A DNA stretch of 45,103 nucleotides from an uncultured Lachnospiraceae bacterium (GTDB taxonomy: Bacteria; Bacillota; Clostridia; Lachnospirales; Lachnospiraceae). The position numbers and the translations under genes are program-made. This document shows, piece by piece, positions 1 to 45,103 of this stretch (position 1 is the first letter of the stretch; the number at the start of each line of letters is the position of its first letter). A model generated the notes under the pieces. The model made no database searches. It worked only from the letters and a program-made list of their open reading frames with translations, and had not been told where the DNA came from. The DNA lies in assembly GCA_949012915.1 (NCBI GenBank), contig CARLBU010000004.1, positions 79,314 to 124,416 of the forward strand, read 5' to 3'.

Positions 1-202
1 GGAGCTTTTGCCGCTTACAGGATATGTGCATGGAGGGTGTTCTCCTATTGGGATGAAGAAAGTTTTTCCTACTGTTGTGCATTGTACGGTGCGGGAGTTT
101 GAGACGATTTTTTTTAGTGCCGGGAAGATAGGATGCCAGGTGGAAGTGGGGCTGGAGGGGCTTCGAAGGGTAATGGATTGTTTGGTGGAGGATATTGTGT
201 GA
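1..202 (+). CDS. YbaK/ProX-type aminoacyl-tRNA deacylase, 3' portion (5' end lies outside the window)
   Basis: ORF 8..202 translates to ...LTGYVHGGCSPIGMKK...; this matches the C-terminal region of the YbaK/EbsC Cys-tRNA(Pro) deacylase family. The frame is open to position 1. Confidence 0.55.
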   Translation, partial: ELLPLTGYVHGGCSPIGMKKVFPTVVHCTVREFETIFFSAGKIGCQVEVGLEGLRRVMDCLVEDIV

Positions 203-235
203 GAAAGGACATAAATAGGAGGGGGGAGGACGCAG

Positions 236-385
236 GCAGGAGAGAGGGATTCTTTGCTGGGGCCGTTTGCACTAAGGCTTCTTCGCAGCGGACACATAAG
301 GTGCTAAAGAACAGCACCTAAGTGCCGGCGGGAAGCAATACCCCTGCAAAGATTCCCTCTCTCCTGCCTGCTGTGTATTCCGACC
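236..385 (+). repeat. Family-1 palindromic repeat, copy A. A ~22-bp outer stem closes a conserved ~90-nt core, followed by a conserved tail CTGYRTATTCCGACC.
   Basis: Outer stem gcaggagagagggattctttgc pairs with gcaaagattccctctctcctgc. The core tggggccgtttgcactaaggc...gtgccggcgggaagcaataccc recurs at 980-1130, 23467-23618 and 23836-23985. The terminal hairpin GGTGCT/AGCACC shows compensatory changes relative to GGCACG/CGTGCC in the other copies. Confidence 0.8.
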
Positions 386-398
386 GGAAAGCTAGAAA

Positions 399-851
399 TT
401 ATTTGTGAATATACATTCTTGACATATGGGGTTCTCCATCTCCTTGAACCATATATAAGAATTCCCAGCCATATTTCTCATAGAAGCTGGTATGATCAGT
501 AAGTAAATAGATAGGCGTTATGGACTTGGATTTCAAATCCTCTACCACCATATTAAGCAAGTGTCCGGCTATCCCCCTACATCGGTAGTCTTTTTCTGTA
601 TAGACTGCACAGACATTAGGAACAAGATCTTTTCTATTGTGGAAGTCATTTTCAATTACACCAAGACCTCCTATTATTTTTTTCTCATCTAAGCAAAGAT
701 ACCAGCCATATTCCGTTTCGTTGTTAAGATAAGCGTTCATACATTCCAGATAAGCTTCTTTGGGAACGCCCCATTTACAATGGAACCATTCGGCTGCTGT
801 ATCTTTTATCTGTGGCTTTTGCCTTAAAGTGATATATGTGTACTTTTTCAT
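399..851 (-). CDS. GNAT-family N-acetyltransferase
   Basis: 150-aa ORF with a GNAT acetyl-CoA binding motif region (..RCRGIAGHLLN..). It lies between inverted family-1 repeats A and B. Confidence 0.75.
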   Translation of the reverse strand: MKKYTYITLRQKPQIKDTAAEWFHCKWGVPKEAYLECMNAYLNNETEYGWYLCLDEKKIIGGLGVIENDFHNRKDLVPNVCAVYTEKDYRCRGIAGHLLNMVVEDLKSKSITPIYLLTDHTSFYEKYGWEFLYMVQGDGEPHMSRMYIHK

Positions 852-979
852 ATTTTCTTTTCTCCGTTTTTGTTTTATGACTTAATTTCTTTCATTTTAC
901 TATGACTTTAAGAGCGTGGAAATTTGGTTTGTGTTCCCAATAGGGAAAATGCAGAAGGACGAATTTGAACACTTGAATT

Positions 980-1130
980 TAGGAATATACAGTATGGAGC
1001 AGAGAGGGTTTCTTTGCAGGGGTATTGCTTCCCGCCGGCACTTAGGCACGGTATTTTCGTGCCTTATGTGTCCGCTGCGAGGAAGCCTTAGTGCAAACGG
1101 CCCCAGCAAAGAAACCCTCTCTGCTTCATA
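980..1130 (-). repeat. Family-1 palindromic repeat, copy B (inverted relative to A)
   Basis: It is the reverse complement of the copy A core. Outer stem tatggagcagagagggtttctttgc pairs with gcaaagaaaccctctctgcttcata. The tail ctgtatattcc is on the inward side. Confidence 0.8.
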
Positions 1131-1156
1131 CGTCCGGTGTCTGGTTCAGCTCTATT

Positions 1157-2194
1157 TTAAAAGGTTTCTTCTACTTCTATTTGGCGGCAGCTACCTCTTA
1201 TAATAAGAGAATGTGGAACAATAATCTTTGTTGCCAGTAAATTAGGGTTTTCAATATGATTAATAAGCTGTGAAGCTGCTTCAATTCCCAGTTGGTGTGA
1301 ATTAATATCAATAGAAGTTAATTGAGGGGATGTAATCCGTGCAAACAGGGAATTATTAAAGGAAACGATAGAGAGATCCTCTGGGACAGACAAACCGCAC
1401 TGTACACAGATCCGCTTTAGTGCAACAGCTAAAATATCATCACTTGCGACAACGGCAGTAGGGCGATCTTCTCGTTTCAGCAGGGCATGGAAGAGTGGAT
1501 TCTGATCCAGAGAAAGCTGTTCTACTTCGATGCAGTAATCGGGGAAAATCGGTATTTGATGCTCCGAGAGTGCTAATTGATAACCGGCTTTGCGTTCTGC
1601 AGAAAAGAGCATATTATATTCGCTTCCGACATAGGCAATTCGTCTGTGACCTAAGCTGTATAGATATTCGGTGGCTTCTTTTCCTGCTAGAAGGTTGTCA
1701 TTATCGATATAGATGGTTTGGTTGACAAACTGCTTTGCTTTGCCAATTAAGACATAGAGCAGACCCTCATTGTAGAGGTAGTCAATAATGGCATCGTCTT
1801 GTTTGGAATAGAGGATAATATAGCCCCCCATTTGCTCATCTTTTCCTAGTGTTTGAATGGCACGCAGGATTTCTTCTTCGTCTTGTCCCGTTACAATGGT
1901 ACTGATATATTCTCTTCCGTTGCAGAATTGGCTGATTCCTCGGATTGCCTCTAAGTAGAAAGAATTTTCATAGACTTCTCTGGAGGAAGGAGGAAGAATA
2001 ATACTGATTGTCTGGGGAGATTGTCCGGTTTGTGAATTGGCGGAAATATTAGGTTCGTATCCTAATTGTGCCATCGCAAATCGGACTTTTTCTTTTGTTT
2101 CTCTGCTGATCGAAGAGTGATCTTTGCAGGTTCTGGATACAGTGGAGGGAGATACGCCTGCTAATGCAGCAACATCTCGGATTGTAACAGCCAT
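1157..2194 (-). CDS. LacI-family transcriptional regulator (likely maltose regulon repressor)
   Basis: N-terminal HTH MAVTIRDVAALAGVSPSTVSRT followed by a periplasmic-binding-like sugar-binding domain. Reads divergently from the PTS/malQ operon. Confidence 0.85.
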   Translation of the reverse strand: MAVTIRDVAALAGVSPSTVSRTCKDHSSISRETKEKVRFAMAQLGYEPNISANSQTGQSPQTISIILPPSSREVYENSFYLEAIRGISQFCNGREYISTIVTGQDEEEILRAIQTLGKDEQMGGYIILYSKQDDAIIDYLYNEGLLYVLIGKAKQFVNQTIYIDNDNLLAGKEATEYLYSLGHRRIAYVGSEYNMLFSAERKAGYQLALSEHQIPIFPDYCIEVEQLSLDQNPLFHALLKREDRPTAVVASDDILAVALKRICVQCGLSVPEDLSIVSFNNSLFARITSPQLTSIDINSHQLGIEAASQLINHIENPNLLATKIIVPHSLIIRGSCRQIEVEETF

Positions 2195-2418
2195 AATAGA
2201 TGCTCCTTTTTTGATATTTTCTGATTTATTGTAAGCTTGATTGTTTTTTGATTTATTTATAGATTATAAAAAGAAAATGGAAAAAAGTCAATCGTAAGAC
2301 GAGTTTCCTTTTCGTCATTTTTCATAAAATAGTAGGGGGATAATTATGCAATATATAGAAAATACTAAAAAGTTAGAAATTTTTATTGTAATTTTGTAGT
2401 AAATGCGGTACAGTTATG

Positions 2419-2448
2419 TTGCATAAAGTTTATGAAACTTTAGTGCAA
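2419..2448. promoter_or_regulatory. Candidate LacI-type operator palindrome: TTGCATAAAGTTT-atg-AAACTTTAGTGCAA
   Basis: Near-perfect 13-bp inverted arms containing TGCA cores, in the divergent intergenic region between the LacI regulator and the PTS gene. Further TGCAA repeats lie at 2445-2480. Confidence 0.35.
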
Positions 2449-2520
2449 ATATTTATGCAACACAATGCAATGTATTAATTTTTTTATTATTATATATCAA
2501 AATTAAGGAATGGAGGGTTT

Positions 2521-4791
2521 ATGATGAGTAACACAACAAAAGAAAAGGGCAAAATTTCAATTATTGCACCACTATCTGGAACGATTGTTGCATTGGAAGA
2601 AGTGCCCGATCCAGTGTTTTCGGAGAAAGCATTGGGAGATGGAGCTGCCATTTTGCCGGAGGACGGAAAGATTTATAGTCCTGTCAACGGAACTGTTGCA
2701 TCAATTGCTGCAACAAATCATGCATATGGGTTTCAATCGGAGGACGGGTTAGATGTCCTGGTACATGTCGGACTGGAAACGGTTGGATTAAATGGAGAGG
2801 GATTTACTCTCTATAAGAAAGAGGGGGACCTGGTAAAAGTAGGAGATTTGGTAGCAGAAGCGGATTTAGAATTGATCAAGGGGAAAAATTTGAATTTAAT
2901 TACTCCGGTGCTTTTGTGTGACGGAATGGACGGAAAGCAGATGGATGTGTGTTCCGGTAAAGTACGGGCAGGAAAGGATGCGGTATTGCTGGTAACGGAG
3001 GAAACGGCGGCTACTGTAGAAGAAAAGGAAACAGGTAGGGATGTTGTTTCGACAGAAACAAAGAGTGCAGGGCAAACGGTATCTGAAAAGAAACAGGAGA
3101 CTTCTGCTTCTAAGACGGCTTCTTCGGGGGGTTCGGAGAAGAAGGCGGGAATTAATTTTGATTTTCTGCAGAAATTGGGAAAAGTGCTGATGACGGTTAT
3201 TGCGGTAATGCCGGCAGCAGGACTGATGCTTAGCCTTGGAAAACTGATTCAGATGGGCGGGGCAGAGATTCCTTTTATTTTCACAATCGGCAGTACAATG
3301 GAGAATATCGGATGGGCGATTATTAACAATCTGCATATTTTATTTGCGGCTGCAATCGGCGGTTCTTGGGCAAAAGAACGTGCGGGAGGTGCATTTGCAG
3401 CGATTATTTCATTTATTTTGATTAACTGTATTACAGGAGCTGCTTTTGGTGTGACCAGCGGAATGTTAAATGAGTCTGGAGCAGTGGTTACTTCTCTTTT
3501 TGGACAGGAAATGCTGGTAGAAAATTATTTTACTTCTGTACTGGGGGCACCGGCTTTAAATATGGGAGTATTTGTAGGAATTATTGCCGGATTTGTAGGT
3601 GGTGTTGTCTATAATAAGTTTTATAATTTCCGTAAATTGCCGGATGCGTTATCATTTTTTAATGGGAAACGGTTTGTACCTTTAGCTGTTATTGCTTATT
3701 CTACAGGAATTTCTCTTGTTTTGGCAGTGATATGGCCGATTGTACAGACAGGAATTAATTCGTTTGGTGTATGGATTGCCAATTCTTCTTCCTCTTCTCC
3801 GGTTTTGGCACCGTTTATCTACGGAACGTTAGAGAGGCTTCTGCTGCCTTTTGGTCTGCATCATATGCTGACCATTCCGATGAATTATACTTCTTTCGGA
3901 GGAACTTATCTAATTCAGACCGGAATCAATGCGGGATCGGAAGTATTTGGACAAGATCCGCTTTGGCTGGCATGGGTAACAGATTTAATTAATTTTAAGG
4001 ATGCAGGAAATATTGCTGCTTATGAAAATTTATTGAATACGGTAACACCGGCTCGTTTTAAGGTGGGACAGATGATTGGTTCAACTGGTCTGCTTTTAGG
4101 AGTGGCACTTGCTATGTATCGGCGGGTGGATGAAGATAAGAAAAAGAATTATCGTTCTATGTTTGTTTCAACTGTGTTAGCAGTATTTTTAACCGGTGTA
4201 ACGGAGCCTTTGGAATTTATGTTTATGTTCTGTGCACTGCCGCTTTATATTGTCTATGCTGTACTGCAGGGGTGTGCGTTTGCAATGGCAGGTATTTTCG
4301 ATCTGCGGCTTCATTCTTTTGGAAACTTAGAATTTTTAACTCGTGTTCCAATGTCATTAAAAGCGGGATTAGGCGGGGATATTATTCATTTTATTATCTG
4401 CTGCGTTGCTTTCTTTGCGATTGGATATGTGATTGCTTACTTTATGATTGAAAAGTTTCAATTTGCTACGCCGGGACGTCTGGGAAATTATACAGATGAA
4501 AATGAGGAATCAGGCGGAGAGGCAGCGGCTTCTGATTCTGCGAAAAAGGGCGGACAAAACAGCCAGCCAGAGCGGATTATTGCGTTATTAGGCGGTCGGG
4601 AAAATATTATTTTAGTGGATGCTTGTATGACACGTTTAAGAGTAACGGTAAAGAATCCAGAACAGGTTGCAGATACTGCTGCATGGAAAGCAGAAGGAGC
4701 ACTGGGGTTGGTGAAAAAGGACAATGGAATTCAGGCAATCTATGGACCGAAAGCAGATGTATTAAAATCGGATATCAACGATATTCTTTAA
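2521..4791 (+). CDS. PTS glucose/maltose-family transporter; fused EIIA-EIIC-EIIB
   Basis: The N-terminal ~150 aa is an EIIA-Glc domain (..GDGAAILPEDGKIYSPVNGTV..HVGLETVGLNGEGF..). An ST/K/E-rich linker follows, then a multi-TM EIIC domain. The C-terminal EIIB carries the phospho-Cys motif ACMTRLRV. Confidence 0.85.
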   Translation: MMSNTTKEKGKISIIAPLSGTIVALEEVPDPVFSEKALGDGAAILPEDGKIYSPVNGTVASIAATNHAYGFQSEDGLDVLVHVGLETVGLNGEGFTLYKKEGDLVKVGDLVAEADLELIKGKNLNLITPVLLCDGMDGKQMDVCSGKVRAGKDAVLLVTEETAATVEEKETGRDVVSTETKSAGQTVSEKKQETSASKTASSGGSEKKAGINFDFLQKLGKVLMTVIAVMPAAGLMLSLGKLIQMGGAEIPFIFTIGSTMENIGWAIINNLHILFAAAIGGSWAKERAGGAFAAIISFILINCITGAAFGVTSGMLNESGAVVTSLFGQEMLVENYFTSVLGAPALNMGVFVGIIAGFVGGVVYNKFYNFRKLPDALSFFNGKRFVPLAVIAYSTGISLVLAVIWPIVQTGINSFGVWIANSSSSSPVLAPFIYGTLERLLLPFGLHHMLTIPMNYTSFGGTYLIQTGINAGSEVFGQDPLWLAWVTDLINFKDAGNIAAYENLLNTVTPARFKVGQMIGSTGLLLGVALAMYRRVDEDKKKNYRSMFVSTVLAVFLTGVTEPLEFMFMFCALPLYIVYAVLQGCAFAMAGIFDLRLHSFGNLEFLTRVPMSLKAGLGGDIIHFIICCVAFFAIGYVIAYFMIEKFQFATPGRLGNYTDENEESGGEAAASDSAKKGGQNSQPERIIALLGGRENIILVDACMTRLRVTVKNPEQVADTAAWKAEGALGLVKKDNGIQAIYGPKADVLKSDINDIL

Positions 4792-4846
4792 AAAATAGAA
4801 CGAGAATGGGTGATCTCGTTTAAGAAAATAGGAGGGAATAGAACAG

Positions 4847-5728
4847 ATGAAGCTGTTGACTTTAAATACACACAGTCTTCAAGAAGAGAATTATCTGCAG
4901 AAGCTCGATTTCTTTCTTTCTGTTATTCAGAAAGAAAAACCCGATTTGATCGCTTTGCAGGAAGTGAATCAGTCTCTGTCAGCACCTTTTGCAGATGCAA
5001 AGCTGCTGCAGGGCTGGGTTCCCTGCCCGGATGCCGTGCCGATTCGTCAGGATAACCATGCTGCACAGGCAGCATTTCGGCTGCATCAGGCGGGAATTCC
5101 CTGTTCTTGGACTTGGATCTCGGCAAAGATAGGATATGATATCTATGATGAGGGAATCGCCGTATTGGCTATTAATCAAAAACTAACCGAGATGGAATCT
5201 TTTTTTATCAGTGGTTGTCAGGACTATAAAAATTGGAAAACACGCCGGGTATTAGGCGTGCGGACAGAGAAGAGTGATCACTGGTTCTATACGGTTCATA
5301 TGGGCTGGTGGGAAGATGAAGAAGAACCTTTTTTGGCACAGTGGAAACGGCTGAATACTCGGCTGCAGCAGAAAGGGGAGGAATCTGTGATCTGGCTGAT
5401 GGGGGACTTTAACAGTCCGGCAGAATTTCGTGGACAGGGTTATGATTGTATCAGTGGGGATGGATGGCTGGATACTTATAATCTGGCAGGGCAAAAGGAC
5501 AGCGGGATTACAGTAGAGGGCTGTATTGATGGATGGAGAGAATTTTCTCAGGAGCAGGACAGACCGGAGGGAATGAGAATGGATGTGATTTGGTGTAATA
5601 AAGAGATGCCGATTTCGTATTCTAAGGTGCTGTTTAATGGAGAAAGAGAACCAAAGGTATCGGATCATTTTGGAGTTTTGATAGAGACAGAGGAAGAAAT
5701 CATGCAAAAGATGAAAGGAGAAAGATAG
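4847..5728 (+). CDS. Endonuclease/exonuclease/phosphatase-family protein, MapP-like (maltose-6'-phosphate phosphatase candidate)
   Basis: EEP catalytic signatures are present: LTLNTHS, ALQEVN, GDFN and SDHFGV. It sits between the PTS gene and malQ, as mapP follows malT in Enterococcus. Confidence 0.6.
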   Translation: MKLLTLNTHSLQEENYLQKLDFFLSVIQKEKPDLIALQEVNQSLSAPFADAKLLQGWVPCPDAVPIRQDNHAAQAAFRLHQAGIPCSWTWISAKIGYDIYDEGIAVLAINQKLTEMESFFISGCQDYKNWKTRRVLGVRTEKSDHWFYTVHMGWWEDEEEPFLAQWKRLNTRLQQKGEESVIWLMGDFNSPAEFRGQGYDCISGDGWLDTYNLAGQKDSGITVEGCIDGWREFSQEQDRPEGMRMDVIWCNKEMPISYSKVLFNGEREPKVSDHFGVLIETEEEIMQKMKGER

Positions 5729-7222
5729 ATGAAACGTTCAGCAGGTATTTTACTTCCCATTACCAGTTTGCCTTCCCGCTATGGGATTGGCTGTTTTTCA
5801 AAGAGTGCATATGATTTTATAGACTGGCTGAAAGAAGCCGGACAGACTTATTGGCAGATTTTGCCGCTTGGACCTACCAGTTATGGAGATTCTCCTTATC
5901 AGTCATTTTCTACTTTTGCAGGAAATCCTTATTTTATTAGTTTGGAGGCACTGATAGAGGAAGGGGTTTTGACAGAGGAGGAGTGTGAAGAGGCGGATTT
6001 TGGAAGTCAGTTAGAAGATATTGATTATGAGAAACTCTATCAAAATCGGTATCCTTTGCTTCGAAAGGCGTATGAACGCAGCAAGGTTAGTGAAAATGCG
6101 GATTATCTGCGGTTTGTAGAGGAAAATAAGTGGTGGCTTTCGGACTATGCGTTGTTTATGGCGGTTAAGGATCGGTTTGAGGGCGTAGCATGGACGCAGT
6201 GGGCAGAGGATATTCGGCTGCGTTGGGGATTTGCGATGGATTATTATCGCAGGGAGTTATATTTTGAGATAGAATTTCAGCAGTATATGCAGTTTAAGTT
6301 TTTTGAACAGTGGAGGCGGTTAAAGGCGTATGCCAATCAGAAGGGGATTGCCTTGATTGGGGATATTCCTATCTATGTGGCAATGGACAGTGCGGATACT
6401 TGGGCACATCCAGAATTGTTCCAGTTAGATGAACAGAATGTACCTTGTGCGGTAGCAGGATGTCCGCCGGATGGGTTTTCGGCAGACGGGCAGCTTTGGG
6501 GGAATCCTTTGTATCGCTGGGAGTATCATAAGCAGACTGGATATGAATGGTGGGTTTCAAGACTGGCTTATTGTTTTCGGCTGTATGATGTTGTGCGGAT
6601 TGATCATTTTCGGGGATTTGATGAGTATTATTCGATTCCTTATGGTGCGGAATCGGCGAAGATTGGGCATTGGGAAAAAGGTCCTGGGATTGAGCTGTTT
6701 CGCTGTGTAGAGCAGCGGCTTGGATGGCATGAGGTAATCGCAGAGGATTTGGGGTATGTTACGGATTCGGTGCGGCAGTTGGTTGCAGACAGTGGATTTC
6801 CGGGAATGAAGGTGTTGGAGTTTGCTTTTGATTCTAGGGATTCTGGATCGGCAAATGACTATCTGCCTCATAATTATATGGAAAATAGTGTGGCTTATAC
6901 AGGGACTCATGATAATGAGACAATCTGCGGGTGGTTTGAGTCGATTTCAAAGGCAGAGCAGCAGATGGCAAGGGAGTATCTTTGTGATCTTTATACGCCG
7001 AAGGAGTTGTTGTATAAGGCGTTTATTGCTTTGGTGATGCGAAGTAATGCAAAGACTTGTATTATTCCAATGCAGGATTATCTTGGGTATGATAATACAT
7101 GTCGGATTAATACGCCTTCTACAGTGGGGACGAACTGGAGGTGGCGTTTGACGGAAGAGGATTTGTCAAAGGAATTGCAGGAAGAGATTTTGGGTATTGC
7201 AAAGCGGTATGGGAGGATTTAA
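5729..7222 (+). CDS. malQ: 4-alpha-glucanotransferase (amylomaltase, GH77)
   Basis: 497 aa with a typical GH77 N-terminus MKRSAGILLPITSLPSRYGIG and conserved regions (..GDIPIYVA.., ..HFRGF..). Its start abuts the stop codon of the upstream gene. Confidence 0.9.
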   Translation: MKRSAGILLPITSLPSRYGIGCFSKSAYDFIDWLKEAGQTYWQILPLGPTSYGDSPYQSFSTFAGNPYFISLEALIEEGVLTEEECEEADFGSQLEDIDYEKLYQNRYPLLRKAYERSKVSENADYLRFVEENKWWLSDYALFMAVKDRFEGVAWTQWAEDIRLRWGFAMDYYRRELYFEIEFQQYMQFKFFEQWRRLKAYANQKGIALIGDIPIYVAMDSADTWAHPELFQLDEQNVPCAVAGCPPDGFSADGQLWGNPLYRWEYHKQTGYEWWVSRLAYCFRLYDVVRIDHFRGFDEYYSIPYGAESAKIGHWEKGPGIELFRCVEQRLGWHEVIAEDLGYVTDSVRQLVADSGFPGMKVLEFAFDSRDSGSANDYLPHNYMENSVAYTGTHDNETICGWFESISKAEQQMAREYLCDLYTPKELLYKAFIALVMRSNAKTCIIPMQDYLGYDNTCRINTPSTVGTNWRWRLTEEDLSKELQEEILGIAKRYGRI

Positions 7223-7250
7223 GAGGGGGAAAGAGGATTTCGGAGGGGAC

Positions 7251-7485
7251 GCCAGAGTGCATTAGGGGTACACGGTTCCGCTCTTCGGAAAGTAAGAGGC
7301 TCTAAGACTTCTGGTGTTGGGTGTATCTAACCGGACGGATCGGGGTGCAATTCGCCCGTACAGCGGGCTAAACACACCCCTTTTTTTGCCATTCGAGAAT
7401 GGCAAAAAATCCTAATGGATCGACAGAAGTCTAAGAGCCTCTAACTTTCCTACGAAGTCACCGTGTACCCCTAATGCACTCTGGC
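7251..7485. repeat. Family-2 repeat, copy 1. A ~185-nt conserved core carrying terminators, flanked by perfect 22-bp inverted arms found only in this copy.
   Basis: The core ccggacggatcggggtgcaattcgcccgtacagcgggctaaacacaccccTTTTTTTgccattcgagaatggcAAAAAAt is also present at 33288-33527. The arms cagagtgcattaggggtacacg and cgtgtacccctaatgcactctg are exact reverse complements. Confidence 0.8.
7352..7410. terminator. Tandem intrinsic terminators inside the family-2 core. The first is GGGGTG..CACCCC followed by T7 on the plus strand; the second is a bidirectional T6-GCCATTC-GAG-GAATGGC-A6 hairpin.
   Basis: A GC-rich stem is followed by a T-run, and a perfect 7-bp hairpin is symmetrically flanked by T6 and A6. 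They lie downstream of malQ. Confidence 0.65.
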
Positions 7486-7681
7486 TGTATTATGGCACAA
7501 TTTATGTTTTGTTTTTACCTTTTGTTGTTTTTTGTTATGAAATTAGATTGATTTTGGGTGTTTGCTGGATATATTTTTTTATTGGTTGGTTTATGATTTT
7601 TTTTTCTTTTCTTTTATTTTATTTATTTATTCCAGTGTTCCGTGTTTGTTATGTGTTTTTTGTTTTTATTTTAACCTCATT

Positions 7682-7828
7682 AAGGAAGTCCCCCGCTTTC
7701 GCCTTGGCGGCTTAGAAGCGGGGGACTTCCTTGTTTCAGTGGGAGTGCAGACTCCCACTGAAAAGTTGCGGTAGCAGCTATGAGGTTATGAGCAAGTAGC
7801 GAAGCAGATTGCGAATATCCGATTTGAC
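7682..7828 (+). repeat. Family-3 repeat, copy 1: an 18-bp GC-rich hairpin (AAGGAAGTCCCCCGCTTC/GAAGCGGGGGACTTCCTT) plus a 46-nt module aggttatgagcaagtagcgaagcRgattgcgaatatccgatttgac
   Basis: The hairpin and module recur at 33648-33752 and 29487-29583 with the same hairpin orientation. In the third copy the module orientation is reversed. Confidence 0.75.
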
Positions 7829-7994
7829 TAAAAGTGTAGAAAAAAGTGTTATTTGGGATGAAAAAGTGGTATAGTAGGATAAGAATAGTTTTGTTTGCAT
7901 TTATAAATTTGCGTTTGCAGAGATAGTAGAGGATAGAAAATTGGGTTTTGATAATGGGTATTATGTTGAAAGGTGTAGAGGGGGAAGTTTGCTG

Positions 7995-8687
7995 ATGGGA
8001 GAAATAGGAATGGAATGGAATCGATATAGGATTATGATAATAGAAGATGATCAGGGGATACAGGTACAGTTAAAAAATTTATTGGCCGGAAATGGATATG
8101 AAGTGGCTACGGTTGCGGATTTTTCTAAGACGATAGAGGAATTAAAGGTTTTTGCACCGCATTTGGTTCTTTTGGATATCAAACTGCCGGAGAAGAGTGG
8201 GTTTGAATTGTGTTCGCAGATTCGGGTTTTTTCGGATATGCCGATTGTATTTGTAACGAGCAGCAATACGGATATGGATGAGTTAAATAGTATTATGCTG
8301 GGGGGAGATGCATTTATTACAAAGCCTTATAATACCGCTATTTTGCTTGCGAAGATTGCTGCTTTGCTGCGGCGGGTGTATGCTTTTAAGCAGGCGGAGG
8401 TTTTTAGATGGAATGGGGCTGTTTTGTATTTAGAAAGCAGTCGGATAGAGTATCGGGGACAAAAAGCGGAATTAACGAAAAATGAGTTAAAGATTCTTTT
8501 TTATCTTTTTAAAAATGCGGGGAAGATTTGTTCTCGTAATGATATAGTGGATTTTCTTTGGGATAATCGACTCTATATAGATGATAATGCTCTTAGTGTG
8601 AATATGACTCGGATTCGTGAGAAACTGGCAGCAATCGGTTTGAAGGATTTTATTAAGACGAAGCATAGGCAGGGGTATTTGTTATGA
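7995..8687 (+). CDS. OmpR/PhoB-family response regulator (BceR-like)
   Basis: A receiver domain (IMIIEDD..LLDIKLP) plus a winged-helix DNA-binding domain. The first ATG in the ORF is at 7941; start 7995 is chosen because it follows the SD agagggggaa. Its stop overlaps the kinase start (ATGA). Confidence 0.85.
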   Translation: MGEIGMEWNRYRIMIIEDDQGIQVQLKNLLAGNGYEVATVADFSKTIEELKVFAPHLVLLDIKLPEKSGFELCSQIRVFSDMPIVFVTSSNTDMDELNSIMLGGDAFITKPYNTAILLAKIAALLRRVYAFKQAEVFRWNGAVLYLESSRIEYRGQKAELTKNELKILFYLFKNAGKICSRNDIVDFLWDNRLYIDDNALSVNMTRIREKLAAIGLKDFIKTKHRQGYLL

Positions 8688-9706
8688 ATGGAGGACAGTA
8701 TTGGAAGAATCTGCTGCCGGTTATTTTTATCAATCTTTTGGGTATGCTGGTGCTGGCTTTGTTTTTAATGGCTAATGGGAATGTTGTTTCGGTTGTTTTG
8801 TTTATTGTAGTTGTTTGGACAGTGGTTTTTATTTTTTATGTCTGTGTTCTTTATGGTATAAGAAAAAGATATTTTCGTCAGTTGTTAGAGACGGCGGAGC
8901 AGTTAGAGGAGCGGTATTTAATACCGGAGGTGATTGCTGTGCCAAAGAGAGCAGGGGAACAGGTGTTTTATCAGATTATGAAACTGGCGGAAAAGTCGAT
9001 GCTTGAAAAGATTGGTGAGGTGCAGAGGGAGCGAAAGGAGTATAAAGAATATATTGAACAGTGGATTCATGAGGTAAAAACGCCGATTACCGCAATAAAG
9101 CTGATATGTGTAAATAATCGGTTTGAGTTTACCAGGGATTTGCTGGCGGAATTGGAAAATGTAAATCGGTTTACAGAGCAGACCCTCTATTATGCCCGCA
9201 GTGAACATACAGAAAAAGATTATTTGATTCGGGAAGTTAGGCTTGGGGATATGGTACATGAGGCGATTGGGGAGAATAAATATCTTCTTCGGCAAAGCAA
9301 TATGACGGTTCTAGTGGATGAGATGGAATATTGTGTTTATACCGATAGTAAGTGGGTGCAGTTTATTTTGAATCAGATTATTAGTAATGCGGTAAAGTAT
9401 CGTACCGAGCAGCCGGTGCTGCATTTTTTTGCAGCAGAGAAAAAGGGGCAGGTGGTTTTGTATGCAGAGGATAATGGGATGGGCATATCGAAAGGGGATT
9501 TGTGCCGTATTTTTGAAAAAGGATTTACCGGGCAGAATGGGAGGAGGGTTTCTAATTCTACTGGTATGGGGCTGTATCTTTGCAGACGTCTTTGTGATAA
9601 GTTAGGAATTGGATTGGCTGTAGATTCGGAAGATTCGGAAGAAAAGGGAACTATGGTGTCCCTTTCTTTTTATAGAAATGACTTTGTGGATGGAGTGCAG
9701 AATTGA
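8684..9706 (+). CDS. Sensor histidine kinase (BceS-like intramembrane-sensing type)
   Basis: Two N-terminal TM helices with a minimal extracellular loop, an H-box HEVKTPITAIKL, and an HATPase_c domain (..DNGMGIS.., ..GTGMGLYL..). Confidence 0.85.
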   Translation: MNGGQYWKNLLPVIFINLLGMLVLALFLMANGNVVSVVLFIVVVWTVVFIFYVCVLYGIRKRYFRQLLETAEQLEERYLIPEVIAVPKRAGEQVFYQIMKLAEKSMLEKIGEVQRERKEYKEYIEQWIHEVKTPITAIKLICVNNRFEFTRDLLAELENVNRFTEQTLYYARSEHTEKDYLIREVRLGDMVHEAIGENKYLLRQSNMTVLVDEMEYCVYTDSKWVQFILNQIISNAVKYRTEQPVLHFFAAEKKGQVVLYAEDNGMGISKGDLCRIFEKGFTGQNGRRVSNSTGMGLYLCRRLCDKLGIGLAVDSEDSEEKGTMVSLSFYRNDFVDGVQN

Positions 9707-9823
9707 TCGGATGGATCGATTCTGCACTTCTTACATTTTTGTAAGAAGTGTGTAAGGAAACTTGATACCAAAATGTTTGCAGGTTCGTTATAATAAGAGC
9801 AGAAAAAAGGAAAAGGAGAGAGA

Positions 9824-10612
9824 ATGTATATGATTTTAGAGTTGGAACATATTCAAAAATATTATGGAAATAAAGGAAATCTGACAAAAGCGATTAAAGA
9901 TATTAGTTTTTCGGTGGAAGCAGGTGAATTTCTTAGTATTATGGGAGCTTCTGGTTCCGGGAAAACAACACTGCTTAATTGTATCTCTACGATTGATACG
10001 GTAAGTGCAGGTCATATCTATTTGGATGGAACAGATATAACGGAGATAAAGCCAAAGTCGCTTGCTCGGTTTCGCAGAGAAAATTTGGGTTTTGTGTTTC
10101 AAGATTTTAATTTGTTGGATACACTGACCATTTCCGAAAATATTGCATTGGCACTGACAATTAATCGGATGCCTGCAAGGATGATTGAGAAAGCTGTTTT
10201 AGAAATGGCAGAACAGTTGAATATTTGTGATATTCTTGATAAATATCCTTATCAGGTATCTGGAGGGCAGAAGCAGCGTTGTGCCTGTACCAGGGCAATG
10301 ATTCATAAGCCGAAGCTTTTGTTAGCGGATGAACCGACCGGGGCTTTGGACAGTCATTCGGCACAGATGCTGTTATCTACGATTCAAGGGATTCATAGAC
10401 AGATTGGAACAACGATTTTAATGGTGACACATGATGCTTTTACAGCTAGTTATGCTGAGCGGATTTTATTTTTGCAGGATGGGGAAATTTTTATGGAATT
10501 GTATAAAGGGAGTGACAGCAGAAGTGCCTTTTTTCAAAAGATTTTAAATGTGCTGACTATGATGGGAGGAGGAAAGAGTCATGTATGTGAAACTGGTTTT
10601 TCGAAATGCTAA
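9824..10612 (+). CDS. ABC transporter ATP-binding protein (BceA-like)
   Basis: Walker A GASGSGKTT, signature SGGQKQR and Walker B LLLADEP. Confidence 0.9.
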   Translation: MYMILELEHIQKYYGNKGNLTKAIKDISFSVEAGEFLSIMGASGSGKTTLLNCISTIDTVSAGHIYLDGTDITEIKPKSLARFRRENLGFVFQDFNLLDTLTISENIALALTINRMPARMIEKAVLEMAEQLNICDILDKYPYQVSGGQKQRCACTRAMIHKPKLLLADEPTGALDSHSAQMLLSTIQGIHRQIGTTILMVTHDAFTASYAERILFLQDGEIFMELYKGSDSRSAFFQKILNVLTMMGGGKSHVCETGFSKC

Positions 10613-12794
10613 GCGGTCGGTAAGGGATTATTTAGTTTATGTTGTAACTATGACGATATGTGTAACGCTGTTTTATTCGTTTTTGTCTATTTCCAGCAGA
10701 TATTATAAGCCGGATATTGGAAGTGAGTATGATTTTACGATGCTTAGTGACGGAATGAAAGCGGCCGTCTGTATGATTACATTGTGTTTGGCTTTTTTAA
10801 TCTGGTTTGTGAATCGATATATGCTGCAGCGGAAGCAGAAAGAGTTTGCCCTTCAGTTGATTATGGGAATGGAGCAAAAGACGGTTGCGGGGCTTTTCTT
10901 TGCGGAAACGCTGATAATGGGAATGATTTCTATCGGACTGGGAATTTTTTTTGGTGTGTTTTGTTCTCAGTTTATTACGGCAATGTTATTGACTTCTTAT
11001 GGGAAAACGTATCAGTTGGCATGGACACTGTTTCCAGATACGGTATTGCTGACGGCAGTGTTTTTTATTTTAAGTTTTTTTGCAGTGGGAAGTTTGAATA
11101 CTTATATGATTCGAAAGACGAAAATTGTTGCGATGCTTTCGGCGGATAGAGAGAATGAGCCTGAATTGAAGAAGAGCCGTTGGATTTTTGCAGTGGTGAG
11201 GATTTTCGAAGGATTTATGCTTTGGAGACTTATAACTGGGATACGGAAGGTTTGGTTTTATTATGACAGCCGTTTTGCTGTTCCTGTACAGGTTATGTTC
11301 TGGGGGAATCTTTTTTTTCCGGCTGTTACATTAGGCTGCTTTTTATTGTGGATTGTCCGAAGGAAAAAAAGAAAGGATTCTTCCTTACTTTTGGGACTGT
11401 TGGTGTGTTCGGTTTGTAATGCTTTTTTGGCAGCCAGTGTACCGGGTATAATCCATCAATATTATCTGCCGTTGGGGTCGGGGATAAAAAATCAATATCT
11501 GGTGTTTCTTTTGGCGGATCTGCTGTTTTTTATCTGTGATTTGATCTATTTGGCAAGCGGTCAGATTGCCGCATGGAAGGAAAAGTCACCGGAACATAAG
11601 TATAATGGAGAAAATTTGTTTTTTTGGGGACAGATTATTTCGAAATTAAATACCACCAGTAAGACAATGACGCTGATCAGTATTACTTTAGTACTTGCGA
11701 TTGTGATGTTTATTGCGGCACCTATTTTAACAGGTTGGGCTTCTGGATATTTGGACAGCCGTTCGATGTATGATGTGCAGATTTTTTCCAGATATAATCA
11801 GGTCTATCAAGAAGAATATTTGCCGCAGGATGACTATTTGCTGGCAAGTGATTTTTTGGGAGAGCATAGGATCGAGATTGCTTCTGATTGTACCTTTTAT
11901 CTGTATTTACCTAAGAAAGAAGAGTTTCATAATCGGAAGAAATATGAATTTCCTGCTGTGGCGATTTCTCTTAGTGATTATAATAGGATACTGACGATGT
12001 TAGGGAAAGAACCGATTTTTTTAGAGGAGAATGAATTTACAACACAGTGGAAATCCGTTGCAGCAAAGGAGGAACGGGACGATTTTCTTAGAGAACATAC
12101 CCATATCCTAACAGATGCCGGGGAATTGACGCTTTCAGAAGAGTCTTATTATCAGCATGAAATCGGACAAACGGTTTACAATTCCTATACCAATGTTTTG
12201 TATGTCTTTCCAGATTCGATTTGTGAAAGTTTGCTTCCGGTTATGCGGGATCGCTATATTCTAACAGAGAGAGGGATTTCTTATGCGGATGCTTGTAAAT
12301 TGGAAAGGGAATTTATAAAAGAATATCCCGAGCAGACAGAGAATGGCACAGCATATGGAATTCGTTTGCGTACCCTGCAGATAAATGGTACAAAGGCCAA
12401 TAATTTTGTTCTGCAGGCGGGGATGATTTATGCTGCCGTTGTGTTGATGGTAATCTGTCTTACCATACTTTCTCTGCAGCAGCTTTTGGATGCAGGGCAG
12501 TATCGCTATCGTTTTTCCGTACTTCGAAAATTGGGAGTGGAAGAGCAGAGAATCAAAAGACTTGTATTTCGGCAGTTAGGAGTGTGGTTTGGACTTCCCG
12601 TTGTTGTTGCAGTAGGGGCGGCTGTCGTTGTGCTTGTTTACTTTGTTCAGACGATATCGGCAGAAATTTCGGCATATATTGGGAGTAGGGCACTGCTGAT
12701 ACAGATAGGTGCAACTGGGGGAATTCTTATGCTGCTGCTGATTTGTTATTTTATTAGTACTTGGATTTTATTTCAGTACTCTATTAGTGAATGA
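10581..12794 (+). CDS. ABC transporter permease, FtsX family (BceB-like, large extracellular domain)
   Basis: 737 aa; the N-terminus MYVKLVFRNAKRSVRDY is typical of BceB-type permeases. It has ~10 TM segments with a long loop, and overlaps the ATPase gene. Confidence 0.85.
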   Translation: MYVKLVFRNAKRSVRDYLVYVVTMTICVTLFYSFLSISSRYYKPDIGSEYDFTMLSDGMKAAVCMITLCLAFLIWFVNRYMLQRKQKEFALQLIMGMEQKTVAGLFFAETLIMGMISIGLGIFFGVFCSQFITAMLLTSYGKTYQLAWTLFPDTVLLTAVFFILSFFAVGSLNTYMIRKTKIVAMLSADRENEPELKKSRWIFAVVRIFEGFMLWRLITGIRKVWFYYDSRFAVPVQVMFWGNLFFPAVTLGCFLLWIVRRKKRKDSSLLLGLLVCSVCNAFLAASVPGIIHQYYLPLGSGIKNQYLVFLLADLLFFICDLIYLASGQIAAWKEKSPEHKYNGENLFFWGQIISKLNTTSKTMTLISITLVLAIVMFIAAPILTGWASGYLDSRSMYDVQIFSRYNQVYQEEYLPQDDYLLASDFLGEHRIEIASDCTFYLYLPKKEEFHNRKKYEFPAVAISLSDYNRILTMLGKEPIFLEENEFTTQWKSVAAKEERDDFLREHTHILTDAGELTLSEESYYQHEIGQTVYNSYTNVLYVFPDSICESLLPVMRDRYILTERGISYADACKLEREFIKEYPEQTENGTAYGIRLRTLQINGTKANNFVLQAGMIYAAVVLMVICLTILSLQQLLDAGQYRYRFSVLRKLGVEEQRIKRLVFRQLGVWFGLPVVVAVGAAVVVLVYFVQTISAEISAYIGSRALLIQIGATGGILMLLLICYFISTWILFQYSISE

Positions 12795-12902
12795 AATAGA
12801 ATATTTGATTTGTATAATGTGTTGTAAAATACAGAAAATTTAGGAAAAAGATGAAAAATTTTCTTGAATTTTATAAGATATGATAGATATGTATAAAAAT
12901 AT

Positions 12903-12931
12903 TTGCTTTTGTTTATGCTGTTTAGTAGAAT
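12903..12931 (+). promoter_or_regulatory. Candidate sigma-A promoter TTGCTT-17-TAGAAT reading rightward into the invertible segment
   Basis: Judged from the hexamers and 17-bp spacer only. It lies just upstream of the left recombination site. Confidence 0.3.
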
Positions 12932-12960
12932 AGAAAAGGAAGATACTTTATAAAAAATAA

Positions 12961-12995
12961 AAATACAACACTTGTTAGTAAAATGTTGTATTTTT
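12961..12995. other. Left recombinase core-type site: two ~14-bp inverted arms around the 7-bp spacer GTTAGTA
   Basis: aaatacaacacttGTTAGTAaaatgttgtattttt. Its reverse complement is nearly identical to the site at 13748-13784, so the two sites are in inverted orientation. Confidence 0.6.
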
Positions 12996-13015
12996 ATATT
13001 TTTTATATCGGTGTT

Positions 13016-13044
13016 TTTATAAAATACTTTATAGCGTTTTTGAA
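13016..13044 (-). promoter_or_regulatory. Candidate outward-facing promoter on the minus strand (TTCAAA-17-TATAAA) at the left end of the invertible segment
   Basis: Read on the minus strand: TTCAAAaacgctataaagtatttTATAAA. In the present orientation it reads leftward, away from csrA-flagellin. After inversion it would read toward them. Confidence 0.3.
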
Positions 13045-13073
13045 TTTTTTTAAATTTTTTATTTTTCAAGGGA

Positions 13074-13116
13074 AATGCCGCTTATCCTCTGTCGATAAGC
13101 GGCATTTTTTTTTGTG
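13074..13116 (+). terminator. Intrinsic terminator: GCCGCTTATC-ctctgtc-GATAAGCGGC followed by T9
   Basis: A perfect 10-bp stem is followed by a 9-T run on the plus strand. It lies inside the invertible segment, between bceB and the recombinase 3' end. Confidence 0.75.
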
Positions 13117-13122
13117 ATTGGA

Positions 13123-13713
13123 TTAGAGTGTAATTTTTAAATACACTTCATCTCTTTCGTCTTGTTCAATACTTAAATATCGCTTGGTAATGCTGTAGGA
13201 GGAGTGATTGTAAAGATCCATTAAAAGGGCTGGAGGGGTTCCCTGTTTCCACGCATGATAACCGAATGTCTTCCTTAGAGAGTGGCAGCTGATATGTTGA
13301 TCCAGTCCAGATGCTTTGGCAGCAGTACAGATAATTCGGTAGGCTTGAGAACGACTGATTGGCTCATTCTTTCCTTTCTGACTTAAGAAGAGATACTGCT
13401 CTTTTTCATAGGGTTTTTCCTGGAAGGAATACGAGAGGTAGTTTTTTAGGGTGGTGCAGATAGAGCGGTTTAATGCAATCGTGCGGGATTTTCCAGTCTT
13501 TTGTTCTATTACTTCTAAATGTTTTTTCATGGTTTTAGTATGGTCATCATAGATATCGTTCCATTTTAATGTGAGAATATCGGAGATTCGCAGTGCTGTA
13601 TTTAGTCCCAATATAATCAGGGTATAGTTTCTTGGCTGAGGTTTTTGCAGCAAATAATAATTTTTAAATTGGTTCAGTGCATCTTTGCTTTTAATAGGCT
13701 GTGTTGTGCTCAT
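13123..13713 (-). CDS. Small tyrosine site-specific recombinase (catalytic domain only, FimB/FimE-sized)
   Basis: 196 aa with catalytic residues in order: R in ..LNTALRISD.., K in ..KTGKSR.., HxxR in ..HSLRKTFG.., H in ..LYNHSS.., and Y in ..ITKRYL... There is no N-terminal core-binding domain. Confidence 0.8.
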   Translation of the reverse strand: MSTTQPIKSKDALNQFKNYYLLQKPQPRNYTLIILGLNTALRISDILTLKWNDIYDDHTKTMKKHLEVIEQKTGKSRTIALNRSICTTLKNYLSYSFQEKPYEKEQYLFLSQKGKNEPISRSQAYRIICTAAKASGLDQHISCHSLRKTFGYHAWKQGTPPALLMDLYNHSSYSITKRYLSIEQDERDEVYLKITL

Positions 13714-13747
13714 GATAGATCCTCCGTTCGTTGAATTTTGCTTTCTT

Positions 13748-13784
13748 AAAAATGCAACATTTTACTAACAAATGTTGCATTTTC
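13748..13784. other. Right recombinase core-type site: aaaatgcaacattt-TACTAAC-aaatgttgcatttt
   Basis: 14-bp inverted arms flank a 7-bp asymmetric spacer. It is the inverted partner of 12961-12995, and the two bracket the recombinase gene. Confidence 0.6.
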
Positions 13785-13826
13785 ATATTGGCACAGAAGA
13801 CATGGAGAAAACAAGGAGGTTTTTAG

Positions 13827-14081
13827 ATGTTAAGACTGACTCTAAGTACAGAAGAATACCTGATGATAGGGGATAATATTAAGATTGCATTTTTAGGAGG
13901 CAGTAAAAGCCATCTTCGAATTCTGATTGATGCACCAAAGGAAGTCGGTGTAGTGAGAAGTAAAGTGATGGAACAGAACGTGCCGGAAGAAGAGAGGGGA
14001 TCTCTTCCTCAATATTATGCAGAACCGGAATTGGCAGAACGGTTTCGAAAAAAGAAATTTTCTTCGAAGGCAGGAAGCTAA
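13827..14081 (+). CDS. csrA: Carbon storage regulator CsrA
   Basis: The N-terminus MLRLTLSTEEYLMIGDNIKIAFLGG..LRILIDAPKEVGVVRSKV matches the CsrA fold consensus (MLVLTRK..IGDDI..GIDAPK). It is immediately upstream of flagellin. Confidence 0.85.
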   Translation: MLRLTLSTEEYLMIGDNIKIAFLGGSKSHLRILIDAPKEVGVVRSKVMEQNVPEEERGSLPQYYAEPELAERFRKKKFSSKAGS

Positions 14082-14345
14082 AAGAAGAAGAGAGGTTATT
14101 TATTATGGTTAATAACCGAAAGCAGTCCGCAACAATCGGGCCCAAAAGCGGGATGCGATTCGGATTATTAAATTCGGAAAGAAATCAAAAGAAATGATAT
14201 TTGGTGGAAATCCGAGATAGATTTTTTAAGAAATGAGGTAAGACTTTTCTTACCAAAGCGGCAAATGGAGTTGACCGCATAACAAAGAAACGGCAAGGGA
14301 AAAGAAAAATGATGAAACAAGCCGTATTACAAGGAGGTATATTTT

Positions 14346-15929
14346 ATGGTAGTACAACACAATCTTACAGCAATGAATTCTAATCGTATGCTAGGTATCA
14401 CAACCAAGGCTCAGGCAAAATCCACAGAAAAATTATCATCTGGTTATAAGATCAATCGTGCAGCAGACGATGCAGCAGGTTTGGCAATTTCCGAAAAAAT
14501 GAGAAAGCAGATCCGAGGACTGACACAGGCTTCTTCTAATGCACAGGACGGAATCAGTGCCGTACAGACAGCAGAAGGTGCATTGACAGAAGTACAGGAT
14601 ATGCTTCAGAGAATGAATGAATTGGCAGTAAAGGCAGCAAATGGAACGAATTCTTCTTCTGATAGAGATGCGATTCAGGCTGAGATCGATCAGTTGGTAA
14701 CAGAAATCGATCGTGTATCGGAGACAACGAAGTTTAATGAAACTTATTTGTTAAAAGGGGATGTAAATGCTGCAAAAGACACAAATTTCCAATATAAAGA
14801 AGTAGATGTGATTAGCCAAGACCTTTACTATGTAGAAGATAATACCGTTAAGACTTTATCGAAAGGGACGTTGAAAACAGCAGTTGATTCAACAAAAGTA
14901 TATTATAGTGACAGTACAGGTGCAACCTATGGAGTAGCGATTGCATCTAGTGATTCTGGTAATTTCTTAAATAATTCGGAAGCAGTTTTCACGGATAGTA
15001 CAGGTAAGTATTTGAAGAAAGTGGGAGATGAATATTATCAAGTTGCTTCTGGGGAAGCATATGATTCAACAATAACTTATTATTCTTCTAGTGCTGGAAC
15101 AGGTGATATAAAGAGCCAAGCAGTTGCAATTGCTAGTAATACTATAACTGATACTGGTGCACATTATAAGCTGAAGACAGAAGTATATGATTCAGATGGA
15201 AATAGGAAAGAGATAGGGACAGATATTGGTGCGACTGCTGCAGATATATCGAAGTATTATTCTACGCTTGCTCCTGTAAAACTTGCTGTAGATTCTGTCG
15301 CTTATTCTGACTATACAAGTAAGGGCGTAGTTCAATTTATTGATAAGGATGGTAATGAGATTGCTGCGAATGGTTTAGATAAATATATTAACAACAACGG
15401 TAAGTTAGATCCTAATGCAGAACTGTATTTAAAGACAGGAGAGGGTGCAACTGACCGTCAGTTGGCAACACAGGCTGACGTGGATAGATTGTTAAGTTAT
15501 ACAGATAAATTTGATGTAGGTGCTTTAACTTTGAATCTTCATGTAGGTGCAGATGCTACAACCAATAATCAGATTTCTCTTGATATAAAGTCTATGAGTG
15601 CTAAGGCAATTGGTGTCACTGGTTTAAAGGTAAATGGAGAAGATGATACAAATGCATTAAATGCAATTGAAACAATTAAAGCGGCATTGAATAAGGTTTC
15701 TGATCAAAGAGCTGCCCTTGGTGCTGTTCAAAACCGTTTAGAGCATACAATTAATAACTTAGATAATGTAGTGGAGAATACGACAAGTGCTGAAAGTCAA
15801 ATTCGTGATACGGATATGGCTACTGAAATGGTAAGATATGCGAATAATAATATTTTGGCTCAAGCTGGTCAATCTATGTTAGCTCAAGCAAATCAGAGCA
15901 ATCAAGGAGTTCTTTCTCTTCTTGGTTAA
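14346..15929 (+). CDS. Flagellin
   Basis: A conserved N-terminal D0/D1 region (..[24 protein letters not shown]..) and C-terminal region (..[25 protein letters not shown]) flank a long variable central domain. Confidence 0.95.
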
Positions 15930-16038
15930 TAGTAATTGTTGTAAAAAACAGATTAGATTAAATGGTATGAATATCTATAGGCGGTGCGGTTTTTACACCG
16001 CCTATTGTTATTTATTCTTTATTTTGTAGGAGTATAGT

Positions 16039-17244
16039 ATGAAGCTATTTATTTATGATTGGAATTTTATTACAAAGTATGATTTGTATAGAGCAATGCA
16101 GAAACAGGGGATTGAATATGATTTATTTAATTCAAAGTCAAATCCTAGAGTAAATTCACAAAGTAAGCAGTTTCGGGAGGATTTGGAAAAAGCCTTAGAT
16201 AATAAAAAATATGATGCAATTTTTTCTATTAATTTTTTTTTGGAGTTGGCAGAGGCAGCACATGCAAGAAATATACTTTATATTTGTTGGACATATGATA
16301 GTCCAGCCTTAGGCATAGCAAATGAAACTCATTTTTTTGACACCAATCGTATTTTTTTATTTGATTCTTCGGAATATGAGGAATTTCAGGAACATGGAGT
16401 AAAAAATATTTTTTATTATTTACCTTTGGCAGCTGATGCTAGACGTTTAAGTCGAATGAAACCTACTCCCATGGGAAGGATGAAATATCATGCAGATATT
16501 TCTTTTGTTGGGCAGCTTTATCAATCAGATATGGATAAAATGTTTCCCCTATTTGATGAATATGGTGCAGGCTATATTGCAGCACTGATTAATATACAGT
16601 TAAATGTTTATGGTACGAATTTTATTCAAGAATTAATTAATGAAAATCTTATTAAACGTCTATGCAATCAAAAAGTAACAGAAGCTTTATTGAAAAATTT
16701 GAATCATAATTTTTTTCATGATGTAGAAGAAGTAAAAAGTTGGGGATTGATTGCTTTTCTTTTAAAGGCAGTAACCAATAAAGAGAGAATACTTTTACTT
16801 ACACTATTGGCAAAATATTATCATGTAAAGTTGTTTACCATAAATAGTCCGAAACTTCCAAATGTAAAGATATGTGAACCTGTAGATTATAGATATGATA
16901 TGCCGCTTGTATTTAAGTGTAGTAAAATAAATTTAAATATTACATTGCGAAATATTCGCCGGGGTATCCCTCAGCGAGTGATTGATATTATGGGCTGTCA
17001 TGCATTAGCAATGACAAATTATCAAGAAGATTTAAATGAATATTTTAAAGACGGATAAGATCTTTTGATATATAGTTCTATGGAAGAGGCATTAGATAAG
17101 TGCAAATATTATCTAAGTCATGAAAAGGAAGCAGAAAAAATTAGACAAAACGGTTATAAAATTGTCAAAGATAAGTTTAGTTATGAACATCAATTAAATC
17201 GAATATGGGAACTCTCAGGTTTGAAAAACAAGTTATCAAAATAA
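16039..17244 (+). pseudogene. CgeB-like glycosyltransferase (DUF3880 family) interrupted by an in-frame TAA at 17056-17058. The same frame continues to 17244 and encodes the conserved C-terminus.
   Basis: Before the stop the translation is ..NEYFKDG. After it, ..DLLIYSSMEEALDKCKYYLSHEKEAEKIRQNGYKIVKDKFSYEHQLNRI aligns with the paralog's FKRDETLVYFTNPAEF..YQKLIEGHTYWHRI. The TAA sits where a Glu (GAA) is expected. Confidence 0.6.
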
Positions 17245-17267
17245 AGACAGATAAGCGAGGAATTATT

Positions 17268-18422
17268 ATGAAGCTAACATATCTTATATGGGGCTATCCT
17301 TATGATAAAGCTATTCTAAAAGCATGGAAAGAGATGGGAATTTTGGTAAATACAATTCTGCTTTCACATGAATTGATACAGAATTGGGAAGAAAAAAAGG
17401 AAATACAACAGAAAGAAAAAGTGGAATCTCTTTTGCTTTCCTTGAAAGAGCAGATTCGAGCAGCAGCGGGTGATATGGTGTTTTCTGTTAATTTTTTATC
17501 GTTTATATCGGATTTTTGCCAAAGAGAAGCCATTCCTTATTGCAGTTGGATCTTACAGCTTCCTAATTTTGATTTATATACAGCTTCTGTGCGGAATGGA
17601 TATAATTATTTTTTTGTATGTGATAGTTATTTGGTAGAAAAACTATGGCAATTAGGAATTACAAATGCCTTTTTTCTGCCTGATGCTGTAGAAGTAGATA
17701 GTGTACGAGAAATTGTGCCTATGGAAAGAGAAGTATGTTTTCTTGCAAAATGCCCAGAGGATGTTTTAAATACAAAGGAAATGTCCATTTACAGTAAAGG
17801 CTATCTAGATGCTTTTATTCATGCACAAAGGGTATTATATGGGGCATATATTCTAGAAAATGGATTATTGCTTCGGGTACAACAGGAGTTTTTAAAGGGA
17901 AATATCCTTCCAGAGAATCTTCTTTTAGAAATGCAGAAACTTTTTGTGGCAGATCGATATTTTGCACCTGTATGTACTAGAATACAGCAGCAAATATTTT
18001 TACAAAATTTTGCTTCCATTATGACAATTTATTCTAACGGAGAGTTTCCAGATTGTAATTCTAAAAAAAAGGCTTTGGTGGAAGATGAAATAGCGAGGAA
18101 GAAAATTTATGCCGGAAAAGAATTTACTTTGGTATTAGCACCTCATACTTTACATAATGGTATTCCAAGGGATACGTTGGAAGTAATAGCAGCAGGAGGT
18201 TTTCCTATTGTTGGATTTCAGAGGGATTATGCTTATTTTTTTAAGAGAGATGAAACATTAGTATATTTTACAAATCCTGCAGAGTTTTCACGTGCGATTG
18301 TACGATATGGAAATCATATAGAAGAAAGAGAACGTGTAAAGGAGGCGGCATATCAGAAACTGATAGAGGGACATACTTATTGGCATCGAATTGCTGCAAT
18401 ATTAGAGGTATGGAAAAAGTAA
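17268..18422 (+). CDS. CgeB-like glycosyltransferase family protein (flagellin-modification locus)
   Basis: A 385-aa paralog of the upstream gene, starting at MKLTYLIWGY after the SD gcgaggaa. The conserved C-terminus is ..VYFTNPAEFSRAIVRYGNHIEERERVKEAAYQKLIEGHTYWHRI. Confidence 0.65.
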   Translation: MKLTYLIWGYPYDKAILKAWKEMGILVNTILLSHELIQNWEEKKEIQQKEKVESLLLSLKEQIRAAAGDMVFSVNFLSFISDFCQREAIPYCSWILQLPNFDLYTASVRNGYNYFFVCDSYLVEKLWQLGITNAFFLPDAVEVDSVREIVPMEREVCFLAKCPEDVLNTKEMSIYSKGYLDAFIHAQRVLYGAYILENGLLLRVQQEFLKGNILPENLLLEMQKLFVADRYFAPVCTRIQQQIFLQNFASIMTIYSNGEFPDCNSKKKALVEDEIARKKIYAGKEFTLVLAPHTLHNGIPRDTLEVIAAGGFPIVGFQRDYAYFFKRDETLVYFTNPAEFSRAIVRYGNHIEERERVKEAAYQKLIEGHTYWHRIAAILEVWKK

Positions 18423-18445
18423 TAGGAAAAGTAAAGGAGAAAAAG

Positions 18446-20620
18446 ATGAATATTTATGTTTGTTCCCCGCCAAGAGTTACTACCGGGGGGGTAGAACTGC
18501 TTCAACAGCTTGTTTTTGAACTGAATAAACAGCATTTTGGAATAGCAAAATTATTGTATATAGATAATACTCCTGAAATGGGGCATCCCGTTCCAGAACA
18601 ATATGAAAAATATAAAAATCCTTTTTTGGTAAATACTTATAATGAAAAGGATGCTATTATTGTTTTGCCGGAAGTGATGGCTGTTATGGCAGAAACTCAA
18701 TTTAGAAGATGTTCTGTTATTATATGGTGGGAAAGTGTAGACAATTATTTTTTAGCAAATCCTGTTGAAAAATGGTATAGCTTTAAAAAAAATAAATCAA
18801 TATTGCATATGACACAATCCATGTATGCAAAAGATTTTTTAAAAAAAGCAGGCGTTTCTGAAGAACAGATTTTTGAGGTATCCGATTATTTGGGAGAAGA
18901 TTTTTTTACAGAAGAAGTATTGTTGGATTCTTCGAAACGTAAGTTAAATGTTCTTTATAATCCGAAAAAAGGTCTTGATTTTACAAATAAATTGATAGCA
19001 TTTTCGCCAAATCTGCATTGGATTCCAATTGCCCAAATGTCACCAGATGAGGTTTCCCATCTTATGCTGGAAAGTCGGGTATATATTGATTTTGGAAATC
19101 ATCCGGGCAAAGATCGGATGCCAAGGGAAGCAGCAATCAGCGGTTGCTGCATTGTAACAGGCAGGAATGGAAGTGCAGATTACTATGAAGATATTCCGAT
19201 TATGGATCAATATAAGTTTAAACGTACAATAGCAGATGTACCAGCAATTTGTTCCTGTATAGAACAGTTAGTAAATGAATATGATACCTATATTTCAGAT
19301 TTTGAATATTATCGTTCTTTTATTCGGGCAGAGAAATCAAAATTTGAAAAAGCAGTAAGCGATTTACTTTCTATTTTATTAGAACATAATCCATTTAGAA
19401 ATTCAGAAGAAATAAATGTCATACAAAAATTGGAAGATAGGATTCAGATTGCAGTATATGGAACAGAAAATTATAGTATAACGGCGAAAAATTTAATTGA
19501 AAATTTATATAATATGTATCTTCAGGATTTAGATCCCAATAATTATAAATTTGAAGTTACACATTTTGTTGTAGAAAAACCTTTTGTATCGATGCAAAAA
19601 GGAGTACCAGTTATAGAGTTAAAAAAGTTTGTCACTCTATATAAGGAACAAAAAGTAGCAGCAATCGTAATTCCAACTGCTGCTTATATAGGACAATCCT
19701 TTTTAATTACCGATTTGATTCAGGCAGGGGTGGATATTAATGATATCTACTGTATAGGAAGAAATTTATTAAAACAAAATCAATATGCTAAAGAAGAATT
19801 ATCACATTTACTGGTACCTTATTTAGATTGTCCCTATTTACCTTATCTGGAATATCATGTTGTAGATCATTGTAACTTAAATTGTAAAGCATGTGAGCAT
19901 TATGCTCCATTAGTAGAAAAAAAGAAAATTACCAATTATGAACAGTTTAAGAAAGATTTCTTTCAGTTAAAATCATTTATCAAAGATATTGGAATAATCA
20001 GAATTATGGGCGGGGAACCTTTATTAAATAAAGAATTAAAAAAATTTCTTCTTTTAACAAAAGAAGTTTATCCAGATTCTAAAATAGCCGTTGTAACCAA
20101 TGCTCTTTTATTAAAGCAAATGGAAGATGAACTATTTTATTTGATGAAGATAGTAAACGGTTATTTTTCTATTTCTTGGTATCCACCAATGAAGGATAAA
20201 ATAGAAGAAATCAAAGAATTTTTAAATAAAAAGGGGGTATCTTATTGGGTTTCGCCTTTAATGGAAAATTTTACAATGAAGCAGAATGTTTCGGGAGATA
20301 ATGATAAAACAGAACAATTTTTCCGATGCCTACAGGCTCACTATCATAATTTATATGAGGGAAAAATAGCGGCGTGCTTTCTGCCGTTTGTAACCCCTTA
20401 TTTTAATCAAACCTTTCAAAAAGCAATTCCATGTGACGGTGCGGTTGATTTATATCAGCCGAATCTGACACTCTGTCAGATAAAACAAGCCTTACTAACT
20501 CCAATGAACCGCTGCAGATATTGTTCACCGCCTGTTTCTGTTGCCTGGCAGCAAGCCAATCCAAACTTTCCGAAACTAGAGGACTGGATTATAGAGAGAA
20601 AAGCAGAGTATTCCAAATAA
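18446..20620 (+). CDS. Multidomain enzyme: N-terminal GT-B-like glycosyltransferase region, a Rossmann-like middle region, and a C-terminal radical SAM domain
   Basis: Starts MNIYVCSPP after the SD aaaggag. The GT-like motif is ..SRVYIDFGNHPGKDRMPREAAISGCCIVTG... The radical SAM CxxxCxxC motif is DHCNLNCKACEH, followed by ..IMGGEPLLN.. and a Cys-rich C-terminus. Confidence 0.65.
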   Translation: MNIYVCSPPRVTTGGVELLQQLVFELNKQHFGIAKLLYIDNTPEMGHPVPEQYEKYKNPFLVNTYNEKDAIIVLPEVMAVMAETQFRRCSVIIWWESVDNYFLANPVEKWYSFKKNKSILHMTQSMYAKDFLKKAGVSEEQIFEVSDYLGEDFFTEEVLLDSSKRKLNVLYNPKKGLDFTNKLIAFSPNLHWIPIAQMSPDEVSHLMLESRVYIDFGNHPGKDRMPREAAISGCCIVTGRNGSADYYEDIPIMDQYKFKRTIADVPAICSCIEQLVNEYDTYISDFEYYRSFIRAEKSKFEKAVSDLLSILLEHNPFRNSEEINVIQKLEDRIQIAVYGTENYSITAKNLIENLYNMYLQDLDPNNYKFEVTHFVVEKPFVSMQKGVPVIELKKFVTLYKEQKVAAIVIPTAAYIGQSFLITDLIQAGVDINDIYCIGRNLLKQNQYAKEELSHLLVPYLDCPYLPYLEYHVVDHCNLNCKACEHYAPLVEKKKITNYEQFKKDFFQLKSFIKDIGIIRIMGGEPLLNKELKKFLLLTKEVYPDSKIAVVTNALLLKQMEDELFYLMKIVNGYFSISWYPPMKDKIEEIKEFLNKKGVSYWVSPLMENFTMKQNVSGDNDKTEQFFRCLQAHYHNLYEGKIAACFLPFVTPYFNQTFQKAIPCDGAVDLYQPNLTLCQIKQALLTPMNRCRYCSPPVSVAWQQANPNFPKLEDWIIERKAEYSK

Positions 20621-20627
20621 AAAAATT

Positions 20628-20656
20628 GACAAAGCCTTTTTCCTATGTTATACTTT
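20628..20656 (+). promoter_or_regulatory. Sigma-A-type promoter TTGACA-17-TATACT upstream of rpsO
   Basis: Consensus hexamers and spacer, ~95 nt upstream of the rpsO start. Confidence 0.5.
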
Positions 20657-20752
20657 TAACTGTTGTGATATTTTAACCTTTACTCAGGATATGGCTGCTC
20701 CAACCTGTGCTTAGTAGAGGGGATAAGAAAATTTTAGGAGGAATACTGAATT

Positions 20753-21019
20753 ATGATTTCAAAGGAAAAGAAAGCCGAATTAATTGCAACTTATGGAAGA
20801 ACACCAAATGATACAGGTTCTCCAGAGGTACAGATTGCCATTTTAACATTTCGAATCAATGAATTAACCGAACATTTAAAGAACAATCCAAAGGATCATC
20901 ATTCCAGACGCGGATTATTACAGATGGTTGGACAGAGACGTGGATTATTGGACTATTTAAAAAAGACAAATCTGGATGGTTATCGTGCATTAATTGAAAA
21001 GTTAGGAATCAGAAAGTAA
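20753..21019 (+). CDS. rpsO: 30S ribosomal protein S15
   Basis: 88 aa (..[30 protein letters not shown]..). Confidence 0.95.
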
Positions 21020-21322
21020 GAAAAGCGGCGGCATGCAGGATTCTGGGTGTCTGTCGTTTTATGGGGCGGAGTAATCCGCCCTATATTTGTGAAAGAAAAT
21101 TGGAAAAGAAAATTAGGAAAAAACAAAAGACTCCCAAAGGAAAAAAGTTAGCCGAGACCACTGAAAAGGACAGAAAAAAGAAATAAAGAAATAAACAAAT
21201 AAACATCTAATAAGAAATAACGAAATAGTCCTATTTTCTGTATTTTTCAGTAGTTTCGGAACTCTCCGGCGGGACAGACAGATTAGAAAATTAAGAAAAT
21301 AAGATTCCGCAGACAGCGGAGA

Positions 21323-23419
21323 ATGGAGGAAACGATGTATAAAAGTTTTGAGATGGAATTAGCTGGAAGGACGCTGCGGGTAGACATAGGACGTGTAGCA
21401 GCTCAGGCGAATGGTGCTGCATTTATGCACTATGGAGATACCACAGTATTATCTACAGCAACTGCATCCGAAAAACCAAGAGAGGGAATTGATTTTTTCC
21501 CGCTTAGTGTAGAATATGAAGAAAAATTATATGCAGTAGGAAAAATTCCAGGAGGTTTTAATCGAAGAGAGGGAAAAGCATCCGAAAATGCAATTCTAAC
21601 CTCCCGTGTAATTGACCGTCCTATGCGTCCATTATTTCCAAAAGATTATAGAAATGATGTAACAATCAACAATATGGTTATGTCGGTTGATCCAGAGTGC
21701 AGCCCGGAATTAACGGCTATGTTAGGTTCTGCTATTGCAGTAGCGATTTCCGATATTCCGTTTGACGGTCCATGTGCAACTACACAGGTTGGATTAATTG
21801 ACGGAAAATTTGTGCTCAATCCAAATGCAGAACAAAACACTATTTCCGATTTAAAATTAACGGTTGCTTCCACCAGAGAAAAAGTCATTATGATAGAGGC
21901 AGGAGCCAATGAAGTACCAGAAGCACAGATGATAGAGGCCATTTATACTGCCCATGCAGTCAATCAGCAAGTGATTGCATTTATTGACAGCATTGTAGCA
22001 GAGTGTGGAAAAGCAAAACATGAATATACCAGTTGTGCCATACCAGAAGAATTATTCACTGCCATTAAAGAAATTGTACCCCCGGAAGAAATGGAAAAAG
22101 TCATGTTTGCAGAACAAAAACAGGTCAGAGAAGAGCGAATCCGCTTGTTAAAAGACAACCTGTTGGAAACATTTGCAGAAAAAGAAGAATGGCTTCCTCT
22201 GATAGATGAAGCAGTCTATCAATATGAAAAAAAGACTGTTCGAAAGATGATTTTAAAAGATCAAAAACGTCCAGACGGCAGAGAAATCACCCAGATTCGT
22301 CCGCTTGCTGCAGAAATAGATATTATTCCAAGAGTACATGGTTCTGCTATGTTTACCAGAGGACAGACCCAGATCTGCAATGTATGTACTTTAGCACCAC
22401 TTTCTGAAGCACAGAAACTAGACGGGTTAGATGTCAATGAAACCTCCAAACGCTATATGCATCACTACAATTTCCCGTCCTATTCCGTAGGAGAGACAAA
22501 AGTCTCCAGAGGTCCGGGACGAAGAGAAATCGGACATGGTGCACTTGCTGAACGGGCTTTAGTACCAGTACTTCCTTCTGAAGAAGAATTCCCATATGCG
22601 ATTCGTACTGTTTCGGAGACATTTGAATCCAATGGTTCTACTTCTATGGCATCCACCTGTGCTTCTTGTATGTCCCTTATGGCAGCAGGCGTGCCAATCA
22701 AAAAAATGGTAGCCGGCATTTCCTGCGGATTGGTAACAGGCGAAACAGATGAAGAATATCTTTTATTAACAGATATTCAGGGGCTAGAAGACTTTTTCGG
22801 CGATATGGACTTTAAAGTAACTGGTACAGATGCTGGAATAACCGCAATCCAAATGGACATTAAAATACATGGTCTGACAAGAGAGATTGTAGAGGGAGCG
22901 ATTGCACGCTGCCGAGAAGCAAGGTTATATATTATGGAGCATTGTATGAAACCTGCGATTGCAGAACCCCGCAAAGAGGTAGGGATATATGCACCGAAAA
23001 TTATACAGGTTATGATTGATCCGGCTAAAATAGGAGATGTAGTCGGACCAAAGGGAAAAACCATCAATGCGATTATTACAGAAACCGATGTAAAAATTGA
23101 TATTACAGATGAGGGAGCTGTTTCTGTCTGCGGAACGGATCGGGCGAAGATGGAAAAAGCAGTAGAATATATCCAGATGATTGCTTCGGATTTTGAAGAA
23201 GGAAAGTATTATACCGGGAAAGTAATCAGCATTAAGGAATTCGGAGCCTTTTTAGAGTTTGCCCCTGGAAAAGAAGGAATGGTGCATATTTCTAAGATTT
23301 CTAAGGAACGGATTGAACATGTGGAAGATGTGCTTACTTTGGGAGATATTGTAAAGGTAGTTTGCCTTGGGAAGGATAAGATGGGGCGAATTAGTTTTAG
23401 TATAAAGGATGTTCGGTAG
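21323..23419 (+). CDS. pnp: Polynucleotide phosphorylase (polyribonucleotide nucleotidyltransferase)
   Basis: 698 aa with two RNase PH domains plus KH and S1 domains (..GKTINAIITETD.., ..GKVISIKEFGAFLEF..). Conserved rpsO-pnp synteny. Confidence 0.95.
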   Translation: MEETMYKSFEMELAGRTLRVDIGRVAAQANGAAFMHYGDTTVLSTATASEKPREGIDFFPLSVEYEEKLYAVGKIPGGFNRREGKASENAILTSRVIDRPMRPLFPKDYRNDVTINNMVMSVDPECSPELTAMLGSAIAVAISDIPFDGPCATTQVGLIDGKFVLNPNAEQNTISDLKLTVASTREKVIMIEAGANEVPEAQMIEAIYTAHAVNQQVIAFIDSIVAECGKAKHEYTSCAIPEELFTAIKEIVPPEEMEKVMFAEQKQVREERIRLLKDNLLETFAEKEEWLPLIDEAVYQYEKKTVRKMILKDQKRPDGREITQIRPLAAEIDIIPRVHGSAMFTRGQTQICNVCTLAPLSEAQKLDGLDVNETSKRYMHHYNFPSYSVGETKVSRGPGRREIGHGALAERALVPVLPSEEEFPYAIRTVSETFESNGSTSMASTCASCMSLMAAGVPIKKMVAGISCGLVTGETDEEYLLLTDIQGLEDFFGDMDFKVTGTDAGITAIQMDIKIHGLTREIVEGAIARCREARLYIMEHCMKPAIAEPRKEVGIYAPKIIQVMIDPAKIGDVVGPKGKTINAIITETDVKIDITDEGAVSVCGTDRAKMEKAVEYIQMIASDFEEGKYYTGKVISIKEFGAFLEFAPGKEGMVHISKISKERIEHVEDVLTLGDIVKVVCLGKDKMGRISFSIKDVR

Positions 23420-23466
23420 AGAAGGGCAAGATGGTTGCATAGGAAGGTAGTTTCGGGGCGGACGTA

Positions 23467-23618
23467 GGTATGGAAAGGGAAATTCCCTGCTGGGGCCGTT
23501 TGCACTAAGGCTTTCTCGCAGCGGACACATAAGGCACGAAAGTACCGTGCCTAAGTGCCGGCGGAAAGCAATACCCCTGCAGAGAATTCCCTTTCCATAC
23601 CTACTGTATATACCGACC
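23467..23618 (+). repeat. Family-1 palindromic repeat, copy C
   Basis: Outer stem ggtatggaaagggaaattccctgc pairs with gcagagaattccctttccatacc. Core is conserved. Tail is tactgtatataccgacc. Confidence 0.8.
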
Positions 23619-23712
23619 TGTTGGCAGATAAATCCTGTTTTGATTTTGTATTCTTAATAAACGGTGAATAGATATAGAGTAGAGATATGCTTATGCTATT
23701 GATTTGATATTA

Positions 23713-23760
23713 AAAAAAACGTTTTAAATTAGAAAATAAAAAAACGTTTTAAATTAGAAA
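23713..23760. repeat. Direct tandem repeat, 2 x ~23 bp (aaaaaacgttttaaattagaaaa)
   Basis: Two adjacent identical units inside the AT-rich segment bounded by family-1 copies C and D. Confidence 0.7.
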
Positions 23761-23835
23761 AGAATATTAAGGCGAATCGTTTAGTTGAAAATATGGATAA
23801 ATTTTATACAGCAGAGATGGTGCAAAATGAATAGG

Positions 23836-23985
23836 AAGGAACAGACAGCTTGTATCGAAGGAGGTTTCTTTGCAGGGGTATTGCTTCCCGCCGGCACTTA
23901 GGCACGGTATTTTCGTGCCTTATGTGTCCGCTGCGAGGAAGCCTTAGTGCAAACGGCCCCAGCAAAGAAACCTCCTTCGATACAG
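23836..23985 (-). repeat. Family-1 palindromic repeat, copy D (inverted relative to C)
   Basis: Outer stem ctgtatcgaaggaggtttctttgc pairs with gcaaagaaacctccttcgatacag, a perfect 24 bp. Core is conserved. The tail faces inward. Confidence 0.8.
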
Positions 23986-24298
23986 GCGTACGGGATAGCT
24001 ATAAATACAATAGGAATAAATATACAAAAAATAGACAGTAAATTTAACCAAACAGGATTTGTAGATTTTTCCTTTTTTGGCACTTATTTTATAAAAATTT
24101 TAGCAGTTTTAAACACTTATAAATCCTGTTAAATTTTATTTTTATGGATTTATTGGTGTTTTTTTCTATATTTTCAAGAAAAAAATGGGTTATTTTATTT
24201 GCTTTTATCAAAAGATGTCAACTTATGACTTGCATTAATTTTTATTTTGGATTATAGTTAGATAAAGTACAGTATATCAATGGAAAGAGAGGACGTTC

Positions 24299-25621
24299 AT
24301 GGAATTAGCAACATTTAAGGGCGGAATTCATCCGGCAGAGGGAAAAGAGTTATCGAAAGATAAACCCATGCGGGAATTGAAGCCAGGAAAAGAATTAGTT
24401 TATCCGGTATCGCAGCATATCGGTGCACCTGCTGTTCCTAATGTAGCAGTAGGGGATTTGGTGCAGGCAGGGCAGAAGATTGCTGAAGCAGGGGGATTTA
24501 TATCGGCACCGGTAGTCGCTTCGGTATCCGGTAAGGTAAAGAAAATTGAAAATCGGGTTTTGGCAAATGGAAATACGGCACTTTGTATTGTAATAGAAAA
24601 TGATGAACAATATACAAAGGCACCAGGAGTAGGCGAAAAACGGGATTATCGAAAACTTTCAAAAGAACAGATTCGAGGAATTGTAAAAGAAGCCGGGATT
24701 GTCGGACTTGGCGGTGCCGGGTTTCCTACCAATGTAAAACTTACTCCAAAAGATGACAATAAAATTGATTTTGTCATTATCAATGGAGCAGAATGTGAAC
24801 CTTATCTTACTTCGGATTACCGGATGCTTTTAGAACAGCCGGAGCGGGTAATAGAAGGATTAAAAGTAGAACTGCAGCTTTTTGAACGGGCACAAGGTAT
24901 TATTGCGATTGAAAATAATAAGCCTGATGCGATTGCAAAGATCGAAAAATTGGTAGCACAGGAATCTAGAATTAAGGTATGTCCGCTGCAGACAAAGTAT
25001 CCTCAAGGCGGGGAGCGTTTTTTAATTTATGCGGTAACCGGGCGTAAGATTAATTCTTCTATGCTTCCGGCTGATGCAGGCTGTGTCGTCAGCAATGTGG
25101 ATACAGCAGCAGCCATTCAGATGGCAGTATGTGAATCAACTCCTTTAATGAGAAGAATTATTACGGTAACAGGAAATGCAGTAAAAGACCCTCAGAATTT
25201 TATTGTGCCAACCGGAATCTGCTATCAGGAACTTTTGGATGCAGCAGGAGGACTGACTTGTGAGCCGGAAAAAATTATTAACGGCGGCCCGATGATGGGA
25301 AAGGCAATGTTTCGGCTGGATGTGCCAGTGACAAAGAATTCTACTGCACTGCTTGCTTTGACAAAGGATGAAGTTTCTGCTATGGAACCAAGTGCCTGCA
25401 TCCGCTGCGGACGCTGTGTTTCTGTCTGTCCAGGGCATATCGTGCCTCAGATGCTTTATGATGTGGCAGTACACGGAGAAGCGGAGCAGTTTGAAAAGTT
25501 AAATGGAATGGAATGTTGTGAATGTGGAAGCTGTACCTTTGTATGCCCTGCCAAAAGAAACTTGACGCAGGCATTTGCACAGATGCGTGCCACTGTAATG
25601 GCAAATCGTAAGAAGAAATAG
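24299..25621 (+). CDS. rnfC: Rnf electron-transport complex subunit C
   Basis: MELATFKGGIHPAEGKELS.. with C-terminal 2x[4Fe-4S] motifs CIRCGRCVSVCP and CECGSCTFVCP. Confidence 0.9.
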   Translation: MELATFKGGIHPAEGKELSKDKPMRELKPGKELVYPVSQHIGAPAVPNVAVGDLVQAGQKIAEAGGFISAPVVASVSGKVKKIENRVLANGNTALCIVIENDEQYTKAPGVGEKRDYRKLSKEQIRGIVKEAGIVGLGGAGFPTNVKLTPKDDNKIDFVIINGAECEPYLTSDYRMLLEQPERVIEGLKVELQLFERAQGIIAIENNKPDAIAKIEKLVAQESRIKVCPLQTKYPQGGERFLIYAVTGRKINSSMLPADAGCVVSNVDTAAAIQMAVCESTPLMRRIITVTGNAVKDPQNFIVPTGICYQELLDAAGGLTCEPEKIINGGPMMGKAMFRLDVPVTKNSTALLALTKDEVSAMEPSACIRCGRCVSVCPGHIVPQMLYDVAVHGEAEQFEKLNGMECCECGSCTFVCPAKRNLTQAFAQMRATVMANRKKK

Positions 25622-26575
25622 ATGGAGGAGACCTTTATGAGTCAGATGTTAAATGTATCTTGTGCACCTCATGTCAGAAGCAAGGATACAACACATAGTA
25701 TTATGTTTGATGTGGCGATTGCGTTACTTCCGACCACTGCCTTTGGTATTTTTCATTTTGGATATCGGGCTTTGATTATTATGCTGGTGTCAATTGCAGC
25801 ATGTGTCGGAACGGAATATCTCTATCAGAGGGGAATGAAACAAAAGATTACAATAGAGGACGGCAGTGCATTAGTAACGGGAATGTTACTGGGATTAAAT
25901 CTTTCTGTGGAAGTGCCTTGGTGGATTCCTTTAATTGGCGGAGTATTTGCTATTTTAGTAGTAAAGCAGCTCTTTGGAGGATTGGGACAGAACTTTATGA
26001 ATCCGGCACTTGCAGCACGTTGTTTTTTGCTGATCTCTTTTGCCGGAAGAATGACACGGTTTTCCTGTGACGGAGTTTCCGGTGCAACGCCGCTTGCTCT
26101 GTTAAAGAATGGAGAATCCGTCAATGTGATGGATATGTTTTTTGGATTTATCGGAGGTACGATTGGGGAAGTTTCTGCACTGGCTGTTTTAATCGGTGCT
26201 GCTTATCTGGTGTGGAAAAAAGTGATTAGTCTGCGGATTCCTTTGGTTTATATTGGAACATTTGCTTTGTTTGCAGTAATATTTGGCGGGCATGGCTTGG
26301 ATCTTTCTTATTTGGGTGCACAGTTATTCGGCGGCGGGCTGATGCTGGGAGCATTTTTTATGGCAACTGATTATGTGACCAGTCCGATTACACCAAACGG
26401 ACAGATTGTATTTGGGGTAATGCTGGGTATTTTAACTGGAATTTTCCGTATCTTTGGTGCTTCTGCAGAAGGTGTTTCTTATGCGATTATTTTCTGCAAT
26501 ATGCTGGTGCCATTGATTGAGCGTGTCACCTTGCCGGCTGCATTTGGAAAGGAGAAGACAGGAAATGGAAAATAA
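25622..26575 (+). CDS. rnfD: Rnf complex subunit D
   Basis: A polytopic NqrB/RnfD-family membrane protein (..GLGQNFMNPALAARCFL..). Position in the operon. Confidence 0.9.
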   Translation: MEETFMSQMLNVSCAPHVRSKDTTHSIMFDVAIALLPTTAFGIFHFGYRALIIMLVSIAACVGTEYLYQRGMKQKITIEDGSALVTGMLLGLNLSVEVPWWIPLIGGVFAILVVKQLFGGLGQNFMNPALAARCFLLISFAGRMTRFSCDGVSGATPLALLKNGESVNVMDMFFGFIGGTIGEVSALAVLIGAAYLVWKKVISLRIPLVYIGTFALFAVIFGGHGLDLSYLGAQLFGGGLMLGAFFMATDYVTSPITPNGQIVFGVMLGILTGIFRIFGASAEGVSYAIIFCNMLVPLIERVTLPAAFGKEKTGNGK

Positions 26576-27191
26576 GAAAAAAGATACAATGATAAAAGAT
26601 GCTCTGATTCTCTGTACCATTACATTGATTGCAGGACTTTTGCTGGGAGTTATTTATGATATGACAAAAGATCCGATTGCACAGCGGAAAGTGATAGAAA
26701 AGCAAAATACATACCGCTCTGTTTATCAGACGGCAGCAGAGTTTGAAGAATCAGCAGAATTGGCAGAAAAAGTATTGGCTTGTTCCAATGATTGGAATAC
26801 AAACGGAAGCGAGTTTGGTAAGGTGGTTGTCAATGAGGCACTGTATGCAAAGGATGAATCCGGTGCTGTTGTCGGCTATATTGTTTCTGCTACTTCAAGA
26901 GAAGGATACGGAGGCGATATTCAAGTAGCAATGGGAATCCGCTTAGACGGACATATTGAAGGGGTTTCCATTTTAGATATGAATGAGACAGTCGGACTTG
27001 GTGCAAGGGCAAAGGAACCTGCTTTTTTATCTCAATATATGGATAAAACCGTAGATCGGTTTTTAGTGACAACAACTGGGGCAACAGCAGAGAATGAAAT
27101 TGATGCAATGACAAGTTCTACGATTACTTCAAAAGCAGTGACCAATGCTGTTAATGCCGCTCTTGCCTTTGCTTCTGATTATGCGGAATAA
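26565..27191 (+). CDS. rnfG: Rnf complex subunit G (FMN-binding)
   Basis: Start set at MENKKKDTMIKDALIL after the SD aggagaag; the ORF-track ORF begins at 26517 inside rnfD. An FMN-bind-type domain with a single TM anchor (..SSTITSKAVTNAV..). Confidence 0.85.
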   Translation: MENKKKDTMIKDALILCTITLIAGLLLGVIYDMTKDPIAQRKVIEKQNTYRSVYQTAAEFEESAELAEKVLACSNDWNTNGSEFGKVVVNEALYAKDESGAVVGYIVSATSREGYGGDIQVAMGIRLDGHIEGVSILDMNETVGLGARAKEPAFLSQYMDKTVDRFLVTTTGATAENEIDAMTSSTITSKAVTNAVNAALAFASDYAE

Positions 27192-27321
27192 AAAACATCA
27201 AAGTATTAAAGCATCAAAGCATTGAAATATCAAAATATCAAAATATCGTGTAAAGTTAAGATTTTATAAATTAGAAGAAATTAGAAGAATAACATAAAAA
27301 TATTAGGGAAAGAGGAACAAA

Positions 27322-28029
27322 ATGAATCAATATATCGAACGTATTTATAACGGGATTATAAAAGAAAATCCTACTTTTGTTCTAATGCTTGGTATGTGTC
27401 CGACCTTGGCAGTAACCACCTCGGCAATGAATGGGCTTGGAATGGGGCTTTCTACTACAGTTGTGCTGATTTTATCCAATATGATTATTTCTATGCTTCG
27501 GAAGGTGATTCCAGATAAGGTAAGAATTCCGGCATTTATTGTAATTGTAGCTTCGTTTGTTACAATGCTGGAATTGATTATGGAAGCCTATATCTATTCA
27601 CTTTATCAGGCACTTGGAATTTATATTTCTTTAATTGTAGTAAATTGTATTATCTTGGGACGTGCAGAAGCGTATGCCTATAAAAATCCAGTGCTTCTTT
27701 CTGCCTGTGACGGAATCGGCATGGGACTGGGATTTACGGTTGGGCTTACTTTTATCGGTGCATTTCGGGAATGGATCGGTTCTGGTACGATCTTTGGTGC
27801 AGCTCTTACACCGGCTTCGTATGAACCAGTCAGTATTTTTATTATGGCACCTGGGGCATTTTTTGTACTTGCAGCATTAACTGCACTTCAAAATAAACTA
27901 AAATTAAAATCCGCTACCAATCAAAAGGGAACTGAAATTTCCTGCGGCGGAAATTGTGCAGCGTGTTCTGGAAATACCTGCCGGGCAAATCATGAAAAGA
28001 TTGAGAACCAGAAGGAAAATAGAAAATAA
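27322..28029 (+). CDS. rnfE: Rnf complex subunit E, with an unusual Cys-rich C-terminal tail
   Basis: RnfE/NqrD-family core (..MLGMCPTLAVTTSA..). The ~40-aa tail contains CGGNCAACSGNTC. Confidence 0.85.
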   Translation: MNQYIERIYNGIIKENPTFVLMLGMCPTLAVTTSAMNGLGMGLSTTVVLILSNMIISMLRKVIPDKVRIPAFIVIVASFVTMLELIMEAYIYSLYQALGIYISLIVVNCIILGRAEAYAYKNPVLLSACDGIGMGLGFTVGLTFIGAFREWIGSGTIFGAALTPASYEPVSIFIMAPGAFFVLAALTALQNKLKLKSATNQKGTEISCGGNCAACSGNTCRANHEKIENQKENRK

Positions 28030-28049
28030 AAAGAAAGGCGGAAAGCAGG

Positions 28050-28625
28050 ATGAAAGAATTACTGATTATTTTAATTAGTGCGGCACTGGTAAATAACGTT
28101 GTTCTCAGTCAGTTCTTAGGGCTTTGTCCTTTTTTGGGTGTTTCGAAAAAGGTAGATACTTCTATAGGAATGGGTGCAGCAGTTATCTTTGTTATTACAA
28201 TTGCTTCGGCTGTTACCAGTGTGATTTATACACAGGTGTTACAGCGGTTTCAATTAGAGTATCTGCAGACGATTGTATTTATTTTGGTGATTGCAGCGTT
28301 GGTGCAGTTTGTAGAAATTGTATTAAAGAAGGTAATGCCTGGGCTTTATCAGGCACTTGGCGTTTATCTGCCTTTGATTACAACAAACTGTGCGGTATTG
28401 GGAATTGCAATTATTAATGTACAGAAAGAATATGGCATTTTCAAAAGTATTATCAATGGTTTTGGTACGGCAGCAGGTTTTACAATAGCAATTGTAATTC
28501 TTGCCGGTATACGAGAGAGAAACGAGCACAACGATGTGCCGAAAGCATTTCAGGGTTCACCGATTCTTTTAATTACAGCCGGACTGATGGCAATGGCTTT
28601 TGTTGGATTTTCGGGTGTATTATAA
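28050..28625 (+). CDS. rnfA: Rnf complex subunit A
   Basis: RnfA/NqrE family (..NNVVLSQFLGLCPFLGVSKK..). Confidence 0.9.
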   Translation: MKELLIILISAALVNNVVLSQFLGLCPFLGVSKKVDTSIGMGAAVIFVITIASAVTSVIYTQVLQRFQLEYLQTIVFILVIAALVQFVEIVLKKVMPGLYQALGVYLPLITTNCAVLGIAIINVQKEYGIFKSIINGFGTAAGFTIAIVILAGIRERNEHNDVPKAFQGSPILLITAGLMAMAFVGFSGVL

Positions 28626-28643
28626 GAGAGGAGGATGGCAGGT

Positions 28644-29426
28644 ATGAATATTATAATTGCTACTGCGGTGGTCGGTATAACGGGATTGATTATCGGACTG
28701 GTATTGGGAATTGCCAATAAAAAGTTCGAAGTAGAAGTAGATGAAAGAGAAATTGCTGTGCGTGGATTTCTCCCTGGAAATAACTGTGGTGGCTGTGGTT
28801 ACGCCGGATGTGATGGACTGGCAGCTGCGATTGTAAAAGGCGAAGCTCCGGTAAACGGATGTCCGGTAGGAGGAGCCTCTGTAGCAGAACAGATCAGTGG
28901 TGTTATGGGGATTAGTGCCGGAGACAGTGAAAAACAAGTGGCTTTTGTAAAGTGTGTCGGAACTTGCGATAAAACGGAAAGAAAGTATCATTACTATGGG
29001 ATTCCAGACTGTAAGGAAGCGGTAATGGCTCCTGGACGCGGAGAGAAAGCATGTGCATTTGGATGCTTAGGATATGGATCTTGTGTAACGGCATGTCAGT
29101 TTGATGCGATTCATGTAGTAGATGGGGTAGCCGTAGTCGATAAAGAAAAATGCGTAGCTTGCGGAAAGTGCGTAGCAGCCTGTCCGAAACAGTTAATTGA
29201 ACTGGTACCTTATTCAGCAAAACATCTGGTACAGTGCTCTTCAAAAGAAAAAGGAAAAGCGGTAAAAGAGGCTTGCTCCGTAGGCTGTATCGGCTGTATG
29301 CTTTGTACAAAACAATGTGAAAGCGGTGCCATTACTGTAACACAGAATATCGCTCATATTGATTATGAGAAATGTACGAATTGCGGAAAATGTGCAGAAA
29401 AATGTCCAGTTAAGATTATATCTTAA
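28644..29426 (+). CDS. rnfB: Rnf complex subunit B (polyferredoxin)
   Basis: An N-terminal TM segment, then CGGCGYAGCDG and several CxxCxxCxxxCP ferredoxin motifs. The second ATG (MNIII..) has better SD spacing than the first. Confidence 0.9.
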   Translation: MNIIIATAVVGITGLIIGLVLGIANKKFEVEVDEREIAVRGFLPGNNCGGCGYAGCDGLAAAIVKGEAPVNGCPVGGASVAEQISGVMGISAGDSEKQVAFVKCVGTCDKTERKYHYYGIPDCKEAVMAPGRGEKACAFGCLGYGSCVTACQFDAIHVVDGVAVVDKEKCVACGKCVAACPKQLIELVPYSAKHLVQCSSKEKGKAVKEACSVGCIGCMLCTKQCESGAITVTQNIAHIDYEKCTNCGKCAEKCPVKIIS

Positions 29427-29486
29427 AAAGAGGATGTCTTACATTAGAAAAGACAAGGAATTTGATAAAAAGCCGTTTTTTAGTCA

Positions 29487-29583
29487 AAGGAAGTCCCCCC
29501 GCTGCTTTCTGGCTTAGAAGGGGGACTTCTTTGATAGGGTCAAATCGGATATTCGCAATCCGTTTTGTTACTTGCTCATAACC
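29487..29583. repeat. Family-3 repeat, copy 3: a GC-rich hairpin plus the module in inverted orientation
   Basis: aaggaagtccccccgctgctttctggcttagaagggggacttctttg is followed by gtcaaatcggatattcgcaatccgttttgttacttgctcataacct, which is the reverse complement of the module seen at 7782-7828. It lies downstream of rnfB. Confidence 0.7.
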
Positions 29584-29698
29584 TATACTGAAATCGAATG
29601 GGATATCGGTTCTAAATTTTTTTATACTTAGAATCGGCATCCTATTTTATTTAAAAACCTACTTTGAATCAGATTATTAGTAATAAGGAGAAAAGAAT

Positions 29699-30583
29699 AT
29701 GCAAAACAAACAATATGGTGAGAAATTGGCGACTGGAGGAATATTAGTGGCTTTAGCTTTTATTTTTAGCTATTTAGAGTCTCTGTTTCCTGTGCTTATC
29801 CCTATACCCGGAATAAAACTTGGATTGGCAAATCTGGTTACAGTAATTGCTCTCTATACAATAGGAGAAAAAGCCGCTTTTTTTATTTCTATTCTTCGGA
29901 TCTTACTGAGCGGTTTTGCATTTAGCGGGATATTTCCTATGATTTATGGGTTATCTGGAGGAATCCTTAGTTTTTTAGGAATGGTTTTTTTAAAGCAAAA
30001 AAAATGCTGCAGCCTATATGGCATTAGTATGGCAGGAGGAGCACTGCACAATATCGGACAGATAGGAATAGCAGCCATTGTACTAAAAAGCAGCAGTATT
30101 TTTACTTATTTGGGAATTTTGCTGCCCGCAGGTGTTCTGACAGGAGGAGTCATTGGAGTAATTGCTTCTAAGGTTTTGCAAAGTTTAAAAGGGCAGCACA
30201 ATCAGCAAAAGATAGGGATATTAGACGGAACAATAGGGCTTGGCTTTGTCTTAATAGGAGGACTGGTACTTGGCGGAGTCGAACTTGCAAAGAGAGAGGG
30301 AGAGGGTGTTATAGTTTATAAAGATGCATCTTTTTATCAAGAATATCCGCTTTCTCAGGACGGGGTTTATCGGCTCGATTGGGGAAATGGAAACTATACG
30401 ATATTAACAATACAGAATAAAACAGCCTTTATCAGTGAATCCTCTTGTCCCGATTTACTCTGTGTAAAAGAACGGGCAATCTCTAGAACACAAGAAAGAA
30501 TCGTTTGTCTGCCTAATCGAGTAGAAGTTTTTATTTCTACTGCAAAAGAAGGGGAAAATGGACTAGATGCAATAGTGGAATAA
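29699..30583 (+). CDS. Gx-transporter-family (Hpre_diP_synt_I-like) membrane protein fused to a C-terminal NusG_II (DUF1312) domain
   Basis: The N-terminus has ~5 TM helices (..GGILVALAFIFSYLESLFP..). The C-terminus (..DGVYRLDWGNGNYTILTIQNKTAFISESSCPDLLCVKERAISRTQERIVCLPNRVEVFI..) has the NusG domain-II-like pattern. Confidence 0.55.
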   Translation: MQNKQYGEKLATGGILVALAFIFSYLESLFPVLIPIPGIKLGLANLVTVIALYTIGEKAAFFISILRILLSGFAFSGIFPMIYGLSGGILSFLGMVFLKQKKCCSLYGISMAGGALHNIGQIGIAAIVLKSSSIFTYLGILLPAGVLTGGVIGVIASKVLQSLKGQHNQQKIGILDGTIGLGFVLIGGLVLGGVELAKREGEGVIVYKDASFYQEYPLSQDGVYRLDWGNGNYTILTIQNKTAFISESSCPDLLCVKERAISRTQERIVCLPNRVEVFISTAKEGENGLDAIVE

Positions 30584-30656
30584 AAAAAGCTTGCTATTTA
30601 AAAAAAATAGGTATAAAGTGGTGAAGAATGATACAGACGAAAGAAGGACAAACGAG

Positions 30657-31982
30657 ATGAAAGATTTAACAGAGGGAAAACCGCTTTATGTATTGTGGAA
30701 TTTTTCAATACCAATGTTTATCAGTGTAATTTTTCAGCAGCTTTATAATATTGCGGACAGCGTAATTGCTGGAAAATTTGCAGGAGAGGATGCACTGGCA
30801 GCAGTAGGAGCTTCCTATCCCATTACGATGATCTTTATGGCGATTGCTATTGGAAGCAATATTGGATGTGCCGTTGTCATTTCTCAGCTATATGGAGCAA
30901 AGCAGTATGGAATGATGAAAACCGCCATCTTTACCACTTTAGTTGCTTCAGCAGGTTTATCTATATTGTTAATGGGAGCAGGTTTGATGGGGACACGCAG
31001 TTTAATGGAGATGATCCGCACACCAAGCAATATTTTTGAAGAGGGTGCCGTCTATCTTAGAATTTACATTGCTGGATTTTTATTTTTATATCTTTATAAT
31101 GTAGGAACTGGTATTTTTACTTCTCTTGGAGATTCTAAAACACCGCTTTACTTTTTAATCGGCTCTTCCCTTGGAAATATTGTACTAGATTATCTATTTG
31201 TTGCTGTTTTTCAATGGGGCGTACCCGGAGTAGCTTGGGCAACTTTTTTAGCACAGGGAATTGCCTGTGTATTTGCCCTATGGACATTGAATAAAAAAAT
31301 AAGAAACATTCACGGAGAAGGAACGGTACTGTTTTCATGGAATATGTTAAAAAAAATTGGTGCCATTGCGGTTCCAAGTATTTTACAGCAGAGTTTTGTT
31401 TCGATTGGAAATATTTTTATTCAAAGTTTGATTAATGGATTTGGATCTTCTGTAATAGCTGGCTATTCTGCTGCTATTAAATTAAATACATTTGCGATTA
31501 CCAGTTTTACTACATTGGGAAATGGAATTTCTAGTTTTACGGCACAAAATCTTGGGGCGGGAAAATTAAAACGAATAAAAGAAGGACTGCGTGCGGGAAT
31601 GGGGATCGGTGTGTTGGCGGCACTGCCTTTTCTGGTTTGTTTTTTTGGATTTGGAGGGCAGATGATGGGGCTTTTTTTAAAGGATGAAAGTGCACAGGCG
31701 ATGAAAACAGGTGTGGAGTTTTTGCGGATTGTCTCTCCTTTTTATCTGGTAATTTCTATTAAATTAGCGGCTGACGGAGTACTTCGGGGAACCGGACAGA
31801 TGCGGATGTTTATGTTGTCTACTTTTACAGATTTGATTCTTCGGGTGATTCTCGCTTATCTGTTTGCTTATCTTGGCGGAGTAACGGCAGTATGGCTGTC
31901 TTGGCCGATTGGGTGGACAATTGCTATGGTGCTTTCTGGAGGATTTGCTTGGAAAGTAATTCGAGAATATTCTTTTTTATAA
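30657..31982 (+). CDS. MATE-family efflux transporter
   Basis: 12 TM; the typical MATE N-terminus is MKDLTEGKPLYVLWNFSIPMFISVIFQQLYNIADSVIAGKF. The first ATG in the ORF is at 30591; start 30657 is chosen because it gives the typical MATE N-terminus. Confidence 0.85.
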   Translation: MKDLTEGKPLYVLWNFSIPMFISVIFQQLYNIADSVIAGKFAGEDALAAVGASYPITMIFMAIAIGSNIGCAVVISQLYGAKQYGMMKTAIFTTLVASAGLSILLMGAGLMGTRSLMEMIRTPSNIFEEGAVYLRIYIAGFLFLYLYNVGTGIFTSLGDSKTPLYFLIGSSLGNIVLDYLFVAVFQWGVPGVAWATFLAQGIACVFALWTLNKKIRNIHGEGTVLFSWNMLKKIGAIAVPSILQQSFVSIGNIFIQSLINGFGSSVIAGYSAAIKLNTFAITSFTTLGNGISSFTAQNLGAGKLKRIKEGLRAGMGIGVLAALPFLVCFFGFGGQMMGLFLKDESAQAMKTGVEFLRIVSPFYLVISIKLAADGVLRGTGQMRMFMLSTFTDLILRVILAYLFAYLGGVTAVWLSWPIGWTIAMVLSGGFAWKVIREYSFL

Positions 31983-32010
31983 TAAAATTAAAAAATTTTT
32001 AGTTTTAAGA

Positions 32011-32038
32011 TTGACATATTGTAAAAATTAGGTATACT
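32011..32038 (+). promoter_or_regulatory. Sigma-A-type promoter TTGACA-16-TATACT for the antiporter leader
   Basis: Consensus hexamers about 225 nt upstream of the antiporter start codon. Confidence 0.5.
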
Positions 32039-32047
32039 TAAGATAGT

Positions 32048-32175
32048 TGAAAGGGAGTAGTTATCATTGTACAGTCAACATCCCCCGATTTGTTATCGTG
32101 GCTGTACAACTTTCTGAGAGATAGAAAGGGACAAGACTTTTGGCATATTATATGCAAAAGTTTTGTCCCTTTTTG
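32048..32175 (+). ncRNA. Structured 5' leader ending in an intrinsic terminator. Candidate metal-sensing riboswitch, possibly yybP-ykoY-like.
   Basis: AAAGGGAGTAG at the leader 5' end resembles the conserved GGGGAGUAG motif of the yybP-ykoY riboswitch, as far as I recall it. A P1-like stem TTGTACAG...CTGTACAA is present. The terminator GGGACAAGACTTTTG-loop-CAAAAGTTTTGTCCC plus TTTTTG lies at 32128-32175, followed by a cation antiporter gene. Confidence 0.35.
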
Positions 32176-32262
32176 TGGTTGCAGAATAATCGCTGCTTTC
32201 ATAACACAAAATAGGAATAGTAAATCTGGTAAAAATTCAAAGGAAAAAAGGAGGAAGAAAAA

Positions 32263-33201
32263 ATGGAAGTATTATTGCAGATGGGATTGTTGGTATTGGG
32301 ATTTGTAATGTTAATTAAAGGGGCTGACTGGTTTGTAGACGGGGTATCTGGAATTGCGGAGAAATTCGGAATTCCGCAGTTAGTAATTGGGCTTACGATT
32401 GTAGCGATGGGAACAAGTGCACCGGAGGCGGCAGTTAGTATTACCGCAGCTATGAAGGGAAATGCCGGAATTACAATTGGAAATGTGGTAGGAAGCAATA
32501 TTATGAATGTATTAGTGATTCTTGGAATTACTTCTGTTATTACAGCAATTGCGGTGCAGAAATCTACGATTCGGATTGAACTGCCTTTTATGATTGGAGT
32601 TTCGGCTGTACTTTTGGTCTGCGGAATGAGCGGAGGTATGATTACCCGTGTGGAAGGGGTTTTGCTTTGGGGATTTTTTCTTGTCTATCTTGGATATTTG
32701 TTTCAGGCTGCAAAGCAGGGAATGGCAGAGCAGGAGTCAGAAGAAGAAAAACAGGAGCGGATGGGGAAGCTGCTTCTTACCGGTTTGATTGGAATGGTGC
32801 TGATTATTGTGGGGAGTGATGTGACAGTGGATGCGGCTAATCGGCTTGCAGCTATTTTTGGAATGAGTGAGCGGTTAATTGGGCTTACGATTGTGGCTTT
32901 TGGAACTTCACTTCCAGAATTGGTTACTTCGGTGATTGCGGCACGGAAGGGAAAGGCAGATATTGCAGTTGGAAATATTGTGGGGAGCAATATTTTTAAT
33001 ATTTTATTTGTAGTCGGGACTACGGCTTTGATTGTACCAGTGCCGTTTGCTTTGGAATTTTTGGTGGATGGCGTTGTTGCTATATTGGCTGGGATTTTGC
33101 TTTGGGTGTGTGTATTTCGAAAAATGCGGCTGGAGCGGTTTGGAGGAGTAGTGATGTTAGTTGGATATTTGGTTTATTTTGGGTATTTGCTGGTGAAATA
33201 G
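32263..33201 (+). CDS. Ca2+/Na+ antiporter (CaCA / YrbG family)
   Basis: Two alpha-repeat motifs, GTSAPEAAVS and GTSLPELVTS, in ~10 TM helices. Confidence 0.85.
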   Translation: MEVLLQMGLLVLGFVMLIKGADWFVDGVSGIAEKFGIPQLVIGLTIVAMGTSAPEAAVSITAAMKGNAGITIGNVVGSNIMNVLVILGITSVITAIAVQKSTIRIELPFMIGVSAVLLVCGMSGGMITRVEGVLLWGFFLVYLGYLFQAAKQGMAEQESEEEKQERMGKLLLTGLIGMVLIIVGSDVTVDAANRLAAIFGMSERLIGLTIVAFGTSLPELVTSVIAARKGKADIAVGNIVGSNIFNILFVVGTTALIVPVPFALEFLVDGVVAILAGILLWVCVFRKMRLERFGGVVMLVGYLVYFGYLLVK

Positions 33202-33287
33202 GGGACATGTTGAAAGGGAGGGGAGCGGAGAGGAAGTTTTATGTTTTATGGCTGGAATAAAGAGTGGGGTGTGTCAAGACGGACGCT

Positions 33288-33527
33288 AGAGTTGGGAAGC
33301 AATATCTTTCTGTTGTTCCGCTCTACGGAAAGTAAGAAAATCTAAGGCTTCTGCATTTACCTGTATCCAACCGGACGGACCGGGGTGCAATTCGCCCGTA
33401 CAACGGGCTAAACACACCCCTTTTTTTGCCATTCGAGAATGGCAAAAAATCCTAGAGATCGACAGAAGCCTAAGATTTTCTAACTTTCCTCCGAAGTCAC
33501 AACAGAAAGATATTGCTTCCCAACTCT
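33288..33527. repeat. Family-2 repeat, copy 2. Same terminator-bearing core as copy 1, with different, perfectly inverted 29-bp arms.
   Basis: Arms agagttgggaagcaatatctttctgtt and aacagaaagatattgcttcccaactct are exact reverse complements and unrelated to the copy-1 arms. The core is >90% identical to 7275-7465. Confidence 0.8.
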
Positions 33528-33647
33528 GGCTGTTTTCTGCTGCTTGTAATATTTTGTATCTTGCCTGTTCCTCCTGTGCTTTTTGCTGGCAGGGGCAGAG
33601 GCAGTGGGGCATAAAATAGTTGAAACCGCCGAACCTCGGCACAATGG

Positions 33648-33752
33648 TCTGGCGGCTTAGAAGCGGGGACTTCCTTGATGAGGTTATGAGCAAGTAGCGA
33701 AGCGGATTGCGAATATCCGATTTGACTTTCGTATCTTTCCGTATTCGCAATC
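33648..33752 (+). repeat. Family-3 repeat, copy 2 (3' half of the hairpin only, plus the module and a downstream hairpin)
   Basis: tggcggcttagaagcggggacttccttg-atg-aggttatgagcaagtagcgaagcggattgcgaatatccgatttgac, followed by ..tattcgcaatc, which pairs with gattgcgaata. Confidence 0.7.
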
Positions 33753-33813
33753 TTGTTTTATTTCCGTAAACAGGGCAATGTACCCATTCAAATCATTCTA
33801 TACCAATATCCCT

Positions 33814-34416
33814 CTAATTTTCTAAACTTTTAAAAAAGTTTACGGCAAGTAAACCTATCATGCAGACAAATATTCCCGTTGGGAGTAATACAAGAAAAAC
33901 GGCATTGCTAAATTTATCAAACAATATTCCGTAAACCATTTGCCCTAACGGTTGGGCACACATAGAAATAGTAGCGATATATGCCATCACTTTTCCCGTT
34001 AAATGGTTAGGGGTTCTTTGCTGTATCATAGAGAGAGCAAAAATAGAAAAAATGCAAGCGGCAATCTGCATACCACAAAACGAAATAATATTGACAATGT
34101 ATCGTGTAATTGCTGTTGTTGGAAGAAGAAAAATAATGCCCGCCGGAAAAAGAAATACTCCAAGAACAACAACTACGATTGATAGTTTTCCGGGTTTCAT
34201 TTTCTCTGTTAATAGTCCGGCTGCAATGCTCCCAATGATTGCAGCTAATCCCAACGCACTTTCTACAAAACCATAATATTCAGCATTTAAGCTCAGTACA
34301 TTCCGCACAATATAAGGCAGACTTACTATAGCTGTTCCCATTACAAAAAAACTAACCGATGTGCTTAAAAGCAACATTTTTAAAATACAGGACTGTTCTT
34401 TGCCTATAAATCGCAT
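33814..34416 (-). CDS. MFS-like membrane protein, 6-TM C-terminal half. The upstream frame stays open ~255 nt with no ATG/GTG/TTG start.
   Basis: A 200-aa, 6-TM ORF. The same frame continues upstream through another TM-like stretch (..LYAGVLCFFVTAVFECFI..) to a TGA near 34670 without an in-frame start codon. It may be a truncated or decayed transporter gene. Confidence 0.4.
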   Translation of the reverse strand: MRFIGKEQSCILKMLLLSTSVSFFVMGTAIVSLPYIVRNVLSLNAEYYGFVESALGLAAIIGSIAAGLLTEKMKPGKLSIVVVVLGVFLFPAGIIFLLPTTAITRYIVNIISFCGMQIAACIFSIFALSMIQQRTPNHLTGKVMAYIATISMCAQPLGQMVYGILFDKFSNAVFLVLLPTGIFVCMIGLLAVNFFKSLEN

Positions 34417-34800
34417 ACTTGTTAGAAAATCACTTTTGATAATGGATAAAAGACCTTTACTGTTATCTATTGGTATGTATTCCAGCTTAATAAAACATTC
34501 AAATACCGCCGTAACAAAAAAGCATAAAACTCCTGCATACAGATATGAATTTGCGTTATTTGATACAATCGTCTTGCACAGAAAATCAGAAAAAGGGCAG
34601 AAATAAAGGCTTTCGGTACAGTCAAGTGTACAGATGCCTTTATTCGATTTTAGAGGATGTGTGAAATATCAAAGTTGGCAAAGAATAGTTGCACCCTTCC
34701 GATTTCGCTTTGTACCCTCTATTGAGAGGCAAAATCAAAAAGTATAAATTGGCATAAAAAAGAAATCCTGTTGGTTCTGAAAAATAGAATCAACGGGATT

Positions 34801-35103
34801 TTACATTGTTTTCATAAGGTCGAGCAGAAGTCTTTTCTGTTCATCGGTCAGCGGATTCCATCTGGAAAACAGGATGCGCTGCTCATCGGTCATTTGCATC
34901 GGTTCATCCCCTTCAGCAAAAAACTGCACCAAGGTTATGCCAAATGCCCTGCAGACCGATTCCAGAGTAGGAAGCGTTGGCGCATTATTTCTGTTGAACA
35001 TATTTGTAACCGTGGAGTGGGAGAGGTTTGCCTCTTTTGCCAAGCGGTAATCTGTCCAGCCCCTTTCCTCCATCAACTCCTTAATGCGTTTCTGCACATC
35101 CAT
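34801..35103 (-). CDS. XRE-family HTH transcriptional regulator
   Basis: Begins MDVQKRIKELMEERGWTDYRLAKEANLSHSTVTNMFNR.. (HTH_3) after the SD aggtga. The ORF is open to 35196, but the internal start has the SD. Confidence 0.7.
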   Translation of the reverse strand: MDVQKRIKELMEERGWTDYRLAKEANLSHSTVTNMFNRNNAPTLPTLESVCRAFGITLVQFFAEGDEPMQMTDEQRILFSRWNPLTDEQKRLLLDLMKTM

Positions 35104-35257
35104 TTCTATCACCTGCCAATCTGTAACTATTATAATTCCCAAAAGGGTGCTATAATAGTCACGATTGGTAGATAGGAAATCCCCCAAAAAGGACATACCG
35201 AATTATAGTTTGGTAGCCATTTGGGGAAGATATTCATATCTGAGGAGGCAGAAAGTT

Positions 35258-35503
35258 ATGGAAGAACATATTTTTGAGCGTTTTGCCCGTGAACGTGGGA
35301 TTACAGTTGAAGAAATGAGGGCGATTATTTCGGCACGGATAGAGCGGGGCTGGAATGACCCCGACCCGGAGAAACGGATGCAATGGAGAAAAATCCCATG
35401 TATCGGGGAAATTCCGACACCGGATGAGTGGCTGAAATATGCTGTAGAAAGATTGAAAGGGGAAGGGAGGGAAGATTTATTGCGTTGGTATCCAAATCTT
35501 TAA
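35258..35503 (+). CDS. Small hypothetical protein (81 aa), divergent from the XRE regulator
   Basis: A strong SD gaggagg sits 7 nt upstream of MEEHIFERFARERGITVEEMRA... No family recognised. The ORF-track ORF begins at 35165. Confidence 0.45.
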   Translation: MEEHIFERFARERGITVEEMRAIISARIERGWNDPDPEKRMQWRKIPCIGEIPTPDEWLKYAVERLKGEGREDLLRWYPNL

Positions 35504-35862
35504 TGCGTCTTTAATTCTGTTGCTTCAAATGATACTTTCGGCATGGCCGCCGGAGCGTTTTCTTCTGCCGTGGCTTCCTGCTCTGCTGCGGCTTTCGCTG
35601 CCGCTTTGGCCACGACCTTCTTGGCCCGTGTCATTTTTGTTCTCGGCTCCGGGAATACCTCCGGCAGTACGCCCTGCGCATAGCTGATTTCAAAAGTGAT
35701 TTTGCCGTCCTCCGGTACGTTGAAATGAAAGTCCAGCATTTCCACCTCTTTGAGCATATCCGGCAGGTCAATGTTCTTGTACCGTTTTACTTCCTGTCCC
35801 TCTACCATAAGGCATACCGGAACCGCGTCCCTCAATTTTGCTGTGATTTTTCCTGTCTTCAT
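35500..35862 (-). CDS. Hypothetical protein with a Lys/Ala-rich C-terminal tail
   Basis: Begins MKTGKITAKLRDAVPV.. after the SD aaaggtgg. The C-terminus is ..KMTRAKKVVAKAAAKAAAEQEATAEENAPAAMPK... The ORF is open to 36027. Confidence 0.45.
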   Translation of the reverse strand: MKTGKITAKLRDAVPVCLMVEGQEVKRYKNIDLPDMLKEVEMLDFHFNVPEDGKITFEISYAQGVLPEVFPEPRTKMTRAKKVVAKAAAKAAAEQEATAEENAPAAMPKVSFEATELKTH

Positions 35863-36057
35863 AATGTTTTCCACCTTTCGTTTTGTTTGTGTTTTTGTAC
35901 TGGCTGCTTGCCTTGTGAGTGACAGCTTACACATTTTCGGTGGAAAGACAAGGCTTTTTCTGAAGAAATTGTTGTTTTTACTGTTGCAAACATTAAGAAA
36001 ATTAGCGCGACAGGTCGGGAGCAGCATAAAAATTTACAAATATGTAATATCCTTAGA

Positions 36058-36086
36058 CTTGACATGATATGGCGAACGTGATAATA
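36058..36086 (+). promoter_or_regulatory. Sigma-A-type promoter TTGACA-17-TAATAT upstream of the MarR gene
   Basis: Consensus hexamers. A palindrome TTACAaatatGTAA lies just upstream and may be an operator. Confidence 0.45.
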
Positions 36087-36127
36087 TAGTCTTGATTTCG
36101 GACTGTATGAAGAAAGGATAAATTCTT

Positions 36128-36568
36128 ATGATGAAAGAAATTGAAAATGATGTTGAGCAATTTTCAAACGAATGGCAAAGCATTACCATGACGTATAGTG
36201 ACTTTGCGCGTTCTATTGGGATTTCCTATACCAGCCTCCAGATTTTGAGATATATAACGCATACTCCTAACTGTACTCAAAAAAGCATTTGTGAAATGTC
36301 TTTTTTACCTAAACAAACAGTTAATACAATTATTACTGGATTTTACAAAAAAGGCTTTATTGAATTGCGGGAAATACCAGAAGATCGCAGAACAAAAATA
36401 ATCCATTTGACAGAAAAAGGACAGGAATATATGGATACTTTTTCACCGCACATAAAAGAGGCCGAGTATGAGGCTATGCAGGCTCTTTCTAAAGAGCAAC
36501 GCACGATTCTGATCGAAAGCATCCGGCTATATGGCAAAATTTTTCGTGAAAAAATTTTTAGTCATTGA
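36128..36568 (+). CDS. MarR-family transcriptional regulator
   Basis: A winged-HTH MarR pattern (..LQILRYITHTPNCTQKSICEMSFLPKQTVNTIITGFYKKGFIELREIPEDRRTKIIHLTEKG..). Confidence 0.85.
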   Translation: MMKEIENDVEQFSNEWQSITMTYSDFARSIGISYTSLQILRYITHTPNCTQKSICEMSFLPKQTVNTIITGFYKKGFIELREIPEDRRTKIIHLTEKGQEYMDTFSPHIKEAEYEAMQALSKEQRTILIESIRLYGKIFREKIFSH

Positions 36569-36733
36569 GATTGAGAAGGTCAGTAATCAGATTCCGGTGC
36601 ATTATGCAGATTTATTATAAGTAAATAGTCCGTAAACAGTACGATATGAAAAACGGATTAAATGAAACGAAAGAAGTTTTTGTAAGATGTCCAAAGTTTA
36701 ATGCGTTTTGAAAAGAAAGGAAGAAAATGCTTA

Positions 36734-38125
36734 ATGTCTGAGGAAGCATCTATAACGAACCCGCTTGGGACGGAAAAAATTGAAAAACTGATGATTCGTT
36801 ATGCGATTCCCAGCATCATTTCTTTTGTTGTAAATTCTCTTTATAACATGGTTGATCAGATTTTTATCGGCCAGGGAGTGGGGTATCTTGGGAATGCGGC
36901 AACAAACGTTATTATGCCGCTGACAACGATCATGTTAGCTATCGGGCTTTTGATCGGAGACGGTGCTGCAGCGTTTATGAGCTTGAATTTGGGGCAGGGA
37001 AACAGGGAAGCGGCAGCCCGGAGCGTAGGGAATATGATTTCACTTACGATATTTGCCGGGATTATATCTCTTATATTTTTTGAAGTGTTTCTCCGTCCCC
37101 TTTCTTCCCTGTTTGGGGCAACGGAATCTATTATGCCTTATGCGCTGGATTACGGGAAAATAATTGTTCTTGGCTTCCCGTTTTTTGCGGTGAATATTTC
37201 TTTTGCCAGCATGATCCGTGCGGATGGCAGGCCAAATGAGACGATGGTCGGTCTGCTGATTGGCTGTGTTACAAATATGATCCTTGATCCTTTATTTATT
37301 TTTGTATTCCATTGGGGTGTTCAGGGGGCGGCCTGGGCTACGATCATCGGGCAGTTCCTGAATACGGTATACTTTGTGTTTTGCATTTTTCGGTTTCAGA
37401 CATTTAAACTGAAAATAAAGTTCCTGTGTCCAGATATACGGATCAGCCGTAAGATCATAACGCTTGGTTTTTCCAGTTTTATCACACAGATAGCTGCGGT
37501 TTTCGTCATTGGCGTTATGAATAACCTGCTGGTAAACTATGGCAGACAGTCAAGGTATGGTTCGGATATACCGCTGGCCACCTTTGGCATTACAATGAAA
37601 GTCTGTCAGTTGGCGTTTGGAGTTGCTCTTGGAATTGCTACCAGTGTCCAGCCGCTGCTTGGGTATAATTATGGGAGCGGTCAATTTGACCGGGTGAAAA
37701 AAACATTTCGTATAACGATGGCAGTAAGCATATTCATTATGTGCATTGCATTGGTGGTATTCCAGATATTCCCGGAAAACATTATCAGGCTTTTTGGCCA
37801 GGAATCAGAGTTATATATGGAATTTGCCGTGCTGTCATTCCGGATTTTCCTGCTGGCGTGTTTTCTCCAGCCTGTGCCCTCTGTCGCCGGGATATTTTTT
37901 CAGTCCATCGGCAGGCCGTTTTTATCGGCAGCCTGCTCCATGTCACGGCAGATCGTATTTATGATCCCGGCAATGCTTTTTCTTGGAGATTGCTTCGGGA
38001 TTGAAGGTATTTTATGGGCCGGGCCGGTTGCGGATACATTTTCGACTTTGGTTTCGTGTATGCTTTTAGGCTTATTTTGGGAAAAAACTTTTAGAAAAGG
38101 AGAAGTAGATTATGGAACAGATTAA
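36734..38125 (+). CDS. MATE-family efflux transporter
   Basis: 12-TM MATE protein (..IRYAIPSIISFVVNSLYNMVDQIFIGQGVG..). The first ATG in the ORF is at 36701; start 36734 is chosen because it follows the SD aaaggaag. Confidence 0.85.
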   Translation: MSEEASITNPLGTEKIEKLMIRYAIPSIISFVVNSLYNMVDQIFIGQGVGYLGNAATNVIMPLTTIMLAIGLLIGDGAAAFMSLNLGQGNREAAARSVGNMISLTIFAGIISLIFFEVFLRPLSSLFGATESIMPYALDYGKIIVLGFPFFAVNISFASMIRADGRPNETMVGLLIGCVTNMILDPLFIFVFHWGVQGAAWATIIGQFLNTVYFVFCIFRFQTFKLKIKFLCPDIRISRKIITLGFSSFITQIAAVFVIGVMNNLLVNYGRQSRYGSDIPLATFGITMKVCQLAFGVALGIATSVQPLLGYNYGSGQFDRVKKTFRITMAVSIFIMCIALVVFQIFPENIIRLFGQESELYMEFAVLSFRIFLLACFLQPVPSVAGIFFQSIGRPFLSAACSMSRQIVFMIPAMLFLGDCFGIEGILWAGPVADTFSTLVSCMLLGLFWEKTFRKGEVDYGTD

Positions 38126-39227
38126 AAAGAGTTTTGGTTTTGGATGTATGCGTCTCCCAATGAAGGGCGGGGAGGTCGATACGGTGGAGTTTTCCCGGAT
38201 GGTGGATACCTTTCTGGAAAACGGGTTCAATTATTTTGATACTGCACACGGCTATCTTGAAGGGAAAAGTGAGGCGGCATTAAAGTCTTGTCTTACCAGC
38301 CGTTATCCCCGTGACCGGTATATTCTGACAAATAAGCTGACCAATTTTTACTTTAAGGAGCAGGAGGATATACGCCCGTTCTTTGAGAGCCAGCTAAAGC
38401 TATGCGGAGTGGACTATTTTGATATTTATCTTATGCACGCACAGGGGGCGGATAACTTTGCCTATTTCAAAAAGCGCCGTGCTTATGAGACTGCGCTGGA
38501 ACTGATGGAGGAAGGAAAATTCCGGCATTTTGGGATTTCATTCCATGACAGGGCGGAGGTTCTGGAACAGATACTGACGGAATATCCGCAGATCGAAGTG
38601 GTACAGATACAGTTTAATTATGTGGATTACGATGATCCGGCGGTAGAGAGCCGCAAATGCTATGAGGTCTGCCGGAAATTTGGCAAGCCGGTGATCGTCA
38701 TGGAGCCGGTCAAGGGAGGAAACCTTGTCAATTTGCCGGAGAATGCGAAGGCTGTCCTGGAGGAATTGCACGGGGGAAGCTTTGCCAGCTATGCGATCCG
38801 GTTTGCCGCTGGCTTTGAGGGGATCATGATGGTTCTCTCCGGTATGAGCGATATGGAGCAGATGCAGGACAATATCAGTTACATGAAAGACTTTCAGCCT
38901 TTATCGGATAAGGAACTGGCTGCAGTAGGCCGGGTGCAGGAGATTTTCAGCTCCATGAATCTGATTCCCTGTACGGCTTGCCGCTATTGCGTGGAGGGGT
39001 GTCCGAAAAAGATTTCCATTCCTGACCTGTTTGCTGTCATGAACAGCAAACAGATTTATCACGACTGGAACGCTGATTATTATTATAACGCAGTACATAC
39101 CGGCGGCGGGAAAGGGAAGGCTTCGGAATGTATGAAATGTGGAAAATGTGAGAAAGCCTGTCCGCAGCATCTGCATATCCGGGAATTGCTTGTGGATGTG
39201 GCAAAGGAATTTGAAAAACAGCCATAA
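38112..39227 (+). CDS. Aldo/keto reductase with a C-terminal 4Fe-4S ferredoxin domain
   Basis: The AKR N-terminus is MEQIKKSFGFGCMRLP.. and the C-terminus has ..CTACRYCVEGCP.. and ..CMKCGKCEKACP... Confidence 0.8.
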   Translation: MEQIKKSFGFGCMRLPMKGGEVDTVEFSRMVDTFLENGFNYFDTAHGYLEGKSEAALKSCLTSRYPRDRYILTNKLTNFYFKEQEDIRPFFESQLKLCGVDYFDIYLMHAQGADNFAYFKKRRAYETALELMEEGKFRHFGISFHDRAEVLEQILTEYPQIEVVQIQFNYVDYDDPAVESRKCYEVCRKFGKPVIVMEPVKGGNLVNLPENAKAVLEELHGGSFASYAIRFAAGFEGIMMVLSGMSDMEQMQDNISYMKDFQPLSDKELAAVGRVQEIFSSMNLIPCTACRYCVEGCPKKISIPDLFAVMNSKQIYHDWNADYYYNAVHTGGGKGKASECMKCGKCEKACPQHLHIRELLVDVAKEFEKQP

Positions 39228-39239
39228 GAGGAAGGTGTA

Positions 39240-40412
39240 TTGATGAAAGATTTTATTTTTGAAAATGCTACAAAGGTGTTTTTCGGGAAAGGGTGTGTAA
39301 AGGAATACCTGAGCTGCCTGATAAAAGAGTATGGCGATACGGTCATGCTGGCATATGGCGGCGGCTCTATCAAACGGAACGGCATTTATGACGAGGTAAT
39401 GGCAGTCCTGAAAGCGGCGGGAAAGAATATCGTTGAGTTTCCGGGCATTATGGCAAATCCCACTTATGCGAAGGTGCTGGAAGGCGCAAAGCTGGCAAAA
39501 GAAAACAATGTGGGACTGATCCTCGGTGTCGGCGGCGGTTCTGTTATGGACTGCTGTAAGGCGGTATCCATCGCCGCCCGGTATCAGGGAGATGTGTGGG
39601 CGGATTTCTTCGCACGTCCCGGTATCTTTGATTTTGAACCGCTGGCTCTCGGCGTGGTTGTCACGGTGGCGGGAACCGGGAGCGAGTGCAACGGCGGAGC
39701 CGTCATTACCAACGAAGAACTGAAAATAAAAACGGGGCGTGATTATCCGAAATGCAATCCGGGATTTGCCCTGCTTGACCCGGCTTATACTTACAGCGTC
39801 CCTAAATTCCAGATGGCATCCGGCAGCTTTGACATCCTTTCGCATATCATGGAAATTTATTTCAGCGAGCCGGATGAGGATAATGTTTCCGATGACATTG
39901 CCGAAGCGCTTATGCGGAATGTGATTCGTAACCTGCGGGCTGCTATCAAAAACCCGGAAGACTATACGGCCAGAAGTAACCTTATGTGGGATGCGACAAT
40001 GGCGGAAAACCGGATCATCAAGCTGGGAAAGCGGACGGATTTTCAGTGTCACCAGATGGAACACCAGCTCGGAGCTTATACAGACTGCAATCATGGTGCA
40101 GGGCTGGCGGTACTGCACTCGGTCTATTACCGCCATATTTTCAAGGATGGACTGGCAAAGTTTAAGCGGTTTGCCGAGAATGTATGGGGAATTTCTGCGG
40201 AAGGAAAGACGGATGAGGAAGCTGCCCGTGCCGGTATCAATGCGCTGGAAGATTTTATTTTGGAGATTGGCTTGCCTGTGACTTTGCGTGAATTGGGTGT
40301 GGACGAAAGTACCGATTTGAAAGCGATTGCGGATTCCTGTGCTATCACCCCAGGCAGCTATAAGAAGCTGACCCATGAAGAAATACTTGGGATTTTCAAA
40401 GAATGTTTTTGA
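39240..40412 (+). CDS. Iron-containing (group III) alcohol dehydrogenase
   Basis: Fe-ADH motifs: ..GGGSVMDCCKAVS.. and ..HQMEHQLGAYTDCNHGAGLAV... Confidence 0.9.
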   Translation: MMKDFIFENATKVFFGKGCVKEYLSCLIKEYGDTVMLAYGGGSIKRNGIYDEVMAVLKAAGKNIVEFPGIMANPTYAKVLEGAKLAKENNVGLILGVGGGSVMDCCKAVSIAARYQGDVWADFFARPGIFDFEPLALGVVVTVAGTGSECNGGAVITNEELKIKTGRDYPKCNPGFALLDPAYTYSVPKFQMASGSFDILSHIMEIYFSEPDEDNVSDDIAEALMRNVIRNLRAAIKNPEDYTARSNLMWDATMAENRIIKLGKRTDFQCHQMEHQLGAYTDCNHGAGLAVLHSVYYRHIFKDGLAKFKRFAENVWGISAEGKTDEEAARAGINALEDFILEIGLPVTLRELGVDESTDLKAIADSCAITPGSYKKLTHEEILGIFKECF

Positions 40413-40423
40413 TTTAGGAGAAA

Positions 40424-41137
40424 ATGAATATGAGAAAAGTAATTACTGTTTTATTGAGCATATTACTTGTATCCAGCCTTGCGGCCTGTGGCGATAACCA
40501 GCAGGCAGGAGGCTCTGCTTCGGAGCCTTCTTCGGAATTGGCAGGCGAAACTCTGCCAGAACCGGAAGCAGATTTGCAGACTTCCGAAACACCTTCCGAC
40601 AGCCTGGCAGAGAATGAAAATAATACGAATGATACTGGCGTGGAAAGTATGGGTGGAAAAACACTGATTGTTTATTATTCAGCTTCCGGGAATACGGAGG
40701 AAGTTGCAAATCATATTGCTTCTGTGACGGGCGGAGATTTGTTTGAGATTGTACCGGCAGAAATTTATTCAGACGCAGACCTTGACTGGACGGATAAGGA
40801 CAGCCGCGTTTCCAGAGAGCATGATAATGAGGATGAAAGGAATGTCCCGCTTGTATCAGATACGGTGGATAATTGGAATGAGTACGACACAGTTTTTATC
40901 GGCTTTCCGATCTGGTGGAGAGCTGCGGCATGGCCTGTGGATGGTTTTATAAAAGCGAATGACTTCTCCGGAAAGACGGTGATTCCTTTCTGTACTTCTT
41001 CAAGCTCTGATCTGGGAGAAAGTGGTGCTTTGCTGGAAGAAATGGCCGGGACAGGAGAATGGCTGGAAGGTGAACGGTTCCGGTCAGGAGCTTCTGAGGA
41101 AACAGTCCGCTCTTGGGTTGAAGGGCTTGGATTATAA
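40424..41137 (+). CDS. Lipoprotein with a flavodoxin-like domain
   Basis: Signal peptide with lipobox LAAC, then a low-complexity acidic linker, then a flavodoxin_4-like region (..LIVYYSASGNTEEVA.. and ..FIGFPIWW..). Confidence 0.75.
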   Translation: MNMRKVITVLLSILLVSSLAACGDNQQAGGSASEPSSELAGETLPEPEADLQTSETPSDSLAENENNTNDTGVESMGGKTLIVYYSASGNTEEVANHIASVTGGDLFEIVPAEIYSDADLDWTDKDSRVSREHDNEDERNVPLVSDTVDNWNEYDTVFIGFPIWWRAAAWPVDGFIKANDFSGKTVIPFCTSSSSDLGESGALLEEMAGTGEWLEGERFRSGASEETVRSWVEGLGL

Positions 41138-41166
41138 AAATTCCAAATAAATGGGAGAAAAAACAG

Positions 41167-42000
41167 ATGGAAAAGGAAGTCATGATTTTAACCGGCGCAG
41201 GGCAGATTGGCATGGCGATTGCCCGGCGGATGGGTTATGGAAAGAAAATTATACTTGGAGACAAGAAGACGGAAAATGCGCAGGCTGTCGCTAAGATTAT
41301 GAATGAAGCCGGTTTTGATGTGCTGCCGATGGAGATGGACTTATCTTCCAGAGATTCCATCCTGAATTTGATTGCAGAGGCAAAGAAGGCTGGCCGTATC
41401 ACTATGCTGGTGAATGCTGCCGGTGTTTCGCCAAGTCAGGCTCCTGTTGAGGAGATTTTGAAAGCTGACCTGTATGGTACGGCAGTGCTTTTAGAAGAAG
41501 TGGGAAAAATCATTGCTCCCGGAGGCGTGGGTGTTACAATTTCCAGCCAGTCCGGACACCGTATGGAACAACTGTCTCCGGGGGCGGATGAGCAGCTTGC
41601 CTGCACGCCGCCAGAGGAACTGCTTTCATTGGAAATATTGCAGCCGGAAAATATCCGTGATACGCTTCATGCTTACCAGATGGCGAAACGCTGTAATGAA
41701 AAGTGCGTGATGGCAGAGGCTGTTAAATGGGGAAAACGGAACGCCCGTATCAATGCGATTGTGCCCGGAATTATTGTAACGCCGCTGGCATTGGATGAAT
41801 TTAATGGCCCGCACGGAGATTTTTATAAGAATATGTTTGCAAACTCTCCTGCCGGTCGTCCGGGAACGGCAGATGAAGTAGCAAATGTCGCAGAGCTTTT
41901 ATTGAGTGACAAAGGCACTTTTATTACCGGTTCTACGTTTTTAATTGACGGTGGTGCGACTTCCAACTATTTCTATGGCTCGCCCCTGTCTGCAAAATAA
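41167..42000 (+). CDS. SDR-family oxidoreductase
   Basis: ..ILTGAGQIGMAIA.. glycine motif and ..NAAG... Confidence 0.8.
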   Translation: MEKEVMILTGAGQIGMAIARRMGYGKKIILGDKKTENAQAVAKIMNEAGFDVLPMEMDLSSRDSILNLIAEAKKAGRITMLVNAAGVSPSQAPVEEILKADLYGTAVLLEEVGKIIAPGGVGVTISSQSGHRMEQLSPGADEQLACTPPEELLSLEILQPENIRDTLHAYQMAKRCNEKCVMAEAVKWGKRNARINAIVPGIIVTPLALDEFNGPHGDFYKNMFANSPAGRPGTADEVANVAELLLSDKGTFITGSTFLIDGGATSNYFYGSPLSAK

Positions 42001-42028
42001 TATAAAAATTGATAGGAGGATTTTATTT

Positions 42029-42835
42029 ATGAGTACAATTTTTATCACAGGTTCATCGTCAGGGATTGGAAAGGAAACGGCAAAGCTGTTTGCGGAAAAA
42101 GGCTGGACAGTGATCGCTACAATGCGCACGCCTGAGAAAGAAAAGGAGCTGACTTCTTATGAAAATGTGAAGCTGTATCCATTGGATATTACCAAACCAG
42201 AACAGATCGAGGAAACCGTTTCCGCTGTTCTTGCAGATCATGAGGTGGATGTTCTGTTTAACAACGCCGGTTATGGGATGAAGGCCCGATTCGAGGATAT
42301 GACGGAAGAAATGATGTGGAAATCCATAAACACAAATCTTCTCGGTATGGTGAGGGTAACGCAGAAATTTATTCCGTATTTCAAAGCGAAAAGATCGGGC
42401 ATCATTTTAACGACCACCTCACTTGCAGGGGAAATGGGGCTGATACTTGACGGGGTTTATGCCGCCGATAAGTGGGCTGTTACCGGCCTGTGTGAAATGC
42501 TTTACAGCGAACTTGCACCTTTTGGGATTCAGGTTAAGACGCTTGTGCCGGGTGTGGTCAAAACCAGATTTGTTATGGAGCAGATCCCCAATGAAGGCTA
42601 TGAGGAAATGGTAAAAAATCAGGTTCAGTTGTTGATCCCGGACATGGAGCAGGTGGAAGATGCGTCTGAAGCCGCACAGGATGCCTATACGGCTGTAACC
42701 GATGGGGATAAAGACCGTATGTGCTATGTTACGGGCAAGCGGGCGAAAGAGCTTTACGCGAAACGTCAGGAAATGGGCGGGGAAGGATTCCGCCGCTATG
42801 TAAGAAATGCGTTGATGCAAAAAGAGGAGAAATAA
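42029..42835 (+). CDS. SDR-family oxidoreductase
   Basis: Begins MSTIFITGSSSGIGKETAK.. after the SD aggagga, with ..NNAGYG... The ORF-track ORF begins at 41945. Confidence 0.8.
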   Translation: MSTIFITGSSSGIGKETAKLFAEKGWTVIATMRTPEKEKELTSYENVKLYPLDITKPEQIEETVSAVLADHEVDVLFNNAGYGMKARFEDMTEEMMWKSINTNLLGMVRVTQKFIPYFKAKRSGIILTTTSLAGEMGLILDGVYAADKWAVTGLCEMLYSELAPFGIQVKTLVPGVVKTRFVMEQIPNEGYEEMVKNQVQLLIPDMEQVEDASEAAQDAYTAVTDGDKDRMCYVTGKRAKELYAKRQEMGGEGFRRYVRNALMQKEEK

Positions 42836-42838
42836 TAA

Positions 42839-43954
42839 ATGAAAAGGAATCGAATTGTATTATTAGTGCTATTGCTTGTTTTTACAGCAGTTGTGGCTGG
42901 CTGTGCAAATACAGGTGGGCAGCAGGCAGCATCTGAAACGCCGTCAAAGACAGACGCCTCCGGGGAAGATATACATATTGAGGGAACCAGTCCGTCAGAT
43001 GTTTCGGAGGATAGCGCCGTCATTGTTACAAATGGAGGCTCTGAGATTAGGCTTTCTTCTCTTGAATATTATGTAGAAAGTGAAGATGCACCCGTGGTCT
43101 ATTATCTTTCCGATATTACGCCGGAGGCTATGGTGGAAATTTATCATGCGCTTGAATGGGTTCCTACGGGCAAGGTGGCTGTAAAACTTTCCACCGGGGA
43201 GCCGCCGGCCTCCAACTATCTCCGCCCGGAGCTGATCGCGGATCTGGTACAGCTTGTGGATGGCACGATTGTAGAGTGCAACACGGCTTACGGCGGTTCC
43301 CGCTCGGAGACGGCCATGCACTATCAGGTGGCGGAAGATCATGGATTTACGGATATTGCCGCTGTGCAGATCCAGGATGAAAACGGTTCTATGACATTGC
43401 CGGTGGAAGGAGGAACGGTGCTTTCCGAAAACTATGTGGGAGCAGCCTTTGCGGATTATGACAGCTACCTTGTCTTGTCGCACTTTAAGGGACATTCAAT
43501 GGCAGGGTTTGGCGGAGCGATCAAAAACATTTCTATCGGACTTGGCTCTGCGGAAGGCAAGTGCTGGATACATACCGGAGGTACAAGCCGTATCAGTTTT
43601 TGGGGAGGCAGACAGGATGCTTTCTGTGAAGCTATGGGGGATGCCGGGAAATCCGTATCTGATTATCTTGGGAATGGGGAGTGCATTGTTTATATCAATG
43701 TGATGAACAGACTTTCCATTGACTGTGACTGCAGCGGCAATCCTGAGGAGCCTGATATGCACGATATTGGAATTTTAGCGTCTGTTGATCCGGTGGCTCT
43801 GGACCAGGCTTGTATTGATCTGGTCTGGAACTCTGAGGGAAACAGGCCGTTTATTAAGCATGTGGAAAGCAGAAACGGACTGCACACTCTTGAAAACGCG
43901 GAAACCATCGGTCTTGGGAACCGGAGCTATCGTTTAGTGGATCTGGATGATTGA
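42839..43954 (+). CDS. Lipoprotein with a DUF362-like domain
   Basis: Signal peptide with lipobox VAGC. The C-terminal region ..LSHFKGHSMAGFGGAIKNISIG.. resembles DUF362. Confidence 0.6.
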   Translation: MKRNRIVLLVLLLVFTAVVAGCANTGGQQAASETPSKTDASGEDIHIEGTSPSDVSEDSAVIVTNGGSEIRLSSLEYYVESEDAPVVYYLSDITPEAMVEIYHALEWVPTGKVAVKLSTGEPPASNYLRPELIADLVQLVDGTIVECNTAYGGSRSETAMHYQVAEDHGFTDIAAVQIQDENGSMTLPVEGGTVLSENYVGAAFADYDSYLVLSHFKGHSMAGFGGAIKNISIGLGSAEGKCWIHTGGTSRISFWGGRQDAFCEAMGDAGKSVSDYLGNGECIVYINVMNRLSIDCDCSGNPEEPDMHDIGILASVDPVALDQACIDLVWNSEGNRPFIKHVESRNGLHTLENAETIGLGNRSYRLVDLDD

Positions 43955-43998
43955 AAAGTGTGGACGTGCTCTGATCCCTAAAATGGAGGTGGTGAGGA

Positions 43999-44901
43999 TT
44001 GCTGGAAATACTACATAGAGAGATTATTTACCTTTGGTACTATTTTGATGTTCAGTTTCGGCAGATATTTGGGTACTGGGTATTGGGCATGGTGCTTGGC
44101 TCGGCGGTTTCCGTATTTTTGAAAGACCATATCCACAATACTTTCCGCAGACTTGGAGAAAAAAAGCTGGGCATATTTGGCGTTGTTATTGCCAGCTTGC
44201 TGGGAATTGCCTCTCCTTTGTGTATGTATGGCACTATCCCGATTGCCGCTTCTTTTTCAAAAAGCGGGATCAAGGATGACTGGCTGGCAGCCTTTATGGT
44301 GAGCAGTATTTTACTGAATCCGCAGCTTATCGTTTATAGTGCGGCTTTGGGAAGCACGGCTCTTGTAATACGGATCGTCACTTGCTTCTTCTGTGGTATT
44401 CTGGCCGGTTTTGTTGTACGCCTGTTTTATAAGGAGAAAGCATTTTTCAGGTTTGATGGATTTGAAGAACCAAAGAGTAGGGATACAGATCCGAATTTGC
44501 TGCTGCGGTTTTTGAAAAATCTTGTGCGGAATATCAGGGCGACAGGCTTATATTTCTTGATAGGAATCGCTCTTTCCGCTCTTTTTCAAAGATATGTGCC
44601 TGCAGATGCTCTGACGGCTGTGTTTGGCGGAAATGAGGCATTTGGCGTTCTGATGGCGGCTACCATAGGTGTGCCTCTTTATGCCTGTGGAGGTGGGACA
44701 ATCCCGCTTTTGCAGCAGTGGCTTTATGATGGGATGAGCATGGGGAGTGCGGCGGCGTTTATGATCACAGGCCCGGCTACAAAGATTACAAATTTAGGCG
44801 CTTTGAAGATTGTATTAGGTATGAAAAGGTTTTTGATGTATTTCATTTTTGTTATGCTTTTTGCCTTTACAGTTGGTATTTTTATAAATATAATTTTTTA
44901 A
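43999..44901 (+). CDS. Permease, DUF318/ArsP-like (two-CxxC-type) membrane protein
   Basis: A multi-TM protein with ..SPLCMYGTIP.. and ..YACGGGTIP.. motifs. Confidence 0.65.
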   Translation: MLEILHREIIYLWYYFDVQFRQIFGYWVLGMVLGSAVSVFLKDHIHNTFRRLGEKKLGIFGVVIASLLGIASPLCMYGTIPIAASFSKSGIKDDWLAAFMVSSILLNPQLIVYSAALGSTALVIRIVTCFFCGILAGFVVRLFYKEKAFFRFDGFEEPKSRDTDPNLLLRFLKNLVRNIRATGLYFLIGIALSALFQRYVPADALTAVFGGNEAFGVLMAATIGVPLYACGGGTIPLLQQWLYDGMSMGSAAAFMITGPATKITNLGALKIVLGMKRFLMYFIFVMLFAFTVGIFINIIF

Positions 44902-45103
44902 TTTGCAGGGCAAGCCCATCTTGCCAGAAAGGTCAATCTGCCTTGTGTGGATTGGCCTTTTTACATTGTATAGTCGAAAATTGTCAAGAAATGGCAATAA
45001 ATTTTTTGAGAAATTTTCAAAAACCTTTCCGGTTTGCCATGCCGAGATGTGGTGTTAGTATATAATTGTGGACAGAAAAAGTTGAACAACCTATACTATT
45101 AAG

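Follow-up and report, generated by a model that had tools for sequence, protein, structure and literature searches.

Copies C and D, which stand inverted in the spacer between pnp and rnfC of an uncultured Lachnospiraceae bacterium, probably form a doublet of a structured repeat that lies in intergenic DNA in high copy number and would spread with the help of a factor acting in trans, and the AT-rich DNA between them is best regarded as a spacer rather than as cargo. The repeat, here called family 1, is a new sibling of a known kind of element and is not in Rfam. Since its chassis and behaviour are those of the TwoAYGGAY motif while its core is different, we describe C-D as a divergent doublet of a TwoAYGGAY sibling.

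The C-D unit and its locus

The window (the whole 45,103-nucleotide stretch of DNA that was analysed) holds the C-D unit, a second family-1 pair (A and B) and copies of the TwoAYGGAY type, as follows.

227..387, minus strand (GGACG reading on plus): family-1 copy A, covariance-model match of 188 bits
976..1136, plus strand (GGACG reading on minus): family-1 copy B, covariance-model match of 193 bits
7248..7484, minus strand: TwoAYGGAY RNA (RF01731) copy, cmscan match at 7280-7457 (minus), 66.7 bits, E = 6e-11
23459..23620, better-folding strand minus (GGACG reading on plus): family-1 copy C, covariance-model match of 181 bits
23621..23831, no strand assigned: C-D interior spacer, 211 nt, 25% G+C
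23713..23761, no strand assigned: perfect tandem repeat AAAAAAACGTTTTAAATTAGAAAAT, TRF period 25 x 2.0, 100% identical
23832..23992, better-folding strand plus (GGACG...CTGT on minus): family-1 copy D, covariance-model match of 192 bits
24085..24298, plus strand: conserved rnf upstream block, not part of the element, 88% identical to relative L183 and 79% to relative L190
33282..33527, minus strand: second TwoAYGGAY-type copy, recognised by alignment to the 7248-7484 copy, without an Rfam match of its own

Family-1 copies were placed with a covariance model built from the four window copies (A, B, C and D), and the matches of these copies give unit spans of 534 bp for C-D and 910 bp for A-B, close to the ~520 and ~900 bp of the preliminary description of this DNA. 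That description had C and D inverted with their tails inward, and this arrangement holds: a repeat search recovered inverted arms at 23483-23622 and 23830-23969 (140 nt, 86% complementary, 207 nt between them), and the covariance model places C on the plus strand and D on the minus strand in the GGACG reading. On the plus strand, copy C runs from CGGACG through a 5' arm, the core and a 3' arm to CTGT plus a tail; its hairpin occupies ~23464-23604, and the pnp stop codon lies 40 nt before the copy. The head of copy D is CGTACG (23992-23987). A 16-mer of the core occurs four times in the window against 0.22 occurrences expected by chance. For A and B, the repeat search places the inverted arms at 228-381 and 982-1135, and the gene that this unit was said to carry is present between them, encoding a 150-aa GNAT acetyltransferase with Pfam Acetyltransf domains (399-851, minus strand).

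The interior of C-D is AT-rich and free of genes, as first described, with no ORF of 35 aa or more, and the diverged tails of both copies lie inside it. The tandem repeat reported there as 2 x 23 bp is a perfect duplication, but its period is 25, the 23-mer being the repeated core of the unit. Judged from its letters, the 25-mer (which includes AAACGTTTTAAATT) appears to resemble the tail GAACGTTTATTT and the family tail motif (which includes GAACGTTTATTTT), and what had been called an empty cargo looks like flank material. The location of the unit between pnp and the rnf genes was confirmed by Pfam, which identified pnp and rnfC as the flanking genes. On its right-hand side the variable segment is bounded by the conserved rnf upstream block, in which a likely promoter (TTGCAT-17-TATAGT) can be read by eye.

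Comparison of strains and relatives showed that the pnp-rnfC doublet is gained, lost or replaced as a block, and that cores are homogenised by gene conversion. In conspecific assemblies (identical PNPase protein, ~99% DNA identity to the window), the whole of C-D is present in the same orientation wherever an assembly spans the region, with a few SNPs and, in L169, a single copy of the 25-mer. Among strains otherwise ~98-99% identical, seven substitutions within 19 nt switch the apical hairpin of C from GGCACG..CGTGCC to GGTGCT..AGCACC. Because the latter variant occurs in other copies of the family, this block swap is attributed to gene conversion; apical hairpin variants as flip/flop inversions were ruled out on sequence inspection. 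A relative with 87% identity in pnp and rnfC and the same synteny (L183) lacks the unit entirely: its spacer of 425 nt (versus 880 nt) contains no element copy and has ~95-150 unrelated bases in the doublet's place, and the two sequences do not align again until the conserved rnf upstream block, with borders that are not clean. In L190-L192 (85-86% identity), the same spacer holds a doublet (2125-2299 plus, 3061-3235 minus) enclosing a GNAT gene of 178 aa, which has no relationship to the one between A and B. Orthology of C and D with the L190 doublet was rejected, their arms not being specifically similar. Two further relatives (L187 and L188) have a copy or head repeats right after pnp, where their contigs stop. 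The preliminary description had set a composite unit against C and D copies occurring separately at this locus, and among the relatives compared neither a lone C nor a lone D was seen.

The GNAT gene of the A-B unit has homologues of ~80% identity across Lachnospiraceae, next to cstA and rpoB and near tuf, and no element was found near them in those contexts; on these grounds, mobility of an A-GNAT-B unit was rejected.

Core, stem and folding strand

A family-1 copy is a rod hairpin of ~150 nt. Its ~95-nt core, with fixed bulges and internal loops, is unbranched and carries one apical hairpin (AGCGGACACRTAAG-hairpin-CTAAGTGCCG); it is asymmetric and almost identical across copies and across species. 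In an alignment of 44 sequences, the core was 92-100% identical between copies, compared with a mean of 54% for the 25-bp basal arms. The ends are conserved as well, with CGGACG opening the stem and CTGT closing it (ACAG...CGUCC on the other strand). Outside the stem lie a less strictly conserved leader on the 5' side (gGTTGTGATC or a G-rich run) and a tail on the 3' side (CTGTnTaTTCCaaCCGGAACgtTTATTTT).

The variable part of the hairpin is held in pairing. Across the 44 copies, 97.8% of stem cells were paired over 54 consensus pairs, 32 of which showed compensatory change, and two-sided changes far outnumbered one-sided ones (413 versus 5 cells). None of 500 shuffles matched these pairing values, and the signal was lost when partners were slid. 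Forty-five diverse representatives gave a similar picture (51-53 consensus pairs, 41-42 of them with at least two pair types). Hypermutation of the stem was rejected because arms and spacer have changed at roughly equal rates among conspecific strains; the basal stem is old and diverged but still paired. With only 5 one-sided against 413 two-sided cells in the variable stem, G.U pairs are rare, which is unusual for selection at the RNA level, and this shortage of wobbles may point to a stage as DNA, or to correction of one arm by the other within hairpin DNA.

Of 140 distinct elements, 122 fold better as the reverse complement of the GGACG reading, as do 21 of 26 clusters (mean advantage 4.5 kcal/mol), and this better-folding strand gains conserved U.G pairs. 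In the broad alignment, its consensus energy was -110.4 versus -104.3 for the GGACG reading, with 136 versus 83 G.U pairs. The strand was assigned from fold energy and the broad alignment, the G.U versus A.C counts in the variable stem alone (4-6 versus 14) being too few. This choice, inferred independently, agrees with the Rfam orientation of TwoAYGGAY. Since the copies of a pair point outward on the better-folding strand, the pair is divergent, with its 5' ends inward; in most solitary copies, this strand runs antisense to the genes on either side. A search upstream on the better-folding strand turned up no positioned sigma-70 promoter (7 of 43 copies had a site, with no peak and with the control strand equal), and strong promoter-like sites near D lie only on the minus strand (24221-24192 and 24280-24251), directed toward D in its GGACG reading. 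The preliminary description had offered, as an alternative, a convergent pair of structured RNA genes sharing a bidirectional regulatory region. That picture is closer in form to what we find, except that the pair is divergent rather than convergent and that a positioned sigma-70 promoter did not emerge from the copies scanned. The folded strand could be RNA or single-stranded DNA, and we give the two about even chances.

Dispersal, pairing and interiors of family 1

Family 1 occurs in dozens of copies in gut Lachnospiraceae. A search of species-representative genomes with an 18-mer of the core returned 48 loci, ~42 of them from the mouse-gut Lachnospiraceae MAG MGBC128194, and many of the latter end inside a copy. 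The covariance model recovered 44 full-length copies and ~15 cut at contig ends, mostly from MGBC128194; this related MAG alone has more than 40 copies. Its loci are 8-kb blocks, with many copies at contig ends; ORFs were called mechanically. Searching metagenomes with AGCGGRCACRTAAG-N15-19-CTAAGTGCCG yielded at least 120 contigs, mostly from human-gut metagenomes. The fetched elements fall into 26 sequence clusters, the majority derived from contigs of human-gut metagenomes (metagenome contigs can be chimeric at repeats, for example in L125, L171 and L176), and a common plan runs through all clusters: a GGACG foot, a long variable stem, a CGCTnnnCGCT 5' internal loop, an inner variable stem, a conserved centre and a GGCTG 3' foot. 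At both gathering and permissive thresholds, family-1 copies from the window, metagenome and MAG loci had no match in Rfam, a soft negative because scanning was inconsistent and missed true TwoAYGGAY copies in some scans. The core is absent from IMG/VR, PLSDB and INPHARED, and on that basis a phage or plasmid origin was rejected.

Copies are intergenic, usually 12-175 nt behind a gene, and about half are paired and about half solitary. Among solitary copies of the window and the MAG with co-oriented flanking genes, the GGACG reading lies behind a same-strand gene in 12 cases versus 2 in the opposite orientation, and the metagenome set has a similar bias. No neighbour gene recurs: 250 neighbouring ORFs fell into 145 unrelated clusters, and the ten checked against Pfam were housekeeping or otherwise unrelated. 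Across ~1.3 Mb of fetched loci, no transposase or recombinase recurred by the copies and no parent IS adjoined them, nor was an integrase found among the neighbours sampled. A tblastn search for Y1/RAYT proteins gave one IS200-like match, 5.8 kb from an element (with approximate IS608 TnpA and E. coli RAYT queries). Target-site duplication was not detected: the longest word shared between flanks was 6.18 nt versus 5.92 nt in mismatched controls, a test that duplications of 2-5 bp could escape.

The orientation of pairs follows a strict rule. Each of the 12 close family-1 pairs found in the window or MGBC128194 is tails-inward, as are the L190 pair, the L065-type and L149 metagenome pairs and a mixed pair in L002 (the L190-L192 pair belongs to a divergent subfamily, and the L065-type locus is that of L065, L100, L124 and L143). 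If each configuration is given a chance of 0.25, the probability of 15 agreeing pairs is near 1e-9. The interiors follow no such rule: 12 doublets enclose 12 unrelated interiors of 64-1039 nt (median 164), mostly AT-rich, three of which contain a gene (a GNAT, a metallophosphoesterase and a Cys/Gly-rich ORF), and none of the 12 units (ends plus interior) recurs at more than one locus. The basal stems of paired copies differ from each other, and core variants are common to partners beyond chance (p = 0.03), including one that is unique to the L042 pair.

Short tandem repeats border the copies, occurring in 24 of 43 tail-side flanks versus 12 of 43 head-side flanks. The L026 interior consists of a 42-nt unit repeated 4.4 times that contains the TTTCAGCCGAAACGTTGTTTTG tail motif, and the 20-nt repeats of L042 match the partner's tail. 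The head motif stutters too, with five tandem CGGACGCATGAAGAAGACCGAC directly after pnp in one relative and other cases in L034 and L039.

Kinship with TwoAYGGAY and competing explanations

Weinberg et al. (2010, PMC2864571) listed TwoAYGGAY as a probable RNA occurring in the human gut, gamma-Proteobacteria and Clostridiales. According to a recent preprint (bioRxiv 10.64898/2026.09.22.753630, 24 September 2026), Pseudomonas genomes carry 11-202 copies with short repeat arrays on the 5' side, and 68.4% of the doublets are divergent, at a median gap of 249 bp. The preprint also describes an elongated basal stem for TwoAYGGAY in Bacillota, finds that the motif behaves like a mobile element and leaves the doublet mechanism unresolved. 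In the window, the copy matched at 7280-7457 passes the RF01731 gathering score (43 bits) with 66.7 bits, and the full copy (7248-7484) is laid out as a GGACG head, a variable complementary basal stem, a CTAAG/CTAAG internal loop and a CTGT tail. The copy at 33282-33527 has the same core on a basal stem that is different and fully complementary. Further TwoAYGGAY-type copies occur in L016 and in L002, where one TwoAYGGAY copy and one family-1 copy together make up the doublet.

TwoAYGGAY and family 1 have in common GGACG/CTGT ends, a hypervariable complementary stem and a symmetric CTAAG/CTAAG loop (CUUAG/CUUAG on the Rfam strand), and both are multi-copy and intergenic in human-gut Clostridiales, and both are enriched in doublets that are divergent on the Rfam strand, separated by a few hundred bp and flanked by short repeats. 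The same ends, kind of stem and loop around a different core make family 1 a sibling payload on a shared chassis, and our comparison shows this kinship. The two differ in that TwoAYGGAY has two hairpins on its basal stem, whereas family 1 is a single rod with one apical hairpin; the pair rule holds in every family-1 case seen here, compared with the 68% reported for TwoAYGGAY; and family-1 interiors span 64-1039 nt and are sometimes gene-bearing. Family 1 gave no match to RF01731 at E up to 10 in the C/D region and 20 metagenome loci and none in eight MAG loci, with a scan that misses some true copies.

Family 1 also resembles several better-known systems in part. Like REP, BIME and REPIN sequences, it comprises dispersed extragenic palindromes with a short conserved foot motif (GGAC in family 1), often behind genes, in inverted pairs and with an excess of doublets. 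However, REPs are 20-40 nt long with a conserved stem, whereas family 1 has a structured core and spans ~150 nt; REPIN and BIME elements keep their spacer sequence, while each family-1 interior is unique; and the approximate tblastn queries revealed no RAYT gene near family-1 copies. Hairpin MITEs (Correia, ERIC, bcr1) are likewise high-copy intergenic elements of 100-250 bp in which the whole element is a long hairpin, but their termini are conserved and accompanied by target duplications. In family 1, variation is greatest in the terminal arms while the centre is invariant, no target duplication was found, and conserved terminal inverted repeats of the MITE kind are lacking (arms 54% versus core 92% identity, with only GGACG and CTGT conserved). 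In integron attC sites, structure is likewise kept over stem sequence, one strand folds, extrahelical bases are fixed and the site lies just behind a gene to which the folding strand is antisense. Yet attC sites have R''/R' boxes (RYYYAAC / GTTRRRY), direct arrays and an integrase, whereas family-1 copies have GGACG/CTGT ends, lack R boxes and are inverted or solitary, and no integrase was seen among the neighbours sampled; the attC centre is variable where that of family 1 is conserved.

Under the reading we favour, family-1 copies would spread as a non-autonomous mobile repeat by means of a trans-acting factor, and the stem would stay paired since the element works as a folded single strand. 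The C-D interior would consist of spacer plus slipped flank repeats, and the genes within other doublets would be bracketed DNA rather than transposon passengers. Against this reading, doublets may have originated as separate insertions at a hot spot, the loci examined yielded neither a mobilising enzyme nor a target duplication nor a clean empty site, and no unit was seen to move between loci among the pairs and relatives compared. The preliminary description had instead suggested a foldback-type element that captures or loses cargo, in which the inverted copies would be the ends of a composite, non-autonomous transposon. The strict orientation of pairs speaks for this explanation, as do the whole-unit absence of C-D in L183, the different GNAT-bearing pair in the same spacer of L190, the bracketing of GNAT, metallophosphoesterase and Cys/Gly-rich ORF genes by other pairs and the fact that no lone C or D was seen. 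We nonetheless consider it unlikely, given that no interior is common to two pairs, ~half of the copies are solitary and the window-GNAT homologues elsewhere lack the element; moreover, the outermost 25 bp are the most variable, which is the opposite of transposase-bound ends, and no target duplication was found, nor any transposase within or beside the copies across ~1.3 Mb of fetched loci. What stands of the foldback proposal is that the pair is non-random and is present or absent as a whole, with no sign of transposition as a unit. A possible but doubtful explanation, which overlaps our preferred reading on the RNA-or-DNA question, is that the hairpin is a structure-specific single-stranded DNA site of the REP/RAYT or attC kind, recognised by a nuclease or recombinase, with pairs marking DNA exchange. 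Compensation that is almost purely Watson-Crick with very few wobbles, a conserved foot tetranucleotide common to two distinct core families, bulges that are fixed on one strand, a better-folding strand antisense to the upstream gene (as in attC bottom strands), head- and tail-motif stutter repeats at the borders and the lack of a detected promoter would all suit such a site. It is harder to reconcile with the fact that no Y1/HUH or tyrosine recombinase gene was found in association with the copies (the single IS200-like match lies 5.8 kb off), with inverted pairs instead of direct arrays and no attC R boxes, with a length of 150 nt that far exceeds REP size and with the curation of the TwoAYGGAY sibling in Rfam as an RNA.

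Two regulatory explanations fare less well. The copies could be ordinary bidirectional terminators or 3'-end stabilisers repeated by happenstance, given that they lie 12-175 nt behind stop codons, that in doublets the enclosed gene stops 12-66 nt from the downstream copy's tail and that the tail is moderately T-rich in the mouse-gut subfamily. However, the terminators that had been envisaged at the inward-facing ends of C and D did not appear in a terminator scan, the stem is not followed by a U tract in other subfamilies, L190 has small terminator hairpins of its own between copy and gene, and terminators need neither a 95-nt invariant, asymmetric, cross-species core nor GGACG/CTGT ends; we regard this explanation as decidedly improbable. 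We give very little credence to an invertible promoter switch, in which recombination between C and D would flip the AT-rich interior and control the rnf operon. Inverted copies with a near-identical core of ~95 nt do surround an AT-rich segment upstream of an operon, and partner cores exchange sequence. Against this, the interior of C-D, like the A-B GNAT, has one orientation in the conspecific assemblies spanning it, the block with the likely rnf promoter is not within the pair and stays conserved in a relative that has none, the C-D interior has no promoter-like site on the plus strand, and some interiors are only 64-96 nt long.

A broader reading, to which we assign a low probability, is that family 1 and TwoAYGGAY are payloads of one hairpin chassis, copied by machinery as divergent doublets that bracket newly arrived DNA. 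The chassis would comprise the GGACG/CTGT foot, a perfect stem that is free to vary and the CTAAG/CTAAG loop, widespread with gut Clostridia and Pseudomonadota as hosts, and the bracketed DNA, which would lie in intergenic spacers, would include single genes such as GNATs. If true, this would amount to a new bacterial mobile or gene-bracketing system whose ends are set by structure rather than by sequence.

TwoAYGGAY has been an orphan motif since 2010, and family 1 provides a second, unrelated core under the same rules in the same genomes, which points to the foot, the stem and the UUA/UUA loop, rather than the AYGGAY loops, as the recognised parts. On a practical level, family-1 repeats break short-read assemblies, with many contigs ending within copies, and they escaped Rfam scanning in several searches. 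In close relatives, the pnp-rnfC spacer exists in three states (empty, holding a doublet with a spacer and holding a doublet with a gene), and these states, together with gene conversion between copies, make both the spreading mechanism and the RNA-versus-DNA question testable in gut Lachnospiraceae.

TwoAYGGAY copies and their detection

Our analysis identified TwoAYGGAY RNA as the second repeat family of the window, where it is represented by two copies:

7248-7484, minus strand: TwoAYGGAY RNA (RF01731); Rfam match at 7280-7457, 66.7 bits
33282-33527: second, TwoAYGGAY-type copy, assigned through alignment to the copy at 7248-7484

These copies share with family 1 (the rod-hairpin repeat of ~150 nt) their GGACG/CTGT ends, a variable complementary stem and a CTAAG/CTAAG loop, and the basal stems of the two copies are wholly unlike each other. 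The outcome of the Rfam scan depends on the filter (window 1-45103; 7230-7500; fetched loci L016 and L002): TwoAYGGAY copies that came out well over the gathering score when 701 nt were scanned escaped detection in three other scans, of the whole window at the gathering threshold, of 271 nt and of 63 kb.

A mixed doublet, tandem arrays and the bracketed GNAT gene

Both families meet in a single close pair at one fetched locus:

L002, 1206-2491: mixed doublet, with TwoAYGGAY at 1206-1454 and family 1 at 2331-2491

Its tails point inward as usual, enclosing a 171-aa ORF (1711-2277, minus strand). At L026 (5352-5766), the doublet interior consists of a 42-nt unit that includes the family-1 tail motif and is repeated ~4.4 or more times. 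Short tandem repeats were enriched on the tail side of copies (24 of 43 flanks, versus 12 of 43 on the head side). In a relative with a 95% identical PNPase (L187, 5600-5736), five tandem head motifs, CGGACGCATGAAGAAGACCGAC, follow the pnp stop codon and run to the contig end.

Many homologues (P0241-P0360) of the GNAT gene enclosed by copies A and B (399-851) are known only from contigs of 0.5-1.5 kb, as expected of a repeat-bracketed gene, since repeats break assemblies; the element was absent from both longer contexts examined for these homologues.

Other small repeats of the window

The window also has a separate inverted pair and a third small repeat, whose G+C-rich hairpin, GGAAGTCCCCCGC...GCGGGGGACTTCC, has CTTAG inside:

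7665-7829, about 33600-33727, and 29500-29584 (inverted): third small repeat, found also at L003, L042, L178 and L179
12954-12996 and 13747-13789: inverted pair, 43 nt, 88% complementary, on either side of a 196-aa ORF (13123-13713, minus strand)

The hairpin of the third repeat adjoins a 46-50-nt block (91-98% identity among copies) and in two cases lies 200-320 nt from a TwoAYGGAY copy, on its tail side. Both arms of the inverted pair are small AT-rich hairpins, perhaps terminators.

Possible transcription signals near the copies

L190, a relative with a doublet around a GNAT gene in the pnp-rnfC spacer, carries two small terminator-like hairpins between the first copy and that gene:

L190, 2300-2440: GGAAAAAATTTTTCC; GGGCGAG..CTCGTCC then TTTATTTTT

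Here, the ending of pnp transcription apparently does not depend on the big hairpin. Separately, a T-box leader match below threshold (L070, 1106-1399; 61.5 bits; gathering score 93) precedes a family-1-type element by ~100 nt in a human-gut contig.

In the window, the conserved rnf upstream block holds two strong sigma-70-like sites (24192-24280, minus strand; 11/12 matches each). Since these predicted sites are directed toward copy D, transcription from them, divergent from rnf, is possible.

Follow-up and report, generated by a model that had tools for sequence, protein, structure and literature searches.

A probable yybP-ykoY (Mn2+) riboswitch lacking P2 in the leader of a CaCA antiporter gene from a Lachnospiraceae bacterium

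Described yybP-ykoY riboswitches and the leader compared with them

The systems closest to the leader described in this work are riboswitches of the yybP-ykoY (Mn2+) family. Those of E. coli mntP and X. oryzae are canonical four-way junctions in which P2 stands over P1.2 and the switch helix P1.1 closes the structure; L1 reads GGAGUAG...(G/A)AGA, and L3 has 7 nt (ACAUACU) and ends in U. In the solved structures of the family, an L1 adenosine makes an A-minor contact to P3.1, the invariant L3 adenosine (A48 in the X. oryzae ACAUACU) contacts Mn2+ via its N7, and stabilisation of P1.1 by the metal-driven docking of L1 and L3 blocks strand invasion by the terminator (PMC6754395). The L1 adenosine is extruded, and a conserved G-C receptor pair stands over L3 with its adenosine. 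The 3' strand of L1 ends in an AGA known to be invariant in the family (PMC6649816). In X. oryzae and L. lactis, gene expression is controlled through an intrinsic terminator, while mntP uses sequestration of the RBS.

Not all members have a four-way junction. E. coli alx is an accepted member without P2, having instead a short single-stranded segment in a three-way junction (10.1101/2024.12.14.628514; PMC12934788); the loop that replaces P2 is closed by a capping pair, L3 is CGUCAUUAC, and a translational, pH-coupled platform controls a TerC-family gene in an enterobacterial host. S. pneumoniae mgtA is an accepted member without P4, whose intrinsic terminator overlaps P1.1; it encodes a PII ATPase linked to Ca2+ and Mn2+, which is induced by Mn2+ under the control of the riboswitch, and its RNA also binds Ca2+ (PMC6649816). 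As for B. pertussis BP3410, a yybP-ykoY riboswitch precedes a gene of the calcium:cation antiporter family, whose CaCA protein exports Mn despite its annotation, and transcription stops inside the riboswitch region when Mn is lacking (PMC8546581). P2 and the four-way junction are therefore not universal in the family (alx has no P2, mgtA no P4).

The window, i.e. the whole stretch of 45,103 nucleotides that was analysed, contains such a candidate. With a probability that we put at about 85%, the leader of its CaCA antiporter gene acts as a yybP-ykoY (Mn2+) riboswitch of the transcriptional ON type and forms a three-way junction without P2. The first-pass annotation had raised a possible Mn2+/yybP-ykoY-type riboswitch, and the core motifs, the covariation of the helices and an end-to-end alignment with mntP all support it. 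On this assignment the element is a real riboswitch that brings together a known family, a known trimmed architecture and a gene family with which such riboswitches had previously been associated. The novelty is modest: it consists of a terminator-coupled group without P2 and with an mntP-type L3, widespread in gut Clostridia and undetected by the current Rfam model, and of a P4-less form that, as judged by eye, exists alongside this group at orthologous genes.

The window element shares with mntP and X. oryzae the L1 sequence, the succession of P1.1, P1.2, P3.1, P3.2 and P4 with P1.1 as the switch helix, and an L3 (CAACAUAC) with its metal-contacting adenosine and flanking C-G and A-U pairs. 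Unlike them, it has a 4-nt linker in place of P2 and therefore a three-way junction, its L3 has 8 nt and ends in CCC, it would regulate a CaCA antiporter, and it sits below the detection of RF00080 in Rfam 15. Its platform is an intrinsic terminator, like those of X. oryzae and L. lactis. With alx it shares the short single-stranded segment at P2 and the fact of being missed by RF00080 (Rfam 15). As its L3 is of the mntP type and its platform is an intrinsic terminator, the P2-less architecture alone is common to it and the alx-type pH/Mn2+ subclass. A capping pair like that of alx was considered for the linker and dropped, being supported in 41 of 70 sequences, whereas a competing terminal pair of P3.1 forms in 58 of the 70.

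Like mgtA, the window element belongs to a Firmicute, forms a three-way junction, has an intrinsic terminator that overlaps P1.1, and precedes a transporter gene of a kind linked to Ca2+ and Mn2+. However, the trimming is opposite, as it keeps P4 and lacks P2, and its L3 is of the mntP type and not of the L. lactis/mgtA type (CGUCAAU/CGUCAGUAC). With BP3410 it has in common the riboswitch family and a calcium:cation antiporter-family gene; the two proteins were compared only via NCX_Mj, which is the nearest solved homologue of each (PMC8546581). Unlike the window element, that of Bordetella is detected by Rfam (E=8.5e-15, PMC8546581) and presumably canonical, and its host is a proteobacterium.

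The locus and its structured leader

The promoter ahead of the leader, announced as a consensus promoter by the first-pass annotation, is near-consensus, with 11 of 12 matches, and is the top site of a 2-kb scan (Table 1). It lies 29 nt 3' of the end of a MatE gene (30591-31982). Transcription is predicted to start at about 32045, 1-2 nt 5' of the aptamer, and in L001, L037, L016, L024 and L065 promoter-like hexamers, identified by eye, are spaced from the aptamer as they are in the window. The resulting leader has a length of about 218 nt up to the ATG at 32263, close to the 220 nt first estimated, and comprises the structured RNA (32046-32144), then the intrinsic terminator (32128-32174), before the Na_Ca_ex (CaCA) gene. 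The antiporter matches PF01699 (Na_Ca_ex, 2.8e-70) and TIGR00367 (calcium/sodium antiporter, 269 bits), and NCX_Mj is its nearest solved relative (2.7e-42). The leader folds at -53 kcal/mol against -30 kcal/mol in shuffles (z = -6.1), and none of 200 shuffles equalled it. Further upstream, just 5' of the MatE gene, an ORF (29699-30583, plus strand) combines a PF07456 heptaprenyl diphosphate synthase component I-like membrane domain with a PF07009 NusG domain II.

Table 1. Positions in the window of the predicted promoter, of the elements of the proposed aptamer and terminator, and of the gene they precede.
Feature	Position	Strand	Sequence, pairing or description	Evidence
Sigma-70-type promoter	32011-32038	+	-35 TTGACA 32011-32016, 16-nt spacer, -10 TATACT 32033-32038	Motif scan
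P1.1, 5' strand (switch helix)	32046-32053	+	GUUGAAAG, pairs with 32137-32144	Covariation, folding
L1, 5' strand	32054-32059	+	GGAGUA	Invariant in 17 genome loci
P1.2, 5' strand	32060-32062	+	GUU, pairs with GAC 32130-32132	95-100% paired, one-sided variation only
Linker at canonical P2 position	32063-32066	+	AUCA, single-stranded, 4 nt	Alignments A1, A2, A4
P3.1, 5' strand	32067-32077	+	UUGUACAGUCA, pairs with 32099-32109	Covariation, folding
L3, putative metal-binding loop	32078-32085	+	ACAUCCCC	Alignment to RF00080 consensus and E. coli mntP CAACAUACU
P3.2 hairpin	32086-32098	+	CGAU-UUGUU-AUCG	4/4 pairs compensatory
P3.1, 3' strand	32099-32109	+	UGGCUGUACAA	Covariation, folding
P4 hairpin	32110-32128	+	CUUUCU-GAGAGAU-AGAAAG	6/6 pairs compensatory, 90% paired
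P1.2, 3' strand	32130-32132	+	GAC	
L1, 3' strand	32133-32136	+	AAGA	AGA is the family's invariant trinucleotide
P1.1, 3' strand	32137-32144	+	CUUUUGGC, common to terminator 5' arm	
Intrinsic terminator	32128-32174	+	Stem of ~20 bp, 32128-32148 / 32150-32169; U5 tract 32170-32174	Folding, overlap in relatives
RBS	32250-32254	+	GGAGG	
CaCA/YrbG-type cation antiporter gene, 312 aa	32263-33201	+	ATG to stop (included); putatively regulated gene	PF01699, TIGR00367

Folded alone, the aptamer has a minimum free energy of -24.5 kcal/mol and adopts essentially the proposed structure. The conserved-looking motif AAAGGGAGTAG picked out in the first pass (32050-32060) is made up of the end of the P1.1 5' strand (AAAG), the GGAGUA of L1 and the first base of P1.2, and the long-range stem noted between TTGTACAG (32067-32074) and CTGTACAA (32102-32109) is P3.1, which in the window extends to an 11-bp helix (32067-32077 / 32099-32109). 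A single second small hairpin had been described; a hairpin is indeed there, but the number was wrong, as we found two, at 32086-32098 and 32110-32128.

The loops carry the resemblance to known members. The window's CA-ACAUCCCC (32076-32085) aligns to the CA-ACAUACU of mntP, and L3 CAACAUAC matches the loop of E. coli mntP as well as GUCAACAUACU, the consensus of RF00080. Written with its flanking pair as CA-ACAU-MC, the loop is identical to that consensus, to mntP and to the X. oryzae ACA48UACU (PMC6754395). Judging from the aligned positions, A32056 would be the counterpart of the L1 adenosine engaged in the A-minor contact, and A32080 the equivalent of the metal-contacting A48. The fifth position of L3 (32082) is a C in the window and an A in most relatives.

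Relatives, covariation and detection by Rfam

We retrieved 80 loci encoding close relatives of the antiporter. In 19 of these, nhmmer with the leader as query gave significant matches directly 5' of the orthologous gene, and a motif scan found a GGAGTAG-containing leader in 38 of the 80. Of the 19 loci with an nhmmer match, 17 have the window's architecture, and GGAGUA is invariant in these 17 genome loci, which were retrieved via the gene, independently of the motif. In addition, metagenome contigs were scanned with the exact pattern GGGAGTAGTT-N10-16-CAACATMCCC, which yielded at least 120 further loci, with at least 85 distinct aptamers among the matches listed. The origin of this pattern in CaCA leaders biases the metagenome sample.

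In the MAFFT-based alignment of the 17 genome sequences, 97.7% of the cells are paired, while sliding the partners lowers this to 40-52%; compensatory changes occur in 12 pairs. A covariance model, R1, was built from these leaders only, with no canonical member included, and it aligned 95 hits, 70 of them distinct. Among the 70 sequences, 96.3% of the cells are paired (39-48% when slid) and 23 of 31 pairs are compensatory, pairing measures none of which was reached in any of 500 shuffles. The R1 alignment leans toward the model to which it was fitted, whereas the MAFFT-based result on 17 sequences does not.

Looking at individual helices in the 70 sequences, P1.1 is paired in 98% of the cells, with compensatory changes in 5 of its 8 pairs, and P3.1 likewise in 98%, with such changes in 8 of its 10 pairs; C39-G116 and A40-U115 (alignment columns) do not vary. 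These C-G and A-U pairs, at the inner end of P3.1, sit directly over L3, and they are invariant in relatives, as are the GGAGUA and the AGA of L1. Every conserved core element of the family is present, and those that the search pattern left free do not vary among relatives. The AGA (columns A221, G222 and A223) is invariant in all 70 sequences and lies outside the search pattern. The left leg, P3.1-P3.2 and P4, shows covariation in each of its helices, and the length of P3.2 differs between relatives. In place of the P2 of the canonical junction, relatives have a linker of 4-6 nt of variable sequence (alignments A1, A2 and A4). Since the same leader, with strong covariation, recurs directly 5' of orthologous genes, with 17 genome loci and at least 85 distinct metagenome sequences, the feature is far more than chance would produce.

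R1 also provides a link to the canonical members. Run on the E. coli mntP aptamer with filters off, it aligned from end to end (L081:5462-5575, 13.5 bits, E=0.003 in 301 nt), and P2 appeared as a 16-nt insertion located exactly at the window's linker. The score of 13.5 bits is modest. On alx, R1 aligned the L1/P1.1 frame only (7 bits), which was too weak to be used as evidence.

Rfam 15 itself is silent on the leader. At gathering scores the whole window gave no matches, the element thus not reaching the 45-bit RF00080 cut-off. The search proposed in the first pass, with RF00080 and the NiCo, Na+ (DUF1646) and Li+ (nhaA-I/II) models, to which M-box was added, returned nothing at E<=10 on 31950-32300 with permissive filters, nor did any riboswitch, T-box or leader family of any kind on that segment; the only matches to the leader at E<=10 were spurious, with miRNA-like and plastid hairpins matching the terminator. 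An rli60 match (23 bits for a cut-off of 60, E=0.69) was judged to be due to chance. On 19 homologous loci, Rfam reported only tRNAs and two cobalamin riboswitches, located elsewhere in the loci.

Our controls indicate how this silence should be read. The experimentally validated riboswitch of E. coli mntP (L081:5462-5558) scores 41.6 bits with RF00080 of Rfam 15, short of the 45-bit cut-off, and the validated P2-less alx (L082:2290-2600) goes unreported by RF00080 at E<=10, as does a related P4-less leader by Rfam 15. The printed RF00080 consensus (Rfam 15) extends no further than P4 and omits the 3' strands of both L1 and P1.1. As the model misses alx and underscores mntP, the absence of a match is uninformative rather than negative, and so is the outcome of the proposed search, which the first-pass annotation had listed among the results that would count against its reading.

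The lack of a yybP-ykoY match in Rfam might also suggest that the leader works as a protein-, tRNA- or leader-peptide-dependent attenuator, or that it belongs to another class of metal riboswitch (NiCo, Na+/DUF1646, Li+/nhaA-I or M-box), and ORFs of 54 and 72 aa do overlap it (32038-32202, minus strand; 32090-32308, plus strand). We rejected a coding reading of these ORFs, as conservation tracks base pairs and not codons. Given that the substitutions show covariation of the RNA type, that no other riboswitch, T-box or leader family is found at E<=10 and that the core motifs are specifically those of yybP-ykoY, we regard this explanation as extremely unlikely.

Another form of trimming was noticed by eye among the same genes. 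About 21 orthologues of the window's antiporter carry a yybP-ykoY leader in which P2 is present and P4 absent, with an L3 of the L. lactis/mgtA type (CGUCAAU/CGUCAGUAC), some 100-270 nt 5' of the antiporter gene. The loci in question are L002, L007, L014, L020, L031, L034, L038, L041, L043, L048-L050, L054, L056, L061 and L066, as well as L069-L071, L075, L078 and L079. Several of these leaders have a UNAAA-like junction such as that described for S. pneumoniae mgtA; they give weak matches to R1 and are missed by Rfam.

Elsewhere in the window, a TwoAYGGAY RNA (RF01731) was identified at 33320-33496 on the minus strand (68.8 bits for a cut-off of 43, E=4.9e-11). It surfaced only in E-value mode, which means that the default filters of the gathering mode can lose true matches. 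This RNA occupies a gap that appears to be non-coding, bounded by the antiporter gene and by a 200-aa ORF (33814-34416, minus strand) whose match to MFS_1 is confined to the C-terminal half (profile positions 203-343 of 347). With about 600 nt of non-coding DNA downstream of it (33202-33813), this ORF looks like a truncated or disrupted transporter gene beside the TwoAYGGAY RNA.

The proposed switch, its ligand and the regulated gene

The terminator is a strong structure (-32.3 kcal/mol alone), even though a simple terminator scan did not list the 32128-32174 hairpin. Its 5' arm (32128-32148) includes the 3' strands of P1.2, L1 and P1.1, and the aptamer and the terminator are mutually exclusive because nucleotides 32130-32144 are common to both; in particular, 32137-32144 pairs either with 32046-32053 or inside the terminator stem. 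An alternative antiterminator pairing, the absence of which would have counted against a riboswitch in the first-pass annotation, is therefore present. In the minimum free energy structure of the full-length leader, the terminator form prevails (-50.8 kcal/mol, against -23.5 for the aptamer form). Among 79 distinct relatives, 73 have a terminator that overlaps the closing strand of the aptamer in this way; of the six that do not, three have strong hairpins in a slightly shifted register. Such an overlap of the P1.2, L1 and P1.1 strands with the terminator implies, by the logic of the predicted structures, a metal-dependent ON switch that would act by antitermination.

The switch would operate as follows, its docking step being modelled on the solved structures of the family. 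Transcription would begin at about 32045, and the nascent RNA would fold into two legs, one formed by P3.1-L3-P3.2 stacked on P4 and the other by P1.2-L1-P1.1. When a divalent metal, most likely Mn2+, is high in the cytoplasm, it would bind between the GGAGUA/AAGA of L1 and the ACAUCCCC of L3, with the N7 of A32080 as a ligand. The legs would then dock, thereby stabilising the switch helix P1.1 (32046-32053 / 32137-32144). In this docked state, 32130-32144 would be kept from the terminator, so that RNA polymerase would read through and the CaCA antiporter would be made. Without metal, the thermodynamically dominant terminator (32128-32174) would form, and transcription would end after about 130 nt.

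Alternatively, there might be no sensor at all, the unit being an independent sRNA gene, or else the hairpin might end the transcript of the upstream MATE gene while the antiporter has its own promoter downstream. A promoter-to-terminator unit of about 130 nt is indeed of sRNA-like size, and the B. pertussis element was first annotated as an sRNA, BprK (PMC8546581). A weak promoter-like site (TTGTCC...AATAAT, 32163-32190, 9/12) is present 3' of the main promoter, and the U-tract ends 88 nt short of the ATG at 32263: the terminator is as strong as the first-pass annotation stated, but it does not stand immediately before the gene. However, the promoter follows the stop codon of the MATE gene (31982) and precedes the hairpin, and the element accompanies the downstream transporter gene, not the upstream one, across differing neighbourhoods. 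Furthermore, the conserved positions coincide with the metal-binding loops of a known riboswitch, and a terminator laid over the closing helix of the aptamer, which 73 of 79 relatives have, is what characterises an expression platform. A leader devoid of sensing function thus appears very unlikely to us, and a transcriptional ON riboswitch remains our preferred reading.

The genes found 3' of the aptamers are of a restricted set. For the 85 distinct metagenomic aptamers among the matches listed, they include 40 CaCA genes and 20 genes for P-type ATPases with Cation_ATPase_N/C domains. Of the 62 that have a BLAST-assigned gene among these matches, 60 precede a CaCA or PII-type ATPase gene, and none precedes MntP, TerC or UPF0016. 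The remaining metagenomic aptamers are at contig ends or precede ORFs without BLAST assignment, with a few CitMHS and Na_Pi_cotrans genes according to Pfam. MntP, TerC and UPF0016 are the classical Mn-specific exporters, while CaCA antiporters and PII-type ATPases are the two classical bacterial Ca2+ efflux systems. Two distinct metagenomic aptamers are followed at about 420 nt by an OAD_beta gene (PF03977, beta subunit of a Na+-transporting decarboxylase), at L147:6839-6945 (minus strand) and also in L149, L155, L178, L181 and L198, an unexpected partner for a Mn2+ riboswitch.

As in other members of the family, the ligand is most likely Mn2+, and by the same analogy the antiporter is probably a Mn2+ exporter, perhaps also a Ca2+ exporter, because of two precedents: in B. 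pertussis, Mn is exported by a CaCA protein whose gene follows a yybP-ykoY riboswitch (PMC8546581), and the S. pneumoniae PII ATPase MgtA is controlled by a riboswitch that responds to Mn2+ (PMC6649816). The sequence comparisons show the motifs, the helices with their covariation, the strand common to aptamer and terminator and the gene associations; which metal is bound, how the legs dock and what the antiporter carries are proposed from such related systems.

It is tempting to consider that the same scaffold, with the same antitermination mechanism, has been tuned in this P2-less clostridial subclass, with its 8-nt L3 ACAUACCC, to Ca2+ or to both Ca2+ and Mn2+, and that it controls calcium efflux. 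The gene partners listed above, 60 of 62 CaCA or PII-type ATPases and no MntP, TerC or UPF0016 among the matches listed, would fit this proposal. L3 also exceeds that of characterised Mn2+ sensors by one nucleotide and has an invariant CCC end, the CCC being fixed by the search pattern. In addition, the mgtA member of S. pneumoniae binds Ca2+ more tightly than Mn2+ (PMC6649816), and, according to Sherlock and Breaker, certain yybP variants are probably sensors of other divalent ions (PMC7266159). Nevertheless, the adenosine that offers a soft N7 ligand, typical of Mn2+ selection, is kept, like all other core positions, and the effective activator of mgtA is Mn2+, not Ca2+, both in vitro and in vivo (PMC6649816). 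The CaCA protein controlled by this class of riboswitch in B. pertussis is a Mn exporter (PMC8546581), and the count of gene partners comes from a sample found with a pattern derived from CaCA leaders. On balance, we consider tuning to Ca2+ rather unlikely, and Mn2+ the better candidate. Our literature search for a described calcium riboswitch or a 'yybP variant' paper found none.

Our analysis thus points to a control element and a probable substrate for a gene that automatic annotation would name a calcium/sodium antiporter, and whose product is more likely a manganese exporter, possibly also of calcium, induced by excess metal. Entire groups of P2-less and P4-less members that are common in gut Clostridia escape the current Rfam Mn2+ model, and riboswitch censuses of these bacteria therefore undercount them. 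One orthologous gene associated with two three-way-junction trimmings of a single aptamer constitutes a natural experiment on which helices are dispensable. Finally, the restricted regulon of CaCA and PII-type ATPase genes bears on a suggestion of long standing, namely that the metal sensed by some yybP variants is not Mn2+. If this were true here, a Ca2+-responsive or dual Ca2+/Mn2+ subclass would represent the first natural calcium riboswitch.
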